Source: Octopus vulgaris (taxonomy: Eukaryota). Taken from it: DNA of 64,000 bases. Under the pieces are notes generated by a model. That model saw only the letters and a program-made list of their open reading frames with translations. It did no database searches and was not told the origin of the DNA. The DNA lies in assembly GCA_951406725.2 (NCBI GenBank), contig OX597839.1, positions 22,878,001 to 22,942,000 of the forward strand, in the 5' to 3' direction. This document shows, piece after piece, positions 1-64,000 of this stretch. The number at the start of each line of letters is the position of its first letter. Positions within the stretch are counted from its first letter, which is position 1. A program made the position numbers and the translations under genes.

Positions 1-9
1 ATTTATGTT

Positions 10-20
10 TATACATGTAT

Positions 21-61
<41 letters not shown>

Positions 62-230
62 CACACACACACATATGCACATGCATATATATGTATACAC
101 ACACATATACATACGTATATATAGACACATACAATATATATATATATACACATATGTATATACGCAAATGTATACATATATGTATGTATACAGACATGTG
201 TGTAATATTATATATACACACACACATATG
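10..230. repeat. (TA)n/(CA)n/(TACA)n compound microsatellite
   Basis: Directly visible dinucleotide runs; the YIYI/HTHT ORFs here are artefacts. Confidence 0.95.
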
Positions 231-234
231 TAAC

Positions 235-355
235 TGGCATCTATCTGTTACAATGATGAGTGTTTCAATCGATTCAATCAACAGAACAGTTTGCTTATGA
301 AATTTGCATACAAGTGGCTGAGTACTCCACAGACATGCATACCCTTAATGTAGTT
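235..355 (-). mobile_element. Old SINE fragment (family D)
   Basis: Shares CAAGTGGCTGAGTACTCCA and flanks with copies at ~26085-26440, ~43935-44180 and, inverted, ~48955-49245. Confidence 0.6.
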
Positions 356-611
356 GATCCAGATCTCATTATAGAATGACAACAGTAACTGCTCTGTTGT
401 GATTCTTAACCTTTCTGTTACCACATTTCTTTTGAATTACACTTTCTTCATTTCAATTAGTTTTGAAAATAATGAAGAATTTAGGGATCTTTTCCTTTTG
501 AACGGCACTTTTCAACACAACTTCTAGTTAACTAAACTTCGTATGCTGGTAGAATGTGTTTATAAAACATCATATATCTAATATATATATATATATAGAT
601 AGATAGATATA

Positions 612-775
612 GGCACAAGAGTCACTGTGTGGTAAGAAGCTTGCTTTCCAACCACATGGTTCCAGGCTCAGTCCCACTGCGTGGCATCTTGGGCAAGTAT
701 CTTCTACTATAGCCTCAACCCAACCAAAGCCTTCAGAGTGGATCTGGTAAACAGAAACTGAAAGAAACCCATCAT
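612..775 (+). mobile_element. tRNA-derived CORE-like SINE (family A), 5' half
   Basis: tRNA-like head (TGTGTGGTAAG...TCAGTCCC) followed by CTTGGGCAAGT; matches full copies such as 23602-24032. Confidence 0.85.
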
Positions 776-850
776 ATGTGTGTGTGTGTGTGTGTATATA
801 CATACACATACACACACACATATATATTATGTCAGGTCACTTTCGAGTGC

Positions 851-1006
851 TAGATTGAAATGCAATAGATCGATACTAGGGCCATAATTATGGGTGACAT
901 TTTCATTTGACACCGCTAGAAAAAAATCCCATTTTCCATAGTGGTGTCGTATGAAATTGTCACCCATAATTATGGTCCTAGTATCAATCTATTGCATTTC
1001 AATCTA
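851..1006. repeat. Inverted repeat, ~68-bp arms with 20-nt spacer
   Basis: TAGATTGAAATGCAATAGATCGATACTAGGGCCATAATTATGGGTGACA... (851-918) is the reverse complement, with few mismatches, of 939-1006. Confidence 0.9.
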
Positions 1007-1734
1007 TTTTAGACTTAGGGTGAGAGTTAGGGTTAGGTTTAGGAGTGGGAGAAGGGTATCTTTTTTCTTCACAAATGTAAATAAACCCAATCTGTTTCTT
1101 AAAGGAGGGACATATTCATTATGCACAGAATGTTATTTACCTAAATGGACTCCAGCGATTGGTTAAAATTGCCGAAATGCTCGAAATTAAAGATGAAATA
1201 TGTTACAACCTATAGAATTTTCTCAATATAACAAAATATTTAATAAAGTAAATCACACACACGCACATATATATATATATGTGTACACACACGTTTATGG
1301 TTCTCAGTTTTATCTTGGCAGGGATATGACAACCTCTCCATCATCCATTCAACAAGGCAGAGGGTTAAATCCGGGGGTCCTAAAGAATTTAAACTTTTCA
1401 ATAAACTTGGCACTATTCTGCAGAAATAAGTTTATTGGAAGAGTGGAATTTGGCTGCTATTTCTGCTTGACATGGTCCATATAATGCCATAACCAGTGAA
1501 AGAGATTTCCAAGTATTCACTCGGCCAATTTTGGCAGCATCAGCAGTATGAGTTTGTGATGGTTATTGGAATAATGGCTAAATCTACTCCAGTGAATTGT
1601 CATCTGAGAACCATTACAGCGTCAGGCTTGCTCTTGTATTCCACTCCCACGGAATTGCCATAAATTAAAGATCAGATCAATAACTGTCAATATAAGGATC
1701 AGAATGCCTGATATTGATGATAATGTCGATACGT

Positions 1735-1980
1735 TAACCCTAATCTGACTGAATTTCTATTGAAATTCTTTGTGTTTCAATTAATTTTCACAAATAATCA
1801 ACAATGTCGATGGAATCAGTGAAGTTGCAAACATTCTCCCTTATTCTGCAGGTGTTGGCAGATAATAAGGAATGGAAAGGGTTCTTGCGTAAAATTACAA
1901 CAGCGAATTATAATTTAAATATGAATACTAAGTTATAGAATCCAAGGTGGCCTTATCCAGATTAACAGTGAAAAGGTTTA
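1735..1980. mobile_element. Degenerate piggyBac-like MITE
   Basis: Starts TTAACCC and ends AAAAGGTTTA; internal CAATTAATTTT..AAATAAT is shared with copies at ~408-480, ~12415-12595 and 15183-15686. Confidence 0.45.
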
Positions 1981-2210
1981 TTCTTTATTCTTTTACTTGT
2001 TTCAGTTATTTTGACTTTGGCCAAGCTGGAGCACTGCCTTGAAGGGTTTTAGTTGAACAAACTGACCCCAGGACTTATTCTTTAAAGCCTAGTACTTATT
2101 CTGTCGGCCTCTTTTGTCGAATTGCTAAGTTATGGGGATGCAAACACACCAACACCAGTTGTCAAGTGGTAAGGGGGGGTAAACAAACACAGACACAAAG
2201 ACACACACAC
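1981..2210 (-). mobile_element. SINE family A, 3' half
   Basis: CTTTTACTTGTTTCAGT...GCTGGAGCAC tail matches other family A copies. Confidence 0.85.
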
Positions 2211-2264
<54 letters not shown>

Positions 2265-2268
<4 letters not shown>

Positions 2269-2480
2269 CTTTACTACCCACAAGGGGCTAAACACAGAGG
2301 GGACAAACAAGGGATTAGGTCGATTACATCGACCCCAGTGCGTAACTGGTACTTAATTTATCGACCCCGAAAGGATGAAAGGCAAAGTCGACCTCGGCGG
2401 AATTTGAACTCGGAACGTAACAACAGACGAAATATGGCTACGCAGGTCGCCCAGTGTGCTAACGTTTCTGCCAGCTCGCC
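2265..2480 (-). mobile_element. tRNA-derived SINE family B (Meta-like central domain)
   Basis: Reverse complement reads GGCGAGCTGGCAGAAACGTTAGCAC...GAGTTCAAATTCCGCCGAGGTCGACTTTGCCTTTCATCCTTTCGGGGTCGATAAATTAAGTACCAG. Confidence 0.85.
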
Positions 2481-2515
<35 letters not shown>

Positions 2516-2954
2516 CACACTACAAGTATTAATTTTTGCCTCTTTTATAGAGACAAAAGGTTTTATAAGACTGCAAAAAAGAAATGCTCAAATATAATTG
2601 AAACAGAGATACAAAAAAAAAACATTGATCAGAGAACAAACATCAAATCTGAGTCAATGACTTTATCCATAACACCACACCTCCAAACATTTGATCTTAT
2701 CTAAATATTACCATGGTTCTTAAACACATAAAATATACATATATGAAAAACACAGATGGTAGCAATATATATGCAAATAAAAATACAGATATCTAGATCA
2801 GCCTATCAAGAAGGTATATACAATCAACTAAAAGTTCTAAAGCGTGTCATGTGACTAAAAATCTAAATATAATAAAACATCAATCAACTAAAAAAAAAAA
2901 ACAATATTCTTTCTCCACTCAAACAAAAAAAATATGTCAAAAAACCATGGTAGG

Positions 2955-3181
2955 TTGGTGGCAGAAACGTTAGCACGCCGGGCGAAATGCTTAGTGGTAT
3001 TTTGTCAGCAGTTACGTTGTGAGTTCAAATTCCGCCGAAGTCAACTTTGCCTTTCATCCTTTCGGGGTCGATAAATTAAGTACCAGTTACGCACTGGGGT
3101 CGATGTAATCGACTTAATACCTAAGTCTGTCCTTGTTTGTCCCCCCTCAATGTTTAGCCCCTTGTGGGTAATAAAGAAATA
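2955..3181 (+). mobile_element. SINE family B
   Basis: Same sequence as 2265-2480 in the opposite orientation. Confidence 0.85.
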
Positions 3182-3999
3182 GGTTGGAGTCCAGGAGTGT
3201 AAAAGAGTTCCACAAAATCAAGTCAAATACATCTATGGCCATTTCGGGAGTTCATTGCTGTGGTTCGATTACAAGTTAAGGTGCATCTCAGCAATGACCC
3301 CTCTCATCAGGATGAATAGGAATCTCAACAAATTGTTTGTTCACAATGCTGCATGGCTAACTTAAAAATAACACCACATGGTTAAGTTAGAAATAACACC
3401 ACTACTGAGAGTAGGAAAACCGGGACAACGTTGCCAAGCAAACCCTGTTTTTCAATCAGTAAGACAGTATTACACAGGAGAGACTTGGCTGCTATTTCTA
3501 GCAGGCTGATCACATGGAACAATGATTCACAACCTTTGCAATATCAGGGGCTAAATTGAAAACCAAGAATTTTTTTTTTTCTTTAAGGGTCCACACCAAA
3601 TGGAAGTACAAGTTAATTAAAGAAAAATTCATTATATTTATAGAGGGCAAAATCATTGGGGGTCACCGGGAGGACACTCGAGGGCCACATGCATCCCTGG
3701 GGGCCACGACTGAGAGTGGCTGATTCAGATGCTTTCTCCTTGGTCCCTTTATTTACAGTTTGATACTGGAGGTTGAGGGAGGAAGAAAGGGAACTCCCTT
3801 TAAATCATCCTCAAATTTGTATTGATCATTGATCATTCAAGAGAAATCAATAAATCAAGACTAAGGAATGGTAAATCGGTTTTAGAATCTTTGATTCTTC
3901 AACATTTTCAATAAATCTAATCTTACTGCCCCTCCACCCATACCATTCCCCCTTTCCTTAAGATTAATAATCGCAATGATGATGACAATAATCTCTCCT

Positions 4000-4605
4000 G
4001 CTTCTTTTCCTTCACCTTCTTCTTTCTCCTTTCTTCTTCTTCTTTTTCTTCTTCTTCTCCTCCTCCTCTTTCTCCTCCTTTTCTCTTCCTTTCTTCTTCT
4101 TCTTCTTCTTCTTCTCCTCCTTTCTTCTTCTTCCTCCATTATAATTCCAACAGTGGTGGCAATGGTGGTGGCGGTGGCAGCGTAGGTAGTGGTGGTGACA
4201 GTGGTGGTGGTGGTGGTGGTGACAGTGGTGGTGGTGGTGACAGTGGTGGTGGTGGTGGCAGTGGCAGTGGTGGCGGCGGTGGCAGCGTTGGTAGTGGTGG
4301 TGACAGTGGTGGCAGCGTTGGTAGTGGTGGTGACAGTGGTGGCAGCGGTGGCAGCGTTGGTAGTGGTGGTGACAGTGGTGGTGGTGGTGATGGTGGTAGT
4401 GTTGGTGGGGGTGGTAGTGGTAACGGTGGTGATCATGATGACAACAACAACTATGATGATGATGATGATGACGATGGCTGTGGTGGTGGTGATGATTATG
4501 ATGATGGAAATGTTGCTGTTGCTGCTGTTGGCAGTGGTGATGGTGATGGTGGTGGTGGGTTGTTGTGGTGATTATAATGATGATGACGATGATGACGATG
4601 ACAGT
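4000..4605. repeat. (CTT/CCT)n followed by (GTG/GCA/GAT)n low-complexity tract
   Basis: Trinucleotide runs with a repeated variant unit GCAGCGTTGGTAGTGGTGGTGACAGTGGTG. Confidence 0.9.
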
Positions 4606-4768
4606 ATCAAAGATCTCCTCGTACTTCTAAAACACTTTGATTTTTACTTTCATTTGCAAAAAAAAAAAAAAAAAGTCTGAGAAATAAATTTTTTATGAAA
4701 TTGGTTTTTGCCAAATGAAGAAGTATTTCTGTCTGTAGACAATGGTTAAGGAATTTCCACTGAGTCTT

Positions 4769-4769
<1 letters not shown>

Positions 4770-4836
<67 letters not shown>
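4770..4836. repeat. (GA)n microsatellite
   Basis: Pure GA run. Confidence 0.97.
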
Positions 4837-4840
<4 letters not shown>

Positions 4841-5479
4841 GGAAGCGGTGGGGTTGGGGGTGTCAGTCAACCGAATAACAAGACATTTCAATTAGCGAGC
4901 CATGTGATGATAGGGTAACGATGGTTCACTTTGGAAAAGAATCACTTGTTGTGATGAAGCTAGGAGGAGGGGAGGGGGGGCGAGCTACATCAAGAGGAGG
5001 AGGAGAAGGAAAAAAGAAAGAGGAAAAGGGAAGCAGAGGAGGAGGAGGAGAAAAGATGAGGCAGAGGAAGAGGAAGAGGAGAAAAGAGAAGAAGGAAGAG
5101 GAGGAGGTAGAAGAGAAAAAGAGGAAAAAAATGAGGAGGAAGAGGATGAAAAAAAGAAGGAGAAGGAAAGGAAGAGAAAAGAGGAGGAGGAATTTTTCGT
5201 GATGGTAGTTTCCAAGGGAAGATCCTGCATCAGGCCTGGACAGTCTTTTTGCAAGAAGCAAGGCCACAAGAGATGCAGCTCCTCGTTAACAGGTGAAAAT
5301 CCACACTAATGAAGAGAATTGAAGGTAGTTTTTCATTAGGCATAACATTCAGAAAGCCACCCCCACCCACCATGGGGGCCATGACTGTGAAATATGACTA
5401 CCTGGCCTAGGGCTAAACAACAACAACAACTACAACAACAATAAAATATAAATCATATAACAACAATATAAAAGTCTCA

Positions 5480-5827
5480 CAGGTGTAGATGACCCCCAGC
5501 AGCATAGATGCCAGGACCCCTGGACTGGAGATACGTAGAAAGCACTATCCGAATCGTGGCCGAAGCCAGTGCCGCCTCGACTGGCTTCCGTGCAGGTGGC
5601 ACGTAAAATGCACCAATCCGACCGTGGCCGATGCCAGCCTCACCTGGCACCAGTGCAGGTGGCACGTAAAAAGCACCAACTACACTCACGGAGTGGTTGG
5701 CGTTAGGAAGGGCATCCAGCTGTAGAAACATTGCCAGATAAGACCGGAGCCTGGTGCAGCCTTCTGGCTTCCCAGATCCCCGGTCGAACCGTCCAACCCA
5801 TGCTAGCATGGAGAACGGACGTTAAAC

Positions 5828-5858
<31 letters not shown>
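5480..5858 (+). mobile_element. RTE LINE 3' UTR (5'-truncated) with (GAT)n tail
   Basis: Same sequence as the UTR that follows the RTE ORF remnant at 31225-31710; ends CCATGCTAGCATGG...AAAC(GAT)n. Confidence 0.8.
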
Positions 5859-6618
5859 TAAAGGACTGGAGCAAATGCAGCAAGACATTTTATTTGACAA
5901 TTTCTTACATTGGTAGGGAGGGTCACATATTTGTAGGGGGAGGGGTAGGAGCAGAGTTAAATGAATTGAACCCCACCACCATCACATCACTGGTAACCAT
6001 GTTATCAACATTCACCAGTGGACACCTGTCTGGGTCCAATCTCAACTTTCCCCTACAATGACTCAAACATCAATTTGAAGAAAAATAAAACCCCTTTTTT
6101 GTTTCCACTCTATTAACAGAAAGGAATATGTTGGATGGGTATACATGCACTTATATACATGTTTTATGCATATCATCATAATCATCATCATTTAACATCC
6201 GTTTTTTCATGCTGGCATGGGTTAGACTGTTTGCTAGGAGGTGCCCTGGTTCCAATTCTCTGCTCTGGTATGGTTCCTACAACTGGAAGCCCTTCCTAAC
6301 ACCAACCACTTTACAGAGAATACTGGGTGCTTTTTACGTGGCACCAGCAACAGAAGGGTCTTCAAGAAGCTTGCAAGATGAAATCCCATCAATGGTTGCG
6401 AAATGGGGAATTGTATTAAGGGAGGTGGCTTTGTACCAGTTGAGGAGAGGTTAAATGAATAATAGGGAGATAGAGAGATAGGTGGCGATAAAAGGATACC
6501 TGAGTTGGAAAAGAAAGGAGTGGAAAAGAGAATTAAAGAGAAAGATAGAAACACAGTTATAGAGAACACACACACACACACACATTATCTAAAAGGTACA
6601 GTATTAAATATCCATCAT

Positions 6619-6710
6619 GGCTGGTCTTACTAATCAGTTTCATGCAAAGAATACAATGGAGTGTTAGGTAACAATCCAATTATATAACTTTATGCTCATC
6701 AGAGTTAGCC
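6619..6710 (-). ncRNA. Type I hammerhead ribozyme motif (left arm of palindrome)
   Basis: Minus strand: GGCT-AACT-CTGATGA-GCATAAAG...CTTTGCAT-GAAAC-TGATTA-GTA-AGACC-AGCC. Core intact; stem II has two mismatches near the core. Confidence 0.7.
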
Positions 6711-6741
6711 AATATGGAAGGGATATATTCCCTTCTATATT

Positions 6742-6833
6742 GGCTAACTCTGATGAGTGTAAAGTTATATAATCGGTTTGTTACCTAACACTCCATTGTA
6801 TTCTTTACATGAAACCAATTGCTAAGGTGAGCC
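6742..6833 (+). ncRNA. Type I hammerhead ribozyme motif (right arm of palindrome)
   Basis: GGCT-AACT-CTGATGA(6750-6756)-GTGTAAAG...CTTTACAT-GAAAC(6811-6815)-CAATTG-CTA-AGGTG-AGCC. 8-bp stem II; stem III closing pair mutated. Confidence 0.7.
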
Positions 6834-6943
6834 ATGATGGATATTCAATACTATACATTTTGGATAATATAACCACTCTACTGACAGATATATGAGTGCA
6901 TCTTTTCCCTGATTTATAGTCTCTTAGACAATTCATGCATGTG

Positions 6944-6984
<41 letters not shown>

Positions 6985-7106
6985 CATTTATATTTCCTGA
7001 GCGCCATACTAATACAATTGTTTGTTTGTATTCCACCTGCCTTCGTCTTTTGTTTATTTCCGTAAACCTGCCTTTGTCTTTTGTCTATTTTCATAAAGCT
7101 TACCGT

Positions 7107-7140
<34 letters not shown>

Positions 7141-7148
7141 TATATACC

Positions 7149-7368
7149 CAGGGTGGTGCAAAAGTAGGTATACAGTTTTGAAAATAGAAAACATGTACAA
7201 TACTTATTTATTTTTATCGAAAAAATTAAAAGTTAGCCTCATTTGTGATATTTTCAGTGTCAATCATAATAATACATTTATCGTAACTTTTAACATTTTT
7301 TCATAAAAATAAATGAGTATTGTATGAGTTTTCATTTTTTTCTGTATACCTACTTTTGCACACCACTA
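7149..7368. mobile_element. Tc1/mariner-type MITE
   Basis: TIRs GTGCAAAAGTAGGTATACAG / CTGTATACCTACTTTTGCAC, sitting in TA-rich context. Confidence 0.8.
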
Positions 7369-7500
7369 TATATATAACACACACATGCACACACACACAC
7401 ATATTATTCATGTGGTGATAATTGTGTAGTCCCCACCACTAGATAGAACTGTTTAGGTGCCATATATACATACACACATACATATGTTTTATATATATAT

Positions 7501-7537
<37 letters not shown>

Positions 7538-7633
7538 CATATATATTATTGAATTATCAATAATTCTACAATCCCATGGTATCTTACATGTAATGTATGT
7601 ATATATACATACATACCTATGTACATACATATA

Positions 7634-7673
<40 letters not shown>

Positions 7674-8002
7674 CATACACACACATCATATGAACACCCC
7701 TACCCAATATTATAATTGTTAACATGCAATATCTACATATATGCACACACACCCACACGCATATACATCACATCACACACACACACACACACACTACATA
7801 ATAATTGCTAACATGCAATAATGTTGTTCCAATGTAAAGAATGTTCCGAGTTCGTCCGAGTTTTTTTTTTTTTTCCAATTTCGTTGATTCCTTCCTATAA
7901 GACTGCAGTATTTGAAGTGCGAAGAATTATTAACAATGGGCGTTATAAGATTAAAAATAATGAGTGTTTTTGATCTAAGGAATTAAATTTTCTTCCATGT
8001 GT

Positions 8003-8041
<39 letters not shown>

Positions 8042-8334
8042 CATGCTCACGCATTATTGAAATGTTCATAATTCTACACTCACCACCAGATCATAATATT
8101 CTTGCTTACATACAATAATGTTGCTGAAATGTAAAAAAATTCTTTGAACATATTCAAGATTTTTCTCCCCATAAAACTGAGGTAATTGAAGCATGGAGCA
8201 GACTTAACAAATCGCAAGGCTGACTTAACAGTATCATAAACCACTGGGCAATGCATTTTGGGCCCTTAGAAATACAACAGCAACATACATGGGTTAATAT
8301 TGGTGCCCCTAGATATGTAAGGCCCCCAAGATAA

Positions 8335-8795
8335 AGGGTAAAGAGTAAAGACCCCTTCTGTCATAAATGACCGTGAAATTGCACCGAGAAAATTCCCCTC
8401 TGAGGCACAAGTCTGGGCAAGGTTGTTTATGGAAGACCAGCAGTCACCCTTCTTCACACCATTATAGGTACATAGGGTAAAGAGGAATGACCCCCTTTGG
8501 TCATGAATGACCATGGGATTGCACCTGGAAAGTTCCCCTCTGAGGCACAAGTCTGGGCAAGGTTGTTTATGGAAGACCAGCAGCTGCCCGTGCATTCCAG
8601 CTTCCCCTCCTTTCCACATCACTGGTGTTACACAAGGGAAAGGCAAAGGGGCCAATACAGCTTGGCACCAGTGAGGTTGCAACTCATTTCTACAGATGAG
8701 TGAACTGGAGCAAAGTGAAATAAAGTGTCTTGCTCAAGAACACAACACACAGCCTGGTCTGGGATTAGAACTCACTACCTCACAGTTGCAAGCCT
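8335..8795 (-). mobile_element. SINE family C (V-like domain); one near-full copy plus a duplicated 3' part
   Basis: Reverse complement of the copies at 46617-46935, 54082-54427 and 57243-57582 (GTGTTCTTGAGCAAGACACTTTATTTCAC...). Confidence 0.85.
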
Positions 8796-8928
8796 TACAA
8801 TCTGCTGAGTTTATTTTAATGGCCTACCAATGTATAGTGTTGGGAGATACTCGGCCACAAATGGAATCAAAATTGAAAGAACAGGATAATGATGATGATG
8901 ATGACGATACTACTACTACTACTACTAC

Positions 8929-8994
<66 letters not shown>

Positions 8995-9446
8995 GACCAA
9001 AACAATAAAGTTTGCTTATTGATCGACATGAGCATCCCCTGTGATCATAATATCTCAGCGAAAGAGTTTGACAAGCTCAGAAAATATAAAGACCTACTCA
9101 TTGAAATTGAGAAAATGTGGCATCTCAAGGCGGTTACAATACCAGTGATCGTAGGAGCACTAGGAATGATCAAGAAGGGAACCGAAAATTATATGAGAAA
9201 AAGATTGTCTTAACTGGTACATCACACGTATTGAGAAGAGCATTGTCGATGTGAGAACTGTTGCTGCTCATTTATTTTAATTTAAATTAAAAAAAAAAAA
9301 AAAAAAAATGATCGAACTACTGAGTTTGGTTTAATGGCCTACCAATATACACTATGAGTTTCTTTGCCCTAGGAGTCGGGAAGACACTCGGCAAGAAATG
9401 GAAGAAAATTTGAAAGAAGAAAAAAAAAAGTAATAATAATAATAAT
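8995..9446 (+). mobile_element. R4/Dong-type non-LTR retrotransposon 3' remnant (restriction-like endonuclease region, 3' UTR, (AAT)n)
   Basis: Encodes LIDMSIPCDHNISAKEFDKLRKYKDLLIEIEKMWHLKAVTIPVIVGALG and, after a frameshift/deletion, KIVLTGTSHVLRRALSM*; a typical R4-clade REL C-terminus. Confidence 0.85.
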
Positions 9447-9447
9447 T

Positions 9448-9680
9448 CCCATAGTACTCATGGGAACTGCCCATATCCTACGAAAAAAATTGTCTAAGTA
9501 ATCTCAAATTTTAAAACAAACTCATAATTTTCTGTTTTCTTAAACATTCTTTTGAACAATACCATGGGCAAAACCAAATATATGACACCCCAGGCATAGC
9601 ACCAACATGAACTTCTAATTTGTTGTCTCTTGAGGTCTCTGGGTGAGACTTGCAGCTGACTTGTACAAAGCAAGTCAAAC

Positions 9681-9731
<51 letters not shown>
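9448..9731 (+). mobile_element. Second R4/Dong-type 3' end (different subfamily) with (AAT)n tail
   Basis: Encodes IVLMGTAHILRKKLSK*, then a UTR and (AAT)n. Confidence 0.75.
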
Positions 9732-9732
<1 letters not shown>

Positions 9733-9996
9733 TTTGTGGGTGGAGATAAGTTGATTACATTAAGCCCAGGTTTCCATTGGTAATTATTTTATTTATCCTG
9801 AAAGGATGAAAGACAAAGTCAACCTTAACGGAATTTGAATCCAGGAAGTAAAGATGGATGAAATGCTGTTCAGCATTTTGCCCTGTAGAACTCAGTGGAA
9901 ATTGAGCTGAAAATGTAGAGATGAATAAAATGTTTGTAAGCATTGTATCCAGCCAACAATTCTGTTAGCTCACTGCCTTAAATAATAATAATGATG

Positions 9997-10048
<52 letters not shown>

Positions 10049-10052
10049 AAAT

Positions 10053-10420
10053 AACTGAAGCATTCAGAGAGTGCAAACCTCCACCAAGGCAACACCAATG
10101 TCCTCTCAACGATTAGCCAGAGATGATTTTTAAAATGAGAATATCTGAAATAAACTCAACTGATCTCCCAAACACGAGAATAATAAAGATGAACCCGAAC
10201 CGCTCTCAAAGATTAAGCAAAAGAAAACAGGAAAAATAATCCAGAATCCTTGTCTGGTACCGGATCAATCCCAAAATCTAATCAGTTTGTGCCAGTCATG
10301 AGGTCAAAGTTTCATCCGAATCCATTCAGCAATTCTTGAGATACCTTGCCTGTGAACAAACTAATAAACAAACAAACATGACTGAAAACAACACCTCCAC
10401 CTTAGCGAAGGCGGAGCTAA
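10053..10420 (+). mobile_element. Non-autonomous Helentron-type (HINE-like) element
   Basis: Subterminal ACCTCCACCAAGG near the 5' end, (AAAC)n microsatellite and 3' hairpin CTCCACCTT-AGCG-AAGGCGGAG; lies within (AAT)n. Confidence 0.6.
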
Positions 10421-10931
10421 TAATAATAATAATAATAATAATATCAATTACAGGGCAATTTTGGAAATCATAACCACATATTTTATTACCTCAAATGGAT
10501 AATCAGTGAAGTTGACTCATGTAGGACTTGAACTCACAACACCTAGTCAACTATATTTATTGTGTGAACTTTAGAAGGTTAAATTCTAATTTCCTGAAAT
10601 TATTTCCTCTTTTCTTTGAGAGTCACAAACAATTACCGCTAGGTCTTTGTTTCTTTTTCTCTCAAACAAAATAAACAGATTATTTCAATTAATTAGGAAT
10701 TGCTTTCATTTGACATTTCAGTTGGGGAGTCATTAACTTAATTATACGTATAACTATGAGATAATATGTTCAAATACCAGACTGCCACTTCAGGGCTGAT
10801 ACCAACACCCAAATACATCCAAAGCAGTTTATAAAGGGATTGGTGTTAGGAAGGGCTTCAAGCTGTAGAAAGGCCCCCCACTCAAAATAGAATGTTTGGA
10901 GTGGGTTATGGCCCCCTCACTCATTTGTAGA

Positions 10932-11180
10932 GGTATGTGGGCTTAGTGGTTAGGGCTGTTGGACTCATGAATGTAAAATTGTGGTTTCAATTCCTGGACC
11001 AAGCAACACATTGTGATTTTGAGCTAAACACTTCATTTCACATTACTCAAGTCCACTGAGTTGGCAAAAATGAGTCAATCCTGTGATGGACTCATGTCCC
11101 GTCCAGGTGAGGAATGTATCTGCCATGGAAACCAGCTCTTATGAGCTGACATGACTTGAGAAGGTAACCTTTACCTTTTT
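10932..11180 (+). mobile_element. Old tRNA-derived SINE (family C-related)
   Basis: GGCTTAGTGGTTAGG...TTCAATTCC head; similar to 50455-50660. Confidence 0.65.
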
Positions 11181-11842
11181 CTCACTCATTTGGGAGATGA
11201 CCTTTAAATTTAGAACTCACACAGAGTACCAAAATCTGTCCAACTGACTTGGAAAGTGGACAGAAAAATGACATTAAGGTCTTGCTTGGATTAACACCAC
11301 CACATCAACTATAGAACTCAACATTTTAGAATTTAAGTCACCTAAGTCTACAGGGAACACCTCTGTCATGAGTATCTGAGCAAGAGAGTAACTTAGTGTT
11401 ATATTTTGGGATAAGTCTGTTTTCATTTTTTTTTTAATTGTCAAATAGACACGTACTGTATATTTGCTTTTTACTTACAGAACAGGAAGAGACACATGGG
11501 GGTGAGAGTTGCTGAAGAGGTCACAGAAAGGGTGATGAAAGATTTTCAGACAAAGGACATGAAATAAGAGCACTAATAAAATAAATTTGAAGATCGAGTA
11601 TTTAGTCCGTGTGCTTATTTGGCCAAAAAAAAAAAAGACCAAAAATGACAATCCGAAAATAAAACAATATCTGTTTCAGCCCACGGTTTCACATCAGGAA
11701 TTTTGCAACACAAATTCATAAACGTGATAACTTATTTCCTACTTTTTATCAATTTTTTAGAAGCTGTGAATTGGAAATGTGGAAAAAGAAGAAACAAACG
11801 GAAACATTCACACAACACTTAATAAATAAGAAGATCCCTTAC

Positions 11843-24086: not shown

Positions 24087-24314
24087 TTATGCAGAGTCTG
24101 ACCACCTCTTATATACCTTAGATCCATTGTGGCATCTGATGTGCCTTTTTAAACCAGACAACGTTCTGAAAAGATACCCACATAGATTGCATATCTGATT
24201 TGGACCACCAAGAGCTGCAGATAAGTTCTGATCTTTGTGGATCTTAAAATGTCTTTTGAGGCCTCCTTTAGACTTACAGACCTTCTGCCATACATGGCAT
24301 TGTAAGGTGTGCAC
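24087..24314 (-). pseudogene. Two C2H2 zinc-finger-like motifs, probably a LINE ORF C-terminal remnant
   Basis: CHVWQKVCKSKGGLKRHFKIH (second Cys replaced by Trp) and CNLCGYLFRTLSGLKRHIRCH; no TGEKP linker. Confidence 0.55.
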
Positions 24315-24354
24315 AGATAGATAGGCAGAATAGTTGGTGGAGGTTCATTTTCCA

Positions 24355-24372
24355 TGTGTATGTGCACATATG

Positions 24373-24404
<32 letters not shown>

Positions 24405-24778
24405 CACACATATCTACACATACTTATTTACACAGGCTGTGATGATATATATATACACACACACATATATAAATATATACATATATATAGATATATACAT
24501 AAATATACATATAAATATATACATAAAATACATAAATAAATAAATATATATACATAAATATACATATATATATACATACATATACATACATATATATATA
24601 TATATATACATACATATATATATACATACATACATACATACATATATATATATACATACATATATATATACATACATACATACATACATATATATATATA
24701 TACATATATATATATACATACATATATACATATATATATACATATATACATACATATATATATACATATATACATACA

Positions 24779-24818
<40 letters not shown>

Positions 24819-24897
24819 CATATATATATATACATATATACATACATACATATATACATACATATATACATACATACATATATACATACATATATAT

Positions 24898-24930
<33 letters not shown>

Positions 24931-25161
24931 TACATACATACATATATACATACATATATATATACATACATATATACATACATATATATATATACATATA
25001 TACATACATATATATATATACATATATACATACATATATATATACATACATATATACATACACATATATACATACATACATACATATATACATACACATA
25101 TATACATACATACATACATATATACATACATACATATATACATACATACATATATACATAC

Positions 25162-25260
<99 letters not shown>

Positions 25261-25305
25261 TATATACACACACACACGTGTGTGTGTGTGTGTGCACGTG
25301 TATAT
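24355..25305. repeat. (TACA)n/(TA)n compound microsatellite, about 900 bp
   Basis: Direct observation. Confidence 0.97.
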
Positions 25306-25754
25306 GTATTTCTGTACATACAAAGTAAGTGCACAGGTGCCTGTGTGGGAATTTTATCAAAGAACTATCACTAAATTGCACCATTCCTTTCACTATTCTG
25401 TTGGCTTTCTGCATCCTGTTCCTGCAGCTACAAAATGGTTAGGAACGGATACAAACATAATGGAGATTGATGGCTTGTTTATTAACGCTTTCACACTTTC
25501 CAAACTCTATGCGTATGTAAGTGCATTTTGCTTTCCTCATTCAGTAGTTTTGTAGCTTGCTGGGTGTATGTGTGTGTGTGTACGTGTGTATTGTATGTAT
25601 GTATATTAACGGTAATTATTATTGAAAGGAAAATGTGGAGAAAGGGAAGAATTTTATGAAGATATTGTTGTCAAAGTTGGGTTGGTGCTGTAAGGGGTAA
25701 AAAAAACTTATGAAGGGAGAAAAGATTGGTGAAAAATGTTGTCTGGTGTATTTA

Positions 25755-26080
25755 TCTCTCTATATATAAATGGCAGTTTGTGTGTCTGTGTGTCTGTCAG
25801 GTTGTACCCTGGCTTGCTCTTCCTTCCGTAGAAGAAAAAATTCAAATCGGACTATGTTAACACCAAAAATTATTTACATGAAAAAGGTGCTTTTTTTTTC
25901 TATGAAAATCCCTATTTTATGATTTTTTGACTGCTGTGTCGCCATTTTTCGGTGTATTTCAACCAGAAAAATGTTCACTTAAAGAGAATAACAAGCTACA
26001 GAATGAAAAGTTTTGCTTTTCAAAAATTTCAATTCTAAAGGGTCGAAACAAACCCGAGCAACGCCGGGCGATACTGCTAG
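25755..26080 (+). mobile_element. Non-autonomous Helitron
   Basis: A|TC...CCCGAGCAACGCCGGG-CGATACTG-CTAG|T: 5' TC, 3' hairpin plus CTAG, AT target, no TSD. Confidence 0.85.
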
Positions 26081-26084
26081 TAGC

Positions 26085-26440
26085 TTATAAATCAGCTGAA
26101 TTGTATAACTGGAGCTCCATCGGTTACCATGACGAAGATTTTAGTTGACTCAGTCAGCAGAACAGCATGCTCATGCAAGTGGCTGAGTACTCCAAACACA
26201 CATGTACTCTTAATGTAGGTTTTAAGGAGGTTCAGCTTGACACAGAATGTGACTAGGCTGGCCCTTGGAATTACTTCTACAACTCGCTTTTTTTTTTTTT
26301 TTGCCAGCTGAGTGGAGTGGAGCAATGGGGAATGAAGTTTCTTGCTCAAGAACACAGTACACTGCTGGGAATTGAACTCACAACCTTACAATCAGGAACC
26401 AAACACCCAAAACACTAAACCCAAGCCATTTGCTTTCACA
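26085..26440 (-). mobile_element. SINE family D
   Basis: tRNA-like head at the right end, V-like block and CAAGTGGCTGAGTACTCC block. Confidence 0.7.
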
Positions 26441-26451
26441 ATATAGTCTTC

Positions 26452-26970
26452 CTTTTATTCTTTTGTTTCAGTCATCTGATTGCAGCCATGCTGGAGCACC
26501 ACCTTTAGTTGAACGAATCGACCCCAGGACTTATTCTTTGAAAGACTAGTACTTATTCTATCAGTCGCTTTTTGCCAAACTGCTAAGTTACAGGGACGTA
26601 AACACACCAACATCGGTTGTCAAGTGTTGGTGGGGGGACAGACACACAAACACATAAACACACACACATATATATATAATAATAATATATAATAATAATA
26701 ATAATTGTGTACAGTGCTCAGGTGCACTACAACTCATCTAAAGTGTATATATAATCAGGTGTAGTTTCGGCGGATTTCGGAAAGCATGAGGGCCTTAAAG
26801 GATGCAGCGTCATGGCAGTAATGGGCTTCTCAGTTTCCGTCTACCAAATCCACTCACAAAGCTTTGGTCGACCCAAGGCTATAGTAGAAGGCATTTGCCC
26901 AAAGTGTCACGCAGTGGGACTGAACCCAGAACCATCTGGTTGGGAAGCAAGCTTCTTACCACACAGCCAT
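26452..26970 (-). mobile_element. SINE family A interrupted by a CR1 3' end (about 26676-26820)
   Basis: The insert is the reverse complement of about 15388-15530 including its (TAA)n tail. Confidence 0.85.
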
Positions 26971-27956
26971 ACCATTTTCTAGAGAACATATGATTCTGCC
27001 AGCTCACTGACTTCTCAAGAATTAATACAAGTTTCAAATTTTGGCACAAGGCCAACAATTTTAGGGGGAATGCGTGAGTCAATTACATTGACCTCCAGGG
27101 CTCAGCCAGTAATTATTTCCTCAGCCCCAAAGGAATGAAAAGTAAAGTTGACCTTGGTGGAATTTGAACTCAAAACATAAAGACAGACAAAATTCCGCTA
27201 TGCATTTTGCCCAGCATTCTAACGATTCTGTCAGTTTGCCGCCTTAACCATTTGGAGTGTTGGCTTTTGATTGTAGTGTTGGAATTTAGTGCTAAGATGT
27301 TCAAAATAATCTCTCCAATGCACAGACACACACACACACACGCACGCACACACGTGCACACACACGCACACACGCATGCACACACACACACACACACACA
27401 CGCACACACACATTTTAGATGAAAGCTTAAAATAAAGTAAATTTGAATAAATGAAATTAAATGATTTCCACTCTCTAAAGAATTTTCAGATATTCCAGTT
27501 TTGAAAAACAAATTCTAAATTATAATAGATTGTAATTAATTTCATGAGAGCTAATTAGCAGTAGACAAACAGAGATGTTCTAACGATGGAATATACGGTG
27601 CAGCCTGTCTCACACTAAATATATTTCAACTAAACACGAACAGACGTATCAAGGTGGCAATATGTCTTAGGTTCTCGTCTGTCTTTACATTCTGAGTTCA
27701 AATTCCGCCAAGGTCGGCTTTGCCTTTCATCGTTTCAGGGTCGATAAATTAAGTACCAGTTGCGCACTGGGGTTGATCTAATCGACTGGCCCCCTCCCCA
27801 AACTTTCAGGCCTTGTGCCTAGAGCAGAAAAGAATATGTCTTAGTTTCATGGTTTTCATTGAAAACTTTAACCAATTCCAAGAACAAAAGCATTATCATG
27901 ATTTAACGTCCGTCTTCCATGCTGGTATTGGTTGGACGGTTTGACAGGAGCTGACC

Positions 27957-28349
27957 TACTCTTTACTCTTTTACTTGTTTCAGTCATTTGACTGCGGCCA
28001 TGCTGGAGCACCGCCTTTAGTCGAGCAAATCGACCCCGGGACTTATTCTTTGTAAGCCCAGTACTTATTCTATCGGTCTCTTTTTGCCGAACCGCTAAGT
28101 GACGGGGACGTAAACACACCAGCATTGGTTGTCAAGCAATGCTAGGGGGACACACACAAACATACATATATATATATATATACATATATACGACAGGCTT
28201 CTTTCAGTTTCCGTCTACCAAATCCACTCACAAGGCATTGGTCGGCCTGGGGCTATAGCAGAAGACACTTGCCCAAGATGACACGCAGTGGGACTGAACC
28301 CGGAACCATGCGGTTGGTTAGCAAGCTACTTACCACACAGCCACTCCTG
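27957..28349 (-). mobile_element. SINE family A, full length, inserted in an RTE 3' UTR
   Basis: Flanked by RTE tail sequence at 27898-27956 and 28350-28460. Confidence 0.9.
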
Positions 28350-29094
28350 ACCAGGCAGGAGACTACACCAATCTTGTGTGTCTGTTTTGGATGTCCTTCC
28401 TAACACCAACCACCCAGCAGGGTGGACAGAGTGCTTTTTATGTGGCACCAGCACAGGGGAGGAAATTCTGAGAACAAAATCATATGAAAAGAATAAGCCT
28501 TCTAAAGACACTTCTTGTTGTTGTAGAGCACATCACCCCTCCAACTGATTATATCTAATCAACTGTTCCAACCATGACCATTCTGTCTATTTTAAGGTAT
28601 TCATGACCACATTATCTAAAATAACCTTCCAGTTTTCTTTTTAGATAATTGATGTGATTTGAGGGTAATTTGGCTGCTATTTCTAGGTGATTGAATGACT
28701 GCTAGATGCTTTGCTTTCTTGTAGCTCTTTTATGCTTTTCTTGCTTCAGACATTAGTCTGTGGCCATACTGGGGCACCATCTAAAAGAGTTTTAGCTGAG
28801 TGAATCAATCTCAGTGCTTATTTTATCAGTCTTCTTTGCTGAATTGCTAGCTTACAGGGATGTAAACACACCAACACTAAGTGGTGGTGGGGAACAAACT
28901 CAGACATACACACAAATATATACACATACATAGGTGCAGCAGTGGCTGTGTGGTAAGTAGCTTGCTTGCCTACCACACGGTTCCGGGTTCTGTCCCACTA
29001 CATGGCACCTTGGGCAAGTGTCTTCTACTATAGCATCGGGCCAACCAAAGCCTTGTGAGTGGATTTGGTAGGCAGAAACTGAAAGAAGCCCATC

Positions 29095-29224
<130 letters not shown>

Positions 29225-29920
29225 GTATGTATGTATGTATGTATGTATATATAGTTGAAAAAATTCATTATAGGTATAAAGATACCATAAACAAGTATAA
29301 AAATGGAGAAAATATGTCAAAATCAAAATTGGATTTAATACATATGTACATTTCAAAAACAATACAAACATGTAAGAAAAAAATAATAATAATAATAATA
29401 ATTATAATTAAAGTTATGCATTGTCATTCTCATCAGTGTGAAGAATTTTAGGAAGAACATCAAGAAAGATATTAATAAAAATCAAGAAGGAAAACCAGAT
29501 GGGGTTAAAGGGAAAAATTTTACCAGATATTTACAAACAAGTTGTAAGAGAGACGAAAATGAAAGACCTATCAATGTGTATGCAAGTCCATTTGTGCAAA
29601 AATCTATAACTTAAAAAGTCTAATGGATATATTTAAAAAATAGTAAAAGATCAAGACGAAACATAATGTAAACAAAAACACGTTTGTCTAGCAGATATAA
29701 ATAACACGTTCACTAACAGAAAAAAGCCATAGAGAGTCAGATGTATACATATTCGTATTGAAAGCGAAAAAAATATATTACAAGAAGCTTCTAACTAAAT
29801 AACAAAATTATATTTTAAAATTGATTCAATATTTGAATAGTTTTGGGCATCAAGCAATGAAATAACCAAAAACCTAACACAGAGAAGACGACCATCATAA
29901 CAACAACACACACCACTACA

Positions 29921-30210
29921 TCATCATCATCATCATCATCATTTAGCGTCTGTTTTCCATGCTAGCATGGGTTGGACGGTTCAACTGGGGTCTGTGAAGC
30001 CAGAAGGCTGCATAAGGCCCAGTCAGATTTGGCAGTGTTTCTACGGCTGGATGCCCTTCCTAACGCCAACCACTCCGTGAGTGTAGTGGGTGCTTTTTAT
30101 GTGCCACCTGCACAGGTGCCAGACAGAGCTGGCAAACGGCCATGAACGGATGGTGTTTTTACGTGCCACCAGCACGGGGGCCAGGTGAGGGCAACGGACA
30201 CGAACGGACA
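29921..30210 (-). mobile_element. RTE 3' UTR with (CAT)n
   Basis: Matches 41490-41830 in reverse. Confidence 0.82.
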
Positions 30211-30879
30211 CTACAGTATGTATATATATGTATGTGTGTGAGTGTTTGTGTGTGTGTGTTAGTCTCCCCACCATTGCTTGGCAACTGATGCTTGTGTGTT
30301 TATGTGCCCATAACTTAGGGATTTGGCAAAAGGGTCTGATAGAATAAGTACTGGGTTTACAAAGAATAACTCCTGGAGTTGATTTGTTTGACTAAAGGTG
30401 GTGCCCCAGCATGGCCACAGTCAAATGACTGAAACAGGTAAATGAAAATATATGAATCAAAACAGTTTGGTTCAGACTCTTTGAGACTCCGAGATTCATG
30501 AGTTGAATTCAAAATGGCTGAAGATTAGCATCAGGTCATATATTAGTCTTTTATTCTTTGACTCGTTTCAGTCATTTGACCGTGGCCATGCTGGAGCACC
30601 GCCTTTAATCAAACAAATCGACCACATGATTTATTCTTTGTAAATTTAGTACTTATTCTAGCGGTCTCTTTTGCTGTACCGCTAAGTTACAACAACGTCA
30701 ACAAACCAACATTGTTTGCCAAGCAATAGTCGGGGAACAAACACAGACACGCAAATACATATATATATATTCATAGTGGGCACCTTTCAGTTTCCGTCTA
30801 CCAAATCCATTCACAAGGCTTTGGTCAACCCAAGGCTGTAGTAGAAGACACCTGCCCAAGATATCACACTCCTGTGCTT

Positions 30880-30914
<35 letters not shown>

Positions 30915-30916
<2 letters not shown>

Positions 30917-31710
30917 GTCAGTGTGCACACATGACAAAGTGTAAGTGCCCTGAGAGAAATGGTAGACATAAGAAGCATTGGTTGTGGAGTGCAAAAGAGA
31001 CGTTTGCATTGGTATGGTCAAGTACTGCAGATGGACATGGAGACCTGTGTGAAGAAGTGCCACTCCCAAACAGTGGAGGGAATCCAGGGTAGAGGAAGAC
31101 TCAGGAAAACATGGGATGAGGTGGTGAAGCTTGACCTTCAAAAGTTGGGCCTCACAGAGGCAATGACAAAAGACCGAGACCTCTGGAGGTACGCTGTGAC
31201 TGAGAAGACCCGGCAAATAAAGTGAGCCCACAGCTGTAACCTACACCAGTGTCGCATAACCAACCCACTCAAAAGTACGTTGGATCACAGGGCGATATGC
31301 CGTATTTGAGGAGATCTACTGAGTCAAGTACATCAACATCAGCAATATCAAAGTCAAATCAAATGGCAATTGCAGTTGTGAGCCCCATACCAGTAGCACG
31401 TAAAAAGCACCAGCCGAATGTGGCCGATGCCAGTGCCGCCTTGACTGGCTTCCATGCTGGTGGCACATAAAATGCACCATCCAATCGTGGTCATTGCCAG
31501 CTCCACTGGCCCCTTGTGCCGGTGGCACGTAAAAAGCACCCACTACACTTTCAGAGTGGTTGGCATTAGGAAGGGCATCTAGCTGTAGAAACACTGCCAG
31601 ATCAGATTGGGGCCTGGTGCAGTCTCCTGGCTTCCCAGACTCCAGTTGAACCGTCCAACCCATGCCAGCATGGAAAGCAGACGCATGATGATGATAATGA
31701 TGATGATGAT
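30915..31710 (+). mobile_element. RTE LINE 3' end: ORF C-terminus, 3' UTR and (GAT)n tail
   Basis: VQKRRLHWYGQVLQMD...VEGIQGRGRLRKTWDEVVKLDL...MTKDRDLWR is the RTE C-terminal signature. Confidence 0.9.
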
Positions 31711-32317
31711 TGATATATATATATATAGAAAGAGAGAGACAGACAGACAGAGTGAAAGAGTTAAAAAGCAAAGAGATCTGATGAACACAATTTATATCCA
31801 TATAATTTATATCCATTAGGTCTGCTTTCTAGCTCAATATAAATGTCTGATATCTTATGATATTCTATATAATAGATTCACTGAAGGATTATCTCTTCAA
31901 AATTTAATCTGTTACACCAGTGTATCTTGGATAAATATTCCTATAAGAGGTTTGAATATCCTCATTGTGACTATCATCATCATCATCATCGTTTAACGTC
32001 CGCTTTCCATGCTAGCATGGGTTGGATGATTTGAATGAGGTCTGGCAAATATATATATATATATACAACGGGCTTCTTTCAGTTTCCACCTACCAAATCC
32101 ACTCACAAAGCTTTGGTTGGCCTGAGGCTATAGTAGAAGACACTTGCCCAAGGTGCCACGCAGTGGGACTGAACCCGGAACCTTGTGGTCGAGCAGCAAA
32201 CTTCATACCACAGAGCCATGCCTATGCTTATTCATTAAAAATTATGGAGACAAGTGATGGAATTTTCTAAGAGAAACTTTTAAAAACATGAAGCAAGGAA
32301 AGGGAGAAATATTTTAC

Positions 32318-32730
32318 ACTCTTTACTCTTTTACTTGTTTCAGTCATTTGACTGCGGCCATGCTGGAGCACCACCTTTTAGTCGAGCAAATCGACCCCGG
32401 GATTTATTCTTTGTAAGCCCAGTACTTATTCTATCAGTCTCTTTTTGCCGAACCGCTAAGTGACGGGGACGTAAACACACCAGCATCGGTTGTCAAGCAA
32501 TGCTAGGGGGACAAACACAGACACACAAACACATACACACACACATATATATATATATACATATATACGACGGGCTTCTTTCAGTTTCCGTCTACCAAAT
32601 CCACTCACAAGGCATTGGTCGGCCCGGGGCTATAGCAGAAGACACTTGCCCAAGATGCCACGCAGTGGGACTGAGCCCGGAACCATGTGGTTGGTTAGCA
32701 AGCTACTTACCACACAGCCACTCCCGCGCC
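32318..32730 (-). mobile_element. SINE family A, full length
   Basis: Near-identical to 12006-12415. Confidence 0.92.
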
Positions 32731-33185
32731 TATTTTCACATTTTTACACGTTCACACTTTTTTTTTTTTTTTTTTAAATTGGTTCTGTTTTAATTATTGT
32801 GGAAACAGAGAAGAAATATTTGCTATGTGAACGAGTATTAATCAAACATTTGGGTTAAAAATTTATTATGAAAAGCCAGGGGGTCAAATGTAAAAATAAC
32901 TTTTGACTATTTTAACTCTTTCTTGCTCGAAAGTGACAGCCAAAAATTAAACGGAAAAACAAAAACAAAGCAAAACAAAAACAAAAAGAAATTGGCTAAT
33001 TTTGCTGCTTTTTCTTGAAGGTTGTTTTATTTTGAAAAGCCAGTGATCTGCCATCAATTCTCCCTTCAGAATTACTGAGGCAAAAGAGCTACAAAGTAAT
33101 ATTTCCTGCTTCGCTTATTATGAAATGTCCGAGTAAATAGACTTCCAACAAAATTAGTCATCTAGAAAATGAAAATATTTGTTAT

Positions 33186-33213
33186 CTAGTTATTGGGATT
33201 ATTATTATTATTA

Positions 33214-33255
<42 letters not shown>

Positions 33256-33461
33256 TATCATTATTATTTATAATAATTTTATTATTACCATTATTATTAA
33301 TAATAATAATTTTATTATTACTGTTATTATTATTATTATCATTATTATTAATAATTTTATTAGTATCATTATTATTATTATTATTATCATTATTATTAAT
33401 AATTTTATTAGTATCATTATTATTATTATTATTATCATTATTATTAATAATTTTATTAGTA

Positions 33462-33514
<53 letters not shown>

Positions 33515-33572
33515 AATAATAATAATTTCATTATTATTATTATTATTAATTTTATTATTATTATTATTATTA
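33186..33572. repeat. (ATT)n with ~48-bp higher-order unit
   Basis: AATAATTTTATTAGTATCATT(ATT)n recurs three times. Confidence 0.92.
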
Positions 33573-34352
33573 CTCAAATATATTTCATTAAAATTTACTT
33601 TCAAAAGAATCCAGAATGGTTAGATTACCAAAGATATGTTTTGAAAATGAGAGAGGGAAAAACAAAAAAAAAAGGAAGAAAATTTTAGTATAAAAAACTT
33701 TTTTAAAAAATAGTTTCAAGTGTTTGAAGTAGAAATTGTTGAGAATTTCTATCAACTTTCAAGTCTGTAAAATTTCTGCAAAATCTTTTTTCCTTTCACC
33801 CATATTAAAGTCCATGATACTTATTGCATTTCAAATCATTTATTTATTTCTTACTGAGGCTTGAAATATAGAGGAAAACATGGATGGGGCTCGGTGTGGA
33901 GGGTGGGGGGTAATTAAGAGTCTGTGGCATTCATGCTTTTCTTTTTTTTTTCAAAAGGCATTAGCAACTGAAATAAAATGAAATAACTTCTAACTAATAA
34001 AATCTGGGTCATAAACCCCAGCTCAAAGGAAATGTTGATCTGTATATTAATAGAGATTTACAAATCCACAATGGCATCTCTCTCTCTCTCCATATATATT
34101 GCCTTCGAAACACACTTGAGTCTAACTAGCGACAGCTGACGATTGGGGATTTTTCCTTGTGTAGTATGTCCTGTACTCTGTTTTTCTGTTGTAAAAAAAT
34201 GGCTATTCCGTTTTCGTTTCTCGTTGAGTTCTACGTCTAGTTGTGGTGTCCTGTACTCACGTATATATATTTATATATGCACGTATATATACATGTAGAT
34301 GTAGGTACATACATATATGTTTGTATGTATGCATATATTTTATTTATTACAC

Positions 34353-34405
<53 letters not shown>

Positions 34406-34490
34406 TTCGAGACAAAACCACTATTTTGCAAAACAAACAAGGAAATACTTAATCAATACATAAAAATTTTTAATATAAAGAAATAAACCG

Positions 34491-34533
34491 CCACTACAAT
34501 CGTTTCATGTCTTCAATGACATTCGTCAGGTGG
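34491..34533 (-). ncRNA. Minimal type I hammerhead ribozyme (Penelope-like)
   Basis: Minus strand: CCAC-CTGACGA-ATGTC-ATTGAA-GACAT-GAAAC-GATT-GTA-GTGG. Perfect 4-bp stem I and 5-bp stem II, intact core, GUA cleavage triplet. Confidence 0.85.
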
Positions 34534-34582
34534 ATTTTCGATCTCCTAATCTGTTTTAATTTATGAAGTATATATATATATA

Positions 34583-34773
34583 CAGTAATCCCTCGCCATG
34601 TTGTGGTTCACCTTTTGCAGTTTATTATTTGAGCTTACGTCGGTTTCTCCATGGTCTTGCTTTGCATTTATAATAAAATACATATACAGTACAGTACTCT
34701 TTCTACTTCACAGATTTTCACAGATTTTGGAAGGTTTGGGAATGTAACACCTGTGATAGTCAAGAGATTATTG
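34583..34773. mobile_element. pogo/Tigger-like MITE
   Basis: TA|CAGTAATCCCTCG ... CAAGAGATTATTG|TA. Confidence 0.7.
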
Positions 34774-34782
34774 TATATGTGT

Positions 34783-34816
<34 letters not shown>

Positions 34817-34936
34817 TCAAGGAATATATAAAAAAATTAAATCCAATACAAGGAAAACAGTTTTCTCTAAATTACTGGGTCTGAATCAAAACAATTGTAG
34901 GATTATAATATTGTTATTTATATTATATTATATGTA

Positions 34937-35323
34937 CTAGCAGTATCGCCCGGCGTTGCTCAGGTTTGTAAGGGAAATAACTATATAAGCATTTTTAGAG
35001 AGTTATAGCCAAAAAATGCATTAAAAATGGGAAAAAAATGATGGTAAATTTTTTTTAAAAATCGTTGACTCATCGTAGACATTTTTAGAGAGTTACTTCC
35101 CTTATATAATAGCGAAAAAATGCATTAAAATGGAAAAAAATGATGGTAAATTTTTTTTTTAATCGTAGACTCATCGTAGATGCACGCTAATACCCAGAAG
35201 GGCTCGATATGAATCACGACTATAAGATACCTGGTTTTGGGTAAACTGCACCGCACAATGTGGGAGTAGTTAGGAATCTAAATCGTAGGAGACAGACACA
35301 CAACTTCACTTTTATATATAAAG

Positions 35324-35324
<1 letters not shown>
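34937..35324 (-). mobile_element. Non-autonomous Helitron
   Basis: Reverse complement of 50972-51484 at both ends; same 3' hairpin and CTAG; internal ~90-100 bp duplication. Confidence 0.88.
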
Positions 35325-35368
<44 letters not shown>

Positions 35369-35933
35369 TAAAATTAAAATATGTTAATCATAGATCTTCA
35401 TTTTCTTTTAATTCTTATTCATTTATACATATTGTGTATTTGTTTGTTTCAGTCATTGGATGGCAGCCTGCTGGGGGCACTCCCTTGAAGAATTTTAATC
35501 GAATGATTTGACCCCAGTACTTAATTCCCTTAAACCTGGGTACTGATTCTATCCGTCCCTTTTGCTGAACTGTTAAGTTATGGGGACATAACCACATGAA
35601 CACCAGTTGTGAAGCAGTGATGGAGAACAAATACAGATACACATATATACCTATATATATATATATATATATATATTCGCTTTCACCTTCGAAACGTAGA
35701 GTAGATGAAACCATAGTGATTGAAGAAGGGGTTTTTTCCTTGTGTTATTTGTCCTGTACTCTATTTTTTTGTTGTTTAAGAAAAATGTCCAGTTCCTTGG
35801 GTTTGTGTCTATGTTTTCGTTTCTCTTTGTGTTCGACGTCCCTTTGGTGTCCTGTACTCATATATGCGTGTATATGTACATGTAGAGGTAGGTACGTACA
35901 TATATGTTTATATATATGCATATGTTTTATTTA

Positions 35934-35974
<41 letters not shown>

Positions 35975-36815
35975 TATGTATGTATGTATACACACACACA
36001 CATACACAAGGGACTTGTTTCAGTTTCTGTCTACCAAATCCACTCACAAGACTTTGATCAGCCTGACATTTGTTCAAGGTGCCATGCAGTGGGACTGAAC
36101 TTGGAACCAGGTAGTTGAGAGGCAAGCTTCTTACCACACAGCCACACCTGCACCTATACTTTCCAGCATTCCACATTTTCCTCAAACAGTTTTCTGTTTC
36201 CCCTTCTCATTATGTTGCTACCACATTAGACTTCTCCCTATATTCAGCGTCGATGTACCCCCAACACGTACCCTTCCATAATTCACGCACTTCACATCAA
36301 AATTTACACGGGGGTACATCCTATTTATCATTCTTCTTTGCACACAATAAACCAAAAAGCCTCCTAGATTCTGAAGAACCATCAAAGACATGCCATCACT
36401 GAAATGCATCAAAAGATTTATGGTAGCAGAAATATGGGTGATGGTGGAGGAGGAGGAGGAGGAGGAGGAGGAGGGGAAGGAATAAAAATGGGGAGGAGGA
36501 GAAGGAATAAGAAAATTGGTTTCTATGTCTCTGGAACCCACATACCGACTAATTCCGATCGATCTATCAATGAAAAGCTGAGAGTTAAAATATTTAGTCA
36601 CAGCCAAAAAAATTAAGGGTCAGTCGGTACAAAGGTAAACTTCAGTCACATGATTCTTCTTCTTCTTCTTCTTCTTCTTCTCTAGCAACAGTCACATGCT
36701 TTTACCGATGCTGCAGTCACATGCAGTTTCCATCCTCACGTCTGTCAGGTGCAGAAATGCAGTGTTTTCTTTGCACTTTCTTATTATTATCTTCTGTCTT
36801 TCAGTTCATTGTGAG

Positions 36816-37830
36816 ATGGTGGTGGTGGTGGTGGTGGTGGTAGTACTAGTGGTTGTGGTGGTGGTGGTGGAGGTGGTGTTGATGGTCTAGTGGTCGTGGT
36901 GGTGGTGGAGGTGGTAGTAGTAGTGGTGGTGGTGGTGGAGGTGGTAGTAGTAGTAGTGGTGGTGGTGGAGGTGGTGTTGATGGTACTAGTGGTCGTGGTG
37001 GTGGTGGAGGTGGTAGTAGTAGTGGTGGTGGTGGTGGTGGTGGTACTGGTACTAGTGGTGGAGGTGGTAGTAGTAGTGGTGGAGGTGGTGTTGATGGTAC
37101 TAGTGGTCGTGGCGGTGGTGGAGGTGGTAGTAGTAGTGGTGGTCGTGGTGGTGATGGTACTAGTGGTCGTGGTGGAGGTGGTAGTAGTAGTGGTGGTCGT
37201 GGTGGTGATGGTACTGGTGGTCGTGGTGGTGATGGTACTAGTGGTCGTGGTGGTGGTGGTGGAGGTGGTGTTGATGGTACTAGTGGTCGTGGTGGTGGTG
37301 GAGGTGGTAGTAGTAGTGGTGGTGGTGGTGGTGATGGTACTAGTGGTCGTGGTGGAGGTGGTAGTAGTAGTGGTGGTCGTGGTGGTGATGGTACTGGTGG
37401 TCGTGGTAGTGATGGTACTAGTGGTCGTGGTGGTGGTGGAGGTAGTAGTAGTGGTGGAGGTGGTGTTGATGGTACTAGTGGTCGTGGTGGTGGTGGAGGT
37501 GGTAGTAGTAGTGGTGGTGTTGATGGTACTAGTGGTGGTGGTGGTGGTGGTGGAGGTGGTAGTAGTGGTGGTGGTGGTGGTACTAGTGTTGGTGGTGAAG
37601 GTAGTGATGGTAGTAGTGGTAGTGATGGTGGCATTGGTGGTGGAGGTGGTGTTGATGGTACTAGTGGTCGTGGCGGTGGTGGAGGTGGTAGTAGTAGTGG
37701 TGGTGATGGTGGCAGTGGTGGTGGAGGTGGTGTTGATGGTACTAGTGGTGGTGTTGGTGGAGGTGGTGGTGGTGATGGTGGCAGTAGTTGTAGCAGTAGT
37801 AATGGTGGTAGTGGTGGTGGTGTTGGTGTC
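36816..37830. repeat. (GTG)n-derived minisatellite
   Basis: Recurrent GAGGTGGTGTTGATGGTACTAGTGGTCGTG unit. Confidence 0.93.
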
Positions 37831-38733
37831 CACAATGCAAAAGTTATTGATGCTAGTGGTATGATGGTACCAGTAATGGTTAAGCTGAGGTGAAGCAGTA
37901 GTGATGCTTACATAATATAAAGCTTGCTGTTGCTGTTGTTGTTGGGGCAATGGTAGTGGTGATGGTGGTGACGATGGTGGCGGTGGTGGTAGTAGTAAAT
38001 TCAAAGTAAGCATAATTAGAGTTTGCCACCGAAAAATGGGCAAATGATGATGCATGTGGTGGGGTTCACACATATATTGAGCTATTTATCTATCAATATA
38101 TATATATACACACTTAAACACAAGCACACACACACATGTACATAGCAGTTCAGCAAACAACGACTGATTGAATAAGTACCAGACTTTACAAAAAACAAAA
38201 AAAAAAAAAAGTACCGAGGTTGATTTGTTCAATTCAATCCTCAAAATCACTGCCCCAGCATGACCACAGTCTAAGGAATGAAACAAGGAAAAGACATACA
38301 CACACACTACCACAAAACTACCACTACCACCACCACCACCACCATTGCCACCACACTACTATTACATGAATCAAGCCTTAATTCCTCTCCCCGTCCATGG
38401 CTTCGCAGCATGCACCCCACCCCACCACCAACATCTTGACACTCTCATCTCTCCTTCTTTTCCTCCTGTACTACCTCAACACTTGTTGTCCCCTTGTTTG
38501 GTCCCCCCCCATCATACTGCCCTTATCATTTTATCTCAAACCCCTTCTCTCACAGTCCCTACCATTTTTATCTAACCCCCATCCTTTGCCCGTAACAAGG
38601 GACAGAAGTATAAAACAGCCCTACATGCTCCACCCTATAACTCCCACTCTTTCTTTCCCAACCCCACCATCACACCCTCACAACAATAACTCTACTCTTC
38701 TCAGCATACTTTACCACCATCCCCCTCCTCTCC

Positions 38734-38784
<51 letters not shown>

Positions 38785-38809
38785 GTCTTTTTTCGGTGTG
38801 GTCATTCTT

Positions 38810-39277
38810 TGGTGCTGCCAATTACAAGGCAACCTCACAAAGGCTGGTGCCACAAGCTAAAAGTAAAGGTTACTTTCTTGACTCATGCCGATTCATAAGG
38901 TCCAGGTTCTTGGTTTCCATGGCATATAAATCCCCACCCCCACCCGGATGCAACACTAGTCCCTTGCAGGATTACTCATTTTTTCACCAGCTGAGTGGAC
39001 TGGAGCAACGTGAAATGAAGTGTCTTGCTCAAGAAAACAATGCATCACCCAGTCCAGGAATTGAAACCACAATCTTACGGTTGTGAATCCAACACCCCTA
39101 ACCATTAAGCCATGTACCTCCACTGGTGGTACCCATTTTTGTCAGCTGAGTGGACTGGGGCAACGTGAAATGAAGTGTTTTGTTCAAGAACACAACAGAC
39201 CATCTGGTTCAGGGACTGAAACCACAATCTTACGGTCGTGAATCCAACACCCCTAACCATTAAGCCACGTGCCTCCC
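38810..39277 (-). mobile_element. Two adjacent V-like tRNA SINE copies
   Basis: CAGCTGAGTGGACTGG..CAACGTGAAATGAAGTGT..TG.TCAAGAA occurs twice, each with a tRNA head. Confidence 0.75.
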
Positions 39278-39442
39278 CAGGCTAAAACTCATTTTTGCCA
39301 CAATCTTAACAAATCTACTCACAAGGCTTTGGTCGGCCTGGGGCTATAGTAGAAGACACTTGCCCAAGGTGCCATGCAGTGGGACTGAACCCGGAACCAT
39401 GTGGTTGGTAAAGAAGCTACTTACCACACAGCCACTCCTGCG

Positions 39443-39487
<45 letters not shown>

Positions 39488-39897
39488 ACATACATACATA
39501 CATATAGTTATTCTACCAAATATATACGTTTTATTTATTATTTTGCACATTACTTAATCATCGTTATATGTTTTATCTTATATTTAATCTTTCTATAAGA
39601 TGTAATTTTTCTAAATGGTATAATTTAATTTTTCATTATTGAATTGATAAAAGTGTTTTTTTTCTAATTTATATATATATACATACACATATGTGCACGC
39701 ACATGCGAAGTGAAGAAATATTATAAGAATGTATGTATGCAAACATCAGTTCCATTGAAAGACAACAAAGCAGACGTAGTTGTCTGCAGCTGAGATGGAA
39801 TATGTCTGCTCTGTTGTGGAAGGGAATCATCCAGCAGACTTGAAGAAACCTTCTAAAGTAAACAGAAGGGAAAACACCAATGTCAACACACGAAAAA

Positions 39898-39954
<57 letters not shown>

Positions 39955-40249
39955 ACATTGTTCCCCCCCCCGCAAACTTATCTAACATGAAACAACATCA
40001 ATGTGGTAACAAACATATATCTTTCAACACACACACACACACACATATATATACGTGTGTGTGTGTGTGTGTGTGTGATGGGAGTCAGGTCAATTAATGA
40101 GTTTAACCACTGCTCGTTAATGAGCTGCTTGTATAAAATCGATTTGTTTTGGCCCAGTTAATGAATTGCTGCTTTCACCACAATTATATTACATAAATGC
40201 TTCTCATTTACATGCAATGCACATATGTATATACACATGTATATACACA

Positions 40250-40562
40250 CATCATCATCATCATCATCATCATTTAGCGTCCGCTTTCCATGCTAGCATG
40301 GGTTGGATGGTTCAACTGGGGTCTGTGAAGCTGGAAGGCTTCGTCAGGCCTAGTCAGATCTGGCAGTGTTTCTACGGCTGGATGCCCTTCCTAACACCAA
40401 CCACTCCGTGAGTGTAGTGGGTGCTTTTTACATGCCACCCGCACAGGTGCCAGACAGAGCTGGCAAACGGCCACGAACGGATGGTGCTTTTACGTGTCAC
40501 CGGCACGGGGGCCAGGCGATGCTGGCAACGGACACGAACGGATGGTGCTTTTACGTGCCACT
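40250..40562 (-). mobile_element. RTE 3' UTR with (CAT)n
   Basis: Near-identical inverted partner of 41490-41830. Confidence 0.85.
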
Positions 40563-40582
40563 GATACACATATCTTTATATA

Positions 40583-40805
40583 TGAAAGGGTGCTGAAAAG
40601 TTTCTGACTTTAAAGGTATCACAAAAGGCCTGGTTGAAGACCCAACCTTCCATGTTCTTTCACAGGGCTTAGAAAAGTTGAAGGACTGCTGCAATAAGTG
40701 TGAGAATCTGAGCGGAGGGGAATATGTTGAATAAAAACATAATTAACTGATCTTCATCCTGTATCTACTTTTACCCAAAGCCTAGAACTTTTCAACCCCA
40801 TCTCA
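40583..40805 (+). mobile_element. Mariner-derived MITE
   Basis: TA-flanked degenerate TIRs (GCTGAAAAGTTTCTGACTTT / AAAGCCTAGAACTTTTCAAC) and transposase tail GLEKLKDCCNKCENLSGGEYVE*. Confidence 0.8.
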
Positions 40806-41489
40806 TATATTTACATACAAAACACACACACATACTACATAATTGATATATATGTGCTCTTGTGTGTGTGTGTATATAAATATGATGGGCACCTCTTACA
40901 GAAGGTGTTCTGAGAGCTTACCACACGAGCACACATACCTTCATTCAATCACAGAATTTTTCATTGAGAGAGTTTTTAACAGCAGGGATTAAGTGAACCA
41001 GGAGAAAAGGGTCAGTGACATCAATGGTTGAGGGACCCTACCAGAAGAGGAGTGAAGGAGGTCACATGGATGAAAGTAGGACCAGCATGGGCCTCTTCAC
41101 CTCAGGGTGGTTGTGAAAGACAGGTGCATGTGGACATATGAGTTAGAGATGGAATTTGCCGTTAGGTTCTGACAATAAGTTAGGTGGGTAATGCACTTTT
41201 CGAATGTAATCCCTGTAGGACAGTCGACACAGCAAGGAAACCTGAGAGGCAAGTGAATTGCACTTTGCTCCTTATGCGACATTCCCTTTCCTATGGTGAT
41301 GGCCATGGTAGATAACGCATAAAAGAGATGCTGAGGCCTGAAGCATTTTAACCCTTCAACATTCAAATTATTCTGTCGAATGTAAAGCTTACTCATTCAC
41401 ATTGTTTTCTATCAGTCATGAATTATCTCAGAGCTTTGAGATTTCAGATCTGGCCAGCATAACACAGGTAGAGTATTTAATATATGTGT

Positions 41490-41830
41490 CAGCTCTGTCT
41501 GGCCCCCGTGTCGGTGGAACGTAAAAGCACCATCCGTTCGTGTCCGTTGCCAGCCTTGCCTGGCCCCCGTGCCGGTGACACGTAAAAGCACCATCCGTTC
41601 GTGGCCGTTTGCCAGCTCTGTCTGGCACCTGTGCGGGTGGCATGTAAAAAGCACCCACTACACTCACGGAGTGGTTGGCGTTAGGAAGGGCATCCAGCCG
41701 TAGAAACACTGCCAGATCTGACTGGGCCTGATGAAGCCTTCCAGTTTCACAGACCCCAGTTGAACCGTCCAACCCATGCTAGCATGGAGAACGGACGCTA
41801 AACGATGATGATGATGATGATGATGATGAT
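41490..41830 (+). mobile_element. RTE 3' UTR with (GAT)n
   Basis: Internal repeats CACGTAAAAGCACCATCCGTTCGTG and terminal palindrome. Confidence 0.85.
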
Positions 41831-41853
41831 TACTGATGTGGGTGTCATTAACG

Positions 41854-42170
41854 TTAACCCTTTAGCATTCAGATTTATTCTGTCGAATTTAATGCTTGTC
41901 TATTCTCATTATTTTGTGTTATAGCATTGTTATTTCAATAAGGTTTAGTTTTGGAATGACATTGCAGGGTAGGTACAAGAGGCCAGATCTGGTCAGTTTG
42001 AACATAAAACAGAAAGAATATTTGGGCCGGATATGGCAGATTTAAGCCTTTAGCATTCAGATTGCTCTGTCAAATCAACGTTTATTTATTCCCCTTGTTT
42101 TGAATTAATCATGGATTACCTCACAGCCTTGAAACCTCAATGATGTGATTGTTTGTTTTTAGAATGTTGC
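41854..42170. mobile_element. piggyBac-like MITE fragments
   Basis: TTAACCCTTTAGCATTCAGAT starts, also at ~41348 and ~42042. Confidence 0.55.
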
Positions 42171-42551
42171 TCCTTCCATTCTCTATCTCTAATATATACC
42201 CCAGCTATTTACTACCCTTGCTGTCTGTCTGCCTGACATGGCACTTGTAGGTCAAACTTCACAGCCACTCTATTTATTTCTCTCAAATAAACTATTTACA
42301 CTCTACACACGCGTTGAGTTCCTTTTCAGAAAGTGCTACATGTTTATAATTACATGTGTGTGTGTTTGTGGAGGGAGACACACACACACACACACACACA
42401 CAACCACACATACAAAGACAGGCAGACAGATAGATATGCGCCAGCCAGCTCCATAATTGTAACTCCATTTAGTTATTTATGTCGCAAACAAACCAACAAG
42501 GGACATACTCCTCCGATGTATTTCATTTGTGTGGAAGTCTCAGGACACTTG

Positions 42552-42598
<47 letters not shown>

Positions 42599-42674
42599 CA
42601 GAATTAAAACCACGATTACAAACAAACACGTTTAATTCTCTAACCAACCATTATTGCTCCACAATGAATTCCCA

Positions 42675-42879
42675 CGTAAATTTCTTTTGAAAGAAGGGCT
42701 TTTATTTATTTATTTATTTATTTTCCTGGAAATAAATAATGACGGGGACAAAAATGAAAGACAAACTATGACAAAAAGGAGACTGAAAGAGAAAACAAAA
42801 AGACGGACCAAAATCTGGGGCCATCAACGTCTTGCGAAGCATTTGTCTTCATTTTCGGTCTTGTTTCAAAGGGTTTATA
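42675..42879 (+). repeat. Direct duplication, copy 1 (205 bp)
   Basis: Matches 43069-43269 with 6 substitutions and one TTTA indel. Confidence 0.95.
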
Positions 42880-43070
42880 TGCTTGTCTCAAAGCTTAAGC
42901 CATGCAAGTGTAAGTTCATGCCGTAAACGAATGGTGAAACCGCGAATGGCTCAGGAACCGGACCTAATCCTCGAGACCGTATTCTTCCACCGCGAGGAGA
43001 GTGGATAACTGTGGCAATTCTAGAGCTAATACATGCAACCGAAGCCACGATCGCAGGTCGCACCCGGGCG
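42877..43070 (+). rRNA. 18S rRNA 5' fragment (dispersed pseudogene, about 190 bp)
   Basis: Contains near-universal SSU motifs ATATGCTTGTCTCAAAG.TTAAGCCATGCA, GGTGAAACCGCGAATGGCTCA and TGGATAACTGTGGCAATTCTAGAGCTAATACATGC. Confidence 0.93.
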
Positions 43071-43269
43071 TAAATTTCTTTTGAAAGAAGGGCTTTTATT
43101 TATTTATTTATTTTCCTGGAAATAAATAATGACGGGGACAAAAATAAAAGACAAACTATGACAAAAAGGAGACTGAAAGAGAAAACAATAAGACAGACCA
43201 AAATCTGGTGCCATCAATGTCTTGCGAAGCATTTGTCTTTATTTTCGGTCTTGTTTCAAAGGGTTTATA
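43069..43269 (+). repeat. Direct duplication, copy 2 (201 bp)
   Basis: See copy 1. Confidence 0.95.
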
Positions 43270-43489
43270 GGAGTTAAGCAGAAAAGAGATAACAGGATAA
43301 TAGTAGCAATAAAAACAACCCAAAATGTGGTATTATAGAAATATGGGGGAGAATGGGTGACTTTGGTGTTATTCAAGGATCTCAGGATATTCACCGCAAA
43401 ACGTTTTATTGCTTTCGCAAAAGACAGCGGAATGGAAATGGTATTCATTTTACAACTGGGATAAAAAGGCATTCTGTTTATGGTGTTAA

Positions 43490-43935
43490 TGTATATATGT
43501 GTGTATGTATGTATGTATGTGTGTATGTATGGTGTGTGTGTGTGTATGTATTATGTGAATGTATGTATGTGTGTGTGTATGTATGTGTGTGTATGTGCAT
43601 ATGTGTGTGTGTATGTATGAGTGTATATGTATGCATGTGTGTGTATATATGTGTGTGTATGTATGCATGTGTGTGTATATGTGTGTGTATGTATGCATGT
43701 GTGTGTATATATGTGTGTGTTTGTATATATGTGTGTATATGTATGTATGCATGCGTGTATGTGTGATTATATGTTTGTGCGTGTGTATGTATGCGTGTGT
43801 ATGTATGCGTATGTATGCATGTAAGTGTGTGTGTGTGTGTGTATCTGCATGTGTATGTACGACTATGTATACACACATATTCAAGTGTATATATGTGAAC
43901 ATAAGTGTGTGTGTGTGTGTGTGTGAGTGTGTGTG
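43490..43935. repeat. (TG)n/(TATG)n compound microsatellite
   Basis: Direct observation. Confidence 0.95.
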
Positions 43936-44508
43936 ACTGGCGCTTCATCAGTTATGATGACAATTGCTCCAGCTGACCAACGGAGCAGCCTTCCCATGAA
44001 ATTAACATGCAAGTGGTTGAGTACTCCACAGACCAATGTAGTCCTCAAGGAGATTCAGTGAGACACAGAATATAACAAGGCTGGCCCCTTTTCAATTACT
44101 GGTACTTCTCATTTTAGCCAGTGGAGTGGAGTGGAGCAATGTAGGAATTGACTAATTGTTAAGCCATGCACCTTCACGTGCATGTATGAGAGTATATGTG
44201 CTTATGTATATGTGTGTGTGTGTGTGTATACGTGTGTGTGTGTGCTTGTCTTGGTTTATATTATGAGGAATGTTTAACCATGAGCCATTATTGAATGTAG
44301 CTAAACATGCAGCCCCAGGCAACATGAGAGACAAATGGATGGAACAGTATAAAAGAAACCCAGGAATGTCTGCGCGTGTGTGTGTGTGCCTTTTTAATTA
44401 TGTTAATCATTTCAGCTAATTAACCCCTAATAAACTACAGTATGACATTGCTACAATATAACTGAGGGCATTGACTCTAAATGAGCACTAATATAGGCTA
44501 TATATATA

Positions 44509-44567
<59 letters not shown>

Positions 44568-44568
44568 A

Positions 44569-44704
44569 TACTTATTAATAAGGGTTCAGCAAAGATTAAG
44601 AGTCCCTTTTTAAAGTAGAAGAAATAGCTAAGATTTTTTGGCTGCTATTTCTAAACTTTGGTATGCGGTAATGCAAATCTTTGCTGAACCCTAATTATTA
44701 AGTA
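44569..44704. repeat. Inverted repeat with 29-bp arms
   Basis: TACTTATTAATAAGGGTTCAGCAAAGATT ... AATCTTTGCTGAACCCTAATTATTAAGTA. Confidence 0.85.
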
Positions 44705-44867
44705 TTACTTAAGTTTACCGTGAAATGTTCCTTTTTTCATGCCGAATTCTACTTGGTGAAATTATTGATTACTTCTTAATTAATTAATTTTACCCTTTGT
44801 TATTATTGATATGTATATATATATATGTGTGTGTGTGTGTATGTATATATATATGTATGTATGTATG

Positions 44868-44937
<70 letters not shown>

Positions 44938-45829
44938 GGAACTGAGGTGGATGGGTGGGTGGGTTCTTTGACCCTCTTGCAGACAACCTGTTTAGGGGTC
45001 AATGCTCTGAGGAAATGGTAAGTAATGAGGCTGCAATAAAAACTATGATAAACAAACAAGCAAGGAAGAGAAGTTCTCCCCAACACAGGTAACCCATCCA
45101 GGTAAATTGTAATTTTGAATAAGGCCTGGTATACAGGTGCAAGGATAGTAATTTTGGCACAGTCATATTTATACGGTTCAAGTGTTCGGTTTGGTACCAT
45201 GGGATCTTAGTTTCAGTCCCTGTATGGGGGCACCTTGGGTGGGCAAATGTCTTCTTTTGTTCCCATGCATTGGAAATCCTTTGTGAGTGGAAATAGGTAG
45301 ATGGTAACTGTCTGGAAGCCCAGTGAGCATCATCATCATCACCATCACCATCATCGTTATCATCATTATAATCCATCATTATCATCATCTTCATCCATTA
45401 TCATCACCACCACCATCATCATCGTTATCAACATCACCACCGCCGCCACCACCACTACCAATACCATTGTGATCATCATCATCATTTAATGTCTGTCTCC
45501 CATGCTGGCATGGATTCCTCTCATGCCAATCCATCCACTTGTCTCTCATGGGTTGGACGGTCTGACAGGAGCCAGCTTGCCAGAGATCTACACCAGCCTC
45601 CAACTGTCTGCTTTGGCAGGGTGGCCACAGCTGGACACCAACCACTTTACAGAGTGTAGTGGCCTCTTTTTACATGGCACCAACAGCAGCAGGATTGCCA
45701 AACGGCTTCCAAGACAGAAACCTCTTGGGTGAGAAGGTGAGTGGAACCGAGGAGGGTGGAGCACAAAAGATGGCTGGAGACAGGTGTTTTAACAGAGAAG
45801 ACATACCTGGTGGCCTCATTATGAAAAGA

Positions 45830-45885
<56 letters not shown>

Positions 45886-45889
<4 letters not shown>

Positions 45890-46100
45890 CTTTTATTTGT
45901 TTCAGTCATTTGACTGTCGTCATGCTGGAGCACCACCTTTAGTGAAACAAATCGACCTCAGGGCTTATTCTTTGTAAGCCTAGTACTTATTCCATCAGCT
46001 GCTTTTGCCGAACCGCTAAGTTACAGGGATGTAGATACGCCAACATCGGTTGTCAAGCAATGGTGGGGGAACAAACACACACACACACACACACACACAT

Positions 46101-46131
<31 letters not shown>

Positions 46132-46296
46132 CGACAGGCTTCTTTTCAGTTTCCGTGTAACAAATCCACTCACGAGGCTTTGGTAGGCCTGAGACTATAG
46201 TAGAAGACACTTTCCCAAGGTGCCGTGCAGTGGGACTGAACCTGAAACCATGTGGTTAGTAAGCAAGCTACTTACCACACAGCCTCTCCTGCACCT
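45886..46296 (-). mobile_element. SINE family A
   Basis: Full-length copy. Confidence 0.9.
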
Positions 46297-46616
46297 ATAA
46301 AGTGGGGGAAAGAGAAATAGATAATGTCAGAGACGTGTGTGTGTGTGTGTTTGCTTTCTGCTTCTGCTTGTGTGTATGCAGCCTTGTATGTATGCGTGTG
46401 CATGAATGTTGCCATTCCTTTGCATGTATGACATCATCTGAACACAAAAACGATGTTGTGATATCTACACTCCCGTTGAACATTTCATGCAACAAGTTCT
46501 GCCTTCTTGAAGTCATGGAACAAAAAACTCTCTTAGTTTTCAGACAGGAAAGGATTGGCGAGAGGAAGAACATTTGGGTTTTAAAAAAATAAATAAATCC
46601 TCATCTAACCTATACC

Positions 46617-46935
46617 AGTGGTTAGAGCATCAGGCTCACAATCATGGGGTAGTGAGTTCAATTCCTGGACCAGGCTGTGTGTTGTGTTCTTGAGTCAGAC
46701 ACTTTGTTTTCACGTTGCTCCAGTTCACTCAGCTGTGGAAATGAGTTGTGACGTCACTGATGCTAAGCTGTATCGGCCCCTTTGCCTTTCCCTTGGACAA
46801 CATAAGTGACATGGAGAGAGGAGGTTGGTATGCATGGGAGACTGCTGGTCTCCCATAAACAAAACCTTGACCAGACTTGTGCCTCGGAGGGGAACTTTCT
46901 AGGTGCAATCCCATGACCGAAGGGGGTCTTTCCCC
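46617..46935 (+). mobile_element. SINE family C
   Basis: AGTGGTTAGAGCATCAGGCTCACAATCATG...GAGTTCAATTCC tRNA head and body. Confidence 0.87.
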
Positions 46936-47019
46936 TTAGCCCTAACCTCTACCAGCATAGAAAAAACAAATATAAAACAAGTGAGCAAATAAAAAGTGGA
47001 CAAATATATACATTTTTTT

Positions 47020-47243
47020 TTTTTTTTACTACCCACAAGGAGCCAAACACAGAGGGGACAAACAAGGACAGACAAAGAGATTAAGTCGATTACATTGACC
47101 CCAGTGCGTAACTGGTACTTAATATATCGACCCCGAAAGGATGAAAGGCAAAGTCGACCTCGGCGGAACTTGAACTTGGAACGTAAGGACAGATTAAATA
47201 TGGCTACGCATTTCGCCCGGTGTGCTAACGTTTCTGCCAGCTC
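47020..47243 (-). mobile_element. SINE family B
   Basis: Matches 2265-2480. Confidence 0.87.
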
Positions 47244-48099
47244 GATACACAACAAGGGCAAAGGTTAAAGGGCAAAAGCAAGTGTCAGAGGCTGGGAACC
47301 CCATTCCAACAGAGACCAGCTTGAAAAACATACAAACCCCAAACGATAAGAGTGAGCAACACAATGCTTTCCCTCAGCACCAGAGCGAATAATGTTACTT
47401 TTATGATGTATATTTTCTTAAAACTATATTTTTACCAAAGTTAGGTAAAGAACATAGAATACAAGTCTTCAGTATATTTCCTTCATCCACCCCCTCAACC
47501 CTCGCCTCTCCTTCTCACTTACACACACACAAATGTGATATCTCCTACATATCTAACGATAAGAGAGAATAATATATACATTCTCTCCAATTTTAACATG
47601 TGTTTATTATTTCTAACAATTAATAGTGGTGCTCACTGAAGTGTACACCGAAAGATACACATCACATTTGAGAATTTCTTCCTTTTCTATCTTTTCATCC
47701 TTCTTTCCAAATATTACGTCTATCTTGTTTCCTAAAGATATTAAATTCTTCATCGGAGAATGCGTAAGAAAACTTAAAAGTGATTCATGTTTTATATTTT
47801 GATAATTCAAGACAAGATTTCAAGAAAGATAAGCATCTCCCAGAAGATATATTTCAATCTTGTCAAAACATCAATGCAGCGATGGCCAGGCGAAGATTAC
47901 CTTGCTTAACACATTGTTTGCGTTTGGCTTGTGAATACATTTCTGACAAGACATACAAATAAATTCTGCTGGCTTTTTCTGGATTTTAGATTCAAATTAA
48001 AACGACACAACCTACACACAGCAAGGCATTTATACACACACACACACACACATACGTATATATAGATATATATATTATATATATATACATATATATATC

Positions 48100-48130
<31 letters not shown>

Positions 48131-48954
48131 ATAAATGCATATTCATGTATGTATATGCATTTATATATAAGCACATATATAAATATATGTATGTGCATGT
48201 ATATGTGTGTGTATGCATGTGTGTATATAAAAATATAATGTATCTATGTATATGTATGTATATATATGTATATACACAGACACACACACATATACATATA
48301 TATATATACATATATATATGCATGTGTGTGTGAGTGTATATATATGTATCTATCTATATGTATGTATATGTCACTAAATATAATTGATATATGTAAGAAA
48401 ATATGGTGTTATCAGATATACTATTATTTTATTTTGAGTGTGTATGTATACACACACACACACACACGCACGCACACACACACACGCAAGCACGTGCATG
48501 AACACACACCACTTATGTATATGATTCCCAGAAGCAAAACAAAACAATTCTCATGAAATGAAGAATAAAAGGTTCCAGTGTGACCAAAAAGGAACCAAAA
48601 TATTTGCTTGACCCCAGCACCATGCCGTTTGCCAAACAAAGGATCCTCCACACAGCCAGAGTCAACAAAACTCTTCCTCTCCATTTCGCAAATAATGCAC
48701 AATACAACGTATAATGTGGAGGTGTGTAGGTGGCATGTGGCGGCACCCGTGATTGTTGCTGCCAGTGAAACATCAGAATTGCCAATTGTTAGAAGAACAA
48801 TAGTGATGGCAGGGGTGGAGGGGTAAAAAGGGGTTTGGTCACATGAGACAGCAATGTCACATGACATATTTAGGGTCATGTATGGACTAACAACATACTT
48901 CTGGTAAAAGAGGTAAAGAAGGACCAGAAATAAGGACCGGTAGAGTCACATGTG

Positions 48955-49510
48955 AAGGCACGTGGCTTAGTGGTTAGGGTGGTCAGCTCATGAACGTAAG
49001 GTGATGAGTTCAATTCCTGGCAGTGCATTGTATCCTTGAGCAAGACACTTTATTTCACTTTATTGCGCTGTACCTGTAATACGAAAGGGGCCAGCCTTGT
49101 CACGTTCTGTGTCATGCTGAATCTCCCTGAGAACTATGCATGTCTGAGGAGTACTCAGCCACTTGCATGTTAATTTCACAAACAGGATGTTCTGTTCGGT
49201 AGATAAACTGGAACCCTTGTCATTCATAACTGATAAAGTTCCAGGATATTCAGCTCACAATCATAATGTAGTGAGTTCAACTCCTTGAGCAAGACACTTC
49301 ATTTCACTTTATTGCTCCAGCTGGCAAAAATGAATTCTACCTGTTATACAATGGGGCCAGCTTTGCCATATTCTGTATGTCACACTGGATCTGTCTCAGA
49401 ACTAAAATGAGAATAATAATAATAATGAATTTATCGTATACAGTGCTCAGGTGCTTGTTAAGGATACCTGTGCCTGTGGAGTATTCAGCCACTTGCAAGT
49501 TAATTTCTGT
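48955..49510 (+). mobile_element. Two tandem SINE family D copies; the second carries a tiny CR1 tail insert (about 49410-49455)
   Basis: GGCACGTGGCTTAGTGGTTAGG head; CTTGAGCAAGACACTT and TCAGCCACTTGCA blocks each occur twice. Confidence 0.7.
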
Positions 49511-49585
49511 TGTAAAGTGGGTTCCTCCCACTGGTGTCATGTGTGACTGTTGTTGTACTGTAGTTGCTGTTTTATGCTAGTAGCC

Positions 49586-49985
49586 ACAGGACGCTCAACC
49601 TTTATTCTCTAGAAAAACGCCGCCGCCGTGGTGATCTCATTCTCGCCCACAACATCATAAGCAGAAAGTGTAACCTCTCGAAAGAGCTGTTCTTCACTCC
49701 TGCTCCAAAGCGTCGGCTGCGGGGTCATTCCGAAAAGCTCTACCTGCGACGATTTCATCTCAATCGAAGGAGAGGAGCTTTCTCCGTCCGGGTTGCAGAT
49801 CCGTGGAACAAGCTGCCAGACAAGATGGTGAAGATGCCGACGACCGCTTTGTTCAAAGCCTCCCTTGACCTCAAGTGGCCTGAACTCTTTACATGAACAC
49901 CCTCCCTGTACTTAACTCCATGTCCCCCTACATGGCCTAGCTATTTGCTTTTGAGCCAAATTAACTAACTAACTAACTAACTAAC
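49586..49985 (+). mobile_element. CR1-type LINE 3' end with (CTAA)n tail
   Basis: LNLYSLEKRRRRGDLI...LRGHSEKL...AFSVRVADPWNKLP...FKASLD. Confidence 0.9.
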
Positions 49986-50971
49986 TCATCGGATACTGTT
50001 GTATCTCTTCGTACCGGAATAGCAATACACTAACTTCTTTTGTCTTACTATCGCTGATAACTCCACAAGACACCTGACTAGAACTGTCAACTGTTGATTC
50101 TCAACTCTTCAACTCTTGACCATCACTTGACGACTGGCTACTGGTCTGTTTATAATGGCTGTCCCCTACCACTTTTTACCAGGAGGGGTATACAGTTCCA
50201 CTATACAATTTCACATGCAGGTTGTTCCATTATACAGGTCTTCCTGGATTGGGTGAGGCACTGTGTTCTTGAGCAAGACACTTCATTTCACATTGCTCCA
50301 GTCCACTCAGCTGGCAAAAATAAGTAACCCTGGGAGGGACTGGGGTCCCATCCAGGTGAGGAATATATTCGCTACGGAAACTGGAAATCCAGCCCTATGA
50401 GTCTCTATAACTGAGGAAGGATCTTTATCTTTTTATTCAATGTATGTATATGTGGTGGTATATGGCTTAGTGGTCAGGGTGTTGGACTCGTAATCATAAA
50501 ATTGTGGTTTCGATTCCTGGATCGGGTGAAACACTTCATTTTCACATTGCTCCAGTCCCCTCAGCTGGCAAGAATGAGTCATCTTGTGAGGAATTTACAT
50601 GAAACCAAGAAACTGACCATTATGAGTTGGCACGACTCGAGAAGGTGACCTTTACCTTTGTTTTTAATATTGACCGGATCAACTGGAACACTCGTCGCTG
50701 TAACTGATGGAGTTCCAGTTAGAACCACAGCAAAGAATGGACAGAGAAAAATAAAGGTGGATGACTTGAAGTTAGCTGACGTCTGTGAACGACGCAGGGA
50801 CAAGGCTGTGCAGATGCAGCCGCTTTGTAGATGACAGATCTTCATTGCTTGAACAAATTATGGTACCAAAGTACCCCTGTCTCTGCACCTCAACTCTGTC
50901 CATTCTGAATTTCTACAGAATTACATTGCAATCAATTGCAAAAGAGTTCCGCAAGTTGAGTTGGTTCCAAA

Positions 50972-51484
50972 TCTATATATATAAAAGTGAGGTTGTGTGC
51001 TGTCTGTCTCCTACGATTTAGATTCCTAACTACTCCCACATTTTGCGGTGCAGTTTAACCAAATTCGGGTATCTTATAGTTGTGATTCATATCAAGCCCG
51101 TCTGAGTATTAGCGCGCGTCTACGATGAGTCTACGATTTTAAAAATAATTTAACATCATTTTTTATTCCATTTTAATGCATATTTTTTCGTGTGTCGATG
51201 GCGGCGGAGTTGGCGTCCATGGTCACACCTGCACCTGTGTTGCTTCTCCCCCTTCTTCCCTCCCTCGTGAAGCTGTGGGGAAGGGAGTTTAAGGAAATCA
51301 ACGTCGTAATGCGTTGTCAAGGAGACCAGCGTTCTTTTAGAACAACAACTTCATGGCTTGAAGACACCAAAACAGAAATGGCTAAGAAAGCCCGAATTGG
51401 CATCTATAAGGGAAGCAACTCTCTAAAAATGCTTATATAGTTATTTCCCTTACAAACCTGAGCAACGCCGGGCGATACTGCTAG
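50972..51484 (+). mobile_element. Non-autonomous Helitron
   Basis: A|TCTATATATATAAAAG...CCTGAGCAACGCCGGGCGATACTGCTAG|T. Confidence 0.9.
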
Positions 51485-51689
51485 TTCTTTATATAGAATT
51501 AGGAAACTAAATAAATTCCTGTCAATAATTCAGGATAGAAGCATCAGATAGGTTCCAGTGGGGAAACTTCATAAATATGTAATTGCCAGAAGCAGAAAAT
51601 ATTCTCCTGTGGCAAACAACAAAAGTCTCAAATCACTTAAATGGTAAAACTGCTGATGGACAGCAAAAACAAAGGAAAACCATTTAACC

Positions 51690-51722
<33 letters not shown>

Positions 51723-51863
51723 GTTGTTAGCTTTGCTATTATCATCCTCTTACTCCCCCTCATTATTTTTGCATTTGATTTTGTACTCTTCTTCCCTCCT
51801 TGGATAAGTTGGATAAACCTTGAAGCACATCAATCTCTTTACTGCATATATTAACTGGGTGTA

Positions 51864-52298
51864 CAAAGGGTGTCGAAAAGATCCCGGCTTTGGGTTTAAA
51901 GGAAATACAGGATGAGGATCAGTTAATTATGATTTCATTCAGCATATTTCCCTCTCAGAGTCACACACATAGTGCAGTGGTCCTTCAGGTTTTCTAAGCC
52001 CTGTGAAAGACCTCAGAAGGCCTTTCATGATACCCTTAAAGCCAGGAACTTTTCAGATAGACACACAGACAGACAGATAGATATAGGGATTGCTGAAAAG
52101 TTCCTGGCTTTGGGTAAAAGAAAATAGAGAAGAATCAGTTATGATTTCCTTCAACATATTTCCCTCTTCTCAGATTCACACACTTAGTGCAGTGGTCCTT
52201 CAGTTTTTCTAATCCCTGTAAAAGGATTCGGAAGGTTGGGTCATCAACCAGGCCTTTTGCAATACCCTTAAAGCAAGCATCTTTTCAGCAGCCCCTCA
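51864..52298 (-). mobile_element. Two tandem mariner-derived MITEs (51864-52056, 52085-52298)
   Basis: Both are reverse complements of 40583-40805. Confidence 0.8.
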
Positions 52299-52374
52299 TA
52301 TTATATGCCACCATCAGTATTGGAGGTGTTCTCTGCAGAAGGAATGTTTGACAATTTATCAGAGAGATGCCAGA

Positions 52375-52590
52375 CCCCTCTGGCACCTGTGCAGGTGGCA
52401 CGTAAAAAGCACCCACTACACTCGCGGAGTGGTTGGCGTTAGGAAGGGCATCCAGCTGTAGAAACACTGCTAGATCAGACTGGAGCCTGGAGCAGCCCCT
52501 GGCTCCCCAGACCCCGGTCGAATCGTCCAACCCGTGCTAGCGCGGAAAACGGACGTTAAACGATGATGATGATGATGATGATGATGATGA
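52375..52590 (+). mobile_element. RTE 3' UTR with (GAT)n
   Basis: Same core as the other copies. Confidence 0.82.
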
Positions 52591-52964
52591 AATCAATTAC
52601 CTTTCTAGAGGAGAATTGCTCAGTAGTACTTTGTGGTACTTCATGGTACTCTGTGGTATTCCATGGTACCATACAGATTTGCTACCAACATATTTCTGAT
52701 TTTATGGTGACATACTGAAACAACCAACTGTATATTGGACATGGCAGGCTTGGACTTAAAAAAACACAAGACCATCAGATAATAATGCTTTCTACTATAG
52801 GCACAAGGCCTGAAATTTTGAGGGAGGGGATAAGTCAATGACATCAACCCCAGTGCATAACTGGTACTTAATGTATCGACCCCAAAAGGATGAAAGCCAA
52901 CCTTGACAGAATTTGAACTCAGAACATAGCAACAGGCAACCATCAGATAATAATGTTACAAGTT

Positions 52965-53181
52965 TCATTATCTTTTACTTGCTTCATTCATTAGACTGTG
53001 GCCATGCTGGGGCACTGCCTTGAAGAAATTTTAGTTAAAGGGATCAACCCCGGTACTTAATAATTTTTTTTTAAAGCTTCCTACTTATTTTGTTGCTCAC
53101 TTCTGATGAGCTGCTAAGTCACAGAGGCATAAACACACCAATACTGATTATCAAGCAGTGGGAGGAGGACAAACACACATA

Positions 53182-53217
<36 letters not shown>

Positions 53218-53510
53218 TACAGACACACATAGATACATACACACACACATGCACATAAATACACACACAGAAACATACACCCACATAGATACATACACAT
53301 AGATATACACACACACATATATATAGACACACACACACACACATATGTGACAGGTTTCTTTCAGTTTCCGTCAACCAAATTCACTGACAAGGTTTTGGTC
53401 GGTCCAAGGCTATGGCAGAAGACACTTATCCAAGATGCCACACAATGGGACTGAACCCAGAACCAAATGGTTTGGAAGCAAGGCTTCTTACCTCACAGCT
53501 ACACCTGCAT
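52965..53510 (-). mobile_element. Older SINE family A copy with expanded internal microsatellite
   Basis: Diverged head and tail recognisable. Confidence 0.8.
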
Positions 53511-53519
53511 ATTAATGGA

Positions 53520-53960
53520 AAAGCACGAAAATAGCTGGGAGCAACCTAAAAGACAAAAGCCATGAATGCAGCCATTGATGATCCCTTTGAAGGGAGCCAG
53601 CAGTTGAGAGTGGAGTACTTCAGGGAGCTGTCCTTAGGCCAATACTGTTTATAACAGCTCTTACAGCCGTACACCAGTTATTACAACAATTCTCATTAAC
53701 TTTGAATTAACAAAGAAAATGATCAAGAGAGCTAATGATATTAACAAGCTAGAAACTGACCGCAAACTACAGTTCAAAGCCATGAAATGTCAAGTACTCA
53801 GCTAATGACATTCTGACATTTTGCAACCTGAATGTGCAGGACCAGGAGAACTTCCAGTCCCACAGTGAGATTCTCTCAGTAAAACTAATAAGGTAACATC
53901 ATGGAGATGAATGGATTCTGAGAACATTTACAAGATATCAAAAAGCTGTATTAATCCTGT
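53520..53960 (+). mobile_element. Degraded CR1/L2 reverse-transcriptase fragment
   Basis: ESGVLQGAVLRPILFI resembles SGVPQGSVLGPxLF; LQFKAMKCQVL resembles MxFNxxKCxVL. Confidence 0.7.
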
Positions 53961-54081
53961 GAAAGATCTATGTCCTCAGTGAACTAAATTCTTGCCATCA
54001 GCTACAAAACATCTCTGCAGAACTGGAGCCAATCAAATGGCCTTACTCTAATAAAATTGTCTCTATTTGTAATAAATAAGA

Positions 54082-54427
54082 AGGCACGTGGCTCAGTGGT
54101 TAGAGCATCAGGCTCACAATCATGAGGTGGTGAGTTCGATTCCTGGACCATGCTATGTGTTGTGTTCTTGAGCAAGACACTTTATTTCATGTTGCTCCAG
54201 TTCACTCAGCTGTAGAAATGACTTGCGATGTCTCTGGTGCCAAGCTGTATTGGCCCCTTTGCCTTTCCCTTGGGTAACATTGGTGGCATGGAGAGGGGAG
54301 GATGTTATGCATGGGTGATTACTGGTCTTCCATAAACAACTTTGCCTGGACTTGTGTCTCTAAGGAGAACCTTTTAGGTGCAACCCCACGGTCCTTCAAT
54401 GACTGAAAGGGGTCTCACCACTTTACC
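54082..54427 (+). mobile_element. SINE family C
   Basis: Full copy. Confidence 0.87.
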
Positions 54428-54871
54428 TAATGGTGCCTAGTCAAAGTCAACTGGCTGGGATCAATAAAAGAGTAATAAAAAGAGAAGTGACTGGAAAAAC
54501 AAGAAAAGACAATGTAAAGTAAAAGAGGATCCCATGGTCTTGTTGAGGACATGAGCACCTCTCTAATGCTGGTGCCATGATAAAAAACACATTTAACACA
54601 GCTTGTAAAGGGGTTGATGATAGGAAGGGTACCTAAACACAGAAACCAAGCCAAAGCTTAAATGTACAAACAAGGTGTAAGTCATTTGATCCAGCCAAGA
54701 GAGTAATTAACTCTAAATAAAAGAAATTGACCCATTCAATACTTGCCAGCATGCCGAGGGGAAAGTAGACATAGAATGATGTGTGTGTGTGTGTGTATGT
54801 ATGTATATTTCAAAATGTGACCTCGTGTGTACCGTTGGCGATTTTTTTCCCTCTGTCTTCCCTTCTCCTAT

Positions 54872-54906
54872 GTTTCCAACGAAGAGCTCCGCTTGAAACG
54901 TTAAAC
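54872..54906 (+). ncRNA. Decayed minimal type I hammerhead motif
   Basis: GTTT-CCAACGA-A-GAGC-TCC-GCTT-GAAAC-G-TT-AAAC. Stems are present but the core reads CCAACGA instead of CTGANGA. Confidence 0.5.
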
Positions 54907-56333
54907 CCTCCTTCTTTCCTTCTCTCCTGAGCGTCCAATAATACTATATTTGTTCCACGTCCTAGCGTTGTTGTGTTCTTTTGTGCTTTCATGTTTGGAT
55001 TAACTTTATACATACATATATATATATATGCATGTGTGTGTGTGTGTGTATGTGTGTGTGTATATATATATGTCTCTCTCTCTTCCTCTATCTATATGTG
55101 TGTGTGTGTGTGTGTGTGTGCTTGGGACACCCCCTACAGAGAATGAGAATAAGGACAATGGTGAAATGTATATCGGAAACAAATGCTATAAACTGCATCT
55201 TGTGTTTAGCATGCTTTTGCCTGTATGTATACAGAAATGTATATACACATACATACATGACATACATGTGTAAACGTTTTTGTTGTTATTCAGCCCCAAA
55301 ACAGAACAGACCTATGATCAGAGGAACTCCAGCCATGACAACCCTGTCTCTTATCAAATGTGTCGTTTACATGTTTACGATGATAGTGTATGACTCAACA
55401 AGGACTTAGCTGCTATTTCTAGCAAATAAAACAACTCAGTAGAGGCTCCCTCATTATGTTGTCTGAGAAGATTGATGATAATGTTTTACAGCAACACTGA
55501 AATGGTGCCAAACCAGAATAGACCACCGTTAATGTGGTCCAGCCTACAGTTTCTCTGTAGTTGCTGTTGTTGTTGTTCTTGTTATTGTTGTTGTAAGAAA
55601 ACTCTAGCTATGTGTTGCATGAGAATAAGTTGATTAGTAAGAAAAAGACGCGGATTTGATAAATGAATTCGCTGCTAAGATGGATGTCTTCGTTTGAACT
55701 GTGGAAGAAAAATCAGCAAACAGAGAGCGAGAAGATGGATCAGGAAAGAAGCGGGAATTAAAAATGGCACATCATTCTGTTTGCAGTAAAGATAGATGTT
55801 GGCAAGAACACAAGAGCTAAATGTAGGGTGTGGATTTAATTGAACCAGTCAGTTTGGAAATTGGGAAATTTTTTGGGTTTTTTTTTGGTTTTTTAAAAAT
55901 ATTTATTTAAATATAGATGTGGCAAAAATATGTTATTAAAACATTTATCAATGAATAAAAGGTGATTTTATATATGTGTGTGTGTATATATATGTGTGTG
56001 TGTGTGTGTTTAATTTAGAAGAGAATTGCTTGTAGACATAGTGAGGGGGCCAATTTGGGTTGGTGAAAAGGGAAGTATTAAGGGTTTTGTGCAGCTGTTT
56101 AGTTTAAACATCTGGATGTTAGGGTTAAAGTATGGAGTGAGGATGATGAGGAGGAGGAGGAGGAGGGAGAAGAGGAGGTGGTGGCGATGGGGATAGCCAC
56201 TTCAGAAGGTTGGTGGCCTGGGATGGAATGTGGGTTGAGAAAAAAAAGGGTTAATATGGGATTCAGTGGAATAAAACAGACACACACACACACAGAGGTA
56301 TGTATAAAGCAGAACACAAATGGAGTTTAAAAT

Positions 56334-56412
56334 TCACAACAGCTGTTTCAGCAGCCCTTCGTTGATGACTACTTAGTTTGCATCGTGACTGGAATCTGCT
56401 ATTTTCAGGTGA
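56334..56412 (-). ncRNA. Type I hammerhead motif with long loop II
   Basis: Minus strand: TCAC-CTGAAAA-T-AGCAG...CTGCT-GAAA-CAGCTG-TT-GTGA; G8 is mutated to A. Confidence 0.6.
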
Positions 56413-56576
56413 TTTTGAATAAACAGACAGGTAGGCAGGCAGAGAATTCTCAAGATGAGCAGCTCACCAAGACACAGGGCAAGAACATCAATCTTCACTT
56501 TCTCGCTGCCAATGTCTTCCCTATATATTGCAGAAACTTAATTCCTTTTCCCAAATAAGTTGCACTTCATATTCGA

Positions 56577-56657
56577 GGCTCTGATGAAGTTATAAGGTAT
56601 TACTCAGGCACTCAACTAGGAGTTCATTGCAGCTCAGAGCAGAAACAGCTGTAAGCT
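56577..56657 (+). ncRNA. Type I hammerhead motif with long loop II
   Basis: GGCT-CTGATGA-(54 nt)-GAAA-CAGCTG-TA-AGCT; core intact, stem II weak. Confidence 0.6.
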
Positions 56658-56762
56658 AATGAAGTTCATAAGATAACTGTTTTTTCCTTTGTCATCTCAT
56701 TATCTTATAGAGCTAAGGCAGTCCCTATTCTAAAATTGGAATGATAAAGAGAAGTTTAGCAT

Positions 56763-57175
56763 GGAGTGGCTGTGTGGTAAGTAGCTTGCTGACCAACCAC
56801 ATGGCTCCGGGTTCAGTCCCACTGCGTGGCATCTTGGGCAAGTGTCTTCTGCTATAGCCCCGGGCCGACCAATGCCTTGTGAGTGGATTTGGTAGACGGA
56901 AACTGAAAAAAGCCTGTCGTATATATGTATATATATATATGTGTGTGTGTGTTTATGTGTCTGTGTTTGTCCCCCGAGCATTGCTTGACAACCGATGCTG
57001 GTGTGTTTACGTCCCCGTCACTTAGTGGTTCGGCAAAAGAGACCGATAGAATAAGTACTGGGCTTACAAAGAATAAGTCCCGGGGTCGATTTGCTCGACT
57101 AAAGGCGGTGCTCCAGCATGGCCGCAGTCAAATGACTGAAACAAGTAAAAGAGTAAAAGAGTAAAGAGTAAAAGT
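56763..57175 (+). mobile_element. SINE family A, full length
   Basis: Young copy with (AAAAGAGT)n tail. Confidence 0.92.
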
Positions 57176-57242
57176 ATGGCCCCTATGCAAGTTTGACATG
57201 TAAATTCATGATGTATTCCATATTTGTTTTAGAATGATAGTG

Positions 57243-57582
57243 AAGGTACATAGCCCAGTGGTAAGACCGTCAGGCTCACAAACATAAGATAGTGAGTTCA
57301 ATTCCCAGACAGGGCTGTGTGTTGTGTTCTTGAGCAAGACACTTTATTTCACGATGCTCCAGTTCACTCAGCTGTAGAAATGAGTTGCGATGTCACTGGT
57401 GCCAAGCTGTATCGGCCCCTTTGCCTTTCCCTTGGATAACACTGGTGGCGTGGAGATGGGAGGCCAGTAGGCATAGGTGACTGCTGGTCTTCCACAATCA
57501 ACCTTACCCAGACTTGTGCCTCAGAGGGGAACTTTCTAGGTGCAATCCCATGGTCATTCATGACTGAAGGGTGTTTTTATTC
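57243..57582 (+). mobile_element. SINE family C
   Basis: Full copy. Confidence 0.87.
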
Positions 57583-57844
57583 TTTATAGATATACATATA
57601 TCTAGGTGGGGGGGAATTCATATGCCATGGAAACCAGCCCTTAAGAGTCAGCATCACATGAGAAAGGTGACTTTACCTTTAGTTTAGTGAAGCCTAGTTG
57701 GGCCAGGCTCAGTTCACCAACTGGAAAGGTGCAGCAAGTCCAAGATGGCTACTGGAAACAGAGCTACTATTGGACAAGACAGGGTCATATGGTGTTGTTG
57801 GAAGTGGAATCAAAATTTCAGTGACATCAAACCCATATATATAT

Positions 57845-58054
57845 ACTCTTTACTCTTTTACTCTTTTACTTGTTTCAGTCATTTGACTGCGGCCATGCTG
57901 GAGCACCGCCTTTAATCGAGCAACTCGACCCCGGGACTTATTCTTTTGTAAGCCCAGTACTTATTCTATCGGTCTCTTTTGCCGAACCGCTAAGTGACGG
58001 GGACATAAACACACCAGCATCGGTTGTCAAGCGATGCTAGGGGGACAAACACAG

Positions 58055-58123
<69 letters not shown>

Positions 58124-58132
58124 TACGACAGG
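57845..58132 (-). mobile_element. SINE family A, 3' part
   Basis: Reverse complement of about 56910-57175. Confidence 0.9.
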
Positions 58133-58133
58133 C

Positions 58134-58699
58134 ACGCATAAATTATAATGGTTATTGACAATTTTGTCTATTTTCAGCATATTTGTCATTAGAATTTTTC
58201 TTTTGCCCTTATTTTATAAGTTATTTATAAATTTAACCAATAGAAGTATTTTTTAATATGCTGGCCATTGATAAAATTCTTTTTTTTTTTTTCCGAAAAA
58301 AATTTTATCCTACATTAGATGTAAACTTAATAGTGTTCACTTCTGGACTCTCTCACTCTGTGAGAGTTTCTAGTTCGAATCACACGTGTCTCGAGGTGTG
58401 CAGAAGATTTTCTATTTTGGATATATTTGGTGTACTTAGGTCTGCTCAGGACTTAGTGCTTGCTTTTTCCATGAGTACAAGTAAGTATTTCATTTATGTC
58501 TTACGTATTTATCGCTGAGGAGGGGAAAATTCTTATGAATTAACTCTGAAATTGGGAGCAATACGGTAATAACGGAATTTGTTTAGAAATTTCTATCAGC
58601 TTGTTTCGAGACGCATAAATTATAATGGTTATTGACAATTTTGTCTATTTTCGGCATATTTGGCATTAGAATTTTTCTTTTGCCCTTATTTAATAAGTT
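58134..58699 (+). mobile_element. Element with ~89-bp direct repeats (period 477 bp) and decayed hammerhead-like motifs; Penelope/retrozyme-like
   Basis: ACGCATAAATTATAATGGTTATTGACAATTTTGTC... at 58134-58222 and 58611-58699. Confidence 0.55.
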
Positions 58700-58777
58700 T
58701 TATATATACACACACACATATATATATATAACTCTGACTAACTGCATTGTGTCTCTTTCATTCATTTTCCCACCCAC

Positions 58778-58814
<37 letters not shown>

Positions 58815-59416
58815 CAGTAATATTAATTGGCAGAAGGTACAAAGTGACCCAAGCGTCATGAGTTTCGTGCACTGGCACTTATCAAGCTTTGATAAATGCC
58901 AATACAAAAACCTATCAACCTTTGAGGAGTCATGCTCCAACTTGAGTCAATTATTCCTAAAACCATTGTATTTGCTCAAGTTCTATTTTCCTGTTTTCAT
59001 CATTAAACCTATAAATATCTGCCTAGGCACAGGCGTGGCCGTGTGGTAAGAAGCTCACTTCCCAACCACATGGTTTCAGGTTCAGTTCCAGTTGCGTAAC
59101 TAACACCTAGGGCAAATGTCTTCTAATGTACCCCCAGGCCAATCAAATCCTTTTGAGTGGATTTAGTAGACAGAAACTGAAAGAAGCCCATCATATATAA
59201 CCAGCACCAGTACTGCTAGAAATAAGAGTCAAAACAACTCAAGAGCCACAGAAAGCACTACCTTAATGAAGTGACAAGGGAGAAAAGCTCCCTAGATTCG
59301 CAGATACAGTTAGATCATGGATGATTTCATGTTCTGATGCTCAACGCATCCCAACACTCATTTCATATATATATACACACACATATACATATAGACATAT
59401 ACATATACATTTACAT

Positions 59417-59450
<34 letters not shown>

Positions 59451-59639
59451 GTGATCATCATTGTCGTCATCATCGTTTAACATCTGCTTTCCAGGCTGGC
59501 ATGAGTTGGACAGTTTGACATGGAGTTGGCAAAGCTGGGAGCTGTCCAGGCACTGATTGTCTGTTGTGGTACGGTTTCTATGGCTGGATGCCCTTCCTAT
59601 ATATGTATATGCATCTATGTGTGTGTTTGGAACTCACGT

Positions 59640-59940
59640 TCACAGTGATACGTTACTGACACCTTTGGTAAAATGCCATGCTTGCGAAGACTCGTCACGG
59701 CAAGTGAAATCATAGTTGTGAACGATCCTGGTGTCAGGTAACTGGCACCTGTGCCAGTGGCACGTAAAAAGCACCCACTACACTCTCAGAGTGGTTGGCA
59801 TTAGGAAGGGTATCCAGCCATAGAGACCAGGCCTCGACAGATGACTGGAGCCTGATACAGCACCCCGGTCTTACCAGTTGTAGTCAAACCATCCAACCCA
59901 TGCGAGCATGGAAAGCACGTGCTAAATGATGATGATGATG
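59640..59940 (+). mobile_element. RTE 3' UTR with (GAT)n (older)
   Basis: GTGGCACGTAAAAAGCACCCACTACACTC core. Confidence 0.75.
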
Positions 59941-60962
59941 CACACACACACACATATATATATATATTTATAGATAGATGTATATAAGAGTTCAGCTGCT
60001 GATGTCAAAGAAACAGAAATGTTCAAAGTTGTCCCCTTACTCACCCAAACAATAATGTAAACTCACCCAGAAAAGTTTTACCTATTCTCCACATTTAACC
60101 TCACCATTGTTAATTCTGATTTTAAAAAAAGTCAAATCAAATACAACTTTATCTATGACACCACACACACACATACACACACAAATACACACACATATTT
60201 ATTTCAATCTGTATATATATACACACATACATATACACATATCTATATCAACAATATATATGTACACACACACAAATACACACACACATACACACACAAT
60301 AGATATTTTTTTAAACCAGCAGCATCTGCTGTCAAAAGCTGCATCTAGATTCAACCCCATGTTGCACCACTGTGCGCAACAGCATCCCCGGTCCTTTAAC
60401 TCCCCTCCACCACATATCACAACATCCTTTGACAAATTCGGCAGAGGCTGAGGAAGAGGGTGGGGTGCAGGAAGTAATCTCCTATTGTCCTAACTACCTC
60501 TCCCCGCTCCCCCAACTCGACCGTCCAACATCAAAGCAAGTGCCTGCCTCTCACCTCCAGCTTCTAACCAAACACATCCCGCGCTGCATCTCAAGAATGG
60601 ATTGCCTCACTGATTAGCCAATGTGCGAACCATTGATGTGGAAAACCTTCTTAAACTGAAGTAGGTTTTAGAAAATATGACTGATATACACATCTAAGAA
60701 GGTTCCGGCTTGCTGTTCCATTATGTATGAAGAAGCTTGCACGTTAATATGCATATGTCTTTGTATTCATATCTTCTCAAATGCTTCACATACACGAGTG
60801 CATCTATATCGAGTGTACACATACATACATACATACATACATTCTTCCATGGATATGTACATAATATATATATATATGTGTGTGTGTCCCCTGTGTATGT
60901 GACTGTAAGTATATATGTGTGTGTGTACTTGTGTATGTGTGCAGATATGTAGGCACATGCAC

Positions 60963-61007
<45 letters not shown>

Positions 61008-61220
61008 CATGTATTTGTATATGTGTGTGTGTATTGATCTGGGAAGGATGGGAAGCAAAAAAAAAAAATGATTTTAGTAGGATTTGAACACAGAATGCTG
61101 ACAGGTGGAACAAATATTGCAAGATTTTCTATCCAACATTTTAATGTCTTTGACAATTCACTGCCTGATTATGTGTGTGTGTATGTATGATGTATGTATG
61201 TATGTGTGTATACATATATG

Positions 61221-61283
<63 letters not shown>

Positions 61284-61357
61284 GCATACAGACAGAGAGG
61301 TTTGGTGATGCAAACAAAAAAATGGAACTCAAAACATGAGTTTGAGTGTATATATAT

Positions 61358-61422
<65 letters not shown>

Positions 61423-61507
61423 TAGATAGATATACACATATTATTCATATTTAGCAGAAGCAACAGTATGACTCAAGGGCTGAGTGTTTCATGCATTGCC
61501 ACTTATC

Positions 61508-61557
<50 letters not shown>

Positions 61558-61799
61558 ACACAGATAGCTCACACAAAGAGGAATACATAAATATGTATGT
61601 CTCTTCACACCTATAAATATATATTCCAATGTGTGCGTGTGTGTGTGTGTATGTGTGTGTGTAATTGTTAGTGTAACCTTCAATTAAAATCCCCCTACAA
61701 AAAAAAAAAATTCGGGAGAAATATCAAATTTAAGAGAAAGTACTCAATACATAGATGCAGATTAGCTGTCTCGTGTATGTACGTATGCATTTGTGTGCA

Positions 61800-61862
<63 letters not shown>

Positions 61863-61903
61863 ATATGTGCGTGTATATATGTATATGTATGTGTGTGTGT
61901 GTG

Positions 61904-61934
<31 letters not shown>

Positions 61935-62009
61935 TGACAGACAGACAGACAGAGATCGACAGATATATATGTATGTGTATACTTACAGATGCATTATGTA
62001 CCTGTATAT

Positions 62010-62040
<31 letters not shown>

Positions 62041-62100
62041 TTCTTGCATGTAGACTGCTTCATTACATACATAAATGCAGTGAAATAATAAATATACATG

Positions 62101-62157
<57 letters not shown>

Positions 62158-62168
62158 GGACGCTAAAC

Positions 62169-62201
<33 letters not shown>

Positions 62202-62237
62202 ATATATATATGTATATATATGTGTATGTATGTGTGC

Positions 62238-62274
<37 letters not shown>

Positions 62275-62379
62275 TGCATAATTTTTTTTACAGATATATA
62301 AAATATCTGCTTTCATTTATCTAAGAAATATATGCAAACCTGTGTGTGACTTTATAAAATAATGCCATACGCACACAAG

Positions 62380-62415
<36 letters not shown>

Positions 62416-62529
62416 ATGAAACAAGTATTCAGAATGCATGCGTATACGCAGCATGACTGTATTTGTGTGTGTGTGTGTGTGTTATTATGCATGCCTTTAC
62501 ATATCCTCATAAACCAAAAGAATTTACAA

Positions 62530-62853
<324 letters not shown>

Positions 62854-63339
62854 AATATAGAAAAATATATACACATAACACACGAAAGACACATAGCAGC
62901 AGCAGCAGCAGCGGCAGCAGCCTCCTCAGCGTCGGCAGCGTCAGCAGCACGGTGGCTGTGTAGCCTTCTGCAACGGCATCGCACAATATATATGCAGATC
63001 CCCTTTGATTAATGGAGCGTAGACATGAATGCATTCATGAGGAATTAGCAATAGAAAAGCCCAGCGTTGATGTTAAAGCTAGAGGCCAGCAAACGGAGTT
63101 TAGTTGGCTGGCCTCTCACTCGAAGCCGCTTTCATTGCTAAACATGATAGACAATTTATAGAATGCTCCTTTATACTGTCTGGACCACCAGAGACACACG
63201 GCTTCTTACCAAGCTCTCTCTCTCTCTCTCTCTCTCTCATTCCTCCCCTCTTTCTTTCTCTCTCCCTCTTAGTAAGAGCAGATTTTTTTGTCTTTATTTT
63301 TTTATATGTGTGTGCGTAAGTACATGTATTTGCTTATTC

Positions 63340-64000
<661 letters not shown>

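Follow-up and report, generated by a model that had tools for sequence, protein, structure and literature searches.

Insertions of EN+ Penelope-like elements (PLEs) are described, in the parts of PMC8557442 that deal with insertion structure, as comprising an inverted, 5'-truncated partner and a one-sided tail of 30-40 bp, with a bias towards microsatellites. Head-to-head palindromic junctions are recorded in the corresponding part of PMC3846280, where they are read as the outcome of self-priming, and truncated PLEs carry pairs of hammerhead motifs located 100-700 bp apart on opposite strands (hammerhead section of PMC4209133). The PLE tail is defined by two RT start sites (PMC11167929, relevant section). 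The hammerheads of PLEs cut as dimers via a palindromic helix III (PMC4209133; review PMC6765202, both as to this motif). In the Hydra clade, the hammerheads have a 10-nt helix III and the elements have (TA)n targets, and Penelope-13_HM combines a G-U pair at the base of helix II with an inverted copy, so that a hammerhead is present on both strands (entries in the supplement of PMC8557442). The named hammerhead descriptors in the main text of that work have spacings of 7-17 and 35-50 nt. The inverted PLE arrangement itself is, thus, already described in print.

Here, we analyze a locus of this appearance within a window (the whole 64-kb stretch of DNA that was analyzed) that consists of AT-rich, microsatellite-rich animal DNA, the short repeats of which appear similar to those of octopus genomes. 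With good confidence, we interpret the palindrome at this locus as two head-to-head copies of the hammerhead-bearing end of a many-copy repeat, likely, a single old and inert Penelope-like insertion. The locus is organized as follows:

6566..6583, no strand: (AC)9 microsatellite adjoining the outer end of the left arm
6584..6723, minus strand: left arm, an inverted, 5'-truncated copy of the 3' end of the repeat, without the tail
6619..6710, minus strand: left type I hammerhead, with CUGAUGA at 6702-6696, GAAA at 6641-6638 and the triplet GUA at 6630-6628
6724..6728, no strand: head-to-head junction, in which ATAT (6725-6728) is self-complementary family sequence
6725..6868, plus strand: right arm, a 5'-truncated copy of the 3' end of the repeat, matching the family from 6725
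6742..6833, plus strand: right type I hammerhead, with CUGAUGA at 6750-6756, GAAA at 6811-6814 and the triplet CUA at 6822-6824
6757..6810, plus strand: helix II region of 54 nt, an 8-bp stem with a predicted irregular hairpin extension
6869..6929, plus strand: one-sided 3' extension (tail), common to other copies of the family
6940..6982, no strand: (TG)3 followed by a (TA)n microsatellite, just past the tail

The sequence-only reading that drew attention to this locus had described a 285-bp palindrome at 6584..6868, and the inverted repeat has exactly this form, with arms at 6584-6723 and 6729-6868 that are 88% complementary and are separated by a 5-nt spacer. This is the extent of the palindrome only and not the length of the element, the right side of which runs to at least about 6929; a single loose-end line, judged by eye, suggests that the tail may end at about 6941. 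The arms are identical at 123 of 140 bases, and 13 of the 17 differences are transitions; a CpG context is visible from both arms at 6 of the 17. These differences, mostly transitions, led us to reject an assembly artefact, as did junctions of the same type in three independent DNA runs, where none of the pieces listed spans the exact locus. Microsatellites flank the locus on both sides, (TA)n also follows the ends of the family in other copies, and the (AC)9 tract is likely part of the insertion target. No target-site duplication is readable within the microsatellite flanks.

Each arm contains one type I hammerhead, as proposed from the sequence, on the minus strand in the left arm and on the plus strand in the right arm. 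The cores point outward, and in each arm the boxes CUGANGA, GAAA and NUH follow one another in type I order. Helix I consists of 2 bp followed by an internal loop, a GGCU/AGCC closure, also correctly anticipated, and a further extension. The 54-nt helix II is longer than the spacing that standard descriptors allow. The predicted GUA cleavage triplet is present in the left arm only, the right arm having CUA in its place. The two copies are indeed damaged in different helices: in the right arm, all 8 pairs of helix II are formed and helix III retains 4 of 5 pairs, with a C-C mismatch beside the core, at 15.2/16.2 in the conventional hammerhead numbering; in the left arm, helix III is complete (5/5) and 6 of the first 8 pairs of helix II are formed, with two mismatches near the base. 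Helix III of the left arm is self-complementary and is predicted to form a 10-bp dimer duplex (-9.2 kcal/mol). One helix is, thus, broken in each arm, and the free fold of neither arm is the ribozyme fold.

A lenient core descriptor, written after the target was known, detected 5 distinct cores in the 64-kb window, compared to a mean of 0.13 per window in a control of 30 block-shuffled windows. A search with the Rfam hammerhead models, which had been suggested as a check of the initial reading, turned out negative, with no match at the gathering score across the whole window and none at E up to 10 either on 5500-8000 or on the right arm alone. The Rfam models appear to be insensitive to such forms because they also miss a short, typical hammerhead elsewhere in the window. 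This second type I hammerhead (34529-34495, minus strand) is unrelated in sequence and lies between (TA)n tracts; it has a short helix II, a self-complementary helix III, a 4-bp helix I and a GUA triplet, and resembles a solitary remnant of a different PLE family. A weak third hammerhead-like core (3310-3234, minus strand), with 6 of 8 helix II pairs and an AUA triplet, may be a chance match or a decayed copy, and the fifth descriptor match, at 11512 on the plus strand, forms 2 of 4 pairs.

To characterize the repeat beyond the window, contigs from 4 of the 24 listed public runs were aligned to positions 6380-6935 (556 bases) at 80% likeness. Three of these are DNA runs, X1, X3 and X11, from organisms A, B and C, respectively, and the fourth was guessed to be an RNA run; of the variants and loose ends found, only the best-supported rows were considered (40 of 137 and 24 of 890, respectively). 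Altogether, 1806 (X1), 2057 (X3) and 1964 (X11) contigs aligned, counts that include those of a different repeat at about 6399-6455. The segment 6399-6455 is a fragment of this other high-copy repeat and is bordered in all four runs by shared flanks of its own. Summed depth is higher over the arms than over the unique flank by a factor of hundreds to more than a thousand; a summed depth is not a copy number, so we speak only of many copies. The arm is a dispersed, many-copy repeat in the DNA of three organisms. BLAST of either arm found no other copies in the 64-kb window, and the upstream motif of the family, allowing up to 3 mismatches, likewise has no other copy there. Two patterns searched against metagenome contigs produced 0 matches. 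An 18-mer searched against viral contigs produced 3 matches that we take as chance, two of them consisting of the 18-mer only and the third extending over 40 bases at 82.5% but without the core.

In X11, loose ends accumulate at 6871 (24 contigs, continuing into (TA)n) and at 6928 (21 contigs, with a few letters and then (TA)n), that is, the family has two 3' ends about 58 nt apart, at about 6871 and about 6929. Because the family match reaches about 6929 on the right and stops on the left at the equivalent of 6868, the right arm is a tailed copy and the left arm a tailless one. At the opposite end, one shared upstream sequence is attached at 6725 on 43, 53 and 42 contigs of X1, X3 and X11, respectively, and its mirror is attached at 6723 on 26, 38 and 36 contigs. 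Thirty letters of this upstream family sequence are visible, and it is lost at the present locus. Most copies continue beyond the palindrome centre in the upstream direction, and the depth across the centre amounts to 1.3-2.4% of the depth at 6736; the share of copies with the present centre may exceed 2% because contig assembly under-represents near-perfect palindromes.

The sequence-only reading had asked whether the inverted dimer recurs. It does, head-to-head junctions being present at many points in all three DNA runs. Joints of the left to the right arm account for 7 of the 15 best among 49 joints, and 6 of these 7 lie at points other than the present centre; in a further listing, 10 of the 12 rows are of this kind. 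One joint, from 6684 to 6769, falls within one base of mirror symmetry at a self-complementary 8-mer (6765-6772); its shorter side comprises 25 letters, and it is a weak fit to fold-back at palindromic words. At the present junction, ATAT is located immediately beyond the extended helix I, at a distance of 25 nt upstream of the core, and the T at 6724 is one extra base relative to the perfect palindrome found in other contigs.

In other copies, the helix pairs that are disrupted at this locus are retained. Letters at the helix positions were compiled with depth weighting over the three DNA runs; the copies are unphased and were assigned to the better-fitting arm. The 6763/6804 pair, which is outside a CpG context, is A-U in both arms at this locus and G-C in other copies, where G6763 reaches 43-73% (left arm) and 24-60% (right arm) and C6804 reaches 55-59%. 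The A6763-U6804 pair common to both arms suggests that a single template gave rise to both. C6758 is found at 32-48% with G6809 at 52-61%, and C6810 at 48-62%; in helix III, the other copies have C6816 at 49-57%, G6817 at 54-62%, G6821 at 86-92% and G6822 at 82-86%. Several of these variant letters can also be explained by CpG decay. Pairing letters for helices II and III in other copies, including one two-sided change, back a parent with a structured ribozyme. The palindromic stem III that had been reconstructed for the parent is backed by other copies at 7 of 8 places; the exception is 6820, where both arms have T and where C is absent among the best 40 of 137 variant rows. The accompanying assumption of CpG decay throughout stem III fails at 6822, where the C is a transversion. 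The arms are identical at all 13 core places and differ at 7 of 36 places in the helices and at 10 of 91 places elsewhere (Fisher p 0.59 for core plus helices); an unchanged core would arise by chance with p 0.19, so there is a little scope for selection. Accordingly, the arm differences give no sign of selection on the ribozyme at this locus, in a comparison of little power, and both ribozyme copies appear to have been damaged by neutral decay.

When folded computationally, the 285-nt RNA forms a single hairpin (-185.6 kcal/mol, z -26.8), and none of 200 shuffled sequences is as stable; the hairpin is favoured over the forced ribozyme fold by 93.1 and 97.7 kcal/mol. In a read-through RNA of either strand, the antisense arm is made before the ribozyme arm, and, as the transcript grows, the core box is predicted to pair with the antisense arm with a probability of 0.94 at a length of 173 nt and of 1.0 once 200 nt have been made. 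Given that the ribozymes are on opposite strands, there can be no helix III dimer in cis and no transcript with two sense copies. According to these predictions, the hairpin trap would be avoided only if transcription began at the centre, and the ribozyme in such a transcript would be a damaged one. We therefore expect no ribozyme activity from this locus and, should it be transcribed, passive dsRNA from the 140-bp hairpin. The putative RNA run yielded 138 contigs with family copies, and the centre is crossed by 0 of the 8 pieces listed; A>G and T>C counts are 22 and 28 in this run against 18-21 and 17-20 in the DNA runs, a difference that is not readable as editing. We considered and rejected a miRNA precursor because the match to MIR781 scores 50.2 bits against a gathering score of 88, as expected of a generic hairpin.

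These results bear directly on the suggestion, made in the initial reading, that a transcript would fold either as the hairpin or as the ribozyme. In its strongest form, this would make the locus a regulatory switch maintained by selection, with a dsRNA hairpin and an active ribozyme as its alternative states, a reading that we consider extremely improbable: the core boxes are intact in both arms, and long hairpins are ADAR substrates, with heavy editing reported for Penelope repeats of lizards (PMC5625713, editing data), but the hairpin is far more stable and is predicted to form before the ribozyme is complete, such that the either/or choice finds no support, each ribozyme has a broken helix, and the helices carry as many differences as the rest of the arms. 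That the whole palindrome is a small, non-autonomous, MITE-like fold-back element copied as a unit is also quite improbable. Among 32 contig pieces listed, 5, spread over all three DNA runs, cross at or near the present centre, and a perfect centre one base shorter is found in one X1 contig, two X3 contigs and two X11 contigs, as might be expected of such a unit. However, centre crossings make up only about 2% of the depth at the arm edge (a share measured in assemblies biased against palindromes), the crossing pieces differ in their gap letters (4, 13, 4, 13 and 7), most junctions lie elsewhere, and the tail is one-sided.

An unlikely, although more substantial, alternative is that the family is a non-LTR retrozyme, that is, a non-coding tandem monomer moved by PLE enzymes, with the locus representing an inverted pair of partial monomers. 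The type I hammerhead with a palindromic helix III and an extended helix I and the failure to find a coding frame are compatible with this possibility; such families are known in molluscs (PMC7229834, mollusc families), and their derivation from PLE ends has been proposed (bioRxiv 10.64898/2026.07.22.740005, in its discussion of origins). Against it, there is no head-to-tail tandem copy at the locus or elsewhere in the window, the copies terminate at one or the other of two fixed 3' ends, beyond which there is (TA)n, and contigs listed extend 548 and 619 letters upstream of the match. A further, rather doubtful possibility is that the junction has been rebuilt repeatedly at ATAT, which would then be a hot spot for fold-back priming during second-strand synthesis by PLEs or the centre of a palindromic mini-element.

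We favour an origin from a Penelope-like insertion. The family displays four features of EN+ PLE insertions, namely, dispersed 5'-truncated copies, an inverted head-to-head partner joined at variable points, an optional tail at one end and a type I hammerhead in the terminal repeat. The earlier attribution of type I hammerheads with a self-complementary helix III to a PLE end with an inverted partner agrees with the pertinent parts of PMC8557442, PMC3846280 and PMC4209133. A link of the repeat to a Penelope RT or GIY-YIG frame, which had also been envisaged, was not found in the 186 frames of the window, none of which has an RT or GIY-YIG Pfam match, so membership in the PLEs is inferred. A 48-residue frame across the right arm and the tail was rejected as a coding link: its 3 weak matches (E 1.6e-6 to 6.5e-4) are to repetitive proteins without RT or GIY-YIG domains. 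The sole Pfam match among the 186 frames is a weak C2H2 zinc-finger match at 24090-24344 on the minus strand (E 5e-05, below the curated cut-off).

Under the Penelope-like interpretation, the PLE reverse transcriptase and endonuclease, encoded elsewhere, would have acted in trans, and roughly the last 200 bases of the RNA would have been copied into a microsatellite tract of (CA)n/(TG)n/(TA)n. The mirror arm would have arisen during insertion, most likely when the self-complementary ATAT (6725-6728) folded back and served as a primer. In an active parent element, sense copies arranged in tandem would pair with each other via the palindromic helix III and cleave as a dimer. Afterwards, both copies presumably decayed neutrally, and any read-through RNA would form the 140-bp hairpin that traps the core.

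As one decayed copy among many, the single locus carries little weight. The family is a modest addition to the known diversity, a high-copy, hammerhead-bearing repeat of the PLE type. Because its 54-nt helix II escapes Rfam and exceeds the published descriptor spacings, hammerhead screens likely undercount these motifs in animal genomes. The way in which PLEs build inverted ends could be examined with the many head-to-head junctions of the family. Should ATAT prove to be a hot spot, the self-priming model of PLE inversion would become testable by junction counts, and thousands of hammerhead copies with the long helix II, from several related species, could serve this test. Stumps such as 6584..6868 would also be ready-made long dsRNA if transcribed.

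The family and its 54-nt helix II were not found described in the literature searched, a search that did not extend to Repbase and Dfam. Among octopus PLE consensus sequences in the supplement of PMC8557442, Hydra-1_Obim, Naiad_Obim and Naiad_Ovul resemble the present family in their (TA)n targets, and Hydra-1_Obim also carries a hammerhead of type I. The first 35 bases of Hydra-1_Obim share, as judged by eye, about 16 letters with the tail at 6901-6917, a likeness that offers a lead to the Hydra clade. In contrast, the 3' ends given there for Hydra-1_Obim and Naiad_Obim are not the present sequence, and four 10-11-letter motifs of the family have no match in the PLE consensus files, where line breaks can hide a match. 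An origin from a Naiad 'half-core' was considered, given that an octopus Naiad with half a core is flagged in the same supplement, and was rejected, the four family motifs not being found there.

The animal non-LTR retrozymes, as portrayed in the respective parts of PMC7229834 and bioRxiv 10.64898/2026.07.22.740005, share with the present family a non-coding repeat, a type I hammerhead and kinship to PLE ends. Theirs, however, are head-to-tail arrays that give rise to circular RNA, whereas this locus is arranged head to head and cannot yield a sense dimer. With the PLE hammerheads, including the opposite-strand pairs of Schistosoma mansoni (PMC4209133, hammerhead section) and Penelope-13_HM, the locus shares the CUGAUGA/GAAA core, motifs on both strands, a 10-nt self-complementary helix III and an 8-bp helix II with G-C or G-U at its base. 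It differs from them in the 54 nt between the core boxes, the published PLE motifs in the sources considered being mostly much shorter and the two 'deviating' plant PLE-X motifs having loops of about 30-35 nt, and in helix I, which has 2 proximal pairs and an internal loop here, and in the lack of an Rfam match. Compared with the EN+ PLE insertions as depicted in PMC8557442 and PMC3846280, both partners here are only about 140-200 bases long and lack a coding part, and the tail, at about 58-70 nt, exceeds the 30-40 nt given in those descriptions. Shared with them are inverted head-to-head ends, variable 5' truncation, a one-sided tail, a probable microsatellite target, a palindromic junction and a type I hammerhead near the 3' end.

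Follow-up and report, generated by a model that had tools for sequence, protein, structure and literature searches.

Two outward-facing hammerhead motifs in Octopus vulgaris lie on head-to-head end fragments of two dispersed, likely Penelope-like, families

Two hammerhead motifs on opposite strands, close enough to fit within a few hundred nucleotides, may be parts of one genetic unit or neighbours of separate origin. Such a pair lies near the right end of the window, the 64,000-nt stretch of the Octopus vulgaris genome analysed here, and had been described in an earlier note as two distinct ribozymes in one ~325-bp unit. A descriptor scan returns exactly these two motifs at the coordinates and on the strands originally reported, 164 nt apart and directed outward. 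Four motifs with a palindromic helix III reach a score of at least 10 in the window, and none does in any of the eight block shuffles (8/8). Rfam gives no hammerhead match over 56250–56750 up to an E value of 10, and none among the 150 of 240 whole-window matches listed. The features discussed below are as follows:

56334..56412, minus strand: hammerhead motif, family B (descriptor scan: TCAC, CTGAAAA, 52-nt region, GAAA CAGCTG TT, GTGA)
56577..56657, plus strand: hammerhead motif, family A (descriptor scan: GGCT, CTGATGA, 54-nt region, GAAA CAGCTG TA, AGCT)
56298..~56487, minus strand: family B arm, 5′-truncated 3′ end of a likely PLE-type element (profile E 3e-41)
~56484..56711, plus strand: family A arm, 5′-truncated 3′ end of a likely PLE-type element (profile E 3e-69, model positions 84–315 of 319)
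56484..56500, no strand: head-to-head join of the two 5′-truncated arms, no spacer (A model start 56484; B models to 56478 and 56500)
56710..57227, plus strand: decayed U6 snRNA copy (Rfam), a neighbour outside the pair that starts at the arm A end

Three further hammerhead-like motifs, all on the minus strand and of other families, occur in the window at 3230–3314, 29339–29440 and 34491–34533, with helix III sequences TGGCCA, TGTACA and CGATTG, respectively; the one at 29339 crosses simple repeats and may be due to chance.

Two families and one join

Similarity searches of the 2.8-Gb genome separate the two halves of the pair. A 421-nt query gives 2161 candidates, 40 of which were scored, and every scored match except the window itself starts at query position 186 or later, that is, in the right half only. 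A query made of the left half gives 152 candidates, and the 40 scored (71–86% identity) lie at places other than the right-half matches. Each half thus occurs on its own at many loci; when a 141-nt query over the middle was used, all 13 of its 13 candidates were scored and none besides the window crosses the join. The motifs therefore do not travel together, and of the unit originally proposed the two distinct hammerhead motifs stand while the unity does not, since the halves are found at separate loci. The arm profiles were built without the window copies, and the family A and B profiles do not match each other's copies at E ≤ 1e-3, in agreement with the earlier view that the pair is not a simple inverted duplication.

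Both arms are incomplete. The longer B model enters the window at position 315 of 522, so that arm B is 5′-truncated, and copies of both families elsewhere continue further 5′ than at the join, indicating that truncation affects both arms there. Arm B has a short untailed end at 56298; arm A also has a short end, with no tail after it, and a search for a displaced arm A tail in 50001–56720 and 56801–64000 found none. The A and B models overlap by 4–16 nt at the join, possibly reflecting microhomology. Three other runs (organism labels A, B and C) have contigs that cross the join, with 3, 0 and 4 differences, respectively, so that it is not an assembly error. There is no tandem array at the locus among the matches listed, and each family model matches the window once. 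The arms thus belong to two families and are directly joined and decayed, and no second copy of the pair was found in these searches.

The features that had seemed to tie the two motifs to one another dissolve on comparison with the families. The contrast between the two stems I, previously taken for covariation, is a difference between families and not covariation inside one element. The faint loop similarity (10 of 14 positions) is equalled by 566 of 2000 shuffles, and over 225 non-independent family pairs the likeness of loops II shows a slight excess (mean 9.6 versus 9.2). The palindromic CAGCTG is also carried by family C (see below) and by three other motif groups of the genome, and therefore provides no tie between these two arms.

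State of the two hammerheads

The right-arm motif matches the CUGANGA / GAAA / UH core at all positions (core 56581–56587, GAAA 56642–56645) and is of type I, with a GUA site and a predicted cut after 56653. Read by eye against the family majority, 4 of the 12 stem II pairs are broken in this copy, which folds no better than shuffles (z −0.17). The left-arm motif, likewise of type I, has a GUU site with a predicted cut between 56338 and 56337 and a 5-bp stem II that follows one unpaired U. Its core reads CUGAAAA and so departs from the consensus by G8A at 56403, whereas G8 is kept in 48 of the 56 family B copies. No difference is listed at 56403 in the four other runs compared, indicating that the change is old.

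In an unconstrained fold, the family A majority sequence forms both stem I (4 bp plus 7 bp) and stem II (12 bp) at −31.9 kcal/mol, and stem I of family B reaches about 12 bp. Hammerhead folds over stems I and II are obtained for the family A majority and for the family B copy L047 (z −2.71), but for neither of the two window copies. The nucleotide left unpaired before stem II, after A9, is A in family A and U in family B, and the palindromic helix III CAGCTG is present in both. The parts of the Poseidon_Ac study (PMC11167929) that deal with mutants report that C3G or G8C, and hence a broken C3–G8 pair, abolishes cleavage, and that cleavage is not required for insertion in vitro. The mutants tested there differ from the G8A of the left arm, which by analogy would be expected to abolish cleavage likewise. 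Both window hammerheads are predicted, from fold and core, to be inactive or weak. Lying on opposite strands, they have no common transcript and hence cannot form a helix III dimer within one transcript.

Variation within the family A core was also observed at the positions that correspond to 56581–56583 of the window, where U4 is replaced by C in 22 of 57 copies and G5 by A in 10. This is the pattern of a decaying CpG, and a U4C core may have been present in the source element of family A or in one subfamily.

Penelope-like character of the families

The wider behaviour of these families was followed in 161 distinct loci (A 63, B 69, C 29), picked by similarity and not at random, with family C defined from locus L018. 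Same-family head-to-head pairs within 100 nt are present at 23 of the 161 loci, and the tail-to-tail arrangement is represented by a single entry, an overlapping match. Exactly one arm is tailed in 18 of the 23 pairs, neither arm in 5 and both in none, and tails follow 22 of 113 solo copies, a count that includes the 20 copies used for the tail profiles. Read by eye, the flanks of most short ends run into TA or CA repeats. In some same-family B pairs private variants are common to both arms. The combination of 5′ truncation, insertion at TA repeats and same-family head-to-head pairs argues for ends like those of Penelope-like elements (PLEs), to which families A and B likely belong. One copy (L006) carries an internal deletion, and an array resembling a retrozyme was seen in these families only at L124:1486–1922, where three pieces of family B lie in tandem.

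A coding partner was sought by several routes. Extending family B upstream led, at about 500 nt, into low-complexity sequence and nothing else. The long family A copies L062, L064 and L066 share flanks and were considered as a parent element; no PLE frame is among their listed open reading frames, one of which looks transposase-like. Candidates for a GIY-YIG frame number 6136 genome-wide, 150 of which were scored, and no reverse transcriptase/GIY-YIG frame linked to A or B was found in the GIY-YIG loci examined. Thirty such loci contain no A, B or C end; 16 of them do have a same-strand hammerhead downstream, in no case of family A, B or C. Among 20 extended GIY-YIG loci there is one A pair, beyond that element's own end, and a GIY-YIG remnant in L232 was rejected as a parent, not being linked to the nearby A pair. 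As no coding partner was found, PLE membership rests on anatomy, and the two families may be non-autonomous. The genome also contains an abundant young GIY-YIG element (L204–L229) with many 781-aa frames and a hammerhead with a U3–A8 core about 450–1000 nt past the GIY-YIG domain.

Most of this anatomy has published counterparts. Minimal type I hammerheads occur in the pseudo-LTRs (pLTRs) of PLEs (Cervera and de la Pena 2014, PMC4209133), in which the dual motifs described are about 100–700 bp apart on opposite strands, as here. By comparison with the motifs presented in that paper, loop II of those in the window is long (52–54 nt between boxes), an additional A precedes G12 in family A, and the site is GUU in 52 of the 56 family B copies; arms from different families are not discussed in the sections consulted. 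Endonuclease-bearing PLEs (Craig et al. 2021, PMC8557442; Adineta Penelope, PMC3846280), as portrayed in the relevant sections of those papers, resemble the present families in their 5′ truncation and in the inverted truncated copy placed head-to-head, and also in carrying a single tailed end, inserting at (TA)n and joining by 5′ microhomology with no duplication of the target. In those elements, however, the inverted arm normally derives from the element itself, tails measure 30–40 nt (about 75–260 nt here), and an endonuclease is encoded, whereas no ORF has been linked to A or B. The two internal reverse-transcription start sites given for Poseidon_Ac (PMC11167929) would fit the short and tailed ends seen here, and its target is similarly AT-rich; its ORF begins inside the hammerhead, and no such frame was found here. 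Finally, animal non-LTR retrozymes, as presented in the portions consulted of PMC7229834 and bioRxiv 10.64898/2026.07.22.740005, resemble these families in being short, non-coding and PLE-related with a type I hammerhead, but are defined by tandem units, which the window locus lacks. The families are therefore new but of a known kind, and the arrangement, except that it mixes families, is a published one. The main texts of the literature searched showed no account of head-to-head PLE arms from different families, and the derivation of the arms from two families is the sole unusual point of the locus.

Origin of the mixed pair

The locus consists of two 5′-truncated end fragments of two dispersed families, likely PLEs, which on balance were most likely brought together by two separate insertions at a shared site. 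Each arm would have been made by target-primed reverse transcription from the short start site of its own family, stopping after about 200 nt. The later arm would have inserted at the 5′ border of the earlier one; microhomology would have joined the two, and the intervening target would have been lost. The hammerheads would then be passengers of the element end (pLTR), and in the parent elements they would process tandem RNA, probably as dimers formed through the CAGCTG palindrome.

The main competitor, which we regard as a less probable but serious candidate, is a single integration event with two RNAs, in which the two ends of a break were primed by complexes of different families, A at one end and B at the other, and the cDNAs were joined 5′ to 5′. 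The geometry of the window pair is that of the same-family pairs, with a direct join and no spacer, and two independent first primings would also yield two short ends. The ages of the arms overlap (0.130 for A over 210 sites and 0.169 for B over 165 sites, a difference that is not significant). Moreover, a second mixed head-to-head pair exists at L018:1158–1688 (contig C1, near 126548800), with family C on the minus and family A on the plus strand about 30 nt apart, as does a tandem A-to-B chimera at L054:1421–1605, where A ends just after its own cleavage site and sequence resumes in the B catalytic core, the switch point being a look-alike motif common to A and B. However, the window pair and L018 are both untailed, so that the one-tail signature of same-family pairs is missing in 2/2 mixed pairs, which favours separate insertions over one event with two RNAs; by our own arithmetic, two untailed mixed pairs have a probability of 0.047 under the rule of same-family pairs and of 0.42 for independent solo copies. 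A head-to-head excess of other families is not seen either. Other hammerhead families take the head-to-head position at 0 of 122 unpaired copies (those left after 39 paired or complex loci were dropped) versus 6 of 854 control strands, in a partner scan that detects only 20–41% of known copies; a 13-group motif library, built largely from the same loci, places none at head-to-head position within 300 nt in 161 loci versus 6 in other orientations. From chance alone, 0.22 abutments by any family would be expected over the 161 loci, and one case (L018) is seen. The best candidate for a target duplication around both arms, a 9-mer with 7/9 identity, is equalled by 255 of 2000 random flanks and has its right copy in the U6 remnant, although the test is weak because the flanks of same-family pairs are mostly microsatellite. 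In addition, the part of PMC3846280 concerned reports no cross-mobilisation between PLE types in a rotifer.

Some observations speak against separate insertions, among them the lack of a significant age difference between the arms. Direct mixed A/B/C junctions occur at 2 of 160 unselected loci (L018 and L054) versus about 0.08 expected, a figure limited to A, B and C that we derived by rough arithmetic from two distant neighbours in 471,727 nt of flank; common TA targets would explain this excess. No TA remnant is seen between the window arms. One contig can be read either way: in run X8 (organism label D), 243 nt of sequence fits 56280–56492 with 16 differences and 2 gaps, and its 31 letters past 56492 do not fit. 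Arm A could be absent from that organism; a later indel is as likely, since arm A differs by 13% from its consensus and so appears to predate that split, which amounts to about 8% in all.

A further alternative, which we consider doubtful, holds that the two insertions, each perhaps an ordinary pair, first lay some distance apart and that the DNA between them was later deleted. Such a deletion would account at once for the shortness of both outer ends and for the lack of partners and of a spacer, and other copies do carry internal deletions (L006). It needs an extra event, and this event would have to be old, as the same join is present in the three other runs. The original picture of a two-ribozyme unit, for instance an integrated circular RNA, viroid-like or ambisense, that carries one hammerhead per polarity, draws on the two opposite-strand motifs within 325 nt but is largely refuted and highly improbable, given that the halves are separate multi-copy families with a single-copy join, that family sequences run past the join position in longer copies, that the left core is G8A and that the 415-nt stretch has no compact rod fold (z +1.31; 90 of 100 shuffles fold as well). 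Among runs listed as RNA, none contained more than 0.05 of the words of the locus, which is no proof that circular RNA of both polarities is absent.

As it stands, the locus matters little, being the decayed scar of a published insertion pattern, yet it warns usefully that a viroid-like genome can be mimicked in animal DNA by hammerheads paired in opposite polarity. Should mixed-family joins be single events, they would be relevant to the way in which PLE insertions acquire their inverted arm. It is conceivable, although less probable than separate insertions, that PLE reverse-transcription complexes of different families can share one DNA break or switch between each other's RNAs. Were this so, cross-family integration from two templates would have left its fossils in the window pair, in L018 (C/A) and in L054 (A-to-B), and the inverted arm need not stem from the same RNA molecule. 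The one-tail rule would provide a simple marker for telling single-event mixed joins.

The favoured reading of separate insertions at a shared site is consistent with the neighbourhood of the pair, which has also received a U6 copy and repeats. Rfam detects U6 at 56710–56764 (E 7e-4) and 57124–57227 (E 6e-6), both under the gathering score; the copy is interrupted by one repeat and followed by another, both of which we take to be SINE-like. Scattered U6 copies followed on the 3′ side by SINE-like sequence are frequent in the genome (48 scored matches) and often come after TA runs. A recurrent link between U6 and the arms was considered and rejected, as U6 is found at 0 of 161 other loci and family A, B or C at 0 of 30 U6 loci. 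At L250:1270–1500, read in the U6 orientation, an arm of another CAGCTG hammerhead family stands head-to-head with a near-perfect U6 copy, with a short TA run between them. Separately, a tandem cluster on contig C1 near 139.42 Mb (L258–L262) comprises five U6-variant copies with conserved upstream sequence, which are probably true genes.
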